IMG/VR virus record: IMGVR_UViG_2711768073_000015 | Length of the DNA: 8,472 nucleotides | Source of the DNA: a virus | Lineage: Duplodnaviria; Heunggongvirae; Uroviricota; Caudoviricetes | Reading direction: 5' to 3' (one strand) | Part shown: in pieces, positions 1 to 8,472 of the stretch | How the letters are laid out: each line of letters opens with the position of its first letter | How positions within the stretch are numbered: position 1 is the first letter of the stretch | Translations under genes and position numbers: made by a program | Notes under the pieces: generated by a model | Database searches by the model: none | Told to the model about the DNA's origin: nothing | Seen by the model: only the letters and a program-made list of their open reading frames with translations

Positions 1-669
1 TTCCTGAATGGCAATATCGCGGGTGTGGGACACAATGGTGTCGATTTCTTCCGGATGAGCAAAGACCATCATATGCCAGTGCACGGTGCCGTCATGGTGA
101 GGCTCCACCGTGCGGATGCCATACCAGCGCAGGCCGTCGCGGTTCAGTTTCTTGCGGACCGCCGCAAAAAACGTGTTAACCAGGTAATCGCTGGAGTCGC
201 GCATGGTGGCCCCGTTCCATTTGGGGTTCGGATGACCGTTCTCCGTTGTTGCGTGGTATTTTGACGGGCAGGTGACAGTCAGAAACACCGCTCTGTCGCC
301 ACGGGCTTCGGCCAGAAGTTCCAGTCCCTTCATGGTGGCCATCATTTCTGCCTTACGGTGAACCGGGTTACTTACTCCCGCGTAATACACTGTCTCGAGA
401 TCAATCGTGAACCCGTCTTCATTTTCCAGCATGAAACTTTTCAGGAAATCGCGTGTTTTCTCGCGCTGTGCGCGAAACTCGCTTAACGCGTCCTGGCTCA
501 GATAGGGTGATGTTTTTCTGGAAACCAGACAGGCGGCGCGGAGTTGTTCTTCTCTCCACTCGCAACGTAACAGCCACAGTTTGCGTTTCCACCATTCCGC
601 ACAGGTCAGGCGAAGGATTGCGCCCGGCAGCAGCTCCGTGTCCGGTTCATTCCTCCGGTCTTTGTCTGT
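1..669. repeat. Direct repeat copy X1 of the gene A core segment (partner 1426..2094; offset 1425 bp)
   Basis: 1..669 aligns to 1426..2094 with a handful of substitutions and no indels (for example 25 matches 1450 and 453 matches 1878 in the ORF track). Homology may continue left of the window edge. Confidence 0.9.
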
Positions 670-2832
670 ATCAACGCCGTCAGGGAGCTGCGGCCACGGT
701 GCTGGCCGTTCTTCCGGCTGTTCTGTCCCGTTGTTGTCCGTTTCCTGTACACGGGGACAGTTATTGCCACGAGTCCAAGGGGCGGCAGGGCCGCCCTGAA
801 GGTCAAAACCATTTTCGCGGGTGCTGTCTTCCGCTTCCGGTTTGCGTCTTACCAGCTTCCAGTTATCCGGATGCGTGCACACACGGGAGGATTCCCCGAT
901 GAGTGGTGACCAGATCCCATAAATCTGTACGCTCTGTTCGCCGTAATCGTTCAGCTCTTCTGCGAGGTCGTAGGCGGTGCGAATCAGGTAGTCTTTGCGT
1001 GGAACAAGCACGCCACCCTGTTTTTCAATGTAGGTGGCAAAACACCCGGCATCAGCGGCAGCGAGTACCGCATCCATTGCGTCATCCTTCAGCCGTTGCG
1101 GGCCTTCCGGGTTGCGTGCCATCTGGCTGGCAAGGCGGCGTAGTTCACGCCACACCTGACGGGAGGGGATGCCAAAGAACTGGAACTGGCGGACCCGGTG
1201 AAGGCGCGCCCAGCCGATGGCGCGCTCCACGCTCTCGGCCATTGATTTTCCGGTTTCGTGGTCAACGCGTGGCTTGCCCGTTTTCGGGTCGATACCATCC
1301 ACGGCGCGGCTGTCCAGGTTCTTTCCGATGTAGGTGGCGATGTAGCTGGTTGGCGTGCCTTTTGAGCCGTCGACATACTCCACCTTAAAGCGCGGAGTAA
1401 TATCATTGCCCAGCTCGTGGCGGTCTTCCTGAATGGCAATATCGCGGGTGTGGGACACAATGGTGTCGATTTCTTCCGGATGAGCAAAGACCATCATATG
1501 CCAGTGCACGGTGCCGTCATGGTGAGGCTCCACCGTGCGGATGCCATACCAGCGCAGGCCGTCGCGGTTCAGTTTCTTGCGGACCGCCGCAAAAAACGTG
1601 TTAACCAGGTAATCGCTGGAGTCGCGCATGGTGGCCCCGTTCCATTTGGGATTCGGATGACCGTTCTCTGTTGTGGCGTGGTATTTTGACGGGCAGGTGA
1701 CAGTCAGAAACACCGCTCTGTCGCCACGGGCTTCGGCCAGAAGTTCCAGCCCCTTCATGGTGGCCATCATTTCTGCCTTACGGTGAATCGGGTTACTTAC
1801 TCCCGCGTAATACACTGTCTCGAGATCAATCGTGAACCCGTCTTCGTTTTCCAGCATGAAACTTTTCAGGAAATCGCGTGTTTTCTCGCGCTGTGCGCGA
1901 AACTCGCTTAACGCGTCCTGGCTCAGATAGGGTGATGTTTTTCTGGAAACCAGACAGGCGGCGCGGAGTTGTTCTTCTCTCCACTCGCAACGTAACAGCC
2001 ACAGTTTGCGTTTCCACCATTCCGCACAGGTCAGGCGAAGGATTGCGCCCGGCAGCAGCTCCGTGTCCGGTTCATTCCTCCGGTCTTTGTCTGTTGTCAG
2101 AGCGTCATAATGTGGAGGCATAGCGTGCAGGTGTAACGCCATGCGGGCCAGCATCTGATACGCCTTCAGCGTTACATCCATGGTCAGCTCGCCATCGGTC
2201 GCGCCAAAGCCATCGCAGAGTTTTTCAAAAGTGCCACTGAACATCGCCGCCGTCATGGTGGCCAGCGTCTGTATCTGGTGTTTGTTGAGCTGCGGCAGGT
2301 AAAGCAAATCGTCCAGGCGTTCGCGTCCGGCAAGGGAGCGATAGCCCGGTGTCAGCCAGCGGCTGTCGGTGCGGTCCAGACGTTCGAATATTTTGCGCAG
2401 GGTTCCGCGCGCGTAGCGTTCAGCCTGCCAGCTCTTTTTGCCTTTCTGACGATCGGCTTCCTGCTTCTTGCGCAGAAAAGAGAGGTGGCGGCTCAGAGGT
2501 TCACGCAGATAAACGGGAAGCACCTTCAGTGTGGCAAAAGCACGGGCCACCGGGTCTTGTTCTGTTGCCTGACGCTTGCTGATGATGCTTTGTGCCAGCT
2601 TTTCACGCTGTCCGGCTTCCTCAAGGGATGCCATGAGTTTTTTACCCACGGTGGATTGTGCGAAAAAGGCTTCTTCCTTCGCTTCCTGTTCTTCCTGTGC
2701 CCTTTTGTTTGCCTCAAGGTAGTAACGGATGGCGCGTTGCAGGTCGGTTTCAGTTTCCTGCCTGCGCTCCGTAAATCTGGCCGGATCAATGGCTGGCCGT
2801 GGTTCATTCCAGCTCCATGCAAACGCACTCAT
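1..2832 (-). CDS. A: Replication initiation endonuclease, P2 gpA family (HUH rolling-circle initiator); partial, runs off the window at its 3' end; contains an in-frame internal repeat
   Basis: Minus-strand frame (codons at 3k+1..3k+3) is open from ATG 2832..2830 to the window edge in every segment I hand-translated (1..420 and 1321..1440); 421..1320 and 1441..2830 were not fully hand-translated, so that stretch is inferred. The ORF track omits it, presumably because no stop lies inside the window. Translation shows TSPYLSQDALSEFRAQREKTRDFLKSFMLENEDG, the HUH motif GIRTVEPHHDGTVHWHMMVF (encoded at 1486..1545 and again at 61..120) and paired tyrosines SYIATYIGK (1321..1347), matching the motif order I recall for P2 protein A. 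Confidence 0.85.
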   Translation of the reverse strand, partial: MSAFAWSWNEPRPAIDPARFTERRQETETDLQRAIRYYLEANKRAQEEQEAKEEAFFAQSTVGKKLMASLEEAGQREKLAQSIISKRQATEQDPVARAFATLKVLPVYLREPLSRHLSFLRKKQEADRQKGKKSWQAERYARGTLRKIFERLDRTDSRWLTPGYRSLAGRERLDDLLYLPQLNKHQIQTLATMTAAMFSGTFEKLCDGFGATDGELTMDVTLKAYQMLARMALHLHAMPPHYDALTTDKDRRNEPDTELLPGAILRLTCAEWWKRKLWLLRCEWREEQLRAACLVSRKTSPYLSQDALSEFRAQREKTRDFLKSFMLENEDGFTIDLETVYYAGVSNPIHRKAEMMATMKGLELLAEARGDRAVFLTVTCPSKYHATTENGHPNPKWNGATMRDSSDYLVNTFFAAVRKKLNRDGLRWYGIRTVEPHHDGTVHWHMMVFAHPEEIDTIVSHTRDIAIQEDRHELGNDITPRFKVEYVDGSKGTPTSYIATYIGKNLDSRAVDGIDPKTGKPRVDHETGKSMAESVERAIGWARLHRVRQFQFFGIPSRQVWRELRRLASQMARNPEGPQRLKDDAMDAVLAAADAGCFATYIEKQGGVLVPRKDYLIRTAYDLAEELNDYGEQSVQIYGIWSPLIGESSRVCTHPDNWKLVRRKPEAEDSTRENGFDLQGGPAAPWTRGNNCPRVQETDNNGTEQPEERPAPWPQLPDGVDTDKDRRNEPDTELLPGAILRLTCAEWWKRKLWLLRCEWREEQLRAACLVSRKTSPYLSQDALSEFRAQREKTRDFLKSFMLENEDGFTIDLETVYYAGVSNPVHRKAEMMATMKGLELLAEARGDRAVFLTVTCPSKYHATTENGHPNPKWNGATMRDSSDYLVNTFFAAVRKKLNRDGLRWYGIRTVEPHHDGTVHWHMMVFAHPEEIDTIVSHTRDIAIQE
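1426..2094. repeat. Direct repeat copy X2 (partner 1..669)
   Basis: Same alignment. Identity ends at 2094/2095, where the two copies continue into different sequence (670.. versus 2095..). Confidence 0.9.
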
Positions 2833-2921
2833 GGCTGGTATCCCGTCACGCGCTGCCACTCCTGTGAGAAGAGGGCGGAAAGGCGGTTAAATTCAGCGGA
2901 GTATTCAATCAGCGAGGCACA
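1799..2921. repeat. Tandem duplication unit, copy 1 (1123 bp)
   Basis: 1799..2921 aligns to 2922..4044 at a constant offset of 1123 with scattered substitutions (for example g2825 versus t3948). The two copies abut directly, head to tail. Confidence 0.9.
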
Positions 2922-3955
2922 ACTCCCGCGTAATACACTGTCTCGAGATCAATCGTGAACCCGTCTTCATTTTCCAGCATGAAACTTTTCAGGAAATCGC
3001 GTGTTTTCTCGCGCTGTGCGCGAAACTCGCTTAACGCGTCCTGGCTCAGATAGGGTGATGTTTTTCTGGAAACCAGACAGGCGGCGCGGAGTTGTTCTTC
3101 TCTCCACTCGCAACGTAACAGCCACAGTTTGCGTTTCCACCATTCCGCACAGGTCAGGCGAAGGATTGCGCCCGGCAGCAGCTCCGTGTCCGGTTCGTTC
3201 CTCCGGTCTTTGTCTGTTGTCAGTGCGTCATAATGTGGAGGCATGGCGTGCAGGTGTAACGCCATGCGGGCCAGCATCTGATACGCCTTCAGCGTTACAT
3301 CCATGGTCAGTTCGCCATCAGTCGCGCCAAAGCCATCGCAGAGTTTTTCGAAGGTGCTGCTGAACATCGCCGCCGTCATGGTGGCCAGCGTCTGTATCTG
3401 GTGTTTGTTGAGCTGCGGCAGGTAAAGCAAATCGTCCAGGCGTTCGCGTCCGGCAAGGGAGCGATAGCCCGGTGTCAGCCAGCGGCTGTCGGTGCGGTCC
3501 AGACGTTCGAATATTTTGCGCAGGGTTCCGCGCGCGTAGCGTTCAGCCTGCCAGCTCTTTTTGCCTTTCTGACGATCGGCTTCCTGCTTCTTGCGCAGAA
3601 AAGAGAGGTGGCGGCTCAGAGGTTCACGCAGATAAACGGGAAGCACCTTCAGTGTGGCAAAAGCACGGGCCACCGGGTCTTGTTCTGTTGCCTGACGCTT
3701 GCTGATGATGCTTTGTGCCAGCTTTTCACGCTGTCCGGCTTCCTCAAGGGATGCCATGAGTTTTTTACCCACGGTGGATTGTGCGAAAAAGGCTTCCTCC
3801 TTCGCTTCCTGTTCTTCCAGAGCCTTTTTGTCTGCCTCAAGGTAGTAACGGATGGCGCGTTGCAGGTCGGTTTCAGTTTCCTGCCTGTGCTCCGTAAATC
3901 TGGCCGGATCAATGGCTGGTCGTGGTTCATTCCAGCTCCATGCAAACTCACTCAT
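2909..3955 (-). pseudogene. Truncated 5' duplicate of replication gene A (348 codons; lacks HUH and Tyr core)
   Basis: ATG at 3955..3953 overlaps the TGA of the upstream ORF (ATGA). Translation MSEFAWSWNEPRPAID... is near-identical to the N-terminus of the copy starting at 2832. The frame breaks 13 nt after the duplication junction (2921/2922) at TGA 2911..2909 because the 1123-bp unit is not a multiple of 3. The ORF track lists it from a GTG at 3982. Confidence 0.6.
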
Positions 3956-4044
3956 GGCTGGTATCCCGTCACGCGCTGCCACTCCTGCAAGAAGATGGTG
4001 GAAAGGCGGTTAAATTCAGCGGTGTATTCACTCAGCGAGGCACA
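2922..4044. repeat. Tandem duplication unit, copy 2 (1123 bp)
   Basis: As above. The segment 2922..3217 is a third copy of 374..669 and 1799..2094. Confidence 0.9.
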
Positions 4045-4341
4045 CCCGCCAGCAGTGCGATGCGCCAGCATTGCCGCAAATACGGAGGCCGGGGAGTCGT
4101 AATACGCCAGCAGTGATTCGCCGTGCGGTGTCAGGCAGTGCAACGCCAGTCCGTGTGGTGTGAAGTCCACGCGGTAGCAGTCGTCTACTGTGAAATAAAG
4201 GGTATCCACATTCTCCGGTTTTGTAGTGCGTGCTCTGTTGTCACGACCACGGATGTAAAGATCAAATAATCCTTGGAGAACGGGAGCCAGACGGGTGTCC
4301 TGTGTGCGCACCCATCTTGTGAAGTCATGAGCGTCAATCAT
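3952..4341 (-). CDS. Hypothetical phage early protein (129 aa), immediately upstream of and coupled to gene A
   Basis: ORF track; ATG at 4341; stop TGA 3954..3952 overlaps the A-type start codon. A copy of its last 89 bp is duplicated at 2833..2921. Confidence 0.6.
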   Translation of the reverse strand: MIDAHDFTRWVRTQDTRLAPVLQGLFDLYIRGRDNRARTTKPENVDTLYFTVDDCYRVDFTPHGLALHCLTPHGESLLAYYDSPASVFAAMLAHRTAGGCASLSEYTAEFNRLSTIFLQEWQRVTGYQP

Positions 4342-4449
4342 GCTGCAATTCTCTCTACTAAGGATGTGCGAAGGCTTCCTGCCAAAAAACTCAGAAGCGG
4401 TCGGTTACAGAAATTGGCGTTCTACGAGTAGTTATTGCTGGCTTGAGGT

Positions 4450-4668
4450 TCATTTCTGTTTAATTCCGTGCATGCTGTAGAAGAAATCAAAAGTGTTATC
4501 TATGCGTATCATGAGCTCACGCTGCATCGCTTCTGGTGTTTCTGGTTCACCTGGTGAGCCAACTCCCGCGAAGAAATCACCGATCTCGCTTTGAATAAGT
4601 GCCTTTAGCGTTGCTGAGGAATTCAGGTGTGTGCGGTGATGTCTGCGAGTGATTCTTCTCCTGCTCAT
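4450..4668 (-). CDS. Hypothetical small phage protein (72 aa)
   Basis: ORF track; ATG 4668..4666 overlaps the TGA 4667..4665 of the upstream ORF (ATGA coupling). Confidence 0.5.
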   Translation of the reverse strand: MSRRRITRRHHRTHLNSSATLKALIQSEIGDFFAGVGSPGEPETPEAMQRELMIRIDNTFDFFYSMHGIKQK

Positions 4669-4868
4669 TTACGTGAATCCTGTACCTGTCGGATAAGATT
4701 CACCCGCGCCACATTAGTGGCGCAGAAGTAAGTACCGTCAGTGAGATAGATGTGGTGTGCATCCTTTTCTGAGCGGTGTTTGTCGATTGTGGTAATCAGG
4801 CGTTCGTCGACTTCGTATTCACGTCCTCTGGAAGTGAAACGAACGACAGGAAAATGCTTAATTGCCAT
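4665..4868 (-). CDS. Hypothetical small phage protein (67 aa)
   Basis: ORF track; ATG 4868..4866 preceded on the minus strand by AGGAGG (complement of 4873..4878) with a 4-nt spacer. Confidence 0.55.
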   Translation of the reverse strand: MAIKHFPVVRFTSRGREYEVDERLITTIDKHRSEKDAHHIYLTDGTYFCATNVARVNLIRQVQDSRK

Positions 4869-4955
4869 TACGCCTCCTGGGCGTGTGCGAATACCTCCGC
4901 GAATGCGGATTGTTTTTACATTTTCTTATTTAACCTAGGGTTTTTATTTGCGCTG

Positions 4956-5069
4956 TTATTCGCCAGTGAAAAAGCGTTCAATCTTTTTTACTGAATGAAT
5001 AATTTGCATAATCCCAATGGCGCAGACCACCGAAATAATCAGAACAAGCCATGAGATAAATATACTCAT
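4956..5069 (-). CDS. Putative small hydrophobic membrane peptide (37 aa, MSIFISWLVLIISVVCAIGIMQIIHSVKKIERFFTGE)
   Basis: Hand-translated; not in the ORF track (too short). ATG 5069..5067 overlaps the TGA 5068..5066 of the upstream 80-aa ORF; stop TAA at 4958..4956. Residues 3 to 24 are almost entirely hydrophobic, consistent with one transmembrane helix. Confidence 0.4.
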   Translation of the reverse strand: MSIFISWLVLIISVVCAIGIMQIIHSVKKIERFFTGE

Positions 5070-5308
5070 GCAATATTCCCCAGCTTATACGGTTCAATAT
5101 GCTCCCCGCATTCTGCGGCACAGATCAGCTCGGAAAGTTCGTTAAGTGCATCCAGATCATCAGCGTAAAAAGCCACGTCATACAGACTCCGGATTGCCCT
5201 GGTCAATGAGTCACGGGCTGCACGTTCAGCATGAGCACCTGATGCACTTAAGCGAAAATAAAAACGCTCAAGTGCTTTGTTAATGAGAGTTTTATATTCT
5301 TTGCCCAT
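5066..5308 (-). CDS. Hypothetical small phage protein (80 aa)
   Basis: ORF track; ATG 5308..5306; lies 11 nt downstream of the stop of the preceding ORF in the same operon. Confidence 0.55.
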   Translation of the reverse strand: MGKEYKTLINKALERFYFRLSASGAHAERAARDSLTRAIRSLYDVAFYADDLDALNELSELICAAECGEHIEPYKLGNIA

Positions 5309-5319
5309 CGCAACGCCCT

Positions 5320-5598
5320 TTAATCTGCTTTCTGAATTTCAGCTTCTGAATCTATACAAATAATTTCGATATAGGGTTCATCGCCATTAATCTTACGTGC
5401 TTTTTCAGCTTCGCTAATGATTCCGTGTACAGTCTGGTACGGAAGTTCTACGGTCAGGCGCGTGCCGTTCAGATAAACGTAAGTAGCTGCATTTTTTTCT
5501 GATGGGACAACTCCATCAATAGCTGATGCGCGCAATAACAGTTCACCGCGAAAATCAATAAAACGGATAAATACACCTTGTGCATGCTCTTTGGTCAT
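5320..5598 (-). CDS. Hypothetical small phage protein (92 aa; start chosen at internal ATG)
   Basis: ORF track gives 5320..5697, but that N-terminus overlaps the upstream ORF. ATG at 5598..5596 is preceded by AGGTG (complement of 5603..5607) and lies 10 nt after the upstream stop (5611..5609). Confidence 0.5.
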   Translation of the reverse strand: MTKEHAQGVFIRFIDFRGELLLRASAIDGVVPSEKNAATYVYLNGTRLTVELPYQTVHGIISEAEKARKINGDEPYIEIICIDSEAEIQKAD

Positions 5599-5608
5599 AA
5601 CGCACCTG

Positions 5609-5947
5609 TTATAAATCAGTCTGTTTAATAAAACTTTGCCTGCGAAGCAGACGATCAACCGTGCGAAGTGCTTCGTACAATGTGAAATCCTGTCCAAACT
5701 GATTGTCGCCGTTGCTCAGAGCAAAAATGCGGTTTCCGGTAAATGGGTTGCGTTGGCATCTCTGAACCACGATTCCAGCTTTTTCAATCAGCCAGGTGTG
5801 TTCGCCAATTTGTTTTACTGTATGGCCATCTGGCGTTGCGTGCGTCTCGCTCAGGCTGTAGCGGATGTTGCTGCGTGATGCGCTGGTAGCGAAACGGTTA
5901 GCTTGGCGTTCCGTTTCGGTGCGAAAATTACGGCGTTGCTTCAGCAT
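5609..5947 (-). CDS. Hypothetical phage early protein (112 aa)
   Basis: ORF track; ATG 5947..5945 preceded by GAGGTG (complement of 5953..5958); 14 nt after the stop of the first early gene. Confidence 0.55.
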   Translation of the reverse strand: MLKQRRNFRTETERQANRFATSASRSNIRYSLSETHATPDGHTVKQIGEHTWLIEKAGIVVQRCQRNPFTGNRIFALSNGDNQFGQDFTLYEALRTVDRLLRRQSFIKQTDL

Positions 5948-5961
5948 AAAATGACACCTCG

Positions 5962-6240
5962 TTATTTTGTCATCTGCACGTATTTCTCTGCGTTTCTGAT
6001 GGTTTTCAGGAAAATTGCGAAGAGATTTACTGTACGTTTTGAGTTTTTTTCTTCTTGGTTGATGGGAAGGGCTGCTCTGTCAGCCTGCCTTTTCACTGCA
6101 TTAACAGTTTGATTGGTACGCTTCGCGTAATCTTTCAGGCTTTCTTCGAGTACCGGTAATCCATGCTCATCGCGGTATGGGTAGAACGCCGCCAAACGCT
6201 CAAAATCCGCTTGCTCGTATGTGTTCAAGAGCTTTGTCAT
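5962..6240 (-). CDS. First gene of the early (lytic) operon, in the Cox/Apl position; sequence not recognisably P2 Cox
   Basis: ORF track (92 aa); divergent from the C-like repressor gene across a 91-bp switch region. The call is positional only. Confidence 0.5.
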   Translation of the reverse strand: MTKLLNTYEQADFERLAAFYPYRDEHGLPVLEESLKDYAKRTNQTVNAVKRQADRAALPINQEEKNSKRTVNLFAIFLKTIRNAEKYVQMTK

Positions 6241-6331
6241 GATGTGATAACCTGTTCAGTCTGTGGTTATTTGTTGCTAAAAGTCGTCTATAGGCGACTT
6301 TTAGGGTTAATTTAGTCGTCTGGAGACCACC
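6241..6331. promoter_or_regulatory. Divergent immunity-switch region with candidate operator sites
   Basis: Near-perfect 28-bp palindrome ctaaaagtcgtcta/taggcgacttttag at 6277..6304 (10-bp arms perfect, one mismatch in the inner 4 bp). Direct repeats of agtcgtct at 6282..6289 and 6314..6321. GGAG at 6322..6325 sits 6 nt before the repressor ATG at 6332. Confidence 0.5.
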
Positions 6332-6643
6332 ATGTCAAGTGGGTACGAAAAAAAACTGAAAGAGATACGGAAAAGTGAAGGGTTAACTCAAGCTGAGTTT
6401 GCTGATGTTACTGGGATAAATCTCGGAACTATAAAGAATTATGAGAGCGGTAAAAGAGAGGTTGGTTTAAGCGTTGTTGATCGCGTAATTAATTCTAAGG
6501 ATTTCGAAAAATACACTATATGGCTTATGACGGGAAAAACAAATGAGGCTGCTGGGCAGATCAGTCCCTCTCTCTCCCCTGATGGGCCAGAAAACACATC
6601 GTCTTCTCAAAAGCCCCGCAAGACTGGTACACAGCCCGGCTAA
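6332..6643 (+). CDS. C: Immunity repressor, P2 C-like (helix-turn-helix)
   Basis: ORF track (103 aa). The segments LTQAEFADVTGINLGTIKNYESGKRE and FEKYTIWLMTGKTNEAAGQISPSLSPDG closely parallel the P2 C repressor as I recall it. Positioned immediately upstream of int on the same strand, as in P2. Confidence 0.8.
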   Translation: MSSGYEKKLKEIRKSEGLTQAEFADVTGINLGTIKNYESGKREVGLSVVDRVINSKDFEKYTIWLMTGKTNEAAGQISPSLSPDGPENTSSSQKPRKTGTQPG

Positions 6644-6692
6644 TCATGGAACGCTGGGGGCATGGTGGTCTTGTAACGCTGGGGTTTCACGA

Positions 6693-7670
6693 ATGAGCAT
6701 AAAATCAATTCCGGGAGGGTATCTTCTTGACATGCGCCCTGAGGGGCGTAAAGGCAAACGCATTCGCAAAAAATTTAAAACGAAATCGGATGCAGTTTTA
6801 TATGAGCGGTGGGTGCTGGCGCAACAGCATAACAATGAGTGGAAAGGAAACTCTATTGATCGCCGTCCTCTGTCAGTGCTTATTGACTTGTGGTGGAAAT
6901 ACCACGGCCAGCTAATGAAGTCAGGGCATAACACGCGCCTTAAATTGCTGCGCTTGAGTGAAGCAATGGATGACCCGTGCGTGCATAAACTTAATACAAC
7001 GATGCTCACCGAGCTACGTGTGTCCAGGATAGAGCAGGGGATACAGCCCAGCACCATAAATCGAGAGATTGGGGCGTTAAGCGCGATGTTTACCGCACTC
7101 ATCTCATCCGGCCATTTTCTTAACGATAACCCCGTTCAAGGCCTTAAAGGAATGAAGGTTAACGAGCGCGAAATGGGATATCTGAGTAAGTCTGAATGTG
7201 TTCAGTTGCTGGATGCACTGGCTGAAAATCCCGATGAACGACTGGCTGTCGAAATCCTTCTGTCGACCGGGGCGCGATGGGGCGAGGTAGCGGCACTGGA
7301 GCAGCGCCGTGTTCTTCATTGTCGAATCACTTTTTCAAAAACGAAGAACAGCAAAAACCGTACCGTTCCTATTTCTGAAAGCCTGTTTGAAAAGATCAAA
7401 AAACGGGGCGGGAAACTGGTGTTTCCGACGCTGGATTATTCATTGGTTCGCGATGTCATCAAAACGGTCGCACCTGATGTTCCTGACGGCCAGGCTGTTC
7501 ATGCGCTGCGCCACACCTTCGCCAGTCATTTCATGATGAACGGCGGCAATATTCTGACGCTCCAGAAAATTCTGGGGCACGCAAAGATTCAGACAACGAT
7601 GATTTATGCCCATCTTGCGCCGGATTACCTGCAGGATGCGGTGAGGTTTAATCCACTAGGAGGTGCTTAA
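6693..7670 (+). CDS. int: Tyrosine recombinase / phage integrase (325 aa), P2 Int-like
   Basis: ORF track frame 6543..7670. I place the start at ATG 6693 (MSIKSIPGGYLLDMRPEGRKGKRIRKKF...) because the 6543 start would overlap the repressor gene. C-terminal catalytic signature HALRHTFASHFMMNGGNILTLQKILGHAKIQTTMIYAHL (HxxR ... Y). Stop TAA at 7668..7670. Confidence 0.9.
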   Translation: MSIKSIPGGYLLDMRPEGRKGKRIRKKFKTKSDAVLYERWVLAQQHNNEWKGNSIDRRPLSVLIDLWWKYHGQLMKSGHNTRLKLLRLSEAMDDPCVHKLNTTMLTELRVSRIEQGIQPSTINREIGALSAMFTALISSGHFLNDNPVQGLKGMKVNEREMGYLSKSECVQLLDALAENPDERLAVEILLSTGARWGEVAALEQRRVLHCRITFSKTKNSKNRTVPISESLFEKIKKRGGKLVFPTLDYSLVRDVIKTVAPDVPDGQAVHALRHTFASHFMMNGGNILTLQKILGHAKIQTTMIYAHLAPDYLQDAVRFNPLGGA

Positions 7671-7672
7671 GA

Positions 7673-8035
7673 GTGAAGTTTCATTTAGATGAACTTAAAA
7701 GAATGGCAACGCTCGATAATTTTGCGCGTTTTCTCAATGAGTCGTCTACGAATGAAAAATGTTTGTCGTGTGGCGATACGGATATGTACATGTATTTGAC
7801 GAATATTGTTGAGGTGGGGCCTGAGCCGAAAACTGCTGAGGAGTGTGATTTAGGCACTTTTGTTATGCTTGATTACATCGGTCCATTTACTGGGTATCCG
7901 GGATATGAGGGACATGATCGGGAAAATATCCATAACTATGAATTCCGACTTACCTGTAACAGATGTGGGTTTGTTCATCGTTACTCGGCCCGGGCCTTTA
8001 TGAACTGGGTAGGCAAGCAGGGTGATGAGAAGTGA
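7673..8035 (+). CDS. Hypothetical protein with two CxxC pairs (putative zinc-binding), 120 aa; translationally coupled to int
   Basis: GTG start at 7673, 2 nt after the int stop, with AGGAGG at 7658..7663 (9-nt spacer) inside the int 3' end. Motifs CLSCGD and CNRCGF. Stop TGA 8033..8035. Confidence 0.6.
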   Translation: MKFHLDELKRMATLDNFARFLNESSTNEKCLSCGDTDMYMYLTNIVEVGPEPKTAEECDLGTFVMLDYIGPFTGYPGYEGHDRENIHNYEFRLTCNRCGFVHRYSARAFMNWVGKQGDEK

Positions 8036-8472
8036 TGGCAGAGAATGTTGCACATATTTCGCGGTTCAGAAAAAAGAAAGAGAATGCCTATAATGTATCC
8101 AACAACCAAGTAACAGGAAGTGGTAATGATGGAGGTGATGGCATGAATGACGACCTTGAACGGCGGGTCAGTTGCCTGGAAAGTGATGTGACTGAAATCA
8201 AAAACAACCTGATTACTCTCACCACAAGAAGCGAATCCTTTGCTACCAAATCTGATGTACTGGAGATTCGCGAAGGGTTGAGGCTTGAGATGGCAGAATC
8301 GCGCCAATCCCTGAAGTCTGAGATGGCTGATTTACGCCAGTCTCTGAAAGTTGAGATGGCTGAGCATCGTACTGAACTTCAGAAATCATTTGCAAATCAG
8401 ACTTGGTTACTCACAGGTATTGTCCTGTCTGCGATGGCCGTGCTTGTGGCTGTGGTTACTGTTATTAAGTAA
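8035..8472 (+). CDS. Tail-anchored coiled-coil membrane protein (C-terminal TM helix); start ambiguous (8035 or 8143)
   Basis: ATG 8035 overlaps the upstream TGA (TGATG). An alternative ATG at 8143 has a strong GGAGGTG at 8131..8137 with a 5-nt spacer. Three 11-residue repeats EMAESRQSLKS / EMADLRQSLKV / EMAEHRTELQK precede a hydrophobic C-terminus WLLTGIVLSAMAVLVAVVTVIK (about 8404..8469). Stop TAA 8470..8472 is the last codon of the window. Confidence 0.65.
   Translation: MAENVAHISRFRKKKENAYNVSNNQVTGSGNDGGDGMNDDLERRVSCLESDVTEIKNNLITLTTRSESFATKSDVLEIREGLRLEMAESRQSLKSEMADLRQSLKVEMAEHRTELQKSFANQTWLLTGIVLSAMAVLVAVVTVIK
8287..8385 (+). repeat. Three imperfect 33-bp tandem coding repeats
   Basis: gagatggcagaatcgcgccaatccctgaagtct / gagatggctgatttacgccagtctctgaaagtt / gagatggctgagcatcgtactgaacttcagaaa, encoding the 11-residue coiled-coil repeats of the last gene. 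Confidence 0.8.

Follow-up and report, generated by a model that had tools for sequence, protein, structure and literature searches.

Gene A of P2-like phages is a replication gene encoding the rolling-circle initiator endonuclease (Phage_GPA family). RefSeq relatives of the prophage region considered here carry it as a single copy of 946 aa, annotated 'replication endonuclease'. The phages Chuche, PhiR44_2 and P88 (P88/Xuanwuvirus lineage) are 95-96% identical to the region. Related sequence is present in 1,449 of 5,426 complete Escherichia coli genomes, with up to five related places per genome; the O26 strain 11368, for example, carries two P2-like prophages. The way in which draft genomes are put together also bears on this locus. 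SSPACE and GapFiller, which form part of a widely applied bacterial pipeline, join contigs by read pairs, leaving gaps of Ns, and extend contig ends into these gaps. A gap is closed only where the extended ends overlap and agree with its estimated size; some joins are false, and repeated regions stay open.

The window (the whole stretch of DNA analysed, 8,472 nucleotides) is the terminal 8.5 kb of the draft E. coli contig CYGD01000006.1 (221 kb; GCA_001284425.1). Only 2 nt of the contig lie outside position 1 of the window, whose other end is the last prophage gene beside btuC. Record and window differ at 2 of the 8,472 positions, 670 and 2921, the record giving 'N' at each and the window 'A'. 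No other N occurs among the 13,957 record bases read, and the two lie exactly on the junctions of the repeats found in the window. Given that both junctions are N in the record, the sequence consists of three pieces with one-N joins and contains no sequenced junction. The pieces, the joins and the two copies of the longer repeat are as follows.

1-669, unstranded: piece A, an internal gene A fragment that duplicates 1426-2094 (L001 4756-5424 at 99.7%)
670, unstranded: junction 1, a one-base scaffold gap (L002 13286, N; T in the MS1657 reference, with the alignment beginning at 671)
671-2920, unstranded: piece B, the final 88 nt of the upstream ORF and gene A codons 1-720 (L001 4001-6251 at 97.9%)
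2921, unstranded: junction 2, a one-base scaffold gap and the junction of the claimed duplication (L002 11035, N)
2922-8472, unstranded: piece C, the early region of the btuC-site prophage, from gene A codon 345 to the prophage end by btuC (L001 5129-10679 at 99.59%)
1799-2921, unstranded: repeat copy 1, within piece B, an O26-like allele
2922-4044, unstranded: repeat copy 2, within piece C, an MS1657-like allele

L001 is the locus of the best-matching complete genome, that of E. coli strain MS1657, and L002 that of the source record. On the MS1657 reference the whole window collapses to 6,679 bp with one gene A (L001 3322-6162), a 946-aa 'replication endonuclease' with parM-type genes downstream. 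The three pieces are collinear with the single-copy reference and occupy overlapping intervals on it, which is the pattern left by concatenating overlapping or paralogous contigs end to end. Judging from the record, the gene A repeat is almost certainly an artefact of scaffolding or gap-filling in a short-read draft, present in the file and not in the genome.

Self-BLAST of the window aligned 1799-2921 with 2922-4044 (1123 bp each) at 97.863% identity, with 24 mismatches, no gaps and E = 0. The original prediction, which had described a diverged head-to-tail repeat of 1123 bp differing by substitutions without indels, therefore gave the dimensions correctly. It erred on the junction base at 2921, which is N in the record, and overlooked a second, linked repeat, in which 1-669 corresponds to 1426-2094 at 99.1% (6 mismatches; spacing 1425, or 3 x 475). 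In addition, 374-669 matches 2922-3217 at 99.66%. With X defined as 1-373, Y as 374-669, U as 670-1425 and Z as 2095-2921, the window runs X Y, then U X Y Z, then Y Z, then the rest. Tandem Repeats Finder did not list the 1123-bp repeat, since the longest period it covered was 500. The whole structure lies 2 nt from the end of the contig, at a point where assembly had already failed.

A tandem duplication would present a contiguous, sequenced novel junction, and this is lacking at 2921 and at 670 alike, both being N in the record; the claim of a genuine duplication that headed the earlier description is thus unsupported. Nor do the junctions recur in relatives or in independent assemblies. Probes of 120 bp centred on either junction were spanned in none of the 5,426 complete E. 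coli genomes, and each half of these probes matched more than 1,270 of them. The exact 26-mer over junction 2 had no match in viral contigs, species-representative genomes or metagenome contigs, and the exact 23-base pattern over junction 1 had none in viral contigs, the one set covered for it. The comparison with related A genes that had been proposed as a check thus returned a single-copy 946-aa gene in MS1657 and neither join in any complete E. coli genome.

These results bear on the possibility of a real rearrangement, in which partial tandem duplications of gene A arose by illegitimate recombination between two co-resident P2-like prophages and assembly failed at the joints. Such an origin would accommodate the two alleles in one assembly, the genomes known to hold up to five related places and the piece order given by the scaffolder's read pairs. 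However, a novel joint is unique sequence through which short reads assemble easily, whereas here contig ends and Ns coincide at both joints, so that no joint sequence exists, and neither joint has homology. The joints are also missing from the complete genomes and from contigs (junction 2 from all three sets, junction 1 from the viral set covered for it), and two independent blunt events would be needed, one of them wrecking the Phage_GPA domain. A real rearrangement is therefore very improbable. The specific form in which two blunt illegitimate events yielded a truncated A' and an in-frame, internally duplicated A, with the Ns marking assembler failure at the joints, is to be doubted just as strongly.

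Flanking homology is absent at 670 and at 2921 alike, and neither homologous recombination nor a path through a k-mer graph can account for the joins in its absence. Homologous unequal crossing-over was rejected on this ground, as was a mis-path through a de Bruijn graph, there being no shared k-mer at either junction. A short microhomology (cccgc) had been reported at the junction of the 1123-bp repeat; the motif instead lies 3 nt into the right piece and, in native sequence, just beyond where the left piece stops. It is thus displaced by 3-4 nt relative to the join, and is most readily taken as a chance occurrence. The idea that a junction represents a replication origin or nick site in gene A, which could have made a rolling-circle error plausible, was dropped, as both junctions are N.

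The two copies carry natural alleles. In a site-by-site table, copy 1 has the state of O26:H11 prophages and copy 2 that of MS1657 at 23 of the 24 differing positions, the remaining difference being private. Among complete genomes, the closest matches of piece B are gene A of O26:H11-type prophages (99.2%), and those of piece C are btuC-site prophages such as MS1657 (99.3-99.5%). Allele type switches along the length of pieces A and B; piece B resembles the O26:H11 prophages from about 1357 rightwards and MS1657 to the left of that point. Natural recombinants would explain this switching, as would contigs that cross between collapsed alleles. The 5' two-thirds of gene A is thus represented in the isolate's read set by two alleles or more.

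The same sites decide against the option that the original prediction had offered first, an old tandem duplication, in which the two copies would have accumulated point mutations where they stand. A divergence of about 2%, made up of substitutions without indels, is what such a history could leave behind. However, as 23 of the 24 sites sort by two alleles known from other E. coli genomes, the differences are inherited and do not reflect drift after duplication; a duplication would have left differences private to the locus. The differences also fall in clusters, the copies being identical over 437 bp between offsets 437 and 875, and this is the mosaic pattern of natural alleles, as opposed to clock-like drift. 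With the junction an N and no relative carrying the duplication, this history is exceedingly improbable.

The alleles most likely derive from two co-resident related prophages, and less likely from a mixed culture. If the culture was mixed or contaminated, alleles of two E. coli strains would have entered the same scaffolding artefact. The data show only that two alleles are present in the read set, and the switches of allele type within pieces A and B resemble those of collapsed graphs, both of which agree with a mixture. Contamination is nevertheless unneeded, since several P2-like prophages per genome are common (up to five places; two in strain 11368), and the 14 kb read contains no other sign of mixture. 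A mixed culture is accordingly unlikely, though less so than a real rearrangement. Among the explanations put forward earlier, a chimera assembled from two prophage alleles is the one that the record bears out, in which single-N gaps occupy both junctions and the pieces carry two natural alleles. The old duplication is contradicted by differences that are alleles of other genomes and not private mutations, and a real recombinant of P2-like prophages finds no support in sequence whose junctions were never read.

What the window really contains, apart from the repeat, is the early region of an ordinary P88/P2-like prophage, adjoining btuC. The genes and reading frames are listed below.

1-2832, minus strand: artefactual 944-codon ORF that has no stop, from ATG 2832 and running off the left window edge
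2909-3955, minus strand: artefactual 'truncated A'' ORF of 348 aa, from ATG 3955 to a stop at 2909-2911, 13 nt past the junction
3955-2922, minus strand: the 5' 1034 nt of gene A, in piece C
3952-4341, minus strand: upstream ORF, a hypothetical protein of 129 aa (WP_000564234.1 homologue; no Pfam family), with its last 89 nt in the repeat unit
Within piece C: small early ORFs, including DUF4754 and DUF4761 proteins (RefSeq/Pfam)
5962-6240, minus strand: DNA-binding protein, in piece C
6332-6643, plus strand: HTH_3 repressor-like gene (Pfam)
6732-7670, plus strand: tyrosine integrase (Pfam)
Between the integrase and btuC: two unannotated ORFs

For the two unannotated ORFs, Pfam and PADLOC gave only sub-threshold matches of coiled-coil type. 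The identity of the repeated gene as replication gene A of a P2-like prophage, encoded on the minus strand, was correctly recognized in the original prediction. The translation of piece B matches the whole of Phage_GPA (PF05840; E = 5.6e-130; profile positions 1-321 of 321; residues 185-509), and its relatives in RefSeq are the replication endonucleases. The gene belongs to a P2-like early operon beside an integrase/repressor switch, as indicated by the MS1657 and O26 RefSeq loci, by Pfam and by the phage matches.

Both unusual forms of the gene are artefacts, the A' that stops early as well as the A frame that stays open over 944 codons. The A' frame begins as genuine gene A of the btuC-site prophage, for its first 1034 nt, and then continues across the N gap into piece B, which is out of frame. 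It matches Phage_GPA positions 1-156 of 321 only, junction 2 cutting the domain at 156. The 348 codons and the stop 13 nt past the junction had been read correctly from the letters, as had the inclusion of 89 nt of the upstream ORF in the repeat unit, the stretch from 3955 to 4044 falling within the ORF at 3952-4341. The 348-aa protein is recorded from one contig only, CYGD01000006.1 itself, and the gene recorded there does not translate to the 348-aa query, owing to the N/A mismatch at the junctions. As for the second frame, an ATG at 2832 does open the second copy of gene A. This frame is not a full A: the 944 codons have no stop and consist of codons 1-720 of the second allele, a codon holding the N at 670, and 223 repeated codons of piece A. 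CYGD01000006.1 lacks the genuine end of gene A, ~226 C-terminal residues (3' ~680 nt).

The scaffolding artefact most likely arose in a few steps. With two gene A alleles in the read set, separate contigs would have been assembled for the region, and a paired-read scaffolder would then have strung 1-669, 671-2920 and 2922-8472 together. The pieces overlap in true genome coordinates, which would have left ends that could not be merged and one residual N per join. Preparation of the window turned these Ns into 'A', so that a join came to mimic the sequenced, blunt junction of a head-to-tail duplication. Piece order was set by the scaffolder's read pairs, a linkage that a real rearrangement would also give.

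As to the software responsible, a pipeline of the SSPACE/GapFiller type is a guess. A single N would be the SSPACE convention for a gap whose estimated size is non-positive. A search for a citable statement that one N denotes a non-positive gap returned descriptions of general SSPACE/GapFiller behaviour only, and a search for literature naming GCA_001284425.1, by which the assembly pipeline might be identified, found none.

If the repeat is such an artefact, it is without biological importance. Its relevance is to sequence scanning, as single-N gaps that have been turned into a real base look like blunt-ended, diverged tandem duplications, and they also make genes look truncated or over-long when they are not. 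In scanning raw windows, ambiguous bases should be retained or flagged, and repeats of prophage genes near contig ends should be regarded with suspicion.

The locus has the features of one-N scaffold gaps in drafts of the SSPACE/GapFiller type, with which it shares one ambiguous base per join between flanks that overlap in the reference, as well as a repeated prophage gene at a contig end. Compared with the early regions of P2-like phages, it has the usual neighbours (an integrase, an HTH repressor and small early genes), and nothing about it is unusual once the artefact is removed.

In the window, gene A, the P2/P88-like replication gene, shows a second head-to-tail repeat beyond the coordinates of the reported one (1799-2921 and 2922-4044): positions 1-669 recur as 1426-2094, and 374-669 also recur as 2922-3217. 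The 1425-bp spacing of this second repeat is in frame, and the gene A reading frame therefore stays open up to the contig end. Its cause is shared with the reported repeat, judged a scaffold-join artefact, and lies in the N at 670. Positions 670 and 2921 are both 'N' in the public record (CYGD01000006.1) and 'A' in the window; the ambiguous bases appear to have been swapped for real ones during window preparation, a replacement that conceals the scaffold gaps from anyone reading the raw sequence.

Within the piece spanning 2922-8472, a cluster of 12 differences from the complete genome MS1657 occupies 3467-3713 (5674-5920 in L001, the MS1657 locus with its btuC-site prophage), and all 12 have the state of O26:H11-type prophages. 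Copies 1 and 2 of the reported repeat are identical across this patch, which represents either natural recombination between gene A alleles or the collapsed consensus of two alleles.

At the extreme prophage end, two ORFs lie between the integrase and chromosomal btuC:

7673-8035, plus strand, ORF of 120 aa
8035-8472, plus strand, ORF of 145 aa, the last in the window
8279-8363, 33-bp tandem repeat inside the preceding ORF (2.4 copies, 81% matches)

Neither ORF has an above-threshold family match in Pfam or PADLOC, and both may be cargo genes. The tandem repeat encodes an 11-residue repeat, with sub-threshold, coiled-coil-like sequences as the sole matches (Pfam Fez1, E = 0.005; PADLOC LmuB, E = 0.0075).

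In the P2/P88-like lineage, the gene A product is 946 aa long (L001 3322-6162); its Phage_GPA domain is limited to residues 185-509, and no Pfam family matches the ~185 residues on its N-terminal side or the ~435 on its C-terminal side. Absent from the window's contig is a stretch that follows gene A of integrated P2/P88-like prophages in complete genomes, comprising a plasmid segregation gene of the ParM type and a second gene, 'plasmid partitioning/stability':

L001 1967-3245, both genes, after gene A
L003 (another complete-genome prophage locus) 970-2245, both genes, after gene A

Follow-up and report, generated by a model that had tools for sequence, protein, structure and literature searches.

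Layout and putative control region of the early operon

The window, the whole 8,472-nt stretch of phage DNA that we analysed, carries a run of eight small ORFs on its minus strand between positions 3952 and 6240. Each ORF is 37 to 129 codons long, and we number them orf1 to orf8 towards replication gene A, which follows directly. A sequence-only reading had described seven ORFs here; the chain and its coordinates stand, and the count rises to eight. The sizes, ATGA overlaps and gaps of 10 to 14 nt that it listed are as described. From orf1 to gene A, gaps of 14, 10 and 11 nt come first, followed by an ATGA overlap, a gap of 87 nt, a second ATGA overlap, a gap of 108 nt and a final ATGA overlap. 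The overlaps fall at orf4/orf5, orf6/orf7 and orf8/gene A, with the ATG of gene A at 3955. The geometry of these joins suggests translational coupling along the chain, and phage early operons are normally as compact and overlapping as this.

Comparison with the phages Chuche and P88 revealed clear purifying selection in five of the eight ORFs and less clear constraint in orf5 and orf7. These pN/pS values indicate that the ORFs of the chain are more than chance reading frames. The claim that none of them matches a recognised protein was too strong: seven of the eight match PHROG families, and two of these also match Pfam DUF families. NCBIfam returned no match for any small ORF, and PDB sequence searches with six of them gave only noise. 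On the RNA side, Rfam gave no match at E ≤ 0.1, neither of the two long gaps between genes folds more stably than shuffled sequence (z = -0.8 and +0.5), and we detected no intrinsic terminator on the minus strand between the genes.

Divergent from the operon lies a P2 C-type immunity repressor of 103 aa (C; 6332..6643, plus strand; phrog_147, E = 3e-35). At 37% identity to P2 C (E = 6e-23), it bears out the suggestion that the repressor is P2 C-like. When the eight ORFs and C were compared by blastp and phmmer with every early protein of P2 and 186, only C gave a significant match, with weak ones for orf1 to Cox and orf4 to B. The start of C lies 91 bp from that of orf1, the first gene of the early operon, on the opposite strand. 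A candidate early promoter, Pe, occupies 6309..6338 on the minus strand, with a -35 element TTGACA (6338-6333), an 18-nt spacer and a -10 element TAAATT (6314-6309). It matches the consensus at 10 of 12 positions, and a scan of the region gave two sites against 3.4 expected by chance. Its -35 element overlaps the first codons of C. This geometry mirrors that of P2, whose record has the -35 of Pe at the start codon of C, and the consensus match suggests that the site may act as Pe. Operator-like repeats lie here as well (6277..6321, minus strand): the 8-mer AGACGACT lies at 6321-6314 and 6289-6282, on either side of the -10 element, and the window holds four copies of it where 0.24 would be expected. 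A palindrome with 12-bp arms, a predicted leader hairpin with z = -4.5, spans 6277-6304. By analogy, these repeats may correspond to O1 and O2 of P2.

The first and last small genes

The gene in the Cox position, orf1 (5962..6240, minus strand; 92 aa; phrog_11533), had been described as unlike P2 Cox. By sequence family this is correct: unlike P88 gp03 (5e-28) and Chuche CDS0018 (1e-22), orf1 does not match Pfam PF10743 (Phage_Cox) at E ≤ 0.1, and its sequence matches are weak (phrog_575 'Cox-like', E = 4e-5; P2 Cox by blastp, E = 1e-3). At the level of fold the description does not hold. The AF2 model of orf1 (pLDDT 79) has a strand-helix-helix-strand-strand-helix topology, and its best Foldseek match among 350,542 PDB chains was 4LHF, P2 Cox, with a probability of 0.99, an E-value of only 0.05 and TM scores of 0.45/0.52. 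Judged from this model, orf1 is a distant Cox-like protein, a winged helix that shares its C-terminal helix with the crystal structure of P2 Cox, and we correct its annotation to Cox-type although Pfam does not recognise it. Its presumed roles are to repress Pc and to serve as the excision directionality factor.

At the other end of the chain, orf8 (3952..4341, minus strand; 129 aa; phrog_3237; pN/pS 0.16) shares an ATGA at 3952-3955 with gene A, and P2 orf83 likewise overlaps the A start. While orf8 itself has no match to PF17399 (DUF5405) at E ≤ 0.1, two of its full-length relatives do: P0242, which is 34% identical and immediately precedes a Phage_GPA gene, scores 29 bits against a cut-off of 21.6, and P0249 matches with E = 6.5e-4. 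Aligning the orf8 family against P2 Orf83 and 186 CP83 with hhalign gave a probability of 82% (E = 1e-5, 76 columns), and only 24% with a shallower alignment. These comparisons point to orf8 being a remote DUF5405 relative of the P2 Orf83/186 CP83 type, by a link that is transitive and profile-based, and we re-annotate it as a probable pre-A gene of that type. The NCBI name for orf8, 'inositol monophosphatase', was ruled out, as it has no Pfam support and the protein is 129 aa long.

The 5' part of gene A (2909..3955, minus strand) encodes a Phage_GPA domain, identified by Pfam (E = 4e-46). According to the 186 record, translation of A in that phage is coupled to, and needs, translation of the gene upstream of it. 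Here the stop of orf8 overlaps the start of A, and A is therefore probably translated by coupling as well. Mapping to L003 and the junction sequence show that the gene is cut after 345 codons, at a rearrangement junction (2921/2922). To the left of the region, gene A forms an odd partial triplication that we found in no other genome: its junction sequences did not turn up among GTDB representative genomes, in IMG/VR or in any complete E. coli genome.

A conserved core and a variable cargo slot

The six ORFs between orf1 and orf8, which we assume to be accessory, have no counterpart in P2 or 186, and local hhalign comparisons of IMG/VR-derived family alignments with P2 and 186 proteins gave nothing above 25% probability. 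Five of the six make up a lineage-specific core, all on the minus strand. The first, orf2 (5609..5947; 112 aa; DUF4761; pN/pS 0.12-0.22 against Chuche and P88), begins with a conserved, basic tail and continues as a small domain of beta-sheet plus helix. Within the N-terminal 30 residues, E13, R14 and R18 are invariant, and all but a short helix at 12-20 is predicted to be disordered; its ERxANRF stretch presumably resembles the arginine-rich motif of lambda N. Neither the PDB nor BFVD holds a confident structural relative of the orf2 model, so its fold may be new. The next gene, orf3 (5320..5598; 92 aa from its ATG; phrog_3800, E = 5e-56; pN/pS 0.17-0.53), has no sequence relative in the PDB. 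The most conserved ORF of the chain is orf4 (5066..5308; 80 aa; DUF4754, Pfam E = 3e-54), which is 100% identical to P88 gp06 with pN/pS of 0-0.02. From its sequence, orf5 (4956..5069; 37 aa) appears to be a small hydrophobic, single-pass membrane peptide; P88 gp07, which bears the annotation 'membrane protein', is 95% identical to it. The last core gene, orf6 (4665..4868; 67 aa; phrog_3459, E = 3e-45; pN/pS 0.10-0.32), follows the 87-nt gap with a strong AGGAGG ribosome-binding site. A literature search found no paper that mentions DUF4761 or DUF4754, and the P88 paper says nothing about the early genes.

Downstream of the core, the spacing from orf6 to gene A varies from 735 to 2126 nt across IMG/VR loci. 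In P88, the cargo between gp08, the equivalent of orf6, and the pre-A gene gp15 amounts to about 2.2 kb and comprises genes for a wHTH protein, an Ead/Ea22 protein, a membrane protein, a lipoprotein and a derepression protein, whereas the window has only orf7 (4450..4668, minus strand; 72 aa). Residues 28-68 of orf7 correspond to the C-terminus of P88 gp10 (66% identity to residues 61-101), and it matches phrog_4144 from profile position 34 only. From these alignments, we take orf7 to be what a deletion has left of an Ead/Ea22-like gene, marking a variable cargo slot that is collapsed here to 72 aa, and we correct its annotation to that of a remnant.

Whether orf7, and possibly orf5, are leftovers rather than functional coding sequence is a serious question, and we give the idea a substantial chance, somewhat below even. 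On this account orf7 consists of the last third of an Ead/Ea22-like gene joined to a new start; RefSeq flags its 3' two thirds as a pseudogene, and its pN/pS is 0.45, based on few changes. Against Chuche, orf5 has six synonymous and six non-synonymous changes, and the Chuche ORF is shortened to 30 aa. However, the start of orf7 is still ATGA-coupled, Chuche and at least 40 IMG/VR loci carry the ORF intact, and orf5 is kept in 77 of 80 such loci. The leftover account also touches only these two ORFs, and it is compatible with our main explanation of the region as a P88-like early operon.

Relatives of the operon and possible functions

The window maps at 99.6% identity to a prophage beside btuC in E. 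coli MS1657, and positions 3952-6330 are 100% identical in the RefSeq genome of E. coli 13KWH46. Of 5426 complete E. coli genomes, 1383 match the region at least partly, and 175 of these cover at least 80% of it. Over orf2 to orf6, its DNA is 91-93% identical to Chuche, P88 and other Xuanwuvirus phages in conserved order (in Chuche, through orf8), and the same order from orf1 to orf8 and A occurs in 33 of 80 IMG/VR loci. P88 (NC_026014 gp03-gp16) and Chuche (PP925824 CDS0018-0027) share the Cox-position gene, DUF4761, phrog_3800, DUF4754, the 37-aa membrane peptide, phrog_3459, a variable slot, a pre-A gene and a gene A of about 940 aa, and their counterparts of orf2 to orf6 are 77-100% identical at the protein level. 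Chuche extends the likeness to orf7 (93% identity) and orf8 (96%), whereas P88 gp15, in the same position as orf8, is just 23% identical to it. Rather than being out of the ordinary, as the sequence-only reading had it, the region is by these comparisons what P88-like (Xuanwuvirus) prophages ordinarily carry as their early operon. It is a well-sampled module, already annotated, from a lineage of prophages that is common in E. coli, and it is represented in public genomes and family databases.

That reading's proposal of a mosaic immunity and early region does hold. DNA similarity to P88 and Chuche ends at about 5911, within the 5' end of orf2, and the orf1-C-int immunity module is therefore a cassette swapped relative to both phages. 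They carry true Pfam Phage_Cox proteins and other C and int genes, whereas the window has phrog_11533.

Compared with P2 (cox, orf78, B, orf80-83, A), the operon has the same divergent C/Pe layout, a first gene of Cox type, a last small gene that overlaps A and is probably a remote relative of Orf83, and the Phage_GPA domain. Of the P2 genes whose presence would have made the region ordinary, only orf83 has a probable relative, the remote orf8; orf78, B, orf80, orf81 and orf82 have no counterparts, and six lineage-specific ORFs stand in their place. Phage 186 (apl, cII, fil, dhr, CP80-84, A) offers a different likeness, a long run of small, overlapping, mostly non-essential ORFs from the excisionase/repressor gene to A. 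Its DUF5405 gene, CP83, lies one gene further upstream of A. Unlike the window, 186 has a CI-type repressor, and homologues of its cII, fil, dhr, CP80-82 and CP84 were not detected in the window.

The absence of a P2 B-sized gene was correctly noted. At 129 aa, even the largest ORF falls short of P2 B (166 aa), and we found no B homologue in the region or, by tblastn, across the complete genome of Chuche, the closest phage. The best B match aligned orf4 with residues 115-155 of P2 B (E = 0.006 by blastp against a database of 20 proteins; E = 0.025 by hhalign), and orf4 was dropped as a B relative at an hhalign probability of 2%. Because the B gene is also absent from the 186 record, its absence here is not special. 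Phage 186 replicates through A and the host loader DnaC, with no B-like gene.

We conclude, with a probability of about 85%, that a P88-like (Xuanwuvirus, P2-family) prophage has integrated here next to btuC in E. coli and that the region is its early lytic (Pe) operon. Transcription would start at a sigma-70 promoter whose -35 element overlaps the divergent C start and would run leftwards through the eight small genes into gene A. It would begin with orf1, probably a very divergent Cox-type winged helix, pass through a core that this phage group has and P2 and 186 lack, then through the variable cargo slot, and end with orf8, whose overlap with A probably couples the two. Lacking the P2 B loader, the phage would presumably use A and host DnaC, as 186 does.

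The conserved middle ORFs could be early host-takeover or anti-defence proteins, with orf5 as a Fil/Kil-like division inhibitor, for example, or others inhibiting restriction or further defences. They are small, early, under purifying selection and confined to one phage lineage, and they carry no enzymatic or DNA-binding signatures; 186 has fil and dhr at the analogous place, and the cargo slot lies within the same operon. We nevertheless regard this only as a tentative possibility, since the ORFs have no homology to any characterised inhibitor. A PADLOC profile scan matched none of the eight ORFs to a defence-system protein, in a library of defence rather than anti-defence proteins.

It is very unlikely that a small protein is a non-homologous replacement for the B loader, for which orf4, orf8 and the A-proximal pair would be the candidates. 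P2 requires B as its DnaB loader (PMC12661323) and no such gene is present here, and another report describes phages as often swapping loaders non-homologously (PMC11087808). The A protein has 946 aa against 761 aa in P2, 185 aa more, and the replication module therefore differs. But the orf4 match to B is not significant, 186 manages without a B-like gene, and orf8 probably belongs to the Orf83/CP83 family, annotated 'not essential' in the 186 record.

The least credible proposal makes orf2 an RNA-binding or antitermination factor acting, like lambda N, through the conserved, arginine-rich helix within its basic N-terminus, most of which is predicted to be disordered: early-operon terminators are antiterminated in 186 according to its record, but the conserved intergenic gaps here hold no boxB-like or significant RNA structure, no Rfam match and no detected minus-strand terminator, and the rest of orf2 is a folded domain, in contrast to lambda N.

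Taken over orf2 to orf6, it is unlikely that any core protein has a new function, whether in host takeover or anti-defence with a new fold or mechanism or as a non-homologous stand-in for P2 B. As the early operon of a common, well-sampled and annotated E. coli prophage lineage, the region is of little import as it stands. Since about 25% of complete E. coli genomes carry the lineage-specific core, at least partly, it is a reasonable and cheap target for toxicity and anti-defence screens.

Layout and lineage of the early operon

Upstream of the replication gene A, the early operon at 3952-6240 consists of eight consecutive minus-strand ORFs: orf1 (6240-5962, 92 aa), orf2 (5947-5609, 112 aa), orf3 (5598-5320, 92 aa counted from its ATG; the mechanical ORF list begins it earlier, at a TTG), orf4 (5308-5066, 80 aa), orf5 (5069-4956, 37 aa), orf6 (4868-4665, 67 aa), orf7 (4668-4450, 72 aa) and orf8 (4341-3952, 129 aa). 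Counted from orf1, the first three joins leave 14, 10 and 11 nt between genes; an ATGA overlap comes next, then 87 nt, a second ATGA, 108 nt and a final ATGA, which joins orf8 to the gene A ATG at 3955. The layout that the sequence-only reading described holds, with eight ORFs in place of the seven it counted. Compared with phages Chuche and P88, orf2, orf3, orf4, orf6 and orf8 are under purifying selection (pN/pS 0 to 0.53, mostly <0.25), and substitution patterns against the same phages make constraint less clear for orf5 and orf7.

E. coli MS1657 and strains like it carry, next to btuC, a prophage that is 99.6% identical to the window, and 3952-6330 occurs as a 100% identical stretch in E. 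coli 13KWH46. Among 5426 complete E. coli genomes, 1383 match this segment at least in part, and in 175 of these at least 80% of it is covered. Chuche DNA is 93% identical from orf8 to orf2, and P88 and other Xuanwuvirus phages (Peduoviridae) are 91-93% identical from orf6 to orf2, with gene order kept throughout. The identical order from orf1 through orf8 to A also recurs in 33 of the 80 IMG/VR loci retrieved via the DUF4761 gene. Given this shared identity and gene order, 3952-6240 is the usual early operon of a P2-family prophage lineage that is very common.

PHROG families match seven of the eight ORFs (E 1e-22 to 1e-59), every family being labelled 'unknown function'; orf5 has no PHROG match. 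In Pfam, orf2 is DUF4761 and orf4 is DUF4754. Profile searches of NCBIfam and PADLOC gave no match for these ORFs, and sequence searches of the PDB returned only noise. An anti-defence role for the five-gene, lineage-specific core is a possibility.

Remote P2 counterparts and the replication module

Compared directly and by profile with all the P2 and 186 early proteins, the ORFs gave no counterpart of P2 orf78, B or orf80-82, nor of 186 cII, fil, dhr, CP80-82 or CP84. Two ORFs, orf1 and orf8, have remote P2 counterparts.

Only 19 relatives of orf8 turned up when 1.84 billion representatives were searched exhaustively with HMMER. Its full-length distant relatives match Pfam DUF5405, to which P2 Orf83 and 186 CP83 belong (P0242, 29 bits against a cut-off of 21.6; P0249, E 6.5e-4), and hhalign aligned the orf8 family with Orf83 and CP83 over 76 columns at 82% probability (E 1e-5). 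Position agrees as well: the P0242 gene immediately precedes and overlaps a Phage_GPA gene, as orf8 does here and orf83 does in P2, and P88 gp15, at the same position, is an orf8 relative with 23% identity. The 129-aa orf8 protein (3952-4341) is named 'inositol monophosphatase' in more than 1000 NCBI and UniRef entries. We rejected this NCBI name, which has no profile support, in favor of a probable DUF5405-like phage protein; it looks like a propagated misannotation.

The first gene, orf1, occupies the position of Cox, the P2 protein that represses Pc and directs excision. It does not match the Pfam Phage_Cox model, which the first genes of P88 and Chuche do match. It does match the 'Cox-like' PHROG 575 (4e-5), and the recognition-helix region of P2 Cox aligns with it. 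Its AlphaFold model (pLDDT 79) has a strand-helix-helix-strand-strand-helix topology, and the best match among 350,542 PDB chains is 4LHF, the P2 Cox crystal structure (probability 0.99, E 0.05, TM 0.45-0.52). On the strength of the PHROG match, the alignment and the model, we filed orf1 as a putative divergent protein that would work like Cox and is not a Pfam Phage_Cox member. Homology to P2 ORFs, which the sequence-only reading said would make the region ordinary, was found in part, because orf8 is probably Orf83-like and orf1 is Cox-like at fold level; the region is ordinary, and is already in public genomes and family databases.

No homologue of P2 B, the DnaB loader (PMC12661323), was found in the early-operon region. 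The complete Chuche genome also has no B: tblastn with all P2 and 186 early proteins returned C, Cox and A, a weak match to Orf83, and nothing else. The earlier claim that B is missing was right. The A protein is 946 aa, compared to 761 aa in P2, with its GPA domain at residues 185-509. Phage 186 is likewise without B and depends on host DnaC. Most simply, the replication module would resemble that of 186 and encode no loader of its own. A non-homologous loader among the small ORFs would be an unlikely alternative, which nothing supports.

Mosaic immunity cassette and candidate regulatory sites

Similarity to P88 and Chuche ends at ~5911, within the 5' end of orf2; orf1, the divergent repressor gene C (6332-6643, plus strand) and the integrase gene int are therefore exchanged as one unit. 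C encodes a repressor of the P2 C type (37% identity, E 6e-23), and the mosaic immunity region proposed from the sequence is borne out. Such an exchange agrees with published evidence on P2-like phages, whose regulatory regions differ widely from genome to genome and show recombination relative to the structural genes (PMC3448106).

A good sigma-70 match on the minus strand at 6338-6309 (TTGACA, an 18-nt spacer and TAAATT) is a candidate early promoter, Pe, through which the operon would be regulated. Its -35 lies on the first codons of C, a geometry like that of P2 Pe. The 8-mer AGACGACT forms a direct repeat, 32 bp apart, flanking the candidate -10 (6282-6289 and 6314-6321). It has four copies in the window against 0.24 expected, all on the minus strand, the others lying inside orf8 (4179-4186) and just beyond int (7740-7747); three of the four read TAGACGACT. 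These two outlying copies could be distal repressor or Cox sites, analogous to the flanking sites of 186 CI, or could be due to chance. A palindrome with 12-bp arms (6277-6304) stands at the start of the leader. The stretches between the genes hold neither a minus-strand terminator nor an Rfam family, and their RNA shows no significant structure.

A variable cargo slot and a rearranged gene A

Most of orf7 is a pseudogene according to RefSeq. It matches its own PHROG from profile position 34 only, and over residues 28-68 it shares 66% identity with the C-terminus of P88 gp10, an Ead/Ea22-like protein. Between its orf6 and orf8 equivalents, P88 carries a MarR-like wHTH gene, Ead/Ea22, a membrane protein, a lipoprotein and a 'derepression protein'. 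Spacing from orf6 to A ranges from 735 to 2126 nt among IMG/VR loci, with the window in the shortest class. The operon thus has a variable cargo slot, which is collapsed in the window. In the 87-nt gap before orf6 (4869-4955), a small hairpin, ACGCC-CAGGA-GGCGT, would enclose the strong AGGAGG ribosome-binding site of orf6, and a plus-strand terminator-like hairpin lies at 4896-4909; as a whole, the gap is no more stably folded than shuffled sequence.

To the left of the operon, gene A is a patchwork, partly triplicated across 1-4044 with junctions at 669/671 and 2921/2922. From 2922 onward the window is collinear with the reference prophage, and the first copy (3955 to 2909) stops short after 345 codons. 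The reference gene A returns in positions 671-2921 as a 2.1%-divergent allele that extends from 89 nt before the gene start to codon 721. This second copy starts at 2832, after a duplicate of the last 89 nt preceding the A start (the 3' end of orf8). Past codon 721 it continues through one untemplated base, in frame, into codon 247 and off the window's left end, giving 944 open codons; 1-669 are codons 247-469 once more. Short imperfect microhomology and a single untemplated base are seen at the two junctions. Searches of the 5426 complete E. coli genomes, the representative genomes of GTDB and IMG/VR found neither junction, and the triplication is a private rearrangement or else an assembly chimera. 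Within the second copy, CAATAACTGT at ~757-766 (minus strand; nt 2067-2076 of gene A), ~90 nt from gene A rearrangement junction A, is identical to the conserved core beside the ori nick sites annotated in P2 and 186, and probably marks the phage's origin.

The stretch from int to the prophage end on the btuC side contains two cargo genes (7673-8035 and 8032-8472, plus strand). The product of the second is coiled-coil-like, with a hydrophobic C-terminus and an imperfect 33-nt (11-aa) tandem repeat (8279-8344); its only PADLOC match is a weak one to LmuB (E 0.007). Outside the window, in the P88-like prophages L003 (967-2245) and L001 (1-1086), gene A is immediately followed by genes for a ParM-type segregation ATPase and a partition protein, which are unusual for an integrating P2-like phage and hint at a plasmid-like stage.

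Follow-up and report, generated by a model that had tools for sequence, protein, structure and literature searches.

A small conserved gene for a predicted single-pass membrane protein follows DUF4754 in the early operon of P88-type prophages of Escherichia coli

The stretch of DNA analysed here (the window, 8,472 nucleotides) holds a P88-type prophage (P2 family, genus Xuanwuvirus) that adjoins btuC, and positions 4400-6400 of the window are 100% identical to the chromosome of Escherichia coli 13KWH46. The integrase and C-type repressor genes lie on the plus strand. Divergent from them, the minus strand carries in order a cox-like gene, a DUF4761 gene, a 92-aa gene, a DUF4754 gene, a small open reading frame (ORF), an 87-nt gap, several small variable genes and, last in this order, the gene for GPA, the replication endonuclease. 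The original prediction had placed the small ORF in an early operon, and gene order together with the analogy to P2 and 186 makes this a sound reading, with the genes belonging to the Pe/cox-side operon of a temperate P2-family phage. By analogy with P2, a promoter-like sequence at the head of this gene series is presumed to drive the operon as the early promoter Pe. The following features define the small ORF and its setting:

Positions 6309-6338, minus strand: promoter-like TTGACA-18-TAAATT, upstream of the cox-like gene and facing the C-repressor gene; presumed early promoter Pe.
Positions 5066-5308, minus strand: upstream gene of the DUF4754 family, 80 aa (Pfam PF15946, E = 2.8e-54; synteny).
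Positions 5076-5081, minus strand: Shine-Dalgarno-like GGGGAA, 6 nt upstream of the small-ORF ATG and within the last codons of the DUF4754 gene.
Positions 5066-5069, minus strand: ATGA start/stop overlap of the small ORF with the DUF4754 gene, a signal for probable translational coupling.
Positions 4956-5069, minus strand: predicted small membrane protein gene of 37 codons, with its ATG at 5069-5067 and its stop TAA at 4958-4956.

The small ORF is present exactly where it had been predicted, on the minus strand (the strand had been left unstated), and encodes the 37-aa peptide MSIFISWLVLIISVVCAIGIMQIIHSVKKIERFFTGE. Its start codon had also been said to overlap the stop codon of the gene upstream, and this overlap was seen, with the ATG and the TGA of the 80-aa DUF4754 gene (5068-5066) overlapping as ATGA. 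The 8.5-kb window holds 94 ORFs of at least 30 aa, so numerous that a length of 37 codons is not significant in itself, and the small ORF is raised above chance because it is conserved among related loci.

Direct repeats occupy positions 1-4044 (1799-2921 with 2922-4044, 97.9%; 1-669 with 1426-2094, 99.1%; 374-669 with 2922-3217), and the 5' part of the GPA gene and the 129-aa gene upstream of it are present two to three times relative to E. coli 13KWH46, either because they were partially duplicated in tandem or because the assembly collapsed two P88-like prophages. On the plus strand, a cargo ORF between integrase and btuC (7673-8035) encodes 120 aa with two CxxC pairs, and a second cargo ORF (8032-8472, running off the end) encodes at least 146 aa, has heptad-like repeats of LRQSLK-x-EMAE and a hydrophobic segment towards the C-terminus, and is the second most hydrophobic ORF of the window; neither had a credible match in PADLOC. 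In one E. coli genome (locus L091, positions 1-1795), a Mu-type transposase gene replaces the int-C-cox switch region beside the DUF4761-DUF4754-small-ORF block, with GPA still downstream despite this replacement, an arrangement that may be a hybrid or an insertion.

The small ORF had been described as unannotated, which was right for the ORF track available at the time and wrong for public records. RefSeq lists it as a CDS for a "hypothetical protein" in E. coli 13KWH46 (WP_000021663.1), it appears as WP_000021655.1 in O157:H7 SS17 and as gp07 (YP_009113050.1, "membrane protein") in phage P88, and the exact peptide is found in UniRef as A0A376J7N2_ECOLX and on at least 1000 contigs. The P88 and two RefSeq entries are 89-100% identical, occupy the same place after DUF4754 with the same ATGA overlap, and were named by prediction, as annotation only, with neither experimental work nor a curated family behind them. 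Judged by sequence and position there is no difference between these entries and the small ORF, which is the same gene and whose existence is already on record. Of 5426 complete E. coli genomes, 1376 (~25%) contain the DUF4754 gene, the small ORF and the intergenic stretch together, placing the small-gene cassette in prophages of about a quarter of E. coli genomes, O157:H7 and ST131 included. Literature searches for DUF4754, the accessions and the peptide string found no reports, including in the supplements of two small-ORF surveys, and no Ribo-seq or proteomic record of the product was found.

Two further names attached to this region in public records look unfounded: the 129-aa ORF at 3952-4341 (minus strand) is called "inositol monophosphatase" in RefSeq and the DUF4754 gene (5066-5308, minus strand) is called "DNA modification methyltransferase" in GenBank KP063541, and no such Pfam domain was found in either. 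A contig scan of genomes with DUF4754 returned 2 loci only, one of them labelled Vagococcus. This contig (L003, NZ_JBQPOM010000071.1, labelled Vagococcus sp. WN89Y, a Gram-positive assembly) contains a prophage region with DUF4754 at 98% identity and an intact small ORF, and is probably assembly contamination.

Conservation of the ORF and of its ATGA coupling in related phages had been proposed as a check of the original prediction, and on examination both were conserved at the 85/85 close loci compared and at distant loci as well. The close loci were the window, four other loci and 80 IMG/VR contigs selected through DUF4754; as the 80 were picked for an identical DUF4754, they are closely related and hence not independent observations. 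The frame is open from the ATGA at all 85 loci, which represent 37 DNA alleles and 28 protein variants, and no stop or frameshift was found in the part encoding the predicted transmembrane helix at these loci or in four distant subfamilies. Searched exhaustively and without a profile, 1.84 billion representative proteins yielded only nine relatives, all of 22-59 aa. The four most distant (65, 54, 54 and 44% peptide identity) were each traced to a contig; every one carries an E. coli P2-like early operon in which the start of the small gene overlaps the last 4 nt of DUF4754, and this is also the arrangement for P0003, P0005 and P0007 (54-65% identity). The junction sequence [C/T][G]CATGA is found at 85/85 loci and at the distant loci L085, L086, L090, L091, L094 and L004, and at distant loci a purine-rich Shine-Dalgarno sequence (AAGGGG, GAGGAG, GAGGTG or AGGAGG) is kept 4-9 nt upstream despite differing DUF4754 C-terminal residues.

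The pattern of substitution is that of a protein-coding frame. Between diverged pairs, dN/dS is 0.24-0.37 (Nei-Gojobori), and the mean pN/pS is 0.39 in the small-ORF frame, against values of 0.62-2.47 for the five remaining frames, each of them interrupted by stops; antisense or alternative-frame coding was rejected on account of these stops and ratios. Substitutions rank by codon position as 3 > 1 >> 2 (for example, 13/5/23 for positions 1/2/3), amino-acid replacements are hydrophobic for hydrophobic, and the close alleles differ by 17 synonymous variants over 25 sites and by 16 non-synonymous variants over 86 sites (ratio 0.27). Over long distances, the small peptide is better conserved than DUF4754 (pN 0.26 vs 0.48). 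From these comparisons we conclude that the small frame is most probably translated and that its amino-acid sequence is under purifying selection. With a conserved frame, purifying selection and its own Shine-Dalgarno and ATGA signals, the small ORF has the sequence properties of a real, conserved gene.

The predicted product divides into two segments:

Positions 5007-5063, minus strand: predicted transmembrane helix, codons 3-21, IFISWLVLIISVVCAIGIM, summed dGapp -3.35 kcal/mol.
Positions 4959-5006, minus strand: putative amphipathic cytosolic tail, codons 22-37, QIIHSVKKIERFFTGE, recognised by its hydrophobic moment and conserved columns.

The description of the product as a single-pass small membrane protein is supported by the hydrophobicity of residues 3-21, by the modelled helix and by the charge pattern, each of them predicted from sequence. 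Residues 3-21 form the most hydrophobic 19-mer among the 96 six-frame ORFs of at least 30 aa in the window on the summed Hessa dGapp scale, and the corresponding sums in relatives range from -2.9 to -4.0 kcal/mol. A hydrophobic stretch had been claimed for residues 3 to 24; the string quoted for the stretch turned out to be residues 5-24. No charge lies N-terminal of the hydrophobic core, and the C-terminal side carries 3 K/R residues here and 3-5 among relatives, so that the positive-inside rule predicts an N-out/C-in topology. The single-sequence AF2 model is one continuous helix over residues 2-34 (pLDDT 92.9). With one bilayer-long hydrophobic segment in fewer than the 50 aa commonly allowed, the peptide falls within the class of small single-pass membrane proteins.

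The tail is conserved along with the helix. The segment R/Q22-T35 has a hydrophobic moment of 0.41-0.72, a tail motif K-x-I-E-x-x-F-T-G-(E/D) is conserved among subfamilies, and the residues S6, W7, L10, G19, I23, I24, K28, I30, E31 and F34 are invariant across subfamilies, with T35 and G36 conserved. Seven residues (S6, L10, A17, I24, K28, E31 and T35) fall within a 60-degree helical arc; a conserved face as a packing interface is not claimed, as the periodicity is not significant (permutation p about 0.1, four subfamily sequences). A lipoprotein or secreted peptide was rejected on the grounds that C16 is not conserved, with M or F at this position in P0003 and P0007, and that there is no K/R before the core and no n-region.

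The part of the gene encoding the tail contains two homopolymers:

Positions 4984-4989 (A6) and 4969-4973 (T5), within the minus-strand ORF: homopolymers in the tail-coding part, sites of recurrent 1-nt deletions.

Deletions in A6 or T5 shift the last 4-9 codons and give a product of 45 aa in P0002, P0004, PhiR44_2 and 7/85 of the close loci; these deletions may in part be sequencing errors. In phage Chuche, a mud isolate, codon 31 of the small ORF is a stop, and PhiR44_2, which grows on E. coli C, carries the 45-aa frameshift allele. As both phages have lost the tail, it is dispensable for plaque formation, and as it is also lost at 7/85 close loci, part of the conservation is soft. In the prophage-derived record 503458, DUF4754 and the small ORF are both frameshifted.

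Downstream of the small ORF lies one further conserved element:

Positions 4896-4909, no strand assigned: hairpin TCCGC-N4-GCGGA, a 14-nt palindrome, 46 nt downstream of the small-ORF stop.

At all loci compared (L002, L004, L085, L086, L090-L095), the stem of this hairpin is invariant and the loop variable, even where peptide identity is 54%. On the plus (antisense) strand the hairpin is followed by TTGTTTTT and is terminator-like; a sense-strand terminator was rejected because that strand has no U-tract, and a repeated operator because the hairpin occurs in a single copy in the whole P88 genome. At L094, a frameshifted small ORF reads through the hairpin. Homology between phages breaks 15-20 nt beyond it, and in these alignments the hairpin marks a mosaic boundary. 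In position, the small gene is comparable to fil and dhr of 186 and to orf78/B of P2, genes that close the first early block, with the cox/apl switch gene ahead of them and a structured gap directly behind. The 186 genes fil (75 aa) and dhr (66 aa) are non-essential host-takeover genes just before the terminator tR1, and differ from the small peptide in that their products are soluble and unrelated to it in sequence; the P88-type hairpin in turn differs from the P2/186 terminator at the analogous operon position by lacking a U-tract on the sense strand.

Searches with the small peptide against Pfam, PHROG, NCBIfam and PADLOC returned no credible family, and a PDB sequence search gave a chance match only (E = 0.83). 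Like TatA/TatE, the peptide has an N-out transmembrane helix followed by Gly and an amphipathic helix, but it is half as long and is not a member, membership requiring a score above the cut-off and a conserved F-G-x-K-K-L hinge. NCBIfam matches to TatA came from two relatives only (E = 0.004 and 0.11), and the assignment was rejected at a best score of 16.9 bits against a cut-off of 104 and an hhalign probability of 4% over 12 columns. In architecture, the peptide resembles SidA of Caulobacter and AcrZ, MgrB, MgtS and CydX of E. coli, proteins of ~30-50 aa with one transmembrane helix and a short charged cytosolic tail (CydX has 37 aa and an N-terminal transmembrane helix). SidA, AcrZ and MgrB are small membrane proteins that act by association with larger membrane proteins. 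There is no sequence relationship to any of the five by Pfam, NCBIfam or PDB search, and the small peptide differs from them in being phage-encoded and, by its predicted coupling, co-translated in an early lytic operon. By its predicted structure, the product belongs to a known kind, the small single-pass membrane proteins of phages and bacteria, and to no described family.

Host-takeover, toxin-like and superinfection-exclusion roles had been suggested for such peptides; for this one they are generic possibilities, and it matched no known family of toxins, exclusion or defence proteins. A membrane-damaging, toxin-like peptide of the Hok, Ibs, ShoB or pinholin-like sort, which would dissipate the proton-motive force and bring about host shut-off or premature killing, is an unlikely identity for this product. 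Its small size, extreme hydrophobicity and single transmembrane helix do recall the type I toxins (Hok/Gef, Ibs, ShoB, Ldr), and many small hydrophobic single-helix peptides are toxic on overexpression. Against this identity, Pfam and NCBIfam gave no match to Hok/Gef, Ldr, Ibs, TisB, ShoB and similar families, and in place of the separate transcription unit of a type I toxin, with its long leader and dedicated antisense or divergent small RNA, the small ORF is ATGA-coupled within a polycistronic early operon. Rfam identified no known small RNA in the window, and the sole terminator-like antisense signal, at the hairpin, stops before the small ORF. The transmembrane helix has no charged or polar pore-lining face. 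In addition, the gene lies outside the lysis cassette, where a holin or antiholin would be expected; in P88 this cassette (gp30-32, with gp30 the holin) is in the late region ~15 kb away. P88 also has a bona fide hok/gef gene elsewhere, gp52. This hok/gef-family (MokW-like) gene is at 34928-35068 of the P88 genome, near its right end and outside the window.

The constant association with DUF4754 raises a different reading, in which the small peptide is a membrane anchor or obligate partner of DUF4754, made with it in a fixed ratio by coupled synthesis and tethering it through the cytosolic tail. At all loci examined, whether DUF4754 identity is 100% or as low as ~35-45%, DUF4754 directly precedes the small gene and overlaps it by the same 4 nt, and the tail motif is conserved; this invariable adjacency and coupling are what a partner module would show. 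Co-inheritance and co-evolution of the two were not found. Between L090 and L091 (locus coordinates 3760-4450), DNA identity is ~50% through DUF4754 and rises at the ATGA to 97-100%, a level maintained over the next ~450 nt. This sharp recombination breakpoint falls exactly at the junction of DUF4754 and the small ORF and leaves an identical peptide allele behind DUF4754 alleles only ~50% identical in DNA. Conversely, the 28 peptide variants of the close loci stand behind one identical DUF4754 protein. Breakpoint and variants together weaken the case for an allele-matched complex, and indicate at the sequence level that the small ORF recombines independently of DUF4754 and is not its allele-matched partner. 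The tail-less alleles of isolated phages also speak against a tether, and the fold of DUF4754 offers no functional clue: its AF2 model is helical (pLDDT 88.8) and matches only generic helical bundles in the PDB by Foldseek (E >= 1.4). Proteins of 103-116 aa annotated as "DUF4754", considered as possible Rosetta-stone fusions, were rejected as such, being frameshifted reads into the wrong frame, mostly in low-quality read-level assemblies. An alternative-frame ORF of 47 codons (4978-5121, minus strand) corresponds to the C-terminal part of these public proteins. On balance, the anchor or partner reading is doubtful. Taken with the break in homology beyond the hairpin, the breakpoint at the ATGA junction gives the small ORF and the hairpin the appearance of a cassette flanked by two mosaic boundaries.

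A superinfection-exclusion or immunity factor that blocks the entry of incoming phage DNA at the inner membrane is quite improbable. Small inner-membrane phage exclusion proteins are known (T4 Imm, HK97 gp15), and the high allelic diversity behind a constant DUF4754 would suit such a role. The gene, however, is downstream of cox in an early lytic operon that would be shut off by the C repressor in lysogens, and this position speaks against exclusion of the classical kind, expressed from the prophage. The search for an internal promoter gave nothing convincing, with 2 promoter-like sites against 3.8 expected; PHROG and PADLOC gave no match to exclusion proteins of the T4 Imm/Sp, HK97 gp15 or P22 SieA type, and dN/dS well below 1 carries no arms-race signature. 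Finally, a non-functional protein whose frame is kept only for translation (coupling or anti-polarity) or for an overlapping nucleic-acid signal is very improbable, since the extreme shortness of the ORF, its repeatedly frameshifted or truncated C-terminal tail and its disruption in record 503458 are set against amino-acid-level constraint (dN/dS 0.24-0.37, conservative replacements, ten invariant residues), the lack of constraint in any other frame and a transmembrane part free of stops and frameshifts across the 85 close loci and 4 distant subfamilies.

The best explanation, to which we assign a probability of roughly 55%, is that the small ORF is a gene of P88-like prophages that encodes a bitopic inner-membrane micro-protein, expressed early in lytic growth and serving as an accessory factor. 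As the anatomy of the locus suggests, the gene, which lies downstream of cox, would be read from the early lytic promoter and translated by coupling to the DUF4754 stop through the ATGA and the conserved Shine-Dalgarno sequence. Early-operon transcription and coupling together imply that the peptide would be made only in lytic growth and not in the repressed lysogen. Once made, it would insert N-out/C-in into the inner membrane and would act there as a non-essential accessory factor of the phage in its host. Its transmembrane helix may pack against a host membrane protein while the tail contacts a cytosolic or interfacial partner, most plausibly in the manner of SidA, AcrZ or MgrB. The gene would be an independently exchangeable module rather than an allele-matched subunit of DUF4754.

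A more specific version of this accessory role is possible and is put forward tentatively. The peptide may represent an undescribed micro-protein family that binds and reprograms a specific host inner-membrane machine in the first minutes of lytic growth and is carried as an exchangeable cassette between the ATGA junction and the hairpin. Candidate targets would be the divisome (as for SidA), FtsH (as for lambda CIII), or a transporter or sensor.

The finding itself is real and widespread, solid but ordinary, and unsurprising; the small ORF can safely be retained in annotation as a "small membrane protein". Among phage genes, those for small membrane proteins are the least understood class, and this one is unusually widespread (1376 of 5426 E. 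coli genomes), better conserved than its neighbour and clearly selected, yet without a curated family or literature. Without a phenotype, it would simply join the annotated hypothetical proteins. Should it act on a host membrane machine, P2-family phages would possess in it a compact host-takeover factor that is easy to test, and it would offer a handle on the unknown DUF4761/DUF4754 early module.

Follow-up and report, generated by a model that had tools for sequence, protein, structure and literature searches.

How does a small repressor that forms a symmetric dimer read its operator? The question is raised by a 91-bp intergenic spacer in a caudoviral DNA of 8,472 nucleotides (IMG/VR record IMGVR_UViG_2711768073_000015; this whole stretch is referred to as the window). 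The C repressor of phage P2 forms a symmetric dimer, the helices of which fit into two consecutive major grooves; it resembles proteins that bind palindromes and superimposes on P22 c2, with the recognition helices 26 Å apart in both (PMC2995052). Yet P2, P2 Hy dis and Wphi, the three characterised classes, are described as direct-repeat binders (PMC1904268, PMC2995052), and non-palindromic, directly repeated half-sites are stated for P2 and 'all seven classes' (PMC2995052). P2 C is thus cited as a rare example of a symmetric HTH dimer on non-palindromic direct repeats, and that such a dimer should read asymmetric DNA was called puzzling (PMC4752584, PMC2995052). The published operators flank the -10 of the early promoter Pe, as 8-bp repeats 22 bp apart in P2 and as 10-bp repeats 34 bp apart in Wphi (PMC1904268). 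In the literature the site in the promoter spacer is named O1 and the site past +1 is named O2. For the window an earlier note had pointed to inverted and direct copies of one motif, and had suggested either overlapping operators for two regulators or a repressor with a binding geometry other than that of P2 C.

The spacer separates a P2-type repressor from a divergent cox-like gene

ORF listing and domain searches identified the window as the immunity region of a P2-like prophage from E. coli. The genes of the module are:

5962-6240, minus strand: cox-like gene, 92 aa, head of the early operon, assigned by its position and divergent orientation
6332-6643, plus strand: immunity repressor C, 103 aa, HTH_3 (Pfam, E 2e-10)
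6693-7670, plus strand: tyrosine integrase, downstream of C in the same operon (Pfam Int_N and Phage_integrase)

Positions 6241-6331 are exactly the spacer between the start of the cox-like gene (6240, minus strand) and the start of C (6332). The early strand continues after the cox-like gene with a DUF4761 gene, small ORFs and the replication gene A. The repressor matched the P2 C structures 2XCJ and 2L49 over residues 2-99, i.e. near full length (E 1.3e-16), and phrog_147 (E 3e-35). The closest C among 50,697 phage records was that of Wphi with 56% identity; none in this set was more than 56% identical. Pfam identified HTH domains only, and a C-terminal cleavage or oligomerisation domain is absent. 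With its HTH, a length near 100 aa, its homology to P2 C and the absence of a RecA-cleavage domain, the protein has the features of the repressor in P2 C-type switches. The order of the module, with C and then int on one strand and a cox-type gene diverging from them, agrees with the P2 C-type (Peduovirus) switch.

A near-perfect palindrome and its degenerate copy

The following elements were delineated in the spacer; none carries a strand assignment:

6277-6304: extended near-perfect palindrome, 28 bp, 13/14 pairs, consisting of an 18-bp core with symmetric CTAAA/TTTAG flanks
6282-6299: core dyad and operator candidate, AGTCGTCTA followed by TAGGCGACT, 18 bp, 8/9 dyad pairs, corresponding to O2 in the P2/Wphi naming
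6314-6331: second 18-bp operator candidate, AGTCGTCTGGAGACCACC, a degenerate copy, corresponding to O1

The two arms of the palindrome, CTAAAAGTCGTCTA (6277-6290) and TAGGCGACTTTTAG (6291-6304), are 14 nt long and 93% complementary, and they meet without a loop. The sole mismatch is T6287/G6294. The half-site aaaagtcg is present at 6279-6286 and its reverse complement at 6295-6302. The octamer AGTCGTCT occurs at 6282 and again at 6314; this repeat extends to 17 nt (6282-6298 versus 6314-6330) with 76% identity. Thus the elements described in the earlier note, a 28-bp palindrome with both orientations of the half-site and a direct repeat 32 bp downstream at the C/early-operon switch, were all located as claimed, and the repeat turned out to be longer than reported. 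The second 18-bp site is identical to the palindromic site at 13 of 18 positions and has a dyad score of its own of 6/9. It accommodates the Shine-Dalgarno sequence of C, GGAG, at 6322-6325. From centre to centre the two 18-bp sites are 32 bp apart.

At least 13 of 14 pairs in 28 bp are expected by chance with p ~1.6e-7 per position, which amounts to ~1e-5 in the intergenic spacer. In the 8.5-kb window a single 28-mer had at least 11 of 14 pairs, compared with a mean of 0.33 in mononucleotide shuffles. By itself the exact 8-mer repeat is marginal, with our own estimate of ~0.05 for the 91-bp region. It gains weight by the extension to 17 nt and by the comparison across classes presented below. 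Palindrome and repeat are real and far beyond chance.

The two sites bracket the -10 of the predicted early promoter

A scan of 5900-6750 reported one sigma-70-like promoter, on the minus strand, which we take as Pe. The C-cox spacer of a P2 C-type switch has Pe and Pc facing each other. For Pc, the promoter of C, no convincing candidate was found in sigma-70 scans of the plus strand, and the candidate listed here is held with low to moderate confidence:

6333-6338, minus strand: predicted Pe -35, TTGACA, overlapping the C start codon
6309-6314, minus strand: predicted Pe -10, TAAATT, at a spacing of 18 nt; 10/12 consensus matches
6245-6253, plus strand: candidate extended -10 of Pc (TGaTAACCT), predicted start ~6259

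Relative to the ATG of C the -35 is placed as is the annotated Pe -35 of P2. TGTCAA or CGTCAA is kept at this position in all classes, even where it is non-coding (the SE11 class and Wphi). The Pe feature of the Wphi record has the -35 TTGACA and the -10 TATATT, and its start was read as 7 nt past the -10. By analogy a Pe start is predicted near 6302. Given the predicted promoter, the site 6314-6331 takes up the whole promoter spacer and shares one base, the first, with the -10; given the predicted start, the palindrome core (6282-6299) extends from about +4 to about +21. Relative to this start the full 28-bp palindrome would reach from about -2 to about +26. Both 18-bp sites hence bracket the Pe -10 as P2 C-type operators do. 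At the candidate Pc, TGTGATAACCT is invariant in three classes with a common backbone, and the candidate -10 resembles TGtTACCCT, read as the -10 within the Pc feature of the Wphi record.

The operator frame recurs in 19 heteroimmune classes

We examined 80 viral-contig loci together with Wphi and several loci from E. coli and other genomes. The conserved Pe -35, TGTCAA when read on the C strand, served to anchor the loci, which were sorted into 19 C classes, with less than 85% identity over the first 62 C residues separating one class from another. A common frame recurred in the 19 heteroimmune classes: one 18-bp site takes up the Pe spacer, and 23-34 bp upstream of it there is a second 18-bp site. 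The 18-bp consensus across the 19 classes is approximately RGTCnTCAA/TTGAnGACY (the slash marks the dyad centre), and the frame of the family is RGTC-N10-GACY. Of the 19 classes, 11 had a dyad of 7/9 pairs or better at the downstream site, O2, and six had one of 8/9 or better. In a shuffle null in which the maximum over 37 positions was taken, these scores were reached with P 0.055 and 0.005, respectively. The recurrence suggests, as far as can be read from sequence, that a palindromic site is the common state in this family.

Cognate sites resembled each other. Site-to-site identity averaged 12.9/18 within a switch and 8.6/18 between non-cognate sites. The left and the right half of the promoter-spacer site were each class-specifically related to the palindromic site, and 0/20,000 permutations reached the observed value. 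Because both halves co-vary, the repeated unit is the whole 18-mer, not a half-site of 8-10 bp. In class L073 the promoter-spacer site is an inverted copy of the other site (15/18 inverted versus 9/18 direct), which is expected only under dyad-symmetric recognition. The SE11 class has a perfect palindrome, GTGTACTTATAAGTACAC, with a copy, GTGTACTTATAGGAACAC, 34 bp downstream; a scan of genome contigs gave two relevant loci only, both of this class. The same pattern was seen in UTI89 PhiECO5, published as 'class IX' (PMC3448106), with CTTCACCATGTGGTGAAG, a dyad of 8/9 and a spacing of 32 bp. Weak dyads (4-5/9) were present in 4 of the 19 classes, among them L071, in which the two sites agree at 17 of 18 positions as a direct repeat.

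P2 itself deserves a separate comment. Its hidden dyads are weak, 6/9 and 5/9 in a frame chosen post hoc, and diverged relatives of the P2 class retain an 11-bp direct repeat. Taken together, this means that the P2 branch may truly be more asymmetric. A second scan of the viral contigs with P2 C detected only switches of the P2 class, at 84-100% identity, and no new classes of the P2 branch.

The putative operators and the DNA-binding domain of C are swapped as one block

A comparison of three E. coli classes, denoted A, B and C, delimited the diverging segment:

~6280 to ~6515, no strand assigned: immunity cassette, comprising the operators and C residues 1 to ~62, which diverges between heteroimmune prophages

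Sliding identity among the three classes was 25-70% in 6280-6515 and 75-100% outside. Thus the cox-side sequence and C from about residue 63 onward are common to the three, whereas the operators and the DNA-binding domain are swapped. The cox gene is unchanged in classes A, B and C while the motif copies change with the HTH domain of the repressor.

In 12 haplotypes of the class to which the window belongs, the positions 6283-6288, 6291-6293 and 6315-6327 were invariant, as was most of the right half. The dyad centre, 6289/6290, was the most variable spot. The AAA/TTT bases that flank the core were kept in the within-class variants. Conservation of the repeats in related immunity regions, on which the earlier note had made its proposal depend, thus holds within the class: the half-site cores did not vary.

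A separate TGT-rich motif is a candidate for Cox binding

The C-cox spacer of P2-like switches is acted on by Cox as well as by C (PMC3448106). The cox-like protein matched phrog_575, 'Cox-like excisionase and repressor', weakly (E 4e-5) and was 21% identical to P2 Cox in a single pairwise comparison (E 3e-5); a Pfam search of it returned no match. On the Pfam, phrog and pairwise evidence the gene is Cox-like, not Cro-like. Next to its start the following motif was identified:

6243-6280, plus strand: four candidate Cox boxes, TGTnnnTAn, starting at 6243, 6253, 6262 and 6272, i.e. at spacings of 10, 9 and 10

The known boxes of Cox and Apl are directly repeated at a distance of about one helical turn (PMC7498355). 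The candidate boxes abut the core operator and overlap the outer arm of the palindrome by 4 bp. The segment 6243-6280 is largely conserved among classes which have the same cox gene, and other classes carry obvious tandem boxes of 10-11 bp at the equivalent position. Beside the att end of the prophage (locus L096, 11314-11353) the 10-mer TTATTTGTTG, located at 6267-6276 in the window, is found again together with a similar periodic series of TGT-rich boxes. As a candidate, judged from these sequence features, the TGT-rich motif at 6243-6280 appears better suited for Cox than the operator copies.

Alternative explanations

The view closest to the literature is that C, in the classic P2 manner, reads only the direct AGTCGTCT(N) copies at 6282 and 6314, each dimer making use of a single specific helix; the inverted arm at 6291-6304 would then be incidental or an auxiliary third half-site. 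This is the published view for P2, P2 Hy dis and Wphi (PMC1904268, PMC2995052); Wphi deletions of a would-be second half still permit repression (PMC1904263), and L071 with its 17/18 direct repeat and weak dyad conforms to it. However, it leaves unaccounted for an inverted arm with 13/14 pairs (p ~1e-7 per position), strong dyads in 11 of 19 independent classes, right halves of promoter-spacer and palindromic sites which co-vary (0/20,000 permutations), the inverted second site of L073 and a right arm that is largely conserved within the class. For the switch at hand we consider it unlikely. Considerably less probable is a division of labor between two regulators, such that the palindrome is read by, e.g., C and the direct copies by, e.g., the Cox-like protein. 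The sharing of the P2-like spacer by Cox and C (PMC3448106) would agree with this, as would the position of the fourth candidate Cox box (6272-6280), in contact with the palindrome at its outer flank. Yet inverted and direct copies alike change with the HTH of C at a constant cox in classes A, B and C; Cox/Apl boxes are about one helical turn apart (PMC7498355), not 32 bp; and the separate TGT-rich motif with its periodicity of ~10 bp, echoed near att, fits Cox better. The suggestion of overlapping operators for two regulators in the earlier note thus found no support: one regulator explains the three motif copies, which co-vary with the DNA-binding domain of C. Its other suggestion, a geometry different from that of P2 C, gained support from the comparison of sequences, which points to a spacing of 32 bp (22 bp in P2) and at least one dyad site.

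A palindrome at the edge of a transcript may also act as RNA. On this reading its main function would be that of a stem-loop, situated in the C leader and at the very beginning of the Pe transcript, which affects mRNA stability or translation. Stable hairpins are in fact predicted on both strands (plus, -17 kcal/mol, z -6.0; minus, -11.5 kcal/mol, z -6.3), the predicted Pe start (~6302) lies at the edge of the palindrome, and in Wphi the start read from the promoter feature of the record also lies at the edge of a 9-bp inverted repeat. Against it, the second site is outside of the Pe transcript, yet both of its halves match the palindrome class-specifically. The central pairs, which are unable to pair in RNA, are complementary (9/10 in 11/19 classes, binomial p 0.002; 8/11 in 13/19, 8e-5), mismatches are not enriched for G-T (6/28), and no Rfam match was obtained at E up to 1. 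We regard a predominant RNA function as highly improbable. Every palindrome in DNA gives rise to a hairpin in RNA, and the hairpin may have a secondary role alongside protein binding. Hardly credible at all is that the palindrome acts between Pc and C as an attenuator or intrinsic terminator, or that it arose by chance. A scan did flag 6277-6304 as terminator-like on the plus strand, but the T-run is located within the stem, the tail GGTTAATTTA is weak, one terminator-like match compares with 1.1 expected in shuffles, and the equivalent palindromes of other classes are without a T tail. A chance palindrome is contradicted by p ~1e-5 for the spacer and by the recurrence across classes.

Elsewhere in the window, AGTCGTCTAC is also present at 4179 and 7740; allowing one mismatch in the 9-mer, there were 5 matches versus 1.65 expected. 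Distal operators as in the looping of 186 or lambda were considered for these copies and rejected. The copy at 7740 is in coding sequence which the heteroimmune classes B and C have in identical form, and hence shows no link to immunity. At 4179 a half-site stands alone, with 3/9 dyad pairs. The copies were judged to be due to chance or, at the least, not linked to immunity. Likewise, a LexA box and SOS control were discarded: CTGT-N8-ACAG was not seen by eye, and C has no cleavage domain.

A proposed bipartite operator for one symmetric repressor

We propose, with a probability of roughly 70%, that the palindrome and the direct repeat together are the bipartite operator of the P2-family repressor C at Pe, arranged as described above. 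One symmetric C dimer would bind per 18-bp site. In this model a dimer would sit on the dyad DNA AGTCGTCTATAGGCGACT, its recognition helices placed in two adjacent major grooves, where they would read AGTCGTC and the inverted copy of it. Affinity would be high at the palindrome and lower at the promoter-spacer site. The degeneracy and presumed lower affinity of the latter may be explained by its right half, which must also carry the Shine-Dalgarno sequence of C and the promoter spacer. A distance of 32 bp corresponds to about three helical turns; consequently both sites are on the same face of the DNA. Two C dimers might interact cooperatively over the -10; they would bend the DNA there and deny RNA polymerase access to Pe. 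The block of Pe would keep cox and the early genes off and would relieve convergent interference on Pc, which would transcribe C and int.

The model of one dimer per site is derived from the symmetric P2 C dimer and from the behavior of Wphi C, which binds a single 'half-site' in vitro and forms several complexes (PMC1904263). Deletions of 6 and 10 nt in Wphi (pEE939/940), by which the presumptive second half of the downstream site is lost, did not affect repression in vivo; the same deletions abolished the slow complex in EMSA (PMC1904263). This indicates that the second half is non-essential at least in Wphi, the downstream site of which scores 4/9. In a broader sense, the natural operator unit of the P2 C family may be an 18-bp dyad site bound by one symmetric dimer, and the 'non-palindromic direct repeats' of P2, P2 Hy dis and Wphi may be copies of which one half has decayed. 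For this generalization, drawn from the alignment of sites, we see an even chance.

Relation to known switches

Wphi (Peduovirus, immunity class III) has the closest characterised repressor (56% identical) and an equal gene order. As in the window, the Pe -35 is at the C start and the sites flank the -10, one in the promoter spacer and one just past +1 (PMC1904268, PMC1904263). The spacing of 34 bp in Wphi and of 32 bp here is about three helical turns in both. The Wphi sites fit the 18-bp frame, and the promoter-spacer site, AGTCACCAATAGGTTACT, has 7/9 dyad pairs. The differences are in detail. The operator sequence is GTCACCAATA in Wphi and AGTCGTCTA here; the Wphi downstream site (4/9) is described as a 10-bp direct-repeat half-site whereas a near-perfect palindrome is found here; the C-cox spacer has 152 bp in Wphi and 91 bp here; and Wphi cox and the present cox-like gene are unrelated at the sequence level.

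P2 shares with the window a homologous C, a Pe -35 over the ATG of C, two sites which flank the -10, and the cox/C/int module. Its sites are non-palindromic 8-bp direct repeats, 22 bp apart (PMC2995052); here they have 18 bp, are 32 bp apart, and one is palindromic. The stated rule of non-palindromic direct-repeat half-sites does not describe the present switch, with a downstream dyad of 8/9 (13/14 when extended). The likeness to P22 c2, 434 cI and C.Esp1396I, i.e. a proposed symmetric HTH dimer on a dyad of 14-18 bp, is an analogy of mechanism and does not imply family membership. C.Esp1396I binds directly repeated palindromic sites with one dimer each, and a tetramer forms (PMC2995052); the spacing there is 15 bp versus 32 bp here. 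Compared with the lambdoid repressors, C has 103 aa and consists of an HTH only. In lambda-type switches the dyad operators of CI are also bound by the lytic repressor, a Cro-like HTH protein; C has two sites only, which are probably not shared with a lytic repressor. Phage 186 is P2-like; it has face-to-face promoters, and its repressor reads inverted repeats (PMC1904268, PMC1904263). However, 186 CI has ~196 aa and two domains, forms higher oligomers and uses distal flanking sites, and 186 has CII, whereas C has 103 aa. By the size of its repressor and the nature of the distal motif copies, the switch is not of the 186 CI type. Homology of the repressor, order of the genes and location of the operator make it a P2 C-type switch, with a layout and spacing most like Wphi.

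Distribution and significance

About 80 of 5,426 complete E. coli genomes, among them that of O104:H4 2011C-3493, carry the switch region with an identity of ≥95%; the copies are chromosomal in every case. In strain 13KWH46 the prophage adjoins btuC. A megablast and a blastn search with the switch against the 50,697 phage records returned no useful nucleotide match; the class is absent from this set. Immunity classes I-VII were reportedly defined by Karlsson et al. in 2006. The operator belongs to an uncharacterised yet common immunity class, which could coincide with one of the published classes IV-VII.

The switch is no new kind of system. It is a variant of a known one which bears on a small but long-standing puzzle. 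A near-perfect palindrome next to a degenerate copy constitutes a clean natural test case for how the symmetric C dimer reads DNA. If binding is confirmed, the rule of the family would be an ordinary one, one dimer per dyad. P2-like operators and immunity specificities would then be predictable from sequence, and the cassette at ~6280-6515 would be the unit of immunity exchange.

Exchange of operators and repressor N-terminus between prophages

The boundaries of the mosaic are sharp, at 6280-6515 in the window and at the equivalent positions in the comparison loci L097 and L098. The block so delimited comprises the operators together with residues 1 to about 62 of the C repressor, and it is swapped between prophages which otherwise are near-identical in the cox gene, the C-terminus of C and int. 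Here we refer to this block as an 'immunity cassette'.

The stretch between C and int, which contains a direct repeat, was 100% identical across the three heteroimmune classes compared. The repeat may be an element for the control of int expression. Further copies of the operator half-site, extended by one base, and a periodic array in the switch region are listed with it.

Repeated elements in the window
6243-6280, switch region: four TGTnnnTAn units, spacing about 10 bp
6644-6659 and 6669-6684, between C stop and int start: direct repeat TCATGGAACGCTGGGG / TCTTGTAACGCTGGGG, 25 bp apart
4179-4188, plus strand: AGTCGTCTAC, operator half-site plus one base, 2.1 kb left of the operator
7740-7749, plus strand: AGTCGTCTAC, operator half-site plus one base, 1.4 kb right of the operator

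The half-site copy at 7740 sits in coding sequence that does not differ between heteroimmune prophages; therefore, it is not immunity-specific. An array comparable to the TGTnnnTAn units, TGT-rich and periodic, adjoins the att end of the prophage (11314-11353 in L096, the locus carrying the same prophage as the window), and TTATTTGTTG is common to both arrays. CCACA repeats close by look like Int arm sites of the P2 type. Both arrays are candidate Cox/RDF boxes.

Repeats within replication gene A

At its left end, from 1 to 4044, the window is made up of gene A segments that occur twice.

Gene A repeat pairs
1-669 and 1426-2094: 99.1% match
1799-2921 and 2922-4044: 97.9% match

The counterpart in E. 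coli 13KWH46 is a single ORF of 2.8 kb. Either this part of the gene is genuinely duplicated in tandem, or the repeats arose during assembly. Outside the window, genes for ParM and a plasmid partitioning/stability protein adjoin gene A of the same prophage (L096, 2561-3839); such genes are uncommon in an integrated P2-like prophage.

Operators in other classes and in phage P2

The switch on a 226-kb contig labelled as the Gram-positive Vagococcus sp. WN89Y (NZ_JBQPOM010000071.1) is essentially of the SE11 class known from E. coli, and its operator sequences are the same, an indication that the assembly is contaminated or misassigned. In another immunity class (IMG/VR UViG_2551306129_000008, about 650-700) the promoter-spacer site repeats the downstream site in inverted orientation (15/18 matches), not in direct orientation (9/18). 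In phage P2 (L095, 1395-1424 region) the two operator sites are partly dyad-symmetric, CTATTGAGATCTAAACAC with 6 and CAATCTACATCTAAACTA with 5 of 9 complementary pairs in an 18-bp frame picked after the fact. The partial symmetry is a hint that the P2 operator derives from a palindrome that has decayed.

Follow-up and report, generated by a model that had tools for sequence, protein, structure and literature searches.

A two-gene cassette between int and the attachment site of a P2-like prophage is one allele of a widespread conserved family and a candidate exclusion module

Two-gene exclusion modules expressed together with the repressor are found in phage lambda (rexA/rexB) and in mycobacteriophage Sbash (gp30/gp31). 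P2-like prophages are among the commonest in E. coli, and new anti-phage systems have repeatedly come out of their hotspots. In the papers that define these loci and list the systems recognized in them, the interval between int and att of P2-related phages is described as a hotspot for defense and cargo genes (PMC13586616, 2026), holding only 3% of the recognized P2 defense systems (PMC13586616); a "third hotspot" is placed between a tail protein and CI (bioRxiv 2024.10.15.618418), and K139/PhiO18P-like phages have a hotspot between cI and int (PMC9122126, Fig. 7A). The gene pair described here occupies the same position as the P2-like int-att hotspot: it lies within the element, between int and the att core, where the flanks are conserved and the cargo alternates. 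In Yersinia, Dickeya and Aeromonas the pair is found in the cI-int interval. The available parts of PMC13586616, bioRxiv 2024.10.15.618418 and PMC9122126 do not mention the pair, which matches no catalogued system, and a full-text literature search by the RefSeq accessions of both genes returned no paper. The hotspot is already published and, judging from the literature searched by accession, the gene pair is not.

We analyzed a window of 8,472 nucleotides, the whole stretch of DNA of the virus record, in which a previous sequence-only reading had recognized two genes behind int and had proposed them as a prophage exclusion or abortive-infection module. The two genes, here called g1 and g2, and their surroundings show the following features.

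6332..6643, + strand: C-type immunity repressor (Pfam HTH_3, E=2e-10), first gene of the lysogeny operon, of which the pair appears to be an extension
6693..7670, + strand: P2-type tyrosine integrase, 325 aa (Pfam Int_N, 1.5e-28; Phage_integrase, 1e-19)
7655..7672, + strand: left boundary of the cassette, with the final ~5 int codons, the AGGAGG for g1, the int stop and a 2-nt spacer
7673..8035, + strand: g1, 120-aa cytoplasmic four-Cys (zinc-ribbon-type) protein, PHROG 4293
7760..7771, + strand: first CxxC knuckle of g1, C30-C33 (CLSCG), invariant in alignments A4 and A8
7955..7966, + strand: second CxxC knuckle of g1, C95-C98 (CNRCG), invariant in alignments A4 and A8
8035..8472, + strand: g2, long form, 145 aa, DUF1640-like, PHROG 9415 (phrog_9415, E=1e-42)
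8065..8094, + strand: promoter-like TTCAGA-18-TATAAT (10/12) in the coding sequence of the g2 N-peptide (consensus scan, low confidence)
8131..8145, + strand: internal GGAGG (8131-8135) and in-frame ATG (8143), candidate second start of g2
8239..8256, + strand: F-A-T-K-S-D beta-layer motif (F69-D74), 33-34 residues past the linker Met across the family
8285..8363, + strand: 33-nt tandem repeat, 2.4 copies, encoding 11-residue coil repeats (TRF and repeat search)
8410..8466, + strand: C-terminal transmembrane anchor (residues 126-144), with just a Lys between it and the stop (best 19-aa Kyte-Doolittle value 2.65)

Direct reading of the sequence bore out the proposed gene layout, in which a GTG start with a consensus AGGAGG lies 2 nt past the int stop and a second gene overlaps the first as TGATG. 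The AGGAGG occupies 7658-7663 and the int stop TAA 7668-7670, while g1 starts with GTG at 7673 and ends with TGA at 8033-8035, where it is overlapped by the g2 ATG at 8035. A GTG at 8032 is also in frame with g2, and the g2 stop TAA (8470-8472) ends on the final base of the window. Since both have many conserved homologues, g1 and g2 are not chance ORFs, and the RefSeq annotation of E. coli SE11 contains exactly the same two CDS (WP_000668483.1 and WP_000829983.1), both as hypothetical, behind genes named "helix-turn-helix domain-containing protein" (6332..6643) and "phage integrase" (6693..7670). A search of the window against Rfam found no RNA family. On the SE11 locus the GC content was 43-45% for the pair, 48-51% for int and 55-59% for gene A; the pair is indeed more AT-rich than gene A, as had been claimed, but the neighboring early genes are equally AT-rich.

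The pair lies inside a P2-like E. coli prophage inserted at the attB between ihfA and btuC. A 25-bp att core, duplicated at both prophage ends, is located 125 bp past the g2 stop and the window end, and K-12 shows an empty attB with a single core in a 100-bp spacer and neither g1 nor g2. On these grounds a host-gene reading of the pair, with a prophage boundary at 7670-7673, was rejected, and the proposal that the two genes are phage cargo was upheld.

The related P2-like prophages also carried variable cargo at their int-proximal end between conserved flanks. Between int and attP-arm sequences that are themselves identical, five types of cargo were found: int is common to all of them up to ...TTTAATCC (window ~7654) and the sequences diverge thereafter, while the right flank of the cassette is a conserved attP arm of ~110 bp. 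Behind near-identical int genes in E. coli, this pair occurred in 86 genomes and three divergent versions of it in 23, 19 and 14 genomes (56 in all), and an unrelated single gene followed a 99%-identical int in 158 genomes; these counts cover 300 of the 302 genomes matching int. The pair and its sister alleles are thus present in 142 of ~300 genomes with a single integrase type, about half of one hotspot. A Hok/Gef gene is located on the opposite side of the same att site, and also in locus L041. As an argument for an exclusion function, position in a hotspot amounts to guilt by association.

The occurrence of the pair was also followed beyond E. coli. Locus scans returned two loci in the genome scan and close relatives only in the viral scan. 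The g1 protein founds an unnamed family with 262 cluster representatives in Enterobacterales and Aeromonas, and in 13 of the 14 contexts read, spanning Escherichia, Salmonella, Klebsiella, Serratia, Providencia, Yersinia, Dickeya, Aeromonas and Citrobacter, a coiled-coil membrane protein comes next, either overlapping it or adjacent to it, the pair being kept down to ~20% g1 identity. The pair recurs in at least twelve genera, is nearly confined to prophage lysogeny modules and, in the prophage contexts, always has the orientation of C and int. It is located 3' of int in the Escherichia, Salmonella, Klebsiella, Serratia and Providencia loci and in contig L013, and between C and int in Yersinia, Dickeya and Aeromonas; it overlaps int in L013 and L038 and directly overlaps the repressor gene in L043. 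Occurrences apart from int were seen in a Klebsiella phage of a different type and in an island of Citrobacter. The alleles are mosaic: FRIK2069 and 06-00048 have g1 proteins 30% identical and a g2 coil and anchor 98% identical, while SE11 and Salmonella OFT38 share 71% identity in g1, 55% in the N-peptide and 36% in the coil. A gene of ~270-290 aa preceding g1 in Serratia, Aeromonas and Citrobacter was considered as a third component and rejected; the three proteins are not mutually homologous and therefore represent extra cargo. What the sequence-only reading overlooked is that the pair is not a one-off, but one allele of a widespread conserved two-gene family. Taken together, and with very little doubt, the pair is an allele of that family and belongs to the accessory cargo of a P2-like prophage at the ihfA-btuC attB, carried in a swappable cassette between the final int codons and the attP arm.

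As to transcription, neither terminator-like nor promoter-like sites were detected between int and g1, and the consensus scan found no promoter-like site upstream of g1. From C to the att-core hairpin, which is the first good terminator in the C-int direction, there are only two weak terminator-like sites, both within ORFs (one in int, one in g2). In P2, transcription of C and int starts from Pc (PMC3936717) and, because nothing splits int from g1, read-through from Pc into g1 and g2 is plausible. The link to the lysogeny operon is strengthened by the location of the pair between the repressor and int, or after the repressor, in other genera.

The g1 protein has no strongly hydrophobic stretch on the Kyte-Doolittle scale, and its four cysteines are invariant in a family alignment of 150 sequences. 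Its fold was predicted with confidence, the second knuckle being placed at the turn between strands 89-95 and 101-105, and the model showed no PDB match and no significant structural neighbor. By this model g1 is a putative zinc-binding protein whose confidently predicted fold appears to be new. The earlier suggestion that g1 might bind nucleic acids gained no ground, as the structural search gave no sign of it and Pfam returned no match to PF04606 Ogr_Delta (E<=1) or to any DNA-binding family. Among structural neighbors there was likewise none pointing to sensing, an observation that counts against the exclusion reading. In the most divergent close pair g1 evolves faster than int (dN/dS 0.31 vs 0.05), a value that, at dN/dS <=1 and with few substitutions, does not demonstrate positive selection.

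The g2 protein begins with an N-terminal peptide and a Gly/Asp linker, after which come a coiled coil and, at the C-terminus, a membrane anchor. Its one strongly hydrophobic stretch covers residues 126-144 of 145 (mean Kyte-Doolittle 2.65). It gives weak coiled-coil-type profile matches, and nearly all the homologues inspected have the same coil-plus-C-terminal-anchor architecture. With C30/C33 and C95/C98 in g1, the description of the pair as a double-CxxC protein and a tail-anchored coiled-coil membrane protein proved correct. A single-pass tail anchor offers no obvious pore, a point against an exclusion function. Homologues, among them sister alleles that NCBI calls DUF1640, are named DUF1640/CCDC90 and carry PF07798, to which several have a precomputed match and two sister alleles reach E=6.7e-6; SE11 g2 scores 10.9 bits against this Pfam model, below its cut-off of 33.5. 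A tblastn search of g2 against phage genomes returned nothing, possibly owing to the low-complexity filter. The copy number of the 11-residue repeat differs between alleles, and the lengths of the homologues step by 11 aa (87/98/109, 123/134/145/156 and 170/181/192). The beta-layer motif, [aliphatic]-A-T-K-[polar]-[D/E], is characteristic of trimeric coiled coils and of DUF1640 stalks (PMC4786415). Since g2 carries this motif and its best PDB profile match, a weak one, is the three-chain 6h9l_A (E=0.0015), g2 is probably a DUF1640-like trimeric tail-anchored coiled coil.

The start of g2 is ambiguous, as many database entries use the ATG at 8143, yielding a protein of 109 aa (e.g., P0256, on ~1000 contigs). 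A GGAGG precedes the conserved Met in eight of nine divergent g2 genes, and this conservation suggests that a second, shorter isoform of g2, comprising the 109-aa coil and anchor, may be produced. The promoter-like site at 8065..8094 lies 48 nt upstream of the internal ATG; the same TATAAT, equally spaced, is found in the distant relative L013 and is absent from the other subtypes.

Our best guess, put forward tentatively, is that the pair might be a lysogen-expressed two-component module, transcribed by read-through from Pc, that excludes or aborts infection by other phages. A C-int-g1-g2 transcript would be produced in the lysogen and would end at the att-core hairpin. The g2 protein, probably trimeric, would sit on the cytoplasmic face of the inner membrane as scaffold or effector, and g1 would act as a cytoplasmic four-Cys specificity or sensor subunit, with a hypervariable insert between its two zinc knuckles, docking on g2 and possibly on its N-terminal peptide. 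Infection would change the state of g1 and g2 and thereby compromise the membrane or a membrane-proximal step of the invader, and the short g2 isoform may modulate this activity. Docking specifically on the N-peptide is kept as a hypothesis drawn from just two mosaic cases; in a Mantel test g1 did not covary preferentially with the N-peptide (r=0.21, p=0.06, compared with r=0.31, p=0.007 for the coil). In PADLOC-DB 2.0 neither the pair nor its sister alleles matched a defense system, g1 giving nothing at all and a sister allele giving only coiled-coil or compositional matches to ZorA/LmuB coil regions (E>=2e-5), and Pfam and NCBIfam returned no defense, toxin or lysis family for the pair and its sister alleles. 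A bolder version is doubtful: the pair might found a new class of immunity in the lysogeny operon, in which a zinc-binding sensor of unseen fold would control a trimeric, tail-anchored alpha/beta coiled-coil effector made as two isoforms from a conserved dual start, and in which specificity would be reshuffled by recombination of cassettes and parts of genes among P2-like prophages of many enterobacterial genera.

Host ElaB, YqjD and YgaM are C-tail-anchored coiled coils that tether cytoplasmic complexes to the inner membrane under stress. The pair could accordingly be a lysogenic-conversion factor, in which g2 would be a tether of this kind and g1 its client or adaptor, to the benefit of the lysogen. 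The common architecture of cytoplasmic coil and extreme C-terminal anchor is in favor of this reading, as is the accessory, probably lysogen-expressed nature of the pair without a defense family match. However, Pfam gave no match to DUF883 or ElaB, and alleles as extremely diversified and mosaic as these are expected of conflict genes more than of stress factors resembling housekeeping genes. The pair's near confinement to lysogeny modules also tells against this reading, which we regard as unlikely.

An equally improbable reading makes the pair a phage-internal regulator of the lysogeny operon, tuning integration and excision, repressor level or induction, for instance by anti-sigma-like sequestration at the membrane. 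The linkage to C and/or int, often with translational coupling (L013, L038, L043), is what such a regulator would display, and g1 is a small putative zinc protein like the Ogr/Delta-type regulators. Against this, the same att and a 99%-identical int are accompanied by the unrelated single gene in 158 genomes, and the pair is therefore dispensable for integration and lysogeny; moreover, g1 lacks any Ogr_Delta or DNA-binding match in Pfam, and the Klebsiella phage and the Citrobacter island carry the pair away from int.

We consider it less probable still that the pair is a toxin-antitoxin or addiction module stabilizing the prophage, with g2 as a membrane toxin restrained by g1 or by the long isoform. 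A tightly coupled two-gene unit with a membrane protein would suit such a module, the Hok/Gef gene across the att site shows that modules of this sort do collect at this end of the phage, and g1 precedes g2 in the antitoxin order of many type II systems, a point without other support. Neither protein belongs to a known toxin or antitoxin family, and g2 differs from small membrane toxins in its length (100-235 aa) and its long coil. A role of g2 as an XhlA- or holin-like accessory timing lysis in lytic growth, with effector and inhibitor isoforms from its dual start, is very improbable: XhlA-type proteins are a coiled coil with a C-terminal anchor, the internal GGAGG and ATG are conserved and one sister allele weakly matches XhlA (PF10779; E=0.0024, below threshold), but SE11 g2 matches neither XhlA nor holin families, the pair appears to belong to the lysogeny operon and is remote from the lysis cassette, a holin, an endolysin and an Rz1-like LysC gene are already present in the prophage, and unrelated cargo can replace the pair.

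The exclusion hypothesis is directly testable, as the pair is small (800 bp), cleanly delimited and easily cloned. It has no name and no literature under its accessions, and g1 has no Pfam model. The g1 protein offers a confident new predicted zinc-binding fold, and g2 opens a bacterial route into DUF1640/CCDC90, a poorly understood family of membrane coiled coils. Even if it is not a defense system, the pair would represent an unrecognized lysogenic-conversion function in pathogenic lineages (O157:H7, O145, ETEC).

Compared with known systems, g1 resembles zinc-ribbon proteins of the TFIIS/Rpb9 type and the P2 Ogr/Delta activators in being a small phage protein whose beta-hairpins carry two CxxC knuckles; an ogr gene is present in the prophage itself, at the end opposite to the pair. 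Like DUF1640/CCDC90 proteins (PF07798; mitochondrial MCUR1/CCDC90B), for whose bacterial members we know of no function, g2 has an x-A-T-K-x-D stalk start, a hendecad-rich coil and a C-terminal anchor, whereas in place of the canonical N-terminal head it has a variable peptide, a Gly linker and an "LERRVxxLExD" coil. In lambda, S105/S107 is a dual-start gene encoding holin and antiholin, and g2 is likewise a small phage membrane protein with two in-frame starts and possible isoforms with and without an N-terminal extension; its starts, however, are 36 codons apart instead of 2, it lies outside the lysis cassette and its isoforms are hypothetical. As for rexA/rexB and Sbash gp30/gp31, they have no sequence relationship to the pair (Pfam gave no match to RexA or RexB), and RexB and gp31 are polytopic, whereas g2 is a tail-anchored coiled coil of the single-pass kind, its only hydrophobic segment being C-terminal. 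What stands of the earlier comparison with rexAB is the position: in each case a two-gene unit in the lysogeny transcription unit, to which the pair may belong, combines one cytoplasmic and one membrane protein.

Two genes close the window directly behind the P2-type integrase gene, in the following arrangement.

6332-6643, + strand: C, immunity repressor gene
6693-7670, + strand: int, P2-type tyrosine integrase gene
7673-8035, + strand: g1, encoding a 120-aa four-cysteine protein
8035-8472, + strand: g2, encoding a 145-aa tail-anchored coiled coil

Sequence reading located an AGGAGG at 7658-7663, the int stop codon TAA at 7668-7670 and the GTG start of g1 at 7673. The g1 frame runs to a TGA at 8033-8035, whose A is used by the ATG of g2 at 8035, and g2 ends at 8472, the final base of the window. 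These coordinates confirmed the sequence-only reading, which had described a GTG start with AGGAGG 2 nt past the int stop and a second gene overlapping the first by TGATG. The products also agreed with that description, a small double-CxxC protein (C30/C33 and C95/C98 in g1) being followed by a tail-anchored membrane protein (the single strongly hydrophobic stretch of g2 covers residues 126-144 of 145). The window from 7000 to 8472 is a 100% match to E. coli SE11, where RefSeq annotates exactly two CDS, both hypothetical, downstream of an HTH repressor and a "phage integrase". On the SE11 locus the GC content was 43-45% for the pair, 48-51% for int and 55-59% for gene A, bearing out the higher AT content proposed for the pair relative to gene A.

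Gene A itself (minus strand, window 1-4044) contains nested tandem duplications: two 1123-bp copies with 97.9% identity occupy 1799-2921 and 2922-4044, and segment 1-669 repeats 1426-2094 at 99.1%. SE11 A residues 3-339, 9-718 and 237-463 are encoded in succession, a frameshift cutting the first copy. Since the best-matching genomes cover just 6679 bp for the 8472-bp window, they lack the duplication, which results either from misassembly or from an unusual rearrangement.

In SE11 one end of a P2-like prophage holds the pair. This prophage is complete (terminase, portal, capsid, tail, lysis, ogr, A, C and int genes), is located between btuC and ihfA and carries the 25-bp direct repeat AAAGAAAAAAGGCCGCAGAGCGGCC at both ends. 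K-12 holds a single copy of this core inside an otherwise empty 100-bp btuC-ihfA spacer, and both K-12 flanks of the core exactly match the two SE11 prophage junctions. The att core (12999-13023 of the SE11 locus L001) falls 125 bp past the g2 stop, hence outside the window. It coincides with the ihfA terminator hairpin, reading GGCCGCTCTGCGGCC then TTTTTTCTTT in the C-int-g1-g2 direction, and a terminator/promoter scan returned it as the sole convincing terminator-like site past this operon; two further matches ahead of it were weak, one within the int CDS and one within the g2 CDS. The scan gave no promoter-like site upstream of g1. In P2, repressor and integrase are both driven by the promoter Pc (PMC3936717).

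Integration restores the ihfA terminator on one side of the prophage, while on the other the att core provides the predicted C-int-cargo transcript with a terminator just upstream of btuC. At the other SE11 prophage end a Hok/Gef toxin gene occurs between ogr and the att core (L004:36105-36245), as also in another locus (L041:1087-1233), so that this phage lineage carries small accessory genes on both attP sides. At the classical old/tin hotspot of the SE11 prophage (L001:2817-5324, portal to gene A), a very AT-rich stretch of about 31% GC contains three hypothetical genes of 458, 114 and 263 aa.

Of 5426 complete E. coli genomes, 302 contained the int gene, with an identity of at least 95% in nearly all, and only 86 of these contained the pair, every time complete and single-copy. 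In the genomes lacking it, homology is lost in the last few int codons (window ~7654-7669) and returns at a conserved attP arm of ~110 bp, from ATGATCCACAAAGTGACCACATCC up to the core. Five cargo types were found between these limits.

Cargo between the int end and the attP arm, with numbers of E. coli genomes (total 300)
SE11 type: g1 120 aa + g2 145 aa; 86
O157:H7 FRIK2069 type: 166 aa + "DUF1640"; 23
F344 type: 127 aa + 99 aa; 19
06-00048 type: unannotated 135-aa ORF + "DUF1640"; 14
O104:H4 type: single unrelated 131-aa gene; 158

The related prophages thus display variable int-proximal cargo within conserved flanks. The opposite case envisaged by the sequence-only reading, in which the att core would immediately follow int and the pair would be host genes, is excluded because the core lies beyond g2. 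Its position, the absence of the pair from the empty K-12 site and the exchange for other cargo demonstrate that the pair is accessory and phage-borne.

The most frequent cargo, the 131-aa gene (L005:4486-4881 in O104:H4 2011C-3493), occurs in genomes including the 2011 outbreak strain and had no match in Pfam or PADLOC. RefSeq misses the g1-like ORF of strain 06-00048 (L006:4471-4878; next gene 4879-5409) and starts the "DUF1640" genes (L006:4879-5409, L007:4965-5519) at an internal Met, which conceals both the N-terminal peptide and the coupling with the gene before it.

The g1 product shows no strongly hydrophobic stretch, and its sequence marks it as soluble and, by motif, metal-binding. 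An AlphaFold2 model from a 150-sequence alignment (pLDDT 88.6, pTM 0.77) consists of two N-terminal helices, a small sheet bearing both knuckles and a long C-terminal helix, the lowest confidence falling in an insert at residues 40-60. The fold, as modelled, has no match in the PDB.

The g2 product is a predicted cytoplasm-facing, membrane-anchored protein. At its N-terminus it has a variable peptide of ~30 aa, followed by a Gly/Asp-rich linker whose last residue is a conserved Met, a coil opening L-E-R-R-V-x-x-L-E-x-D, an F-A-T-K-S-D motif 33-34 residues past the linker Met, 11-residue repeats and the terminal anchor. In the work of Lupas and colleagues, DUF1640 membrane proteins carry the beta-layer motif [aliphatic]-A-T-K-[polar]-[D/E], and beta-layers are described in trimeric coiled coils (PMC4786415). 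The top PDB profile match was 6h9l (E=0.0015), with three chains and repeated ATKEDIE units. Sister alleles are named DUF1640 or CCDC90, with PF07798; SE11 g2 scored far under the cut-off for PF07798, and we describe it as DUF1640-like rather than as a proven member. Allele lengths proceed in 11-aa steps (87/98/109, 123/134/145/156 and 170/181/192), matching copy-number change of a 33-nt repeat at 8285-8363; since the repeat number differs among alleles, the coiled-coil stalk changes in length by 11-residue steps. The Dickeya allele contains many ATKADLQ-type units.

A candidate second start lies within g2. In eight of nine divergent Gly-linker genes the linker Gly codons spell GGAGG a few nt 5' of a conserved in-frame ATG (8131-8135 and 8143 in SE11), the ninth having GGAG, and a 109-aa product is annotated in many database records, one of them on ~1000 contigs. 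Because the N-peptide is kept at protein level between distant alleles sharing a g1 subtype, the 145-aa form is probably made alongside the 109-aa form, and we infer two isoforms. A TTCAGA-18-TATAAT site at 8065-8094, 48 nt upstream of the internal ATG, is kept in a distant allele (contig L013) and absent in other subtypes.

In four of the five cargo types the first genes have a mutual identity of only 20-30% and a common set of features: (V/I)TPxxFxxFL, CxxCG, a variable insert, Y.Y...CxNCG[FYH] and a C-terminal helix whose Trp is invariant. When 1.84 billion cluster representatives were searched with a profile, 262 of them matched at E<=1e-3 and 66 at E<=1e-10. Their lengths were 49-180 aa, with no named protein among the members looked up and the four Cys invariant across 150 aligned sequences. 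Named sources were Escherichia, Salmonella, Klebsiella, Citrobacter, Serratia, Dickeya, Yersinia, Morganella, Rahnella, Photorhabdus and Aeromonas, and a genome scan added Providencia. In PHROGs, g1 is phrog_4293 and g2 phrog_9415, each of unknown function.

A coiled-coil membrane protein directly followed g1 in 13 of 14 genomic contexts, in most cases with its start overlapping the g1 stop; in the remaining context a possibly truncated g1 copy stood beside a hok-ogr prophage end. The pair follows int in Escherichia, Salmonella, Klebsiella, Serratia and Providencia loci and contig L013, lies between repressor and int in Yersinia, Dickeya and Aeromonas, and, in locus L043, where int is not close by, overlaps a repressor gene. 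In prophages it belongs to the lysogeny region, on the C/int strand in every prophage context. Two contexts lay outside P2-like elements, in a 48-kb Klebsiella phage and in a Citrobacter island. In the cI-int hotspots of Aeromonas (L012:3188-3991) and Dickeya (L039:3285-3896) the pair is preceded by a protein with a precomputed Flk_N match, weak in Aeromonas, which hmmscan did not recover in either; the genes preceding g1 in Serratia, Aeromonas and Citrobacter showed no homology to one another.

Between FRIK2069 and 06-00048 the g2 coil and anchor are 98% identical and g1 30%, while SE11 and a Salmonella allele share 71% identity in g1, 55% in the N-peptide and only 36% in the coil. Such mosaic alleles fit recombination at both the linker and the conserved RSESFATKSD segment, and suggest that g1 and the N-peptide travel together; a Mantel test on 13 pairs showed no preference for the N-peptide (r=0.21, p=0.06, versus r=0.31, p=0.007 for the coil). 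Relative to SE11, dN/dS was 0-0.10 for int and 0.13-1.03 for g1 (0.31 in the most divergent close relative), the g1 values coming from very few changes and not showing positive selection. By this measure g1 evolves faster than int. The pair is a conserved two-gene unit, highly diversified and recombining.

Context and evolutionary pattern lead us to propose, tentatively, that the pair is expressed in the lysogen and serves exclusion or abortive infection, g1 being the specificity subunit and g2 the membrane scaffold or effector. Read-through from Pc would express the pair in the lysogen, g1 and g2 would interact physically, and the pair would act against other mobile elements. A conversion factor acting on host physiology seems unlikely, and we give the same low credence to a phage-internal regulator of lysogeny or recombination, a reading weakened because an unrelated gene takes the place of the pair in phages that have the same att and a near-identical int. 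An addiction module is somewhat less probable still, and a lysis accessory highly improbable.

The pair has no name and g1 no Pfam model, a search by RefSeq accession found no paper on it, and PADLOC matched it to no catalogued defence system. We regard it as prophage hotspot cargo made from unfamiliar parts, possibly an exclusion module. It offers a clean and cheap experimental target because the family is broad, the g1 fold unmatched, the anchor DUF1640-like and putatively trimeric, and the internal start conserved. Cargo at this position is what a specialist would expect; the int-att hotspot is already known, and it is the gene pair that is new.

Follow-up and report, generated by a model that had tools for sequence, protein, structure and literature searches.

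What does a small, repeat-containing membrane protein do at the very end of a viral sequence? The question is raised by the last gene of the window, which here means the whole stretch of 8,472 nucleotides from a tailed phage (Caudoviricetes; IMG/VR record IMGVR_UViG_2711768073_000015) that was analysed. An original prediction had described its product as a tail-anchored coiled coil built from 33-bp tandem repeats, likened it to XhlA and DUF1640 proteins and proposed it as a candidate membrane-disrupting effector. We show here that the open reading frame 8035-8472 is a real and conserved prophage gene. Its 145-aa product is 100% identical to WP_000829983.1 of E. coli SE11 and matches phrog_9415 (E 1.3e-42). 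Of 5426 complete E. coli genomes, 86 carry the window allele, and divergent alleles of the cassette that the gene forms with its upstream neighbour occur in further E. coli strains as well as in Salmonella, Klebsiella and Citrobacter. In the following the 145-aa product is called the anchor protein and the product of the neighbouring gene its partner; the features of both are collected in Table 1.

Table 1. Coordinates of the anchor gene, its parts and its operon neighbours within the window.
Feature	Position	Strand	Description
Upstream genes, same operon	6332..7670	+	C-type HTH repressor 6332-6643; tyrosine integrase about 6693-7670; from Pfam and PHROG matches and SE11 annotation
Partner gene, 120 aa	7673..8035	+	Four-Cys zinc-ribbon signature CLSCG ... 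CNRCG
145-aa tail-anchored coiled-coil gene, long form	8035..8472	+	Stop codon included; ATG 8035, TAA 8470-8472
Codons 1-36	8035..8142	+	Variable N-terminal peptide (ISRFRKKK...) and Gly/Asn/Asp-rich flexible linker
Weak candidate sigma-70 promoter	8065..8094	+	TTCAGA, 18 nt, TATAAT; within the N-terminal extension; could drive a short-isoform transcript only
Internal start region	8131..8145	+	GGAGG 8131-8135, 7-nt spacer, ATG 8143-8145 (Met-37); candidate start of a 109-aa product
Four-heptad coiled coil, aa 38-68	8146..8238	+	Core L41, V45, L48, V52, I55, L59, L62, S66
Putative beta-layer motif FATKSD, aa 69-74	8239..8256	+	Nonad register
Whole stalk, aa 75-122	8257-8400	+	Contains the three hendecad repeats
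Three 11-residue (33-bp) repeats, aa 85-117	8287..8385	+	EMAESRQSLKS, EMADLRQSLKV, EMAEHRTELQK
C-terminal transmembrane anchor, aa 123-144	8401..8466	+	K145 is the sole residue beyond

The anchor protein is ordered into a disordered peptide with a Gly linker, heptads, the FATKSD motif, a hendecad stalk and a transmembrane anchor. Much of this had been anticipated. The 33-bp tandem repeats with three hendecad-like units are borne out by Tandem Repeats Finder, which finds 2.4 copies of a 33-bp unit at 8285-8363 (81% matches, score 98), and by the three tandem units in codon register, which agree in 45 of 66 comparisons, a value reached by none of 2000 codon shuffles (maximum 33). Near-identical alleles carry 1, 2, 3 or 4 copies of the repeat, and remote relatives have up to at least 7. 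The description as a tail-anchored coiled coil with a low-complexity N-terminus likewise held up. Hydrophobic residues recur with a period of 3.55 at aa 38-68, which corresponds to heptads, and of 3.65-3.7 at aa 72-122, which corresponds to hendecads, and the top 19-residue Kyte-Doolittle window (2.65) lies at aa 126-144. In the AlphaFold2 model a helix at residues 37-69 (pLDDT about 90) is followed by a second one at 72-144 that passes unbroken through the transmembrane segment, while the low-complexity residues 1-36 are predicted to be disordered (pLDDT <50). The helix is interrupted precisely at residues 70-71, inside FATKSD. This motif fits the published beta-layer consensus [aliphatic]-A-T-K-[polar]-[DE], which follows the rule a-b-c-beta1-3-e-f-g and is trimer-specific (Hartmann et al., 2016; PMC4786415), with every position of the nonad register in place (S66 a, E67 b, S68 c, F69-A70-T71 beta1-3, K72 e, S73 f, D74 g, V75 a), except that a Phe stands where the consensus has an aliphatic residue. 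R65, S66, E67, K72 and D74 are invariant in our alignment of homologues (A1; segment RSEsFATKsD). From the motif we infer that FATKSD forms a beta-layer, and because beta-layers are known almost only in homotrimers, the anchor protein is probably a homotrimer.

The gene is accompanied by its partner throughout. In all lineages examined a homologous partner gene lies immediately upstream of the anchor gene (pairwise E 1e-6 to 1e-16); in two Salmonella lineages (L037 and L038) it is intact, though uncalled in the annotation. The partner matches phrog_4293 (E 3.4e-30), and its residues F17, L21, C30, C33, G34, C95, C98, G99 and W112 are invariant. The TGA of its reading frame shares 1 nt with ATG 8035, upstream of which GTG 8032 offers an alternative in-frame start, and this arrangement of stop and start suggests that the partner gene is translationally coupled to the anchor gene. 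The predicted structure of the partner has low confidence (pLDDT 65), and a Foldseek search of the PDB returned no fold match for it (best E 0.57). When compared by tblastn with 50,697 phage records, the partner hit only four Klebsiella records and the anchor protein had no match.

Judged by gene order, the anchor gene is the last one in the lysogenic operon C-int-partner-anchor of a P2-like prophage. The att core begins 125 nt beyond its stop codon: a 25-bp direct repeat, GGCCGCTCTGCGGCCTTTTTTCTTT, is found 126-150 nt past the stop, and a second copy adjoins ihfA, where the prophage ends on the other side. A transcript from Pc through the whole operon is predicted to stop at a hairpin in the att core (12999-13013 of SE11 L001). 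The anchor gene is followed by att and btuC, and the late genes lie on the opposite side of the prophage. Within lysogeny operons the pair occurs in several gene orders, namely C-int-partner-anchor in seven lineages (L027, L028, L031, L033, L035, L037 and L041), cI-partner-anchor-int in L024 and cI-FlkN-x-partner-anchor-int in L023 and L025. The int-att slot varies in content: L040, L041 and phage 186 have other alleles there or cargo that is unrelated, and E. coli O104:H4 has an unrelated 131-aa gene. The anchor gene thus has the properties of a cargo gene ('moron'), in that the prophage containing it is bounded by att repeats and that its slot, which separates int from att, is filled differently in related phages. 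Since some of these have unrelated cargo there, the cassette is dispensable for lysogeny itself. The P2 int-att region has been described as a minor defence hotspot and holds only 3% of the known P2 defence systems (PMC13586616); as evidence for defence, the location in the cargo slot is weak. The lysogenic-operon context, the coupled upstream partner and the FATKSD beta-layer had all been absent from the original prediction.

Databases are split over the start codon of the anchor gene, giving either 145 or 109 aa, and the 109-aa form (P0015) is annotated on at least 1000 contigs. Codon comparisons indicate that the N-terminal extension is translated and under purifying selection (dN/dS about 0.2): the ratio for codons 1-36 is 0.22 between the window and Salmonella L037 and 0.15 between L025 and L024, and third-position changes dominate. 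In every lineage examined the long-form start abuts or overlaps the stop codon of the partner. The character of the N-terminal peptide varies sharply among alleles and can be basic, as in the window allele (RFRKKK), acidic or hydrophobic; a short hydrophobic motif recurs in these unrelated N-termini (ISRF, ILPF, VSNLRDFP, DVPLDFP, VSYLADYP). The peptide type switches together with the partner type between alleles whose C-terminal 109 aa are still 73-82% identical, a co-variation that could also arise simply because the two lie side by side and recombination breaks within the Gly linker. The ribosome binding site at 8131-8137, which had been taken to permit a 109-aa product, reads GGAGGTG, with 7 nt between its GGAGG and ATG 8143, and such a product is possible. 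Met-37 is invariant among the homologues in alignment A1, and GGR-GG or GGAG is found 4-8 nt 5' of its ATG in 10 of 10 lineages, compared with 37% for GGA plus GGG in background Gly codons, although Gly-Gly coding alone could yield an SD-like sequence and the 10 lineages are not fully independent. Because Met-37 and the SD-like GGRGG are conserved family-wide, two isoforms of 145 and 109 aa from one gene are plausible. A candidate promoter inside the extension (10/12 consensus matches, TATAAT at 8089-8094) was downgraded, as its TATAAT is kept in type-A alleles only and shuffled sequence readily contains equally good sites (3.8 per 2.6 kb).

It might be argued that the 109-aa product from ATG 8143 is the only one made and that the 36 upstream codons are an open but untranslated leader, the 145-aa reading being an artefact. 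This would agree with the strong SD sequence at ideal spacing before ATG 8143, with the weak SD-like sequence before ATG 8035 and with the many pipelines, including RefSeq for other alleles, that annotate the short form. We regard it as very unlikely, since the upstream frame is open in all lineages (n at least 12) despite sequence turnover and always starts at the stop of the partner, its dN/dS is 0.15-0.22, and the hydrophobic motif recurs in N-termini that are otherwise unrelated.

What, then, is the function of the pair? Scans of the anchor protein and the partner against Pfam, NCBIfam and PADLOC profiles gave only sub-threshold coiled-coil, zinc-ribbon or chance matches. Within PADLOC-DB v2 the matches were at chance level only (LmuB, E 0.0075, 12.9 bits; Cas12a, E 0.03), with no known defence component among them, and no holin, haemolysin or toxin family was matched in the profile scans. 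Rfam found nothing within the window, and a pattern scan of genome contigs gave no confirmed locus. A Foldseek search of the PDB with the AlphaFold2 model of the anchor protein was uninformative, the model being a single long helix. No paper mentioning either protein was found in a full-text literature search by protein accessions and PHROG identifiers, and no experiment or database entry ties the pair to a phenotype.

We propose that the anchor protein is a tail-anchored, trimeric membrane scaffold to which the partner docks, with a probable role in prophage exclusion or defence, and we give this explanation as a whole an even chance of being correct. The protein would insert tail-first into the inner membrane, leaving its bulk in the cytoplasm, and the trimer would form a rod about 12 nm long at the cytoplasmic side of this membrane, each repeat changing its length by about 1.6 nm. 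The long isoform would be produced through translational coupling to the partner, and its flexible N-terminal peptides, displayed at the tip of the rod, would serve for docking, most probably of the partner with which the isoform is co-translated. The 109-aa isoform could co-assemble and would then set the count of peptide-bearing chains per trimer. Anchored in this way, the rod may act as a scaffold or tether, not as a pore, in the exclusion of or the defence against other phages. A membrane scaffold, possibly for phage exclusion, and not a haemolysin, is suggested because the protein is always paired with a zinc-ribbon protein in an operon expressed in lysogeny, and an exclusion or defence role seems most likely from the presumed expression in lysogens and the variable int-att cargo slot. 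More tentatively, the partner and the beta-layer stalk might together constitute a previously undescribed two-gene system of prophage immunity or exclusion in P2/186-like and some other temperate phages, a possibility that we consider less likely than not. In such a system, docking peptides specific to each allele would be displayed by a membrane-tethered trimeric rod whose length can be adjusted, the dual start would tune the number of these peptides, and a rapidly exchanging interface between peptide and partner would determine specificity.

These proposals have to be weighed against other functions of a small membrane protein. For the membrane-disrupting effector of the original prediction we found no evidence, and a free-acting membrane toxin is argued against because the gene sits with repressor and integrase in an operon that maintains lysogeny. 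A related idea is a toxin or abortive-infection effector that permeabilises the inner membrane once the zinc-ribbon partner is removed or a phage triggers it. The layout resembles that of type II toxin-antitoxin systems, the stop codon of a small first gene overlapping the start of the second; partner and anchor gene are strictly co-conserved, the anchor protein is small and crosses the membrane once, and the slot is one where defence genes occur. However, a single transmembrane helix with one residue beyond it, preceded by a conserved rod of about 120 residues with a precise beta-layer, is scaffold-like, and the holin, haemolysin and toxin families remained without matches. In addition, the short form initiated at the strong internal SD would lack the peptide and be independent of the partner, which is hard to square with neutralisation through the peptide; we therefore consider such an effector unlikely. 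That the protein assists lysis in the manner of XhlA or a holin is extremely improbable. Size and layout are superficially similar and 2 of 147 remote homologues match XhlA weakly (about 9e-5), but the window protein gave no match to the XhlA profile PF10779 at E<=1, and its gene lies outside a lysis cassette, in a lysogenic operon situated opposite the late genes in the prophage, where expression in lysogens would be incompatible with lysis. The haemolysin part of the original prediction is hence abandoned.

Rather unlikely, in our judgement, is a factor in lysogeny or host physiology that has no role in defence. In that case some protein of the phage or the host would be tethered to the membrane, or sequestered there, by the rod; candidates would include regulators of induction, excision or integration and, on the host side, factors of the envelope or the ribosome. 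ElaB and YqjD, which are tail-anchored ribosome binders, provide an analogy for such a function. A second one is MCUR1, described as a scaffold factor (PMC7519068), and co-transcription with repressor and integrase in several gene orders as well as the basic N-terminus of the window allele point in the same direction. The radically different N-terminal peptides, however, are more in keeping with an arms race, or with a private partner that co-evolves with them, than with a host target that is conserved, and the presence of unrelated cargo in the same slot of related phages also speaks against such a factor. The partner-docked membrane scaffold with a role in exclusion or defence is the reading that we prefer. 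If the cassette excludes other phages, it would represent a new small system of prophage immunity; if it does not, it would still be a tractable model for the DUF1640 class of scaffolds. Either way, the locus would offer a compact natural example of a membrane-anchored beta-layer coiled coil, a stalk whose length steps by 11 residues between otherwise identical alleles, and possibly a dual-start gene outside lysis cassettes. It places a head-less, phage-borne branch of DUF1640 type in a clear and thus testable genetic setting, characterised by predicted co-expression with a repressor, an obligate partner and a cargo or defence slot.

To our knowledge, no function has been assigned to the bacterial DUF1640-type proteins. 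Members of the DUF1640/CCDC90-like family (PF07798; MCUR1, CCDC90B and prokaryotic homologues) have been described as membrane proteins in which a beta-layer starts the C-terminal stalk (PMC4786415), and MCUR1 is its characterised eukaryotic member. By sequence, the anchor protein is a distant relative of DUF1640/MCUR1, and its own relatives grade into DUF1640/CCDC90-like proteins. PF07798 scores the 145-aa protein at 10.9 bits (E 0.42, profile positions 47-125 of 175), below the gathering threshold of 33.5 bits, so that it falls outside formal membership. As the match begins at profile position 47, the head domain is lacking; no folded head is predicted in aa 1-36, and ahead of the beta-layer the chain consists of plain coiled-coil heptads. 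Among close homologues 9 of 19 match PF07798, all under the threshold (best E 4e-4). Remote homologues, taken as phmmer representatives, match in 98 of 147 cases at E<=1e-3 (best 5.7e-18), although repetitive coiled-coil composition inflates these scores and the Apolipoprotein family also matches 90 of the 147. One protein of the same architecture that is 38% identical to the window protein (P0055; BLASTP E 2e-20) passes the threshold with 33.9 bits, and P0058 reaches 40 bits. The resemblance to DUF1640 that had been predicted therefore stands for beta-layer, stalk, anchor and relatives, and fails for the family threshold and the head. Both share an ATK-type beta-layer followed by a coiled-coil stalk with hendecad-like EMAxLRxELKx repeats and a C-terminal membrane anchor, whereas the window protein has a disordered peptide, a Gly linker and four extra heptads in place of the head, is phage-borne, is always paired with a zinc-ribbon protein and has a conserved internal start.

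Alpha/beta coiled coils such as Thermosinus Tcar0761 and the stalks of DUF3782 endonucleases (PMC4786415) likewise have a beta-layer that is flanked by a coiled-coil segment on either side and keeps the nonad register exactly. In contrast to these, the window protein is membrane-anchored, has Phe at beta1 and contains a single beta-layer and not a poly-nonad fibre; Citrobacter alleles have two beta-layers. A profile search of the PDB gave weak matches only (E 0.019-0.5), including the engineered beta-layer structures 7o92 and 5apt, which are a lead and not a proof because they are engineered beta-layer/GCN4 constructs and the matches are partly driven by the GCN4 adaptors. With XhlA (PF10779) the anchor protein shares small size, a coiled coil and one C-terminal transmembrane helix, but there is no detectable sequence relationship, and XhlA belongs to a lysis cassette while the anchor gene is part of a lysogenic operon. 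The lambda holin and antiholin, S105 and S107, are membrane proteins made from two in-frame starts of one gene and able to co-oligomerise. The candidate isoforms described here would likewise come from in-frame dual starts and differ at the N-terminus, however by 36 residues instead of 2, outside a lysis cassette and without a match to a holin family. A parallel in genome organisation is found in phage 186. Its Orf69 differs from the anchor protein in being soluble, in having LAPDGTYVGG-like repeats and in lacking any sequence relationship to it, yet the operon pL-cI-int-Orf69-terminator-attP has the same gene order, with Orf69 in the same last position.

The window covers a P2-like prophage's early and lysogeny region. 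Across 6521-8472 it matches E. coli SE11 with 99.9% identity, and with 100% over the 873 bases 7600-8472; the SE11 annotation labels both small genes hypothetical proteins (WP_000668483.1, WP_000829983.1), with btuC 208 bp downstream of them. A perfect 25-bp direct repeat, GGCCGCTCTGCGGCCTTTTTTCTTT, is found 126-150 nt past the stop codon of the gene for the 145-aa tail-anchored coiled-coil protein (the anchor protein), with a second copy at the opposite prophage end, adjoining ihfA. This repeat is the att core, and hence the anchor gene is the last gene inside the prophage. The same sequence forms a terminator-like GC hairpin followed by a T-run, and this hairpin probably also terminates the lysogenic operon. 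The genes for C, Int (end 7670), the 120-aa four-cysteine zinc-ribbon protein (the partner; start 7673) and the anchor protein form a close-packed co-directional array, in which the A of the anchor gene's ATG is common to the TGA stop of ORF 7673-8035 (1-nt overlap); an in-frame GTG (8032) precedes that ATG by one codon. The layout recurs in phage 186 (pL, cI, int, Orf69, lysogenic-operon terminator, attP), where Orf69 is a repeat protein unrelated to the anchor protein. Orf69 (L039 1658-1909, in the phage 186 locus) consists of about eight LAPDGTYVGG-like repeats and occupies the slot of the lysogenic operon equivalent to that of the anchor gene.

Features of the window, of the anchor protein and of the SE11 prophage ends
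Feature	Position	Strand	Detail
gpA (replication endonuclease), DUF4754, DUF4761, Cox-like gene	window	-	
C-type HTH repressor, tyrosine integrase, 120-aa ORF, 145-aa ORF	window	+	
Anchor protein ORF	ATG 8035 to TAA 8470-8472	+	145 aa
SD-like GGAGGTG	8131-8137	+	internal ATG at 8143
Three 11-residue units, codon register	aa 85-117		EMAESRQSLKS, EMADLRQSLKV, EMAEHRTELQK
Heptads before beta-layer motif			L41(d), V45(a), L48(d), V52(a), I55(d), L59(a), L62(d), S66(a)
Helix restart after motif			V75(a), I78(d), L82(a)
GGCCGCTCTGCGGCCTTTTTTCTTT copies in E. coli SE11	L001 12999-13023; L042 about 12509-12533		just downstream of ihfA

According to a 2026 survey covering thousands of P2-like prophages (PMC13586616), the int-att interval is a minor defence hotspot, with 3% of the P2 systems. 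The window allele turns up in 86 of 5426 complete E. coli genomes, each time as a single chromosomal copy. Among other genomes whose integrase is related, SCU-176 has a divergent form of the pair and O104:H4 a cargo unrelated to it, a 131-aa protein without transmembrane helix. A separate candidate defence locus exists in the SE11 prophage, where three hypothetical genes (458, 114 and 263 aa; L001 2817-5324) fill the classic P2 defence hotspot from gpQ (portal) to gpA. The minus-strand gpA region of the window (1-4044) contains partial tandem duplications (1-669 against 1426-2094, 99.1% match; 1799-2921 against 2922-4044, 97.9% match, 1123-bp unit). The A gene of SE11 is single-copy (2766 bp), and the gpA ORF of the window is shortened to 357 aa (2909-3982); the duplications may be a real, replication-inactivating rearrangement or an assembly artefact.

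The predicted anatomy of the anchor protein, with its repeats, transmembrane helix, low-complexity N-terminus and internal GGAGGTG and ATG, was confirmed on all points. Tandem Repeats Finder detects a repeat of 33-bp period (8285-8363; 2.4 copies, 81% matches, score 98). Across three tandem 33-nt copies 45 of 66 positions agree, a count that exceeded 33 in none of 2000 codon shuffles of the ORF. The last 22 residues are strongly hydrophobic (best 19-residue Kyte-Doolittle window 2.65, aa 126-144), leaving K145 as the sole residue after the transmembrane segment. Hydrophobic periodicity is 3.55 in aa 38-68, indicating heptads, and 3.65-3.7 in aa 72-122, indicating hendecads. AlphaFold2, run on a 19-sequence close-family alignment, gives a mean pLDDT of 74. 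In the model, residues 1-36 are disordered (pLDDT <50) and are followed by two helices, 37-69 and 72-144, with a two-residue break (70-71) between them; the second helix continues into the membrane segment.

In that alignment, invariant positions other than Met-37 concentrate in R65, S66, E67, K72 and D74. The segment F69-A70-T71-K72-S73-D74 fits the beta-layer consensus [aliphatic]-A-T-K-[polar]-[DE], its register agrees with the a-b-c-beta1-beta2-beta3-e-f-g rule (PMC4786415), and the helix break of the model coincides with beta2 and beta3. Beta-layers occur in homotrimers, the sole exception being the pseudo-trimeric SLH domain (PMC4786415), and we therefore infer that the anchor protein is a trimer. 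Repeat number differs between otherwise identical or near-identical alleles, with one hendecad in allele P0038, two in P0009 and P0032, three in the window and four in P0033; remote relatives have up to at least seven. Each hendecad adds three helical turns, about 16 Å if every residue contributes the standard rise of 1.5 Å, and keeps the register.

The original prediction allowed for two isoforms, of 145 aa and of 109 aa from the internal ATG. The long form is real: its 36-codon extension is translated, with a dN/dS of 0.22 between the window and a Salmonella allele (dS about 1) and of 0.15 between two Citrobacter-type alleles, resembling the remainder of the gene, and its frame is open and coupled to the partner stop in all lineages. 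A short hydrophobic motif (ISRF, ILPF, VSNLRDFP, DVPLDFP, VSYLADYP) recurs in N-termini that are unrelated in other respects. The SD of the long form itself is weak, so that its synthesis is probably coupled to translation of the partner. The short form is plausible: Met-37 is invariant in the 19-sequence alignment, and in 10 of 10 lineages a glycine codon, GGA or GGG, with GG after it (in one lineage GA, giving GGAG) lies 4-8 nt before the Met-37 codon. As 37% of the remaining glycine codons of these genes are GGA or GGG, the chance of such a conserved SD-like codon is ~0.003 if about six lineages are independent, which is suggestive, not conclusive. Public annotation is inconsistent: some records give the product 145 or 146 aa, and many others start it at the internal Met (109 aa); the 109-aa call P0015 occurs on at least 1000 contigs, and RefSeq uses the long start in SE11 and the short one in SCU-176 and the Klebsiella element.

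A partner homologue lies directly upstream of the anchor gene in every lineage for which DNA was obtained, namely several E. coli alleles, Salmonella (two types), Citrobacter farmeri, a Klebsiella P2-like element, one metagenomic contig, two IMG/VR contigs and the non-P2-like Klebsiella phage ST101-KPC2phi6.1. An apparent loss in two Salmonella loci (L037, L038) proved wrong, the gene being intact and merely uncalled. Partner stop and long-form start are either immediately adjacent or overlapping, by 1, 4 or 8 nt. The partners (117-166 aa) share 20-30% pairwise identity (E 1e-6 to 1e-16) and keep F17, L21, C30-x2-C33-G34, C95-x2-C98-G99 and W112 invariant; profile searches assign the partner to no family beyond weak zinc-ribbon matches, and the AlphaFold2 model of the partner (pLDDT 65) is without fold match. 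Gene order is cI-partner-anchor-int in L024 and cI-FlkN-x-partner-anchor-int in the Citrobacter-type 186-like prophages L023 and L025; lying between repressor and integrase, the pair is firmly part of the lysogenic transcription unit. In the latter two (L023 4119-5204, L025 4606-5631), the C-terminal ~20 residues of the cI-like repressor, SINVSGQGNRVAGRDFHESKK, are similar to the N-terminal ~20, MTVNSAGEHNRAAGRDFNENK, of the protein encoded next, a second tail-anchored protein of 209 aa with a Flk_N domain (PF27202). ST101-KPC2phi6.1 (MK448231), a 48-kb temperate phage, carries a miniature cassette upstream of its tape-measure gene (L032 3884-4535), with a 119-aa partner and an anchor protein of about 100 aa that has a poly-Gly linker and a 70-aa short form. 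Its presence in such a phage indicates that the pair moves between phage types.

The junction of the two genes is also where alleles differ. Locus L019 equals the window over about 870 nt save for a 45-nt patch (window 8023-8066; L019 5989-6030) with 15 substitutions and a 3-nt indel, spanning the last codons of the partner and the first ten of the anchor protein. Both patch types occur on more diverged backgrounds too, which suggests short-tract recombination or balancing selection at this interface. Where the partner is of a different type (161-166 aa), the N-terminal peptide is unrelated and the C-terminal 109 aa are 73-82% identical, marking the Gly linker as a module boundary; peptide and partner travel together.

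Without a signal peptide and with one residue past the transmembrane helix, the anchor protein would be tail-anchored in the inner membrane with its bulk in the cytoplasm. As a trimer it would build an alpha/beta coiled-coil rod about 12 nm long, whose flexible N-terminal peptides at the tip could be docking sites for the co-translated zinc-ribbon protein or for a target recognised by it; the short isoform may thin out peptide-bearing chains in mixed trimers. Co-expression with the repressor, dispensable cargo, allele turnover focused on the interface of peptide and partner, and a slot used by defence genes lead us to rank exclusion of, or defence against, other phages first, as a tentative choice that is nonetheless the likeliest single role. 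A tethering function outside defence ranks second, and a toxin restrained by the partner third. The protein had been proposed as a membrane-disrupting effector; nothing supports direct membrane disruption, nor a role in lysis. The anchor protein is not mentioned in the literature searched or in the defence database, and the pair may be a new small prophage immunity cassette.

A likeness to XhlA, also proposed, found no match in the profile search, and that to DUF1640 (PF07798) holds in part. The close homologues make up 45 clusters, nearly all from Enterobacteriaceae. A full scan of 1.84 billion cluster representatives gave 288 clusters at E<=1e-3, which split into two architectural classes. 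The proteobacterial class has a variable N-terminal peptide, Gly-rich linker, nearly invariant Met, LE+RV..LE.DV..I+..L..L..RSE.FATK.D, a varying number of EMAxLRGELKx 11-residue units, QT motif and transmembrane helix; the second, which from composition we take to be putatively actinobacterial, has a different helical N-terminal region, LATKxDL, EMAELRGELRx repeats and transmembrane helix. PF07798 is matched by 98 of 147 scanned representatives at E<=1e-3 (best E 5.7e-18), and P0055, which has the window protein's architecture with more repeats (38% identical, E 2e-20), barely clears the cut-off. Since repetitive coiled coils raise profile scores and the Apolipoprotein family matches 90 of the same 147, we treat the anchor protein as continuous in sequence with DUF1640, without membership. 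It scores 10.9 bits against a Pfam cut-off of 33.5, and its match begins at profile position 47, past the head domain, so that it falls short in both threshold and head. The anchor protein opens the function of bacterial DUF1640-like proteins to experiment. It resembles the 'neck-stalk-anchor' part of DUF1640/MCUR1-type proteins, to which sequence links it, and has a peptide as tip where that family has a head. This tip is an addition undescribed for the DUF1640 family, as are its location in a phage, the zinc-ribbon protein that always accompanies it and the conservation of an internal start.
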